64,000 nucleotides of DNA from Escherichia coli (lineage in GTDB: Bacteria > Pseudomonadota > Gammaproteobacteria > Enterobacterales > Enterobacteriaceae): NCBI RefSeq assembly GCF_024502345.1, contig NZ_JALDNN010000001.1; one strand, written 5' to 3'. Of the stretch, positions 1 to 64,000 are shown one piece after another; position 1 is the first letter of the stretch; every line of letters begins with the position of its first letter. The notes beneath the pieces are model-generated. The model was not told where the DNA came from and searched no databases. It saw only the letters and a list, made by a program, of their open reading frames with translations. Both the position numbers and the translations under genes were made by a program.

Positions 1-29723: not shown

Positions 29724-30915
29724 GCAACTCTGGCGCTGGCATGGCATAACCGGCGACGGCAATGCGCAAGATGGGATGCGATGGGCAGAGAGCCGTGCTT
29801 TGCTGCTCATGGCACTACAGCAACAGATGGTTACTCCACTAAGCCTGAAGCGAATTGCTATCAATTCTGCGCAGTGGCGAGGAGATAAAAGCGCGGAAGT
29901 CATTCATCAACTGGCGACGCTACTTAAAGCCGGGTTAACGCTTTCTGAAGGGCTGGCACTGCTGGCGGAACAGCATCCCAGTAAGCAATGGCAAGCGTTG
30001 CTGCAATCTCTGGCACACGATCTCGAACAGGGCATTGCTTTTTCCAATGCCTTATTACCCTGGTCAGAGGTATTTCCGCCACTCTATCAGGCGATGATCC
30101 GCACGGGTGAACTGACCGGTAAGCTGGATGAATGCTGCTTTGAACTGGCGCGTCAGCAAAAAGCCCAGCGTCAGTTGACCGACAAAGTGAAATCAGCGTT
30201 ACGTTATCCCATCATCATTTTAGCGATGGCAATCATGGTGGTTGTGGCAATGCTGCATTTTGTTCTGCCGGAGTTTGCCGCTATCTATAAGACCTTCAAC
30301 ACCCCACTACCGGCACTAACGCAGGGGATCATGACGCTGGCAGACTTTAGTGGCGAATGGAGCTGGCTGCTGGTGTTGTTCGGCTTTCTGCTGGCGATAG
30401 CCAATAAGTTGCTGATGCGCCGACCGACCTGGCTTATAGTGCGGCAGAAATTGCTGTTACGCATCCCGATTATGGGTTCACTGATGCGGGGACAAAAACT
30501 CACGCAGATCTTTACGATTCTGGCGCTGACACAAAGTGCAGGCATTACTTTTTTGCAGGGCGTAGAGAGCGTCAGAGAAACAATGCGCTGCCCGTACTGG
30601 GTGCAACTTCTGACACAAATCCAGCACGATATCAGTAACGGTCATCCCATCTGGCTGGCGCTAAAAAATACCGGGGAGTTTAGCCCGCTCTGTTTGCAAT
30701 TAGTGAGAACAGGAGAGGCATCCGGCTCGCTGGACCTCATGTTAGACAACCTCGCCCATCATCATCGGGATAACACAATGGCGCTGGCGGATAACCTCGC
30801 AGCCTTACTGGAACCGGCGTTGCTGATCATAACGGGAGGAATTATCGGTACGCTGGTGGTGGCGATGTATCTGCCAATTTTCCATTTAGGCGATGCGATG
30901 AGTGGGATGGGATAA
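29713..30915 (+). CDS. hofC: Type IV pilus inner-membrane platform protein (GspF/PilC family)
   Basis: 400-aa ORF overlapping hofB end; duplicated GspF-type domains. Confidence 0.9.
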   Translation: MASKQLWRWHGITGDGNAQDGMRWAESRALLLMALQQQMVTPLSLKRIAINSAQWRGDKSAEVIHQLATLLKAGLTLSEGLALLAEQHPSKQWQALLQSLAHDLEQGIAFSNALLPWSEVFPPLYQAMIRTGELTGKLDECCFELARQQKAQRQLTDKVKSALRYPIIILAMAIMVVVAMLHFVLPEFAAIYKTFNTPLPALTQGIMTLADFSGEWSWLLVLFGFLLAIANKLLMRRPTWLIVRQKLLLRIPIMGSLMRGQKLTQIFTILALTQSAGITFLQGVESVRETMRCPYWVQLLTQIQHDISNGHPIWLALKNTGEFSPLCLQLVRTGEASGSLDLMLDNLAHHHRDNTMALADNLAALLEPALLIITGGIIGTLVVAMYLPIFHLGDAMSGMG

Positions 30916-30949
30916 CGCTGGCGTGTTGCTCCACACCAGCGTTGGAAGA

Positions 30950-31993
30950 TTACAGGTTGTTGAAGATGCGGTTTTCTTGTTCCTGCACACGGATAAATGT
31001 GGTGCGCTTGGTCAGTTCTTTCAGGCGTGAAGCCCCAACGTATGTACAAGCTGAACGCAGGCCGCCCAAAATATCACGCGCGGTATTTTCAACCGGGCCT
31101 CGCAGCGGCAGCTTAACGGTTTTACCTTCTGCTGCGCGATATTCCGCAACGCCGCCAACGTGACGTTTCATCGCAGACTCGGAGCTCATGCCGTAGAACA
31201 GCATAAATTTCTCGCCGTTCTCCTCAACGATGCGACCGCCGCTCTCTTCGTGGCCCGCCAGCATGCCGCCAAGCATGACGAAATCGGCACCGCCGCCAAA
31301 GGCTTTTGCGACATCGCCCGGCGTGGTGCAGCCACCGTCGCTGACGATCATTCCGCCCAGACCGTGCGCCGCATCGGCACATTCGATTACCGCAGAAAGC
31401 TGCGGATAACCGACGCCTGTTTTGACGCGAGTTGTACAAACAGAACCTGGGCCAATGCCAACTTTAACGATATCAGCACCGGAGAGGATAAGCTCCTCAC
31501 ACATTTCACCAGTCACTACGTTGCCAGCACAAATGGTTTTGGTCGGCCACGCTTCACGCGCTTTCGCAACGAACTGCACGAAGTGTTCGGAATAACCATT
31601 CGCCACATCAATACAAACGAAGTTTAATGCCGGGTTCAGGTCGAGAATCTGTTTAGTTTTTTCGAAATCCGCATCAGACGTACCGGTAGAAACCATCACA
31701 TGTTTCAGCACATCAGCGGAAGAATTGTTGATAAACGCTTGCCACTCTTCGACAGAATAGTGTTTATGCACAGCAGTCAAAATATCAAAAGAAGCCAGCG
31801 CAGAGGCCATAGAAAATGTACCTACGGTGTCCATATTTGCGGCGATAATCGGCACGCCGGACCAGCTCTGACCTGAATGTTTGAAGGTGAATTGACGTTC
31901 CAGTTCAACATCGGAACGGCTTTTAAGAGTGGAGCGTTTAGGGCGGATGAGAACGTCTTTAAAACCTAACTTCAGATCTTCTTCAATACGCAT
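30950..31993 (-). CDS. guaC: GMP reductase
   Basis: 347-aa [24 protein letters not shown]; IMPDH/GMPR catalytic Cys loop. Confidence 0.95.
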
Positions 31994-32217
31994 GTGCGGA
32001 TTCCTGGGGTTAATGGCTATAAGGGTAAGAGCGCAACTCCAGTGACGCTATCATACGCACTAATCAATGCGGCGCAAGACTGCGAAATTGTCTTTTTTTA
32101 CGCTACAATCCCATAAATTTACCTGGTAAATAGTGAGCGAACGTTTCATCAATTTCGCTTTCGTGCGCTCATTTTTAACGTTTTGATAATCATGATGAAT
32201 TCCCGGGAATATAAATT

Positions 32218-32838
32218 ATGAGGTATATAGTTGCCTTAACGGGAGGCATTGGCAGTGGCAAGAGTACCGTTGCCAATGCGTTTGCTGATCTCGGAATTAA
32301 CGTCATTGATGCCGATATTATTGCGCGTCAGGTGGTTGAACCAGGCGCACCTGCGCTACATGCCATTGCTGATCACTTTGGCGCTAACATGATTGCTGCT
32401 GATGGAACATTGCAGCGCCGGGCCTTGCGCGAGCGGATCTTCGCCAACCCGGAAGAGAAAAACTGGCTTAACGCCCTGCTGCATCCGCTGATTCAGCAAG
32501 AGACGCAACACCAGATCCAGCAAGCAACTTCCCCCTATGTACTGTGGGTTGTGCCATTGCTGGTAGAAAACTCACTGTATAAAAAAGCGAATCGAGTGCT
32601 GGTGGTGGATGTCAGCCCAGAAACGCAACTTAAGCGCACCATGCAGCGCGATGATGTAACTCGCGAGCATGTCGAACAAATCCTTGCTGCTCAGGCAACG
32701 CGCGAAGCCCGCCTTGCCGTGGCAGATGACGTCATTGATAATAACGGCGCACCGGATGCTATCGCATCGGATGTTGCCCGCCTGCACGCACACTATTTGC
32801 AGCTTGCGTCGCAGTTTGTCTCACAGGAAAAACCGTAA
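32218..32838 (+). CDS. coaE: Dephospho-CoA kinase
   Basis: 206-aa ORF with P-loop GGIGSGKST. Confidence 0.92.
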
Positions 32839-33581
32839 TGCAGACCCAGGTCCTTTTTGAACATCCACTAAATGAAAAAATGCGTACATGGCTGCGCATT
32901 GAGTTTTTGATTCAGCAACTCACCGTTAATTTACCCATCGTTGACCACGCTGGCGCGCTGCATTTCTTCCGTAATGTCAGTGAATTACTGGATGTTTTCG
33001 AGCGCGGCGAAGTCCGCACTGAGCTGTTGAAAGAACTTGACCGGCAGCAACGTAAACTCCAGACCTGGATTGGCGTGCCTGGCGTGGACCAGAGCCGTAT
33101 TGAAGCATTAATTCAGCAGTTAAAAGCGGCGGGGAGCGTATTAATCTCCGCGCCGCGTATCGGGCAATTTCTACGTGAAGATCGTTTGATTGCTCTGGTG
33201 CGTCAGCGACTGAGCATCCCAGGCGGCTGTTGCAGCTTTGATTTACCAACATTGCACATTTGGCTGCATCTACCCCAGGCGCAGCGCGACAGCCAGGTAG
33301 AAACCTGGATTGCCAGCCTGAACCCGCTCACCCAGGCACTTACCATGGTGCTGGATTTAATTCGCCAGTCGGCCCCCTTCCGTAAACAAACCAGCCTGAA
33401 TGGTTTTTATCAGGATAACGGTGGCGATGCCGACTTGCTGCGCCTGAATCTGTCGCTCGATTCACAGCTTTATCCGCAAATTTCCGGACATAAGAGCCGT
33501 TTTGCCATTCGTTTTATGCCGCTGGACACTGAAAACGGACAGGTACCGGAACGTCTGGATTTCGAACTGGCCTGTTGCTAA
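32838..33581 (+). CDS. zapD: Cell division protein ZapD
   Basis: 247-aa ORF sharing stop/start nucleotide with coaE. Confidence 0.9.
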
Positions 33582-33590
33582 GGAGTAAAA

Positions 33591-33788
33591 ATGTCAGAAA
33601 CTATTACGGTGAATTGCCCAACCTGCGGGAAAACGGTGGTGTGGGGTGAAATCAGCCCGTTTCGGCCATTTTGCTCCAAACGTTGTCAGCTGATCGACCT
33701 CGGAGAATGGGCTGCTGAAGAAAAACGAATCCCCAGCAGTGGCGATCTTTCCGAAAGCGATGACTGGAGCGAAGAACCAAAGCAGTGA
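33591..33788 (+). CDS. yacG: DNA gyrase inhibitor YacG (zinc finger)
   Basis: 65-aa ORF with CPTCGK ... CSKRC zinc-binding cysteines. Confidence 0.88.
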
Positions 33789-33877
33789 CATTTGTCTGAT
33801 GCCGCACGTAGGCCTGATAAGACGCGGACAGCGTCGCATCAGGCATCGTGTGCAAATGTTGGATGCGGCATAAACGC
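33789..33877. repeat. REP/BIME-type repetitive extragenic palindrome between yacG and mutT
   Basis: GCCTGATGCGACGCTG...CGCGTCTTATCAGGCCTAC-type imperfect palindromes typical of enterobacterial REP. Confidence 0.6.
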
Positions 33878-34276
33878 CTATCCGACATACACACGCTTAA
33901 GCTTCGCAATTACCGGTTCATTGGCTGGCGGAAAATCATCGGCATTAAGACCGACTAGCGACATCCACTCACCGGGTTGCCCTTCTTTACCCCACGGCTC
34001 CCCTTCCCAGCTTTCGACCAGCCAGAACCACAGAGTTATATGCCTGTCCGGGAATTCATATTCCAGTTTTTCAAATAGCGAAAAATGTTGTGGGGTAATC
34101 CCGACTTCTTCCTGAAGTTCACGCACCACCGCCTGTTCCGGCGTTTCACCCATTTCAATTTTACCGCCGGGAAACTCCAGTTTATTCGCCATGTGCGCAT
34201 CTGCTGCGCGACGCGTTATAAAGATTTCATTTTTCTCGTTGCGAATAATACCTACCGCAATTTGCAGCTTTTTCAT
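33878..34276 (-). CDS. mutT: 8-oxo-dGTP diphosphatase MutT (Nudix)
   Basis: 132-aa ORF with Nudix box GGKIEMGETPEQAVVRELQEEVG. Confidence 0.92.
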   Translation of the reverse strand: MKKLQIAVGIIRNEKNEIFITRRAADAHMANKLEFPGGKIEMGETPEQAVVRELQEEVGITPQHFSLFEKLEYEFPDRHITLWFWLVESWEGEPWGKEGQPGEWMSLVGLNADDFPPANEPVIAKLKRVYVG

Positions 34277-34335
34277 TGTCTTAAACCTATAAAAAAGGCG
34301 CAGAATCCTGCGCCTTTTACTTCAACAGTTAGCTT

Positions 34336-37041
34336 TTATTGCAGGCGGCCATGGCACTGCTTGTATTTTTTACCAGAACCGCACGGGCAAGGATCGTTAC
34401 GTCCTACTTTGCGCTCACCGGTTTGCGCCGCCAGTGCAGCTGCGGCTGCAGAGTCGTCATCCTGATGGCTAAGCTGCTGCATTTGCGCTAAACGCTCGGC
34501 TTCCATACGACGCTGTTGTTCCAGCTCCTCAACCTCTTCAGGCATACGTACCTGAACTTTGCTCAGCGTACTGATAACTTCATATTTCAACGACTCCAGC
34601 ATCGCTGCAAACATGGAGAACGATTCACGTTTGTATTCCTGCTTCGGATCTTTCTGTGCATAGCCACGCAGGTGGATACCCTGACGCAGATAGTCCATCG
34701 CTGCCAGGTGCTCTTTCCACAGGGAGTCAAGCGTTTGCAGCATGACGCCTTTCTCGAAGTGACGCATCATCTCAGCACCAACCACTTCTTCTTTACGCTG
34801 ATACACTTCGATGGACTGCGCCAGAATGCGCTCACGCAGCGTCTCTTCATGCAGTTCTGGTTCTTTATCCAGCCACTCGGCAATTGGCAAATCGAGGTCG
34901 AAATCGTTCTTCAGACGTTCCTGCAGCCCCGGAATATCCCAAATTTCTTCCAGCGACTGTGGTGGAATGTAGGCATCAATGGTCGCTTTGAACACATCTT
35001 CACGAATGCTGTTAATGGTTTCGCTCACATCGCTAACATCCAGCAATTCGTTACGCTGGGAGTAAATGGCGCGACGCTGATCGTTAGCCACGTCATCATA
35101 TTCCAGCAGTTGCTTACGAATGTCGAAGTTACGGCTTTCAACTTTACGCTGGGCGTTAGCAATCGCTTTGGTCACCCACGGGTGTTCAATGGCTTCGCCT
35201 GGCTTCATACCCAGTTTACGCATCATGCCGGATACTCGGTCGGAAGCAAAAATACGCATCAGCGCATCTTCCATCGACAGGTAGAAACGGGAAGAACCAG
35301 CATCCCCCTGACGACCAGAACGACCGCGCAACTGGTTATCGATACGACGGGATTCGTGACGCTCGGTACCGATGATATGCAGGCCACCTGCTGCCAGTAC
35401 CGCATCGTGACGTACCTGCCAGTCGGCTTTAATTTTTTCAATTTGCTCTGCGGTCGGATTTTCCAGCGCGGCAACTTCTGCCTGCCAGCTACCACCGAGC
35501 ACAATATCTGTACCACGACCCGCCATGTTGGTCGCGATAGTCACCGCAGCCGGATAACCTGCCTGAGCAACAATCGCCGCTTCGTTGGCGTGGAATTTGG
35601 CGTTCAGGACATTGTGCTTAATACCGGCTTTGGTCAGTTCGTTTGACACCAGCTCCGATTTTTCGATGGAGATAGTACCCACCAGCACCGGCTGGCCTTT
35701 CGCAGTACGTTCTTTGATATCTTCAATGATCGCCTGAATTTTTTCCGCTTCAGTCATGTAGACCAGGTCCGGCAGATCTTTACGAATCATTGGACGGTTG
35801 GTCGGAACAACGACGGTATCCAGTTTGTAGATGGAGCTAAATTCGAAAGCTTCGGTATCAGCAGTACCAGTCATCCCCGCCAGTTTTTCATACAGACGGA
35901 AGTAGTTCTGGAAGGTGATCGAAGCCAGCGTTTGGTTTTCGTTCTGGATCTGCACACCTTCTTTCGCTTCCACAGCCTGGTGCAGACCATCGGACCAGCG
36001 ACGGCCCTGCATGGTACGACCGGTGTGTTCGTCAACGATGATAACTTCACCATCTTTAACGATGTAGTCGACGTCACGGGTAAACAGCGCATGAGCGCGC
36101 AGCGCCGCCGTTACGTGGTGCATCAGCATGATGTTGGCCGGAGAGTACAGAGACTCCCCTTCATCCATGATGCCTTCTTTAACCAGCAGTTCTTCAATCA
36201 GCACCAGACCACGTTCGGTCAGGTTCACCTGGCGAGATTTTTCATCCACCGAGAAGTGGCCTTCACCCTGGAAGGTTTCGGAGTCTTCTTTTTCCTGACG
36301 GATCAGGTGCGGAATAATTTTATTCACGCGTTTATACATTTCCGAGCTGTCTTCTGCCGGGCCGGAAATGATCAGCGGTGTACGCGCTTCATCGATCAGG
36401 ATGGAGTCCACTTCGTCCACCAGCGCATAGTGCAGTTTACGCTGTACACGTTCTTCAGGGCTGAACGCCATGTTGTCGCGCAGGTAGTCAAAGCCGTATT
36501 CGTTGTTCGTACCGTAAGTGATGTCAGCTGCGTAAGCTTCGCGCTTTGCCGGTGCTGGCATGCCCGGCAGGTTGATACCGACAGTCAGGCCAAGGAATTC
36601 AAACAGCGGACGGTTGTTTTCGGCGTCACGTTGCGCCAGGTAGTCGTTGACGGTAACTACATGCACGCCTTTACCGGTTAGTGCGTTCAGGTAAGCAGGC
36701 AGCGTTGCGGTCAGGGTTTTACCTTCACCGGTACGCATTTCGGCGATGCAGCGTTCGTTAAGAACCATACCGCCGAGTAACTGAACGTCGAAGTGACGCA
36801 TACCAAAGACGCGCTTACTTGCCTCACGTACCACGGCGAAAGCTTCCGGGATCAGATTTTCCAGCACTTCGCCTTTTTCCAGACGTGCACGAAACTCTGC
36901 GGTTTTCCCTTTCAGTTCTTCGTCGGAGAGTTTTTCCATCTCCGGTTCCATGGCATTGATGATGTTGACCACTTTGCGCATCCGGCGCAGGGTGCGATCG
37001 TTACGACTACCGAAAACTTTAGTTAATAATTTGATTAGCAT
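34336..37041 (-). CDS. secA: Preprotein translocase ATPase SecA
   Basis: 901-aa ORF; C-terminal zinc-binding [14 protein letters not shown]. Confidence 0.97.
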
Positions 37042-37102
37042 AATAAAATCTCAAACGCCCCGCGTTGCGGAGTTAATAAAATGAAGTAAAGGTTTATTGT
37101 TG

Positions 37103-37783
<681 letters not shown>

Positions 37784-37845
37784 TCACCTGGCCGGAGAGA
37801 GTGCCAGATTTGCCAGTCGAATTTTATACGACAGTATAAATGTCG

Positions 37846-38784
<939 letters not shown>

Positions 38785-38863
38785 CTATCCAACCGAAGTG
38801 TACTATACATTCGGCGGGCCAGTTTAGCACAAAGAGCCTCGAAACCCAAATTCCAGTCAATTC

Positions 38864-40015
38864 TTAATCAGCTTGCTTACGCAGGAATGCTGGGATATCC
38901 AGATAATCCGGCTCTTTCGCAGTTTGCGGCGCATTGTCATTCACGACTTTAGCAACCGGCTTCTGCTCCTGGGTCAGCGGAGCCATCCCGTGCTGCTGGT
39001 AGCGATCCATCACTGGCTGCTGAACCTGCTTATTGGTCACCAGAGTGATTTCAGGACGTTTGTCCATGCCGATACCTGTCGCAACAACAGTTACGCGCAG
39101 CTCGTCATTCATATCCGGGTCAAGAGAAGTACCGATAACCACGGTCGCGTTGTCGGAAGCAAATGCACGGATGGTGTTACCTACCGTTTCGAACTCATCC
39201 AGACGCAGGTCGAAGCCCGCTGTGATGTTAACCAGCACGCCGCGTGCGCCAGACAGGTCGATATCTTCCAGCAGCGGAGAAGAGATAGCCATTTCAGCAG
39301 CTTCTTCCGCACGGTCTTCACCGCTCGCCACGCCAGAACCCATCATTGCGTAGCCCATTTCAGACATTACGGTGCGTACGTCTGCAAAGTCCACGTTCAT
39401 CAAACCCGGACGAGTAATCAGTTCAGCGATACCTTGCACAGCGCCTTTCAGTACATCGTTCGCTGCGCCAAACGCATCCAGCAGGGAGATACCGCGGCCC
39501 AGAACTTTCAGCAGTTTGTCGTTCGGGATAGTGATCAGAGAGTCCACATGCTTGGACAGTTCAGTGATCCCCTGCTCCGCGAATGCCATACGCTTCTTGC
39601 CTTCAAAGTTGAAAGGCTTAGTGACGACAGCAACGGTCAGGATACCCAAATCTTTTGCCACTTCAGCGACGACTGGTGCTGCACCTGTACCGGTACCACC
39701 ACCCATACCCGCAGCAATAAAGACCATGTCTGCACCTTCCAGCGCCGCACGCAATGCATCGCGATCCTCATCAGCCGCATTGCGGCCAACTTCTGGATTA
39801 GCGCCAGCGCCCAGTCCTTTGGTGATACCGCTACCGATTTGAATCGTCTGTCCAACCGCTGTTTTACGCAGCGCTTGTGCATCGGTATTTACCGCGAAGA
39901 ATTCAACACCTTCAATGCGCTCGCGCACCATGTGTTCAACAGCATTACCGCCGCCGCCGCCGACGCCGATGACTTTAATCACCGCGTCATTGGTAAGTTC
40001 CATTGGTTCAAACAT
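38864..40015 (-). CDS. ftsZ: Cell division GTPase FtsZ
   Basis: 383-aa ORF with tubulin signature GGGTGTG. Confidence 0.97.
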
Positions 40016-40075
40016 AGTTTCTCTCCGATTTGTGCCTGTCGCCTGAGGCCGTAATCATCGTCGGCCTCATAAAAA

Positions 40076-41338
40076 TTAAAACTCTTTTCGCAGCCAACTA
40101 TTGAGTCGCTTGATCCACGAGCCAACTGATGCTGTAACACGTTTTTCTACTTCAGCTTCACCGTTAAGATGTGACTCTTTCCCATAGTGAAGCAATCCCA
40201 CCGCCGTCGAATAATACGGCTCCTGAGCATAATCCGTTAAACCGGTAATGTTCAGCGGCGCGCCGATACGCACTTGCGTATGAAACACGCGCTGAGCACA
40301 GGCTGCAAGACCTTCGATCTGCGCTGCGCCACCGGTTAATACAATGCCTGCCGCCAGGTGATGTTTAACCCCTTGTTGGCGAAGCTTTTCCTGCAACTGC
40401 AATATCTCTTCGTTGACCAGGTTGAGCAGCTCGGTATAGCGCGGCTCGATCACCTCTGCCAGGGTCTGACGTTGCAGACTCCGCGGCGGACGACCGCCTA
40501 CGCTCGGCACTTCCACGCTCTCATCTTTTCCAACGATGGAACCCAGCGCACAACCGTGGCGAACTTTAATCGCTTCGGCGTCGCTTGGCGGCGTGCCAAA
40601 GGCGTAAGCGATATCACTGGTCACGACATTGCCAGCATAAGGAATTACCTTAGTGTGGCGCAATGCCCCACCGGTATAAACGGCGATATCCATTGTACCA
40701 CCACCGATATCGACGACGCAGACACCCAGTTCACGTTCATCTTCCGTCAATACCGAATAACTTGATGCCAGTCCGGCAAATATCAGTTGGTCAACTTTCA
40801 GCCCACAACGTTCAACCGCTTTGACGATGTTTTTCGCCATATCGTTGTGACATGTGATCAGGTGCACTTTTGCCTGCATCCGCACGCCCGAAAGTCCTAC
40901 CGGATTCTTGATCCCTTCCTGATAGTCAATCGCATACTCTTGCGGGATCACATGCAGCACACGATGCTCATCGCGCACACGCACCGATTTCGCGGTATGG
41001 ACGACGTTTTCCACATCTTCTTGCGTTACTTCTTCTTCAGAAATAGGCACCATACCAATTTCATTCTGGCAGCTGATATGCTTACCAGAAAGCGCCAGAT
41101 ATACCGAAGAGATCTGACAATCTGCCATCAATTCTGCCTGGTCAATGGCGCGCTGTACGCACTTGACCACGGATTCGAGGTCGTTCACCCCGCCTTTATC
41201 CATACCACGCGACGGGCAGCTGCCCACGCCAATGATATTGACCATACCGTCGGGCAGAACTTCCCCTACTAAAGCGGCAACCTTCGCGGTACCAATCTCC
41301 AGTCCTACTACCAGTTTTCTGTCCGTCGCCTTGATCAT
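40076..41338 (-). CDS. ftsA: Cell division protein FtsA
   Basis: 420-aa actin-like ATPase ORF. Confidence 0.97.
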
Positions 41339-42165
41339 TGTTGTTCTGCCTGTGCCTGATTTTGTTGCTGAGTAGATTCCTCTGGCGGCAAGGGCGCCCA
41401 GCCTACTGCCGCTCCAGAGTCATAACGCAAATCAACGTAGCTAATCCGTTTGCCATCGGTTTGCGCCTGCTGCTGTAAAACCGGATAAAGTTCTACAAAG
41501 CGAGCCAAACGTTTCATCGTATCGCCCCGGCCAAGATTGAGCTTAATATCGTTATTCAGCGTCAACTGCCAGGAACGCCGCGCGGTCATCGCCGCTTCCT
41601 TCAGAGTAAATCTGTCCTTTGCCAGCATCTGCCCCATTTCGCGATAGCCCTGCAACACTTCATTAGCGCTGCCTTCCGGGCCATACAGCATTGGAAGCAC
41701 CTGCTTGCTGGTGCGATCTGGCGGCACGCTGAAGGTGTTTCCTTCCGCGTCTACCATGTGTTGATCATTCCACCGCGCAATCGGCACATATTCAACCAGA
41801 TGAATCTTCAATTCATCAGGCCACTGCTTTCTGACGCTCACCTGCTTAATCCACGGCAGGCGTTGTTCTATTTGCGTCTGGATGATGTTGACATCCTGGG
41901 TCATAAAGGTACCCGGCTCACCCAATGCCAGGATCGACTGCCGGATATCGTCATTACGCGTGTAATGGCGTTCACCGGTCAACACCAGCTTTGAGAGCGG
42001 CAGGCGTTGCGCATCTTCCATCCAGCCCAACACGACCCAGCCGCTCACCAACACTGTCGTTAAAACGGTCAGCAGGAAAAGGATCCCCGCCAGACGCGTT
42101 CCATTATTGCGGCGAGAAGAAACCTCTTCTTCGCTGTTTCGCGTGTTCAGAGCAGCCTGCGACAT
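41335..42165 (-). CDS. ftsQ: Cell division protein FtsQ
   Basis: 276-aa ORF with single TM, overlapping ftsA start. Confidence 0.92.
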
Positions 42166-42166
42166 A

Positions 42167-44555
<2,389 letters not shown>

Positions 44556-44608
44556 TCTTTACGCCATTAACTTCTTAAATTCATACGATGCAAAAGGCAT
44601 CGCTACAA

Positions 44609-45676
44609 TTACGCCCGGGCAGCCCGGCTCACTTCATTTGCCACTCGCTCGGTGGCATCCGGAATGGATGCAGCGCGGGCGCGTTCTGCCATGGTTAATA
44701 AGGTTTCTCGCGACCACCCGGCCAGGGTGTTGGCGACAGCATCCACGCTAAGCTGTGGCTGCTCGATAATTTTGGCTGCGCCCGCTTTTTCCAGCGGTAG
44801 CGCATTCCAGTATTGCTGGCGGTCTTTATGTTGAAACGGCACAAACAACGCCGGTAGTCCTGCCGCGGCGATTTCACTCACCGTTAAAGCACCGGAGCGG
44901 CAAACGACGACATCCGCCCACGCATACGCCGCCGCCATATCATCAATAAATTCCGTCACTTTATGCTGCGGTTGCCCCGCTTCGGCATACGCCTGTTCAA
45001 CGGATTGTTGCGAACCTTTACCGCTCTGATGCCAGATAGTGACTGAATCACCCAGTTTCGCAGCAACCTGCGGCATTGTCTGGTTAAGAATGCGTGCGCC
45101 CTGGGAACCACCCACTACCAGCACACGAACCGGACCTTCACGTCCAGCCAAACGTTGCTGCGGCAACGGCAGCGCCAGCACATCGGTACGCACCGGGTTA
45201 CCCACCACTTCCGCATTAGGGAAAGCGCCTGGAAACGCCTGCATCACTTTGGTGGCAATCTTCGCCAGCCATTTATTGGTTAAGCCCGCAATACCGTTTT
45301 GTTCATGAAGTACAACCGGAATGCCTAACGACCACGCGGCCAGACCACCTGGACCTGATACATAGCCGCCCATACCGAGTACCACGTCAGGTTTGTACGC
45401 TTTCATAATCGCCCGCGCCTGACGCCAGGCGTTGAAGATACGCAGCGGCGCAGCTATCAGTGCTTTTATACCTTTTCCACGCAGACCAGAGATACGAATG
45501 AAATCAATTTCGATGCCATGTTTTGGCACTAAGTCCGCTTCCATACGGTCGGCAGTCCCCAGCCAGCGAACTTGCCAACCCTGAGCCATTAGATGGTGCG
45601 CAACCGCCAGTCCCGGGAATACATGTCCACCGGTTCCGCCTGCCATCACCATTAATCGCTTTCCTTGACCACTCAT
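44609..45676 (-). CDS. murG: Undecaprenyl-PP-MurNAc-pentapeptide UDP-GlcNAc transferase
   Basis: 355-aa ORF, G-loop GGTGGHVFP. Confidence 0.95.
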
Positions 45677-46920
45677 CGTGAACCTCGTACAAACGCCTGC
45701 GCTTTCTCCAGACGCGTTTCATAATCAATACGCAACAGCATCATGATGGCTGTCGACATAATCAGTAAGCTCGAACCACCGTAACTGATCAGCGGCAATG
45801 TCAGACCTTTGGTCGGTAACATCCCCGCCGCCGCGCCTACGTTAACCAGCGCCTGGAAGCTAAACCAGATGCCAATAGAACAGGCGAGAAAACCGGAAAA
45901 ACGGTGGTCAATTTCTAACGCTTTGCGGCCAATCGACATCGCGCGAAAAGCGACGAAGAATACCATTAAAAGTGCCAGCACCACACCGACATACCCCAGT
46001 TCTTCGCCGATAATGGCGAAAATAAAGTCAGTGTGCGCTTCCGGCAGATACTCCAGTTTTTGTACCGAGTTACCTAAACCTTGTCCCCAAAGTTCGCCGC
46101 GACCAAACGCCATCAGCGATTGCGTTAACTGATAGCCGCTGCCAAAGGGATCTTCCCACGGGTTCCAGAATGCGGTAACACGGCGGATACGGTACGGTTC
46201 GGCGAGTATCAGCAACACAACCGCTGAAATGCCCATACCGATAATGGCAATGAACTGCCACAATTTCGCTCCCGCCAGGAACAACATCGCCAGCGTAGTC
46301 ACAAACAACACCACCACCGTACCAAGGTCTGGCTGTGCCAGCAGTAACACTGCCAACACCAGAATCACGCCCATCGGTTTCAGGAAGCCGCGCAGGTTAT
46401 TACGTACTTCGTCGCCTTTACGCACCAGATAGTTGGCGATATAACAAAACAGCGACAGTTTTGTCAGCTCCGCAGGCTGGATACGCAGCAAACCGAGATC
46501 GATCCAACGCGATGCCCCTTTAACCGAGCTACCCACTACCAGCACGATCATCAGCAGGATGATAGATCCGAGCAGCATCGTGGCACTGTAGCGTTGCCAG
46601 AACTCCATCGGCAGACGCAGCGTAATGATCGCCAGAATGAATGCCAGGATCAGATAGACGCCATCACGCTTCGCGAAGAAGAACGGATCGTTGGTTAAGC
46701 GTTGCCCTATGGGCATTGACGCCGAGGTCACCATGATAAAGCCAATCGCCGCAAGGCCGAAGGTCAGCCACAGTAAGGTGCGATCGTACATGATCAGGCT
46801 GTCGGTATCTTTTTCCCGCGAGCCCATCACCCAGCCTTTTAGCGCCGTGGAGATCCAGACCAGGATACTGAATCCTGGCAGGCGCGGCATTTTCAGGCGA
46901 GGGAGAGATAAACGCATCAA
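45673..46920 (-). CDS. ftsW: Peptidoglycan glycosyltransferase FtsW (SEDS family)
   Basis: Polytopic membrane ORF in ftsW position; exact start uncertain by a few codons. Confidence 0.9.
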
Positions 46921-48233
46921 CCTAACTCCTTCGCCAGACGGGCAAACTCATTGCCTCGTTGTTCAAAGTTCTTGAACTGATCAAGGCTGGCACAGGCCGG
47001 GGAGAGCAGAACCATATCGCCCGGCTGAACACGCGGAGCCAGCAAGCGCATCGCCTGTTCCATAGTTTCGGTTTGTTCTGCCACTTCCGGGCGTAGCGCC
47101 GCCAGCTGCGCACCGTCACGACCAAAACAGTACAAACGCACGTTGTCGCCATTCAGATAGCGCGCCAGTGGACTGAAGTCCGCCGATTTACCATCGCCGC
47201 CCAGCAACAAATGCAGCGTGCCGTCTACCTGCAAGCCATTCAACGCCGCTTCCGTACTGCCGACGTTAGTGGCTTTCGAATCGTTAATCCAGCGTACGCC
47301 ATTGTGCTCCAGCACCACTTCAAAGCGATGCGGCAGACCGGTGAAGGTGGTTAACGCTTTCAGGCTGCTGGCGCGCGGCAAACCAGCTGCGTCTGCCAGT
47401 GCCAGTGCTGCCAGCGCATTGGTGTAGTTATGCTGCCCGGAAAGTTTCATCTCTTTCACGTTCAGCACTTTCTCGCCTTTCACTCGCAGCCAGGTTTCTC
47501 CCTGCTGATGATTCAGGTGATAGTCACCCATGTTGACGCCAAAGCTGACGCAGCGTTCATCCGCACCGCGAATCGGCATTGTTAAGGCATCATCAGCATT
47601 AACCACGCAAACTTTCGCGTTTTCGTAAATGCGCAGTTTTGCTGCACGATACTGTTGTAAACCAAACGGATAGCGATCCATATGATCTTCAGTCACGTTC
47701 AGAATGGTCGCTGCTACCGCCTGTAAGCTGGAGGTGGTTTCCAGCTGGAAGCTCGACAGTTCCAGCACGTACAGTTCGCACTCAGCATCAAGCAGCATCA
47801 ACGCTGGCAGGCCAATATTGCCACCCACACCAACGTTAACCCCCGCCGCTTTCGCCATTTCACCCACTAGCGTGGTGACCGTGCTTTTGCCGTTAGAACC
47901 GGTAATCGCCACAATCGGTGCTTGTGCTTCGCGGCAGAACAGCTCGATATCGCCAACGATTTCGATTCCGGCATCAGCGGCAGCGCTTAAGGATGGATGC
48001 GCCAGTGCAATACCGGGACTGGCGACAATCAGATCTGCCGCCATCAGCCATTCATCATTCAGACTGCCCGTGTGGCGTTCTACGGCTTCGGGTAATTTAT
48101 CCAGGCCAGGCGGTGTCATACGCGTATCCATAACGCGCGGCGTCACACCGCGAGCGAGGAAAAAGTCCACGCAGGAAAGCCCGGTGAGGCCCAGGCCGAT
48201 AATGATGACATTTTTACCCTGATAATCAGCCAT
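46917..48233 (-). CDS. murD: UDP-N-acetylmuramoylalanine--D-glutamate ligase
   Basis: 438-aa ORF. Confidence 0.95.
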
Positions 48234-48235
48234 GA

Positions 48236-49318
48236 TTAACGTACCTTCAGCGTTGCCAGACCAATCAGAACCAGCATCAGCGAAATAATCCAGAAACGCA
48301 CAATGACGCGCGGTTCCGGCCAGCCTTTCAGTTCATAGTGGTGATGAATCGGTGCCATGCGGAAAATACGTTGTCCGCGCAGTTTAAAGGAGCCGACCTG
48401 CAGGATGACAGAAAGCGTTTCTACCACGAACACGCCCCCCATAATCACCAGCAGGAATTCCTGACGTAGCAGTACGGCGATAATGCCTAACGCACCACCT
48501 AACGCCAGCGAACCTACATCGCCCATAAAGACCTGCGCCGGATAGGTGTTAAACCACAGGAAGCCCAGTCCTGCCCCGACTATCGCCGTGCAGACAATGA
48601 CCAGTTCCCCTGCGTGTCGCAGATATGGTATATGCAAGTAGCTGGCAAAGTTCATATTGCCGGTCGCCCACGCCACCAGCGCAAAACCACCGGCGACAAA
48701 TACGGTCGGCATAATTGCCAGGCCGTCGAGACCATCGGTCAGGTTTACCGCGTTGCCAGTACCCACAATGACGAAGTAAGCCAGCAGAATGTAGAACAGC
48801 CCCAGCTGCGGCATCACATCTTTAAAGAATGGGACCACCAGCTGCGTTGCGGGCGTGTCTTTGCCGGCAAGGTACAGGGCGAAGGCGACACCCAGCGCAA
48901 TGACCGACATCCAGAAATACTTCCAACGAGCGATCAACCCTTTGGTGTCTTTACGCACCACTTTGCGATAATCATCAACAAAGCCAATAACACCGTAACC
49001 TACCAGCACCACCAACACGCACCAGACGTACGGATTGGACGGGTAAGCCCACAGCAGTACGGAGATCACAATCGCCGTCAGGATCATAATCCCGCCCATG
49101 GTCGGCGTACCGCGCTTGCTGAAGTGTGATTCAGGACCGTCGTTACGCACCACCTGACCAAAGGAAAGTTTTTGCAAATGAGCAATCATACGCGGGCCCA
49201 TCCACAATGAGATGAACAGCGCGGTCAGCAGGCTGACGATGGCGCGAAACGTCAGATAGGAAAAGACGTTAAAGCCGGAATAATATTTGACCAAATGTTC
49301 GGCCAGCCAAACTAACAT
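48236..49318 (-). CDS. mraY: Phospho-N-acetylmuramoyl-pentapeptide transferase
   Basis: 360-aa polytopic ORF. Confidence 0.95.
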
Positions 49319-50670
49319 GTCCCATTCTCCTGTAAAGCGCGTACTACCTCTTCCATGGCGGCACTACGTGAACCCTTAACTAAAATCGTAATTACCTGTT
49401 GCTCAGCAATCAGTGATTTAAGACGCGTAATTAACGCAGTTTTATCAGCAAAATGTTCGCCAACGCCGCTGGCGGTGCTGATAGCATGGCTTTGTTTACC
49501 CACGCTTAACACGCGGTCAATACCAGCAGCTTTTGCCGCCTCGCCCACCTGTACATGGCAGGCTTCGCTTTCAGCGCCCAGTTCCGCCATATCGCCCACC
49601 ACCAGCACGCGGTAGCCCGGCATTTCAGCCAGTACCTGGACTGCTGCAGTCATTGAACCGACATTGGCGTTGTAGGAGTCGTCGAGCAGCAACTGGTTTT
49701 CTGCCAGTTGGATGGGGAACAGACGGCCTGGAACAGCTTTCAGATTTGCCAGCCCCGCTTTGATAGCATCAAGCGTTGCGCCCACGGACATGGAGAGCGC
49801 AGCGGCTGCCAGCGCATTCGCAATATTGTGACGCCCCGGCAACGGCAGCAGAACATCGACGCTACCGGTTGGGGTTTGTAGGGTAAATTCCGTACCGTGC
49901 GAGGTCACATGGATATTGGTGGCGGTGAAATCGCTGTTGGCGGCATTGGGTGAGAAACGCCACACTTTGCGTGAGCCAATTACGCTCTGCCAGTTCAGCC
50001 AGTCGTTGTTGTCGGCGTTCATAATGGCGATACCGTTTTCCGGCAGGCCGCTAAAGATTTCACCTTTCGCTTTCGCGACACCCGCAAGCGAGCCAAAACC
50101 TTCCAGATGCGCCGCTGCCAGGTTGTTGACCAGCGCAGCTTCCGGGCGAGTCAGACTCACAGTCCAGGCTATTTCGCCCTGATGGTTCGCGCCAAGTTCA
50201 ATAACTGCGTAATCGTATTCCGGCGTTAAGCGCAACAACGTCATCGGTACACCGATGTCGTTGTTGAGATTGCCTGCCGTATAAAGCGTGTTGCCACACT
50301 GGCTTAAAATCGCCGCCGTCATCTCTTTAACGGAGGTTTTGCCGGAGGAACCTGTCAGAGCAACCACGCGCGCCGGAACTTGCTGGCGAACCCATGCAGC
50401 CAGTTCACCAAACGCCAGACGCGTATCCTTGACGATTAACTGCGGCAGGTCGATATCCAGCGGACGGCTGACCAGTAGTGCGCCCGCGCCGCCAGCTTTC
50501 GCCTGGTCGGCAAAATCGTGGGCATCAAAACGTTCGCCTTTCAGGGCAACAAACAGGCAGCCCGGCGTCAGTTTTCGGGTATCAGTGGTTACAGCATCAA
50601 GGGTGATATCTGCACCTTGCAGTTCACCGTTGAGAATGTCGGTAAGTTGGCTAAGGGTTACGCTAATCAT
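49312..50670 (-). CDS. murF: UDP-MurNAc-tripeptide--D-alanyl-D-alanine ligase
   Basis: 452-aa ORF. Confidence 0.95.
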
Positions 50671-52154
50671 GCAATCACCCCCAGCAGACGCGCCACCGTG
50701 ACGCGATCGGAGTAGTCCAGACGCTGATTGCCAACAATCTGGTAATCTTCATGGCCTTTGCCCGCGACCAGCACCACATCGTTCTCTTTAGCCTGCATAA
50801 CGGCGCAAGTCACCGCTTCAGCACGGCCTTCCATCACTTTGGCATGTCCGGCATCTAACATTCCCGCCAGAATATCGTTGATGATGGCACGCGGTTCTTC
50901 GGTACGCGGGTTATCGTCCGTCACCACCGCCACGTCAGCAAACTCTTCGGCAATTGCGCCCATCAGTGGACGCTTACCTTTATCGCGATCGCCACCACAG
51001 CCAAAGACACACCACAGCTTGCCCGCACAGTGCAGACGCGCCGCCTGTAAGGCTTTTTCCAGTGCATCCGGCGTATGCGCGTAATCCACCACCACCGTCG
51101 GTTTGCCTGGCGCAGTGAACACTTCCATACGTCCGCAAACCGGTTGCAGACGCGCGGCGGTTTTCAACAGATCAGCCAATGGATAGCCGAGTGCCAACAG
51201 TGTCGCCAGCGCAAGCAGCAGGTTGCTGACGTTAAAAGCGCCCATCAGATGGCTTTCAATTTCGCCATCGCCCCAACTTGAGCTAAAGCGAATCGTCGCA
51301 CCGCTGTCGTGATAGTTCACGTCGATCGCTTTTAACCAGCGTCCGTGACAGTTCGGATTGATATGCTCTTCCATTGATACCGCAACCGCGTCCGGCAGTT
51401 TTGCCAGCCAGCGGCGACCCACTTCATCGTCGGCGTTAATAATCGCCTGACCGCAATGATGCTCAGAATAAAGCAGCCATTTCGCAGCTTCGTAGTGTTC
51501 CATATCACCATGATAATCAAGGTGATCGCGGCTTAAGTTGGTAAAGACCGACGCCGCAAATTTCAATGCCGCCACACGGTGCTGTACCAGCCCGTGGGAG
51601 GAAACTTCCATTGCGCAAAAAGTCGCGCCCTGATCCACCAGCCCCGCCAGCTCATGCTGAACATCGACTGCGGAACCGGTAGTATTTTCTGTCGGGATCA
51701 CTTTCCCAAGCAGACCGTTACCAACGGTGCCCATTACCGCGCTGGTTTCGCCAAGCAGTTGGCTCCACTGCGCCAACAGCTGGGTAGTCGTGGTTTTGCC
51801 GTTGGTGCCCGTTACGCCCACGAGACGTAAATTGTCAGAGGGTTCATGGTAAAAGCGGCCCGCCAGTGCAGATAAACGCTCGTTGAGCTGGCTGAGATAG
51901 ATGACCGGTACGCCGTGCATTTCACGGATTTCACCATCGGTCGCCTCATCTTTCGCCTCTGCAATAATGGCAGCCACACCTTGCGCTATCGCCTGCGGGA
52001 TATATCGACGCCCGTCCGCCTGATGACCTACTACAGCTACAAAGAGATCGCCCGCCGCAGCCACACGGCTGTCGAGTGTCATCTCTCGCAGTGCTCGCGA
52101 AGGTGCGTCTGGCACCCACGGAGCAAGAAGGTCGCGCAAATTACGATCTGCCAC
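50667..52154 (-). CDS. murE: UDP-MurNAc-L-Ala-D-Glu--meso-DAP ligase
   Basis: 495-aa ORF. Confidence 0.95.
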
Positions 52155-53907
52155 CTGTCCCCTCGCCTTGATTAATCACAAATTCATTTTTATCGCCCGT
52201 TGTCAGCGCATCCGGCTCGATGTTCATGGTACGCAATACGCCGCCCATGATGGCACCAAAGACCGGCGCGGAAACGGCGCCGCCGTAGTATTTACCCGCC
52301 TGCGGATCGTTGATAACAACAACCAGCGCGAAGCGCGGCTGACTCGCAGGCGCAACGCCTGCGGTATAAGCAATATATTTATTGATGTAGCGACCGTCCG
52401 GCCCGACCTTTTTCGCGGTACCGGTTTTAATGGCGATACGATAGCCTTTAATCGCCGCCTTCACGCCGCCGCCGCCCGGCAGCGCCACGCTTTCCATCAT
52501 ATGCACCACAGTGCGGACAATGGATTCCGGGAAGACACGTTCACCGGGAACCGGGGGGTCAACTTTGGTAATCGACAGCGGGCGATAAATGCCGTAGCTG
52601 CCGATAGTTGCGTAGACTCGCGCTAACTGTAACGGTGTTACCATTAGCCCGTAGCCGAAAGAGAAGGTGGCCCTCTCTATGTCAGACCACCGTTGTTTTT
52701 GAGGATATAAGCCACTGCGTTCTCCGACCAACCCCAAATTGGTCGCTTTTCCCAGTCCAAAACGTGAGTAAGTATCTACTAACGCTGAGGACGGCATCGC
52801 TAACGCCAGCTTGGAAACACCGACGTTACTCGACTTCTGTAATACCCCGGTCAGGGTTAATTCGCTGTAGCGTGCCACGTCTTTGATTTCGTGGCCGTTA
52901 ATTCGATAAGGAATGGTATTGAGTACCGAGTTTTCCCGCACCACGCCACGTTGCAACGCGGTCATCACCACCATCGGTTTAACCGTTGAACCCGGTTCAA
53001 ACACGTCGGTGATGGTACGGTTACGCATCGCCTCTTTCGGCGTGCCGCTCAGATTGTTAGGGTTGTATGACGGGCTGTTAGCCATCGCCAGCACTTCACC
53101 GGTGTTGACATCCACCAGCACGGCGCTACCAGATTCAGCCTTGTTAAAGGCCACCGCGTTGTTCAGTTCGCGATAAACCAGCGCCTGCAGGCGTTCATCA
53201 ATACTCAGCGCCAGGTTGTGCGCAGCCTGGCTGTCAGTAGAAGAAATATCTTCAATTACGCGACCATAGCGGTCTTTACGCACAATGCGCTCACCCGGCT
53301 GCCCGGTAAGCCATTTATCGAAACTCTTCTCGACGCCCTCAATCCCCTGACTATCGACGTTAGTAAAGCCGATGAGGTGAGCAGTCACTTCGCCGGATGG
53401 ATAATAACGGCGAGATTCTTCACGCAGATGAATCCCCGGCAGTTTCAGTTTTTTGATGTAGTCCGCCATGTCAGGGTTTACCTGACGCGCCAGATAAATA
53501 AAGCGTCCTTTCGGGTTGGCGTTAATGCGGGCAGAAAGCTGATCCAGCGGAATATTGAGCGCATTAGCCAGCGCCTTCCAGCGGTCACCGACGCTGATAC
53601 CGCCAGCGTCATGCACTTCTTTCGGGTCAGCCCAAATCGCTTTTACCGGCACGCTCACCGCTAACGGGCGACCAGAACGGTCAGTAATCATGCCGCGGGA
53701 GGTGGAAACTTGCTGAACGCGAAGAGAACGCATGTCGCCCTCTTTCACCAGCATATCCGGGGAGATAACTTGTAACCACGCTACGCGTCCGAGCAGAAAA
53801 GCCAGCGCCAGGAGAATACAGCCGCATAACAACGCAAAACGCCAACTGATAAAGTTGGCATGTTCTTCCTGACGTTTTGGTTTCTGCGTTTTCGCCGCTG
53901 CTTTCAT
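52141..53907 (-). CDS. ftsI: Peptidoglycan D,D-transpeptidase FtsI (PBP3)
   Basis: 588-aa ORF with STVK, SSN, KTG motifs. Confidence 0.95.
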
Positions 53908-53922
53908 GCGTCGCGTTTATCC

Positions 53923-54288
53923 TTATTTTTGCACTACGATATTTTCTTGTGACGGATCAACATGCTGCATTTGCAGCTTTTCCGTGGCGATCCTTTCCAC
54001 CCGGCTATGGTCGCCGAGCGCATTCTCTTCAAGGATCAGGTTGCGCCATTCAATGTCTAAAGCATCTCGCTCCAGCACCAGTTGTTCGCGCTGAGCGGTC
54101 AGTAAACGGGTATGGTGCGCCGTGGTTACCACGGTCACCGCCGTCAAAATAATGCAAATGAACAGGCAGAGTGGCAGCTTCCCAAATCGCAAAAGATCGT
54201 CACCGATAACACCAGGCAATGCATGGCGCTCGTGGCTTCCCATCGATCCTTTAACTTTGCTTAGAGCTTCTGTCACTCTGCTGATCAT
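53923..54288 (-). CDS. ftsL: Cell division protein FtsL
   Basis: 121-aa single-TM ORF between rsmH and ftsI. Confidence 0.9.
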
Positions 54289-55226
54289 GCGTTCGTCCTC
54301 TCTGCAATACGCAGAACTGAACTACGGGCACGAGGATTCTCAGCCACCTCTTCTTCGCCCGGCATTAACTTGCCTAGTGCTCGCAGCTGACGGCCACCCA
54401 GTTTATTGAGCTGCTCTTCAGTCATCGGTAACCCTGCCGGAACTTGCGGACCGCGGCTGTTTTCACGCATAAAACGTTTCACAATACGGTCTTCCAGCGA
54501 GTGGAAGCTGATGATCGAAAGCCGCCCACCCGGGGCCAGCACGTTGAGCGAACTTTTTAGCGCCTGCTCTATCTCCTCCAGTTCACTGTTTACCCAAATG
54601 CGCACCGCCTGGAAGGTACGGGTCGCGGGATGTTTAAACTTATCTTTCACCGGCGTTGCAGCAGCCACGACTTCCGCCAGTTCTTTGGTGCGGGTCATCG
54701 GCTGTTCGCGGTTACGCTCGACAATGGCGCGGGCAATGCGTTTGGCAAAACGCTCTTCACCATAGGTTTTCAATACCCAGGCGATATCGGCTTCTTCTGC
54801 GGTTTGTAGCCATTCAGCGGCTGACTGCCCACGGGTTGGGTCCATACGCATGTCCAGCGGACCATCGCGCATAAAGGAAAAGCCGCGTTCAGCATCATCA
54901 AGTTGCGGTGAAGAGACACCAAGATCGAGGAGAATGCCGTCGATCTTGCCGATAAGATCGCGCTCGGCAACGTATTCGCCCAGCGCGGAAAAAGGTCCGT
55001 GGATGATGGAGAAGCGCGGATCATCAATAGTCTTCGCAACGGCGATAGCCTGCGGGTCGCGATCGATCGCCAGCAAACGCCCCTCTTCGCCAAGCTGCGA
55101 GAGGATCAGACGTGAGTGACCACCGCGACCAAAAGTCCCATCAATGTAGATGCCATCAGGACGGATATTGAGGCCATTAACGGCTTCATCCAGCAGCACC
55201 GTAGTATGTTTATAGTTTTCCATCAT
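54285..55226 (-). CDS. rsmH: 16S rRNA m4C1402 methyltransferase RsmH (MraW)
   Basis: ORF 54285..55355 trimmed to [16 protein letters not shown] (313 aa). Confidence 0.9.
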
Positions 55227-55227
55227 T

Positions 55228-55686
55228 TTATAGAGACAAGTCCTGCAGTCGCTCCGATAAGTCTCCGGTAGCCAACTGCTCTGCGTCGATATCTTCCTTG
55301 ACCTGTTGATGCCAGGTTGTTTCATCCCACAGCTCAAACTTGTTGAACTGTCCAACCAGCATCACTTCTTTTGTCAGCCCGGCATGTTGCCGCAGTACTG
55401 GCGCGATTAACAATCGACCTGCGCCATCCATCTGACATTCGCTGGCATGACCTAACAGTAGGCGCTGCACACGGCGCTCAACCGGGTTCATGCTCGACAG
55501 ACGCGATAATTTTTGCTCGATAATTTCCCATTCAGGCAGGGGGTAAAGCAGCAGGCACGGGTGATGAATGTCAATGGTGCAAACCATTTGACCGGCAGCG
55601 TTCTCAAGCAGCTGTTCCCGATAACGGGTAGGCACTGATAAGCGCCCTTTGCTGTCGAGATTGACTAACGTTGCTCCCCGGAACAT
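55228..55686 (-). CDS. mraZ: Transcriptional regulator MraZ
   Basis: ORF 55228..55722 trimmed to [19 protein letters not shown] (152 aa). Confidence 0.9.
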
Positions 55687-55700
55687 GCCAGCCTCACCCC

Positions 55701-55730
55701 TTATTCCCACTTTGCCCCACAATTTCCCAC
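55701..55730 (-). promoter_or_regulatory. MraZ operator: three direct GTGGG repeats at 10-bp spacing upstream of mraZ
   Basis: Minus strand reads GTGGGAAATT GTGGGGCAAA GTGGGAATAA immediately 5' of mraZ ATG. Confidence 0.55.
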
Positions 55731-56287
55731 TGAAAGGAGTTTACGGAGCGGAGGAAAAGCTTGTCAAGCCAGTCACAAGGCATACCGAGGTAAAAAACCC
55801 GATGTTTACGGCTAATATCAGCGTTGTTTATTTTACGTCCAACGTGCGAAGCAAATTAACGTTATGAATAGCTGTAAGAAAAAATCCCTCATCGTCATCA
55901 CCGTTTTAAAATGACTCACTATTTTCCACAGCAAATATAAAGTGTCAGTTTGCGACGCGAGCGGCATTTTAGGACATATCTTCCCCGGTTAACAGTCCCT
56001 GTTGCGTCTGTGTGGCGCTTGATGCCAGCGGGTTTGCGCAAAAGCAAAGAAAAGTGTTTGTTAAATCGGCAATTCATCGCCGCATGTAACAAAATAATGC
56101 AAAAACGCGCTGTCGATATCACTTAATTATTGTGAATTTCAGTTGGAGAGTTAATTAACGGGCGGGTTTAAAAGCATTTATCAATAATAGTCAGGAATAG
56201 TCTTATTTACTTTAAGGATATTGATGTCCAGTCCCGTACTCTACGCACCAGAGTGAAATTCACCTGGCGCGTATTTTTGTTCGCAGC

Positions 56288-57292
56288 TTAGCTACGGCTG
56301 AGCACGCCGCGGCGATAGAGATTACGTTTAATGCGCGTTAAACCAGGTTTTGGCTTACGCGGTTCGTCCAGACTTGCCAGGACAATCTCCAGCACACGCT
56401 CTGCGACATCGCGGTGACGTTGAGCCACTGCCAGCACCGGGCACTGTAAGAAGTCGAGCAGTTCATTATCGCCAAAGGTGGCAATTGCCAGGTCAGAAGG
56501 CAGTTTGCCGTCGCGACGCAGCGTGACATCCATTACTCCTTGCAACAACGCAAACGACGTTGTGAACAGCGCCTGCGGCATCGGATGCGTTTCCAGCCAT
56601 TTTTCGAATAACTGGGCAGCCGCCTCCCGCTCATAGCTGTTGGCATACAGGAAATGCACTTCGCGCGGATCATCTTTCCAGGCAGTACGGAAACCTTGTT
56701 CACGCAGGAAGCTGACAGAAAGCTCCGGCAGCGCGCCAAGATAAAGCACCGTCTCGGCGGGAAACTTACGTAACTCTTCCGCCAGCATTTCGGCATCATC
56801 CTGATCGGCACCAACCACGCTGGTAAAGTGTTCACGATCGAGGGCGCGGTCAAGCGCGACAATCGGGAACGGGTCGTTAGCCCAGCGTTGATAAAAAGGA
56901 TGCTCAGGAGGCAACGACGTCGAAACAATAATGGCATCGACCTGACGCTGTAAAAGGTGCTCAATACAGCGCATTTCGTTGTCTGGCTGATCTTCTGAGC
57001 AGGCAATCAGCAGTTGATAACCCCGTTGCCGCGCCTGGCGTTCAAGATAGTTAGCGATGCGGGTATAGCTGGTGTTCTCCAGATCGGGGATCACAAGACC
57101 AATAGAACGTGTGCGTCCAGCACGAAGCCCAGCTGCCACGGCGTTCGGGTGGTAATTGTGCTCACGCACCACAGCCATGACTTTTTCAACGGTTTTGTCG
57201 CTCACACGGTATTGCTTCGCTTTGCCGTTAATAACATAGCTTGCAGTGGTCCGCGACACTCCCGCCAGCCGAGCGATTTCATCCAGTTTCAC
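56288..57292 (-). CDS. cra: Catabolite repressor/activator Cra (FruR, LacI family)
   Basis: 334-aa ORF; N-terminal [25 protein letters not shown]. Confidence 0.95.
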
Positions 57293-57471
57293 AATTGCCC
57301 CTTGCGTAAAATGTAAAAACCATAGCCATTGTACTGGTATGGGTTAAATTCATTAACATCTAAGCGCAGAAAATTAACTGCGGCAACTGCTTTTATTCCA
57401 GGTTCCCACTGATTTCGCAAAAAAAGCCCAACGTGACATGTTGGGCTGTAAATTGCGCATTGAGATCATTC

Positions 57472-57963
57472 TCAACGCATTATTTTATCGCCGCGCGAAA
57501 GTCCGACCACACCAGAGCGAGCAACTTCCACAATTTTCGCCACATCGCGAATCGATGCTAAAAATGCATCAAGCTTATCGCTGGTGCCTGCTAATTGAAC
57601 GGTATAAAGCGAGGGTGTGACATCGATAATTTGCCCACGGAATATTTCCGTATTACGTTTCACTTCGTCACGCCCGTAACCGCTGGCCTGAATTTTCACC
57701 AGCATGATTTCCCGCTCAACATGCGCGCCCTGCCCCAACTCACTCACGCGCAAGACATCGACCAGCTTGTGTAATTGCTTTTCGATCTGCTCAAGTACTT
57801 TTTCATCGCCCACGGTCTGGATGGTCATACGCGATAATGTCGGATCATCGGTTGGCGCAACGGTCAGGCTTTCAATGTTGTAGCCACGCTGGGAAAAAAG
57901 GCCAATCACGCGGGATAACGCGCCTGATTCATTTTCGAGTAAGACTGATAATATCCGGCGCAT
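57472..57963 (-). CDS. ilvH: Acetolactate synthase III small (regulatory) subunit
   Basis: ORF 57472..57993 trimmed to [19 protein letters not shown] (163 aa), ACT domain. Confidence 0.9.
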
Positions 57964-57965
57964 AA

Positions 57966-59690
57966 TCAGGTTCTCTCCGTTTTGCTTAACCACATTTCAT
58001 CCATTCCGCCCCCGCGAATCTGCATCGGGTAGACGTGCTCACTGCCATCGACGGTGACATCAACAAACACCAGGCGATTATTGCGCACCAGTTCCAGCGC
58101 CTCGCTAAGTTTGCTTTCCAGCTCATGCGGATGAGAAATCTGGATCCCGACATGCCCATAGGCTTCCGCCAGACGGACGAAATCGGGTAGCGATTGCATA
58201 TAAGATTGTGAATGACGGCCGGAATAGATCATGTCCTGCCACTGCTTCACCATCCCCAGATAGCGGTTATTGAGATTCACTACCAGTACGGGCAACTCGT
58301 ATTGCAACGCGGTAGACAGTTCCTGAATGTTCATCTGAATACTGCCGTCGCCAGTGACGCAAACCACGGTTTCTTCTGGCAACGCCATTTTGACGCCCAG
58401 TGCCGCAGGTAAACCAAAACCCATCGTGCCGAGGCCACCGGAATTGATCCAGCGACGCGGTTTGTCGAATGGATAATAAAGTGCAGCAAACATCTGGTGC
58501 TGCCCGACATCGGACGTCACGTAAGCGTCCCCATTAGTCAACCGCCAAAGAGTCTCGATCACCGCCTGCGGTTTAATCTTTTCACTGTGAGTGTCATATT
58601 TCAGGCACTGACGAGCGCGCCACTGTTCAATTTGCTGCCACCAGTCGCGGATCTCATCCAGTGGTTGATGGGCGGATTCTTGCGACAAGAGTTCAAGCAT
58701 TTGTTCGAGGACCTGGCGAGCATCCCCCACAATCGGGATATCCGCAGTCACGGTTTTAGAAATGGAAGTAGGATCAATATCGATATGCAGAACAGTGGCA
58801 TTTGGGCAGTACTTTGCCAGATTGTTCGTCGTTCGGTCATCAAATCGTACCCCGACGGCGAAAATCACATCCGCGTTATGCATCGTCATATTGGCTTCGT
58901 AGGTACCGTGCATTCCCAGCATGCCCAGAGCCTGACGATGCGTTGCCGGAAACGCCCCCAGCCCCATCAATGAGGAAACAACGGGCAGATTCAACGCCTC
59001 CACCGTTTCTTTCAACTGCTGATGGCAGCCCGCCGTGATTGCCCCACCGCCTACGTAGACAACCGGTTTTTTTGCCGCTACCAGCGTTTGCAGAGCACGC
59101 TTAATTTGCCCTTTATGTCCGGTAGTAGTGGGATTGTAAGAACGCATACTGACCGACTCCGGCCAGACATAGGGTAATTTGTTCGCCGGATTAAGAATAT
59201 CTTTCGGTAAATCAACGACCACTGGTCCTGGGCGACCACTTGCCGCCAGCCAGAAAGCCTTTTTCAGCACCTGCGGAATGTCTTCCGTTTGCTTAACCAG
59301 AAAACTGTGTTTAACCACCGGTCGCGAAATCCCCACCATGTCGCACTCCTGAAAGGCATCGTAACCTATCAACGAGGTCGCTACCTGCCCGGAAAGGACA
59401 ACTAATGGAATGGAATCCATATAAGCGGTGGCGATGCCAGTAATCGCATTGGTAGCCCCTGGACCCGACGTTACCAGCACGACGCCGACTTCCCCGGTCG
59501 CGCGCGCCAGACCATCGGCCATATGCACTGCCGCCTGCTCATGACGAACTAAAACATGATCGATACCACCCACGGTATGCAATGCATCGTAAATATCAAG
59601 GACTGCGCCTCCGGGATAACCGAATACTTGTTTAACGCCCTGATCGATAAGCGATCGGACGACCATCTCGGCTCCAGACAACATCTCCAT
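57966..59690 (-). CDS. ilvI: Acetolactate synthase III large subunit
   Basis: ORF 57966..59774 trimmed to [18 protein letters not shown] (574 aa); TPP motif GDGS..N. Confidence 0.92.
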
Positions 59691-60007
59691 GGCCTGCCTC
59701 ACTGTTTGACGGAAAAAATGTGTAAAACACATTAACCGTCCGATCTTGCTTAAGCAATTGGCAGCCAGAGACATAAACGCCGGGTAATAAGAATAAACAG
59801 GAGGAAAGGTGAAAAGAAACGATAAAATCCTCCATTACGAAGGATAAAAATGATAATAAATCGGCTAAATCCCACCACTTACAGCAATTTCTCTATTTTT
59901 TTAATTAATCCTAAAATAGAGAGCCCACACATTCAGAATAAAATTCTACATTCAATAAAAAATGCAGAATAAACCAGACATTCATGTCTGACCTATTCTG
60001 CATTCAG

Positions 60008-60952
60008 TTAGCGTTTGCAAATTGAGACTAATTGCTCTTCCATCCACTGATGGCCTTTATCGCGCCCGGCAGCTTCATGCCAGGAGAGATAACAGGTTCT
60101 GCTATTTAGTTTTAACGGCAGCGGTAATACCTGTAATTCTAAGGATTCAGCGAACTCTTCAGCCAGCCAACGCGGCGCAATAGCGACCAAATGCGTTTGC
60201 GACACCACGCTAAGTACGCTCATCATTGCCATGCCCTGATACGCGATACTGGCTTGCTTATCTACCGTGTCATACCAAGGTTGACTAAATGACGCGAAAC
60301 GATCGAGCGAAACCGCCGCATGTTGTTCGTTATAAACATCATGTTTCAGTAACGGGCCTTTAATTGTTGGATGATTTTTGCTGGCTACCAGCACCATTTC
60401 ATCTTTAAATAATGGCACGCTGGTAAATTCAGGACGATGGAAGTCTTCATAACTAATCACAAACTCCGTTTCCTGATAACGCAGCTGATGTTCAGTGTTC
60501 TGATTTAATGAAGACTTGAACATAACATGTATATTTGGTGCAATCTGCTCAATGTGATTATAAATCTGCGAGGTCAGAATGCTGTCTAACGGGCTGCACA
60601 CGCAAAGATGAAATACACGTTCACTGCTCGCGGGTTCAAAACCTGAACCAGGCAATTCATTTTGTACTAGTTGCAATGCCTGACGAACTGAACCAAAAAG
60701 TTGAAATGCGCGAGCAGTCGGTTGAATACCACGGCCATAACGAACAAAAAGCTCGTCATTAAACATCACCTTCAGGCGTGCAACAGTGTTACTGACCGCA
60801 GGTTGCGACATTCCCAGAACATGAGCAGCACGGGTAATGTTTTGCTCCTGCATCACGGCATCGAAAACGGTTAATAAGTTGAGATCGACCATGCGTAGCT
60901 GTGGCTTGCTGAACTCCGCCGTCTCTGGATGATCTGTTTGTACCTCTGGCAT
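60008..60952 (-). CDS. leuO: LysR-family transcriptional regulator LeuO
   Basis: ORF 60008..61018 trimmed to [14 protein letters not shown] (314 aa). Confidence 0.9.

Positions 60953-64000: not shown

Follow-up and report, generated by a model that had tools for sequence, protein, structure and literature searches.

The mutT gene of Escherichia coli ends in a repetitive extragenic palindrome (REP), and in the DNA studied here a base change in that REP, GTAT for GTAG, removes a stop codon and makes MutT three residues longer than in K-12. Two point substitutions in or next to the REP explain the whole difference between the two tails. It is very probable that REP sequence variation, with no new insertion and no change in copy number, remodelled the MutT tail, and the direction of change was presumably stop loss from a 129-residue ancestor. 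Throughout, the window denotes the whole stretch of DNA analysed (64,000 nucleotides).

The mutT Locus

The window carries coaE, zapD (32838-33581) and yacG (33591-33788) on the plus strand, followed by mutT (33878-34276) and secA (34336-37041) on the minus strand. The yacG reading frame, encoding a DNA gyrase inhibitor, is recognised by Pfam PF03884 (YacG, E = 1.6e-24), and the same gene is annotated yacG in matching E. coli genomes. It stops with TGA at 33786-33788 and is convergent with mutT, leaving an 89-nt spacer onto which both genes run.

The open reading frame, Pfam and alignment to known structures all identify mutT as an 8-oxo-dGTP diphosphatase gene, here of 132 codons. The Pfam NUDIX domain (PF00293) spans residues 5-125 (E = 3.1e-23), the Nudix box (GX5EX7REUXEEXGU) is present in the translation as GGKIEMGETPEQAVVRELQEEVGI, and residues 1-129 align to PDB 1MUT with 3 differences (E = 4.9e-85). 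The exact protein is E. coli WP_256632839.1, which was found on a single contig in a collection of 15 billion proteins. Lysine at position 15 (N15K; mutT codon 15, 34230-34232) is rare, occurring in none of the other E. coli alleles sampled. On the secA side of mutT, the Rfam family STnc40, a Salmonella sRNA, matches 34291-34360 on the minus strand (84 bits versus a gathering score of 45), crossing the 3' end of secA and the secA-mutT spacer.

Two Substitutions in the Tail

The window MutT ends ...KLKRVYVG, or over a longer stretch ...PVIAKLKRVYVG. A sequence-only reading of this DNA had set this 132-residue protein against a K-12 protein of 129 residues ending ...KLKRL, and the comparison was correct. 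The mutT gene of the K-12 derivative C600 is 390 nt long and encodes 129 residues ending ...AKLKRL; the K-12-type sequence is that of 23 PDB entries, including 1MUT and 3A6S, and a cluster look-up gives it the name MUTT_ECOLI. The K-12 protein is 98% identical to the window MutT, and alignment with K-12 mutT shows that the two C-termini differ.

Codon-by-codon comparison of eight alleles locates the difference. The 129-residue alleles read ...AAG CGT CTG TAG GTC GGA TAA GGC... and carry two in-frame stops nine bases apart, whereas the 132-residue alleles read ...AAG CGT GTG TAT GTC GGA TAA (or TAG). Between the O157:H7 junction (132 residues) and the B1-type junction (129 residues), the only changes on the mutT strand are the two substitutions that separate GTG TAT from CTG TAG. 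In the window, codons V129-Y130-V131-G132 occupy 33881-33892 on the minus strand, with Y130 (TAT, 33887-33889) standing where the 129-residue allele has its TAG stop. Both the extra codons, TAT GTC GGA, and the stop that follows them belong to the REP. The y-type REP covers 13 nt of the frame, comprising the stop (33878-33880), codons 130-132 and the first-numbered base of codon 129 (33890). The stop of the 132-residue allele (33878-33880, minus strand) derives from the REP segment GGATA(A)GG; it is TAA in O157:H7 but TAG in both the window and PapRG-04-4, as the result of a 1-nt deletion.

These observations explain the two tails. In the short allele, the TAG of the y REP GTAG serves as the mutT stop, and the TAA of the REP GGATAAGG, two codons downstream, stands in frame as a back-up. 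With GTAT for GTAG, the first stop is read as Tyr, after which the ribosome translates GTC GGA (Val-Gly) and terminates at the second REP stop (GGATAAGG). The linked first-base C-to-G change (CTG to GTG) accounts for L129V, and the end product is a 132-residue MutT ending ...RVYVG. The locus is a clear case of a REP that provides a gene with its stop, the TAG within GTAG, and also with a back-up stop in the same frame, so that stop loss can add no more than three residues.

REP and BIME Anatomy of the Spacer

The yacG-mutT REP pair is a well-known BIME. In the window, the spacer consists of one BIME unit, formed by a z2 REP and an inverse y REP whose GTAG ends point outward, together with a truncated REP remnant near yacG. 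The remnant (33793-33807, TGTCTGATGCCGCAC) resembles the GCCTGATGCGACGCTG end of a z REP and pairs as inverted repeat I2 with 33836-33845; other strains read tctgatgcgacgctg in its place. The z2-type REP follows directly on the plus strand (33808-33844, 37 nt, GTAGGCCTGATAAGACGCGGACAGCGTCGCATCAGGC), with an intact GTAG at 33808-33811. It agrees with the 37-nt z-type REP consensus at 37/37 positions, with 0 mismatches (100 shuffles gave 0 matches), contains inverted repeat I1 and forms a stable hairpin in folds of both strands. Its length and GTAG prefix agree with the z2 type as described in PMC8266576.

A 13-nt linker (33845-33857, ATCGTGTGCAAAT) separates the two REPs, which are inverted relative to each other. 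RNA folding predicts pairing of the linker and the first y-REP base with mutT codons 128-131. Beyond it lies a degenerate y-type REP (33858-33890, minus strand) that reads GTAT-GTCGGATAGGCGTTTATGCCGCATCCAAC on the mutT strand, its GTAG motif being mutated to GTAT at 33890-33887. By hand alignment, it differs from the consensus GCCGGATGCGGCGTGAACGCCTTATCCGGCCTAC (GTAG-GCCGGATAAGGCGTTCACGCCGCATCCGGC; quoted in PMC12306157) by 6 mismatches and a 1-nt deletion, an identity of ~79%. A strict y-REP consensus search of the whole window, allowing up to 3 mismatches, gave no match, since this copy, with its 6 mismatches and an indel, has diverged too far from the consensus. A fuzzy consensus scan did detect the tail of the y REP, which also lies within an Rfam naRNA4 match, and the assignment was made by alignment, including comparison with K-12, PapRG-04-4 and O157:H7.

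Structural predictions agree with this anatomy. Rfam naRNA4 (RF02564) matches 33811-33887 on the minus strand with 60.5 bits against a gathering score of 59.5 (E = 4.7e-10). The plus-strand RNA fold of the spacer has z = -5.65 relative to shuffled sequence, with predicted hairpins at 33812-33844 and 33847-33895, the latter being the extended hairpin on the mutT strand. The inverted repeats and folds reveal the imperfect palindromes of 20-50 nt with stem-loops expected of REPs, and the arrangement is that of a BIME, with two inverse REPs around a short linker in the window and tandem units in other strains. GTAG precedes the z2 copy but not the window y copy. Elsewhere, the 129-residue alleles and three outgroups have GTAG at the y REP, and two further outgroups show GTAA or TTAA instead. 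The element as a whole lies between two genes, but it is not strictly extragenic, since 13 nt of the y REP (33878-33890) are within the mutT frame; in the 129-residue allele the overlap is 3-4 nt. The spacer is the only REP-like locus in the 64-kb window.

The sequence-only reading had proposed a REP element at the mutT 3' end, and the perfect 37-nt z consensus, the naRNA4 match and the fold z score of -5.65 bear this out. Its boundaries need adjustment, however. The element was described as beginning right at the stop codon, but the y REP overlaps the stop and the last three codons, and the proposed end at 33900 lies about 10 nt past the end of the REP at 33890. A simple terminator scan of the BIME found no intrinsic terminator, and a literature search for mutT together with REP or yacG returned nothing specific to the yacG-mutT junction.

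The closest described relative of the unit is REP325, whose y-z2 BIME unit is the basis of naRNA4 (RF02564), a reported nucleoid-associated RNA. The window matches the full 77-position model on the mutT-sense strand, just over the gathering score. REP325 is a tandem array at another locus, whereas the window has a single unit.

BIME Units and MutT Length among Strains

The K-12 yacG-mutT BIME has the same convergent genes, REP remnant, z2 REP and linker, and its y REP is in the same position at mutT. It differs by an additional z-y unit and by a 36-nt spacer with an IHF-consensus-like ATCAATGAGTTA, both of which the window lacks. K-12 also keeps GTAG, so that its frame stops at codon 130 after 129 residues (...KRL), whereas the window has GTAT and 132 residues (...KRVYVG). 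The ATCAATGAGTTA motif lies in the 36-nt spacer between K-12-type BIME units (L001, 622-657) and conforms to the IHF consensus WATCAANNNNTTR; this putative IHF site is missing from the single-unit window.

O157:H7 and PapRG-04-4 are much closer to the window. Their MutT proteins (RefSeq WP_000736023.1 and WP_000736016.1) have the same RVYVG tail and their BIME has the same single unit; the proteins are 98-99% identical to that of the window, and the DNA reaches 99.3% identity over 741 bp. Relative to these two strains, the window has in addition N15K and three y-REP transitions (ttggatgcggcataaacgcc), the latter also being present in strains such as 13P477T.

Among the strains sampled, unit number ranges from 1 to 3, and each protein length occurs with differing unit numbers. 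A single unit accompanies 129 residues in L010 and L012 and 132 residues in the window, PapRG-04-4, O157:H7, L005 and L006. Two units accompany 129 residues in K-12 (L001) and 132 residues in L007, L013, L095 and L096. The only strain with three units (L004) has 129 residues, and three units with 132 residues were found in none of the strains sampled.

These combinations bear on a different origin for the tail, in which REP/BIME insertion or a change in copy number displaced the mutT 3' end. The K-12 and window spacers do differ by a 117-bp BIME unit, and the tail codons are REP sequence, as expected if an insertion had created them. However, REP units are fewer in the window than in K-12, single-unit strains with 129 residues and two-unit strains with 132 residues both exist, the y REP is already at the mutT stop in all Escherichia outgroups, and nothing beyond the two point substitutions separates the O157:H7 junction from the B1 junction. 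An origin by insertion is barely credible on these grounds, and copy number was rejected as the determinant because either protein length is found with various BIME unit counts. The sequence-only reading had suggested REP insertion or variation; the second of these stands, as two substitutions of which one is in GTAG, and the first does not, as K-12 has more units.

Frequency of the Two Alleles

The 132-residue MutT is a common natural allele, routine in RefSeq and already annotated, and is not peculiar to the window. A census with allele-specific 38-nt junction probes against 5,424-5,426 complete E. coli genomes, which counts junction matches and not individual translations, assigned 1,827 genomes to the K-12-type junction and 1,445 to the B1-type junction, both encoding 129 residues. 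The window/O157-type junction, encoding 132 residues, accounts for 710 genomes (499 complete genomes with an exact match and 211 with a near-exact one), and a B2-type junction with 132 residues and the tails VYVE or VYAG accounts for 937. A 30-nt probe that reaches every genome divided them into identity bands of 566, 803, 2,187 and 1,868. With the probes combined, ~61% of complete E. coli genomes are of the 129-residue type and ~39%, including O157:H7, of the 132-residue type, about 500 genomes being reached by the 30-nt probe only and their 132-residue call resting on 11 sampled non-129 junctions. All 11 of the non-129 junctions inspected encode 132 residues and are annotated as 399-nt genes.

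The longer frame could in principle be a sequencing or annotation artefact, a reading considered solely since the exact window MutT is rare and confined to one contig. Its probability is negligible. The junction recurs in the several hundred exact and near-exact matches just described, which are independent assemblies; RefSeq annotates a 399-nt mutT in every 132-type genome inspected; and the tail difference is a substitution with no homopolymer indel. The recurrence of the allele in independent complete assemblies was the ground for rejecting an artefact. K-12 is unrepresentative for the MutT C-terminus, and it would be wrong to flag such length differences as errors or truncations. For the window itself, the 132-residue allele is of little importance.

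Ancestry of the MutT Tail

Outgroups were taken from a scan of one genome per species, which yielded five non-coli Escherichia (E. albertii, E. whittamii and three others; E. fergusonii and Shigella lay outside this set). In that scan no E. coli representative with a near-identical MutT appeared, and the best match was E. albertii at 94%. All five non-coli Escherichia encode 129 residues; codon 130 is TAG or TAA and is followed at once by gtcggataagg, and in two of the five the CTG TAG haplotype is exactly that of the E. coli 129-residue alleles. Since every outgroup stops at codon 130, the short form is probably ancestral. One genome of the scan, SCPM-O-B-8794 (L019), is titled E. coli, but its MutT is only 88% identical, and its mutT groups closest to the genes of E. 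whittamii and Escherichia sp. E1V33, at a large distance from E. coli alleles. The title is probably wrong and the genome that of a cryptic clade.

Polarity within E. coli is less easily read. A mutT gene-body tree built to polarise the change showed tails shuffled among haplotypes and gave no polarity within the species. Distances over codons 1-128 show the two tail types interleaved among E. coli gene-body haplotypes; for example, O157:H7 (132 residues) and O103 (129 residues) differ at 2/384 gene-body positions, and the greatest divergence among the sampled E. coli mutT haplotypes is found in some of the 132-residue alleles. It follows that both tails are old and that recombination has shuffled them; the distribution of tails within E. 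coli requires either recombination or conversion of one REP by another.

It could be argued from the same data that 132 residues is the ancestral E. coli state and that the 129-residue form of K-12 and phylogroups A and B1 arose later by nonsense truncation, TAT to TAG, possibly through REP gene conversion that restored GTAG. The 132-residue tail occurs on those E. coli mutT haplotypes that diverge most among the ones sampled (L095, L096, and the variants VYVE and VYAG), O157:H7 belongs to phylogroup E and early-branching phylogroups tend to have the 132-residue form, and conversion from one REP to another would restore the GTAG consensus. This history is nevertheless rather unlikely given that the five outgroups all stop at codon 130, two of them with the exact CTG TAG haplotype. 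Retention of CTG TAG as an ancestral state shared with outgroups is simpler than regaining both bases, and points again to stop loss from a 129-residue ancestor.

The tail also varies beyond Escherichia. Across 80 enterobacterial genomes, MutT is conserved through ...FPPANEPVIxKL and then continues into unrelated tails, for a total of 129-135 residues, and palindromic repeats often begin at or over the mutT stop codon. Repeat-driven remodelling of the MutT tail is evidently recurrent and the tail little constrained, to judge from these alignments. Two Citrobacter genomes illustrate parallel evolution of both E. coli states. In L036 (from position 1579), the mutT stop is the TAG of GTAGGCCGGATAAGGCG, a REP's GTAG, and in L048 (from position 1579), the frame reads CAG GCC GGA TAA, a ...QAG (Gln-Ala-Gly) tail ending at a REP's TAA.

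Hairpin Strength and the Origin of the Substitutions

On the mutT strand, the predicted hairpin of the window, PapRG-04-4 and O157:H7 has a free energy of -22.9 to -30.7 kcal/mol, compared with -17 to -22 kcal/mol for the 129-residue alleles. Pairing of codons 128-131 with the inter-REP linker lengthens the predicted hairpin in 132-residue alleles. The other three 132-residue alleles folded (two B2 types and L013) range from -17.8 to -20.3 kcal/mol, within the range of the 129-residue alleles.

A stronger hairpin may have driven both substitutions, whether by template switching in the imperfect palindrome or by selection for a more stable REP hairpin, with the protein extension as a by-product. 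Both substitutions add base pairs between codons 128-131 and the linker, and in the B1 and O157 sequences, otherwise identical, the predicted energy goes from -22.0 to -27.8 kcal/mol. Of the 594 double substitutions possible in the 12-nt stretch, the change from CTG TAG to GTG TAT is the 4th most stabilising for the hairpin, although this ranking is post hoc. The two substitutions are also almost fully linked, with at most about 28 genomes that could be intermediates. On the other hand, a single template switch would have copied the intervening linker TTG as well, which is not seen and makes such a switch a low-probability event. Furthermore, in B2-type strains the linker has shifted from GTGTG to ATATG and nothing compensates for this, which means that DNA-level conservation does not extend to the outer stem. 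Taken together, a hairpin-driven origin appears improbable.

Possible Functional Consequences

The three extra residues are probably neutral, and the longer MutT equivalent to the shorter one; an effect on the enzyme is unlikely, as the tail is outside the NUDIX domain, which ends at about residue 125, and is variable across enterobacteria.

Consequences for the REP itself are a second possibility. In E. coli, a GTAG stands in front of y, z1 and z2 REPs alike, and the REP-associated transposase TnpA_REP tolerates no mutation of it (PMC8266576). By analogy, the base change that lengthens MutT would be expected also to disable the y REP as a substrate for recognition by this transposase.

A third possibility concerns translation. 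According to Liang, Rudd and Deutscher (2015), whose results PMC12306157 summarises, ribosomes stall and translation falls where a REP lies less than 16 nt from a stop codon, and both mutT alleles place a REP within this distance. The geometry is not quite the same, however. The REPs of Liang et al. lie 1-15 nt after the stop, whereas the mutT y-REP hairpin begins right after the stop in the 129-residue allele and upstream of it in the 132-residue allele, where the stop codon sits inside a hairpin arm, beyond the 1-15 nt arrangement. By analogy with those genes, the REP hairpin over the stop may reduce mutT translation. If these effects were combined, the REP at the mutT end would be a small evolutionary switch in which GTAG or GTAT together alters the tail, the hairpin strength, the amount of MutT through REP-dependent stalling and processing by TnpA_REP, but such a switch is highly doubtful. 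Were MutT dosage to differ between alleles, it could feed lineage differences in the A:T-to-C:G mutation rate.

Rearrangements at the mutT/REP Junction

Several strains show further changes at this spacer. The single unit of the window (33845-33877) resembles the crossover product of a two-unit array like that of 13P477T (L095, 219-419), combining the linker of the first 13P477T-like unit (catcGtgtgcaaatgt) with the y REP of the second (Tggatgcggcataaacgcc). Such a crossover would be a deletion by recombination inside the repeated linker.

In two genomes, the yacG-mutT BIME contains an insertion sequence. It is split in O103 strain RM8385 (L008, 1201-2578) by an element with an IS110-like IS621 transposase gene, IS621 being an element that targets REP sequences, and in FDAARGOS_944 (L009, 909-2559) an IS3-family element lies inside it. 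Finally, E. coli E1624 (L098, about 405-425), a 129-residue strain, has a 7-bp tandem duplication, CTACAGA, at the boundary between the mutT stop and the REP, which is a further sign that the mutT/REP junction is mutable.

Follow-up and report, generated by a model that had tools for sequence, protein, structure and literature searches.

Three GTGG boxes over the transcription start of mraZ as the probable MraZ operator of the Escherichia coli dcw promoter Pmra

Introduction

MraZ of Escherichia coli K-12 binds a repeated sequence upstream of mraZ and represses the promoter Pmra, as reported by secondary sources that cite Eraso et al. 2014. The R15A substitution in the first DXXXR motif removes the toxicity of MraZ in E. 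coli. The K-12 operator is said to consist of three direct repeats between Pmra and the mraZ gene. Because mraZ null mutants of E. coli reportedly show no detectable phenotype, the physiological weight of this control is presumably modest.

Across phyla, three GTG(G/T) boxes with 6-nt spacers make up the conserved MraZ site, with one subunit of the protein per box. A 2026 cryo-EM study of Mycoplasma genitalium MraZ on a four-box promoter likewise placed one subunit on each box. The cradle motif of each subunit lies in the major groove, where Lys13, Arg15 and Arg86 read TG(T/G), and the ring oligomer must open for DNA binding. The operators of M. genitalium and M. gallisepticum take the form (AAAGTG[G/T]-N3) repeated three or four times (cryo-EM structures 9qlr, 9qlg and 9sx6). 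MraZ forms an octamer in Mycoplasma and, as has been proposed, a dodecamer in E. coli, and M. gallisepticum MraZ has been reported as an activator, unlike the E. coli repressor. In Bacillus subtilis, deleting three GTGG(A/T)G boxes abolishes MraZ repression.

Here we analyzed a triple GTGGG repeat in E. coli DNA, which a first-pass annotation had placed directly upstream of mraZ and ascribed to MraZ autorepression. The whole 64-kb stretch of DNA analyzed is called the window. Its closest described counterpart is the K-12 MraZ operator at Pmra (mraZ1p; Eraso et al. 2014, J Bacteriol 196:2053), which comes from the same species and the same locus and has three repeats with a 10-bp period. The site resembles the Mycoplasma operators in its GTG(G/T) core, its A-rich 5' flank (AAAGTGG in box 3 of the window), its 10-bp period and its overlap with the transcription start. 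There are four boxes in M. genitalium, whereas E. coli has three clear boxes and an in-register GGGG run, and the two MraZ proteins are distant relatives (phmmer E = 1.4e-11). The B. subtilis site shares the three boxes, the GTGG core and the 10-bp period, and its boxes are needed for autorepression of mraZ-mraW-ftsL-pbpB. It differs in that the unit is written as a hexamer, GTGG[A/T]G, with 4-nt spacers and other flanks, and in that it serves a short four-gene operon.

Results

Three repeats over the start of Pmra

On the minus strand, which is the mraZ coding strand, GTGGG occurs at 55730-55726, 55720-55716 and 55710-55706. The matched 25-mer across the three copies is GTGGGAAATTGTGGGGCAAAGTGGG. 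The start-to-start spacing is exactly 10 bp (four-base cores with 6-nt spacers), and 19 nt lie between the last G of the triple (55706) and the mraZ ATG (55686-55684). The claim of three GTGGG copies at exact 10-bp spacing was therefore confirmed, and the interval given for them, 55701-55730, holds all three. Read on the minus strand, the region is laid out as TTGACA(55767-55762) agcttttcctccgctccg TAAACT(55743-55738) cctttcA GTGGG aaatt GTGGG gcaaa GTGGG aataa GGGG tGAGGctggc ATG(55686). Its features are as follows.

55762-55767, minus strand: -35 hexamer of Pmra, TTGACA, found by promoter scan and invariant across Enterobacteriaceae species
55738-55743, minus strand: -10 hexamer of Pmra, TAAACT, found by promoter scan, 18-nt spacer from the -35
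55731, minus strand: probable transcription start, the A of CAG, 6 nt after the -10, deduced from the tssR mutant primers of PMC7876045
55726-55730, minus strand: MraZ box 1, GTGGG, about +2 to +6
55716-55720, minus strand: MraZ box 2, GTGGG, with the conserved 5' flank (A/T)TT, about +12 to +16
55717-55718, minus strand: sigma70-dependent G1p pause, placed from +1 = 55731, inside box 2
55706-55710, minus strand: MraZ box 3, GTGGG, with the invariant 5' flank AAA, about +22 to +26
55697-55700, minus strand: GGGG run, one more 10-bp step past box 3
55692-55695, minus strand: Shine-Dalgarno core GAGG, read from the sequence, 5 nt before the ATG
55228-55686, minus strand: mraZ coding sequence, an intact ORF of 152 codons (152 aa), annotated mraZ in RefSeq genomes

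The strict GTGGG triple occurs once in the 128 kb of two-strand sequence of the window and in none of 100 dinucleotide-preserving shuffles. No second site for the pair GTGGG-N5-GTGGG is present in the window (0.12 expected), and the relaxed family motif GTGG-N6-GTGG-N6-GTGG has a single site there against 0.02 expected. Tandem Repeats Finder called no array in the GTGGG region because the 10-bp units have only about half of their bases in common. Short units and a silent repeat finder are what could be cited for a G-rich sequence that arose by chance or slippage and has no function. As none of the 100 shuffles gave the motif, and as the cores are invariant in 79 sequences from many genera while neighbouring bases vary (see below), such an origin is already contradicted and its probability is practically nil.

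Of the sigma70-like matches across the 19-kb cluster, TTGACA-18-TAAACT scores highest (10/12). TAAACT was mutated as the -10 element of the mraZ promoter by Sun et al. (2021, PMC7876045), and CAG (55732-55730) is the start-site triplet mutated in the same study (tssR primers CAG>GAG and CAG>TAT, supplement 6). Older literature gives the 5' UTR as 38 nt long, or places the start 38 bp before mraZ, and this would correspond to 55724. Canonical spacing from TAAACT is found for 55731 alone. Box 1 begins 8 nt after the -10, and the boxes would span about +2 to +26 if +1 is 55731, with an uncertainty of 7 nt since 55724 is also implied. Whichever of the two applies, the boxes cover the site of initiation and the DNA transcribed first, a classic place for a repressor to bind. 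The description "upstream of mraZ" thus holds with respect to the ATG but not simply with respect to the transcription unit, as the repeats lie 3' of the -10 and overlie both the start and the first transcribed bases.

This position is shared with a second element. The mraZ promoter has a sigma70-dependent, Gre-sensitive (GreB) promoter-proximal pause with a 14-15-nt RNA, observed in vivo and in vitro (PMC7876045). TAAACT, the 6-nt spacer and CAG of the window are identical to the K-12 template of that study. The window promoter thus agrees with the description of a G1p pause promoter (strong -10, 6-7-nt spacer to the start, Y-R(+1)-Y-like start triplet, pause at +10 to +15), with the pause itself taken from PMC7876045. 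The conserved sequence could then be primarily an element of the initially transcribed region for escape and for the pause at +14/+15, with MraZ binding secondary; the validated pause falls inside box 2, where the window equals K-12. We regard this as highly improbable. The study that described the pause (PMC7876045) places its determinants in the -10, in the 6-nt spacer that follows and in the start-site triplet, and none in downstream sequence. Across species, no part of the region is less conserved than this triplet (0.56-0.75 bits). Moreover, a three-fold 10-bp GTGG periodicity is no known escape or pause signal, and like arrays lie upstream of distant mraZ genes with different promoters. 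Because its determinants are assigned outside the repeats, the pause is a co-located feature and not an alternative explanation.

Downstream of the boxes, the Shine-Dalgarno region is kept as GGGTGAGG beside the ATG in nearly all species aligned. With positions numbered from box 1 in ungapped register, each base of the GGGG run at 55700-55697 is G in 73-77 of the 79 sequences. The run could belong to an extended Shine-Dalgarno region, or it could be a duplicated Shine-Dalgarno-like element or a degenerate fourth box that makes a weak fourth contact. In about 20 species (in Buttiauxella, Cedecea, Siccibacter, Pseudescherichia and Dryocola) the distance from box 3 to the ribosome-binding site is longer by some 10 bp. 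Several species with this longer leader retain a G-run in the 10-bp register, and the loci concerned include L056, L058, L059, L062, L066, L071, L072, L079 and L081. An RNA hairpin was dropped as an explanation of the repeats, as the 5' UTR folds no better than its shuffles (z = -0.22) and the repeats are unpaired in the predicted fold. An Rfam scan of 55000-57500 gave nothing above noise, its sole match being osmY RNA (E = 0.16) inside mraZ.

Upstream of the boxes, the 18-nt spacer between -35 and -10 (55761-55744), AGCTTTTCCTC(C/A)GCTCCG, is nearly as conserved across genera as the hexamers, which is unusual for a spacer. The unannotated 600-bp gap between cra and mraZ holds three more conserved islands, at 55986-55927, 55886-55847 and 56100-56085 (minus strand). 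The strongest of them, AAAATGCCGCTCGCGTCGCAAACTGACACTTTATATTT, with 0.95 identity over 20 bp across 79 sequences, overlaps a promoter-like CTGACA-16-GAAAAT at 55948-55921. Covariation support for RNA structure was looked for in these islands and none was found. According to an MPRA preprint, the region of the mraZ promoter has two distinct promoters, one of which may be located within the conserved islands. The MraZ operator sits 3' of both.

Conservation in the Enterobacteriaceae

A scan of species-representative genomes yielded 80 loci from other Enterobacteriaceae, with MraZ proteins of 89-96% identity. Conservation was counted over 79 distinct sequences, the window included. GTGG-N6-GTGG-N6-GTGG is present in 80/80 of the other loci, with ungapped spacing, and starts 43-54 nt before the ATG. 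The strict GTGGG triple is found in 0/80 of them. All twelve GTGG core positions are invariant (79/79, 2.0 bits each), as are the flanking TT before box 2 (79/79) and the AAA before box 3 (AAAGTGG in 79/79). The fifth G is kept in 78/79 sequences at box 1 and likewise in 78/79 at box 2. At box 3 the fifth position (55706) is G in the window alone, and elsewhere it is T in 54 sequences, C in 14 and A in 10, with T in E. albertii. Information falls to 0.3-0.8 bits at the variable positions that follow boxes 2 and 3 and in the 3 nt leading up to box 1; in the 79 sequences, the two bases after box 2 have 0.3 and 0.76 bits and the three bases before box 1 have 0.56-0.75 bits.

The -35, the promoter spacer and the -10 are also nearly invariant and as conserved as the boxes (TAAACT is invariant in a gapped alignment of 78 sequences), so conservation alone cannot tell operator from promoter function. 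Judging from the alignment, what separates the two is the alternation of frozen cores with free spacers. With its 10-bp period, this pattern is the one predicted for a protein reading one helix face. Because cores and flanks are invariant while spacers vary, the recognition unit in the Enterobacteriaceae is put at (A/T)3-GTGG, and the fifth G of box 3 appears dispensable. This unit is close to the Mollicutes site AAAGTG(G/T). GTGGG as the motif, as first annotated, therefore needs rewording: three copies are present in the window, but the conserved unit is GTGG with an A/T-rich 5' flank.

One record titled Chryseobacterium sp. 18061 (L024, CACSKA010000010.1) carries an enterobacterial cra-mraZ region. 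Its displayed promoter-operator stretch does not differ from that of Citrobacter sp. 18056 (L022), a record of the same study, and the assembly is probably mislabelled or contaminated.

Variation within E. coli

The window differs from K-12 MG1655 by 11 substitutions in 641 bp of intergenic DNA. No difference is found in the -35 or from the -10 through the ATG, a stretch that takes in the start region, the boxes and the ribosome-binding site. One substitution lies in the promoter spacer at 55751 (C in the window, A in K-12) and the other 10 are farther upstream. Nothing functional differs from the K-12 operator.

The cra-mraZ region was found in 5,423 of 5,426 complete E. coli genomes, annotated as cra / mraZ / rsmH / ftsL / ftsI. 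Over the 59 bp that run from the -10 to the ATG, 4,833 of these genomes show the sequence of the window unchanged. A second haplotype, which includes ST131, accounts for 547 genomes and has as its sole change C>T at 55732, just before box 1. The two haplotypes together make up 5,380/5,423 genomes, and all three boxes are intact in both. A version of box 3 with the E. albertii-type GTGGT was matched by no E. coli genome searched. Natural variation in the roughly 5,400 E. coli genomes thus keeps out of the boxes almost entirely.

Some records stand apart. In E. coli WS3294A (L086, NZ_CP035819.1), one genome of the 5,423, a 5-bp deletion at about 55732-55728 takes out the transcription start together with the GTG of box 1, and the record represents a natural operator mutant or else an error of assembly. 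The chromosomal cra-mraZ-dcw region also occurs in three records that are labelled as plasmids. A 701-bp intergenic query was matched at 99% identity or more in only 92 genomes, as against 2,715 genomes for the 19.8-kb cluster at the same level, which makes the window's intergenic haplotype a minority type.

A G-quadruplex motif over the boxes

The minus strand at 55728-55697 reads GGG-N7-GGGG-N6-GGG-N5-GGGG, that is, four tracts of at least three G with loops of 1-7 nt, which is a canonical G-quadruplex (G4) motif. It is produced by G55706 together with the in-register GGGG, and extends over the MraZ boxes and the sigma70 pause site onto the edge of the ribosome-binding region. In Staphylococcus aureus, a functional G4 downstream of PmraZ was reported in 2025, and G4-forming motifs were claimed to be conserved in Gram-positive and Gram-negative mraZ promoters (PMC11796246). 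The S. aureus region is like the window in being G-rich, with at least four G-tracts directly 3' of the mraZ promoter. The E. coli motif differs in that it hangs on one lineage-specific base and is predicted to be barely stable.

The repeats might accordingly act mainly as a G4, in non-template DNA or in the 5' UTR RNA, that hinders mraZ transcription or translation. Besides the S. aureus precedent, the canonical fit of 55728-55697 and its 25-nt G4Hunter score of 1.68, the top score of the window, argue for this. Still, we consider it very unlikely. The canonical motif is present in only 1/81 enterobacterial upstream regions, namely the window itself, and is confined to E. coli, since at the other loci the G-tract of box 3 stops at GG and continues with T, C or A. 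At least 5,380/5,423 E. coli genomes have the fifth G of box 3 (55706), as against 0/80 other Enterobacteriaceae species. The window has two canonical G4 motifs against 0.68 +/- 0.86 expected, which is no enrichment. The predicted stability is marginal: the isolated 34-mer folds at -2.0 kcal/mol, and the G4 is absent from the minimum-energy fold of the 75-nt UTR, where the fourth G-tract is paired in a hairpin. In addition, the invariant T of GTGG and the A/T flanks are needless for a quadruplex, but can be read by a protein.

A further role for G55706 can be imagined within the MraZ operator. This base could add an E. coli-specific layer of control through a transcription-induced non-template quadruplex, an altered affinity for MraZ or a contact of a fourth subunit at GGGG. 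We think this unlikely.

The MraZ protein and distant mraZ genes

The protein encoded next to the repeats matches PF02381 in two stretches (Pfam, E = 4.2e-47), as a two-domain SpoVT/AbrB-like protein does, and is homologous to solved MraZ structures. It has two DXXXR motifs, DSKGR at residues 11-15 and DGAGR at 87-91, which align with DNKNR and DSANR of M. genitalium MraZ. Its K13, R15 and R91 align with the M. genitalium contact residues Lys13, Arg15 and Arg86. The gene is the first in the dcw cluster and is followed by rsmH (mraW), in the order mraZ-rsmH-ftsL-ftsI-...-ftsZ-lpxC.

Eight MraZ representatives of 63-36% identity were taken from a representative library with contig look-ups. An rsmH-type gene (PF01795), with ftsL, comes next in 6/8 of these distant loci, which are those long enough to type. 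Upstream of mraZ, the full 10-bp GTGG array is found in 3/8, one of them with four boxes, and at least a GTGG pair in another 3/8, for which the chance level is about 1% per 220-bp stretch. One contig ends at the pair, and one pair has a degenerate GTGC box in register. A regular GTGG array was not seen upstream in the remaining 2/8.

Direct repeats of about 10-11 bp are typical of OmpR/PhoB-type regulators, and MtrA is reported to be linked to cell-wall genes in Actinobacteria. The repeats could on these grounds be the site of a different regulator, for instance a winged-helix response regulator reading 10-bp direct repeats. This is extremely unlikely, given that the GTG(G/T) core with a 6-nt spacer is the MraZ site defined structurally and genetically in three phyla and that the array co-occurs with mraZ in distant genomes. 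No such regulator is described for E. coli Pmra in the literature found.

Reach of control in the dcw cluster

The genes that follow mraZ in the window are as follows.

43080-55226, minus strand: rsmH, ftsL, ftsI, murE, murF, mraY, murD, ftsW, murG and murC, reported to be co-repressed with mraZ from Pmra
37846-43087, minus strand: ddlB, ftsQ, ftsA, ftsZ and lpxC, intact ORFs, mainly with their own promoters according to the literature

The sixteen genes from mraZ to lpxC are all intact and on the minus strand. Eight of their 15 junctions overlap (-1 to -14 nt) and 3 more have gaps of 1-2 nt. Within rsmH-murC, the ORFs are intact, with tight or overlapping junctions of -4, -14, -4, -7, -1 and -4 nt. 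The first-pass description of a cluster entirely on the minus strand, with many overlapping stops and starts, is borne out by these figures.

The same annotation had put the whole cluster from mraZ to ftsZ under this control point, which is overstated. Pmra is tied to the first nine genes in the literature, and a secondary source that cites Eraso et al. 2014 reports repression by MraZ for the first 11 genes, mraZ to murC. For ftsZ, transcription reportedly comes for the most part from promoters of the ddlB-ftsA region and only partly from distal upstream transcripts (Flardh 1997; de la Fuente 2001). One source holds that Pmra control "may" extend as far as ftsZ. A scan for terminator-like sites inside the cluster gave 22, against 21.1 in shuffles, by which read-through to ftsZ is neither supported nor excluded. 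The reported reach is thus mraZ-murC, with proximal promoters of its own for ftsZ, and the MraZ operator controls mainly the first part of the cluster.

Discussion

Taken together, the three repeats are very probably the MraZ operator of the dcw promoter Pmra, a reading drawn from comparison of sequences. The site has at least three direct repeats with a GTG(G/T) core and a 10-bp period of the four-base cores. It is located at the mraZ/dcw promoter, at or just 3' of the transcription start, and is conserved at orthologous loci with cores tighter than spacers. The MraZ operator is supported because the motif is unique and non-random in the window, because the window equals K-12 from the -10 through the ATG, and because the GTGG cores are invariant in 79 sequences. 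Further support comes from the boxes kept in both main E. coli haplotypes (5,380/5,423) and from the GTGG array or pair carried by 6/8 distant mraZ genes. The adjoining protein qualifies as MraZ (PF02381 twice, DXXXR, K13/R15/R91, head of the cluster), and the boxes stand immediately 3' of TTGACA-18-TAAACT, both of which speak for the same reading. The match to the MraZ binding mode and to autorepression of the dcw promoter, proposed at the outset, holds up, as the sequence is that of K-12, where binding and Pmra repression are published, according to secondary sources. The identification of the MraZ operator had already been published for E. coli, and the current understanding is unchanged.

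A mechanism can be proposed by analogy with the M. genitalium complex. Each box would present its GTGG core and A/T-rich 5' flank in successive major grooves on one helix face, in keeping with the 10-bp period. One subunit of an opened MraZ ring would sit on each box with its cradle motif inserted, and neighbouring subunits would bind cooperatively. By correspondence, the contact residues in E. coli would be K13, R15 and R91. Bound MraZ would fill DNA that RNA polymerase needs for the open complex and for promoter escape, presumably by steric exclusion; this obstruction would follow from boxes at about +2 to +26 that begin 8 nt past the -10. Transcripts from any upstream promoter would be blocked as well. 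The outcome would be negative feedback on mraZ-rsmH-ftsL-ftsI and the following mur and fts genes, and the effect would fade towards ftsZ because ftsZ has its own promoters.

The MraZ operator is the one known transcriptional switch heading the division and cell-wall cluster of E. coli. A correct call anchors the annotation of Pmra, of its start and of the mraZ-rsmH-ftsL-ftsI transcription unit. What our analysis adds is a sharper recognition unit in the Enterobacteriaceae, an invariant GTGG that would be read together with its TT or AAA flanks.
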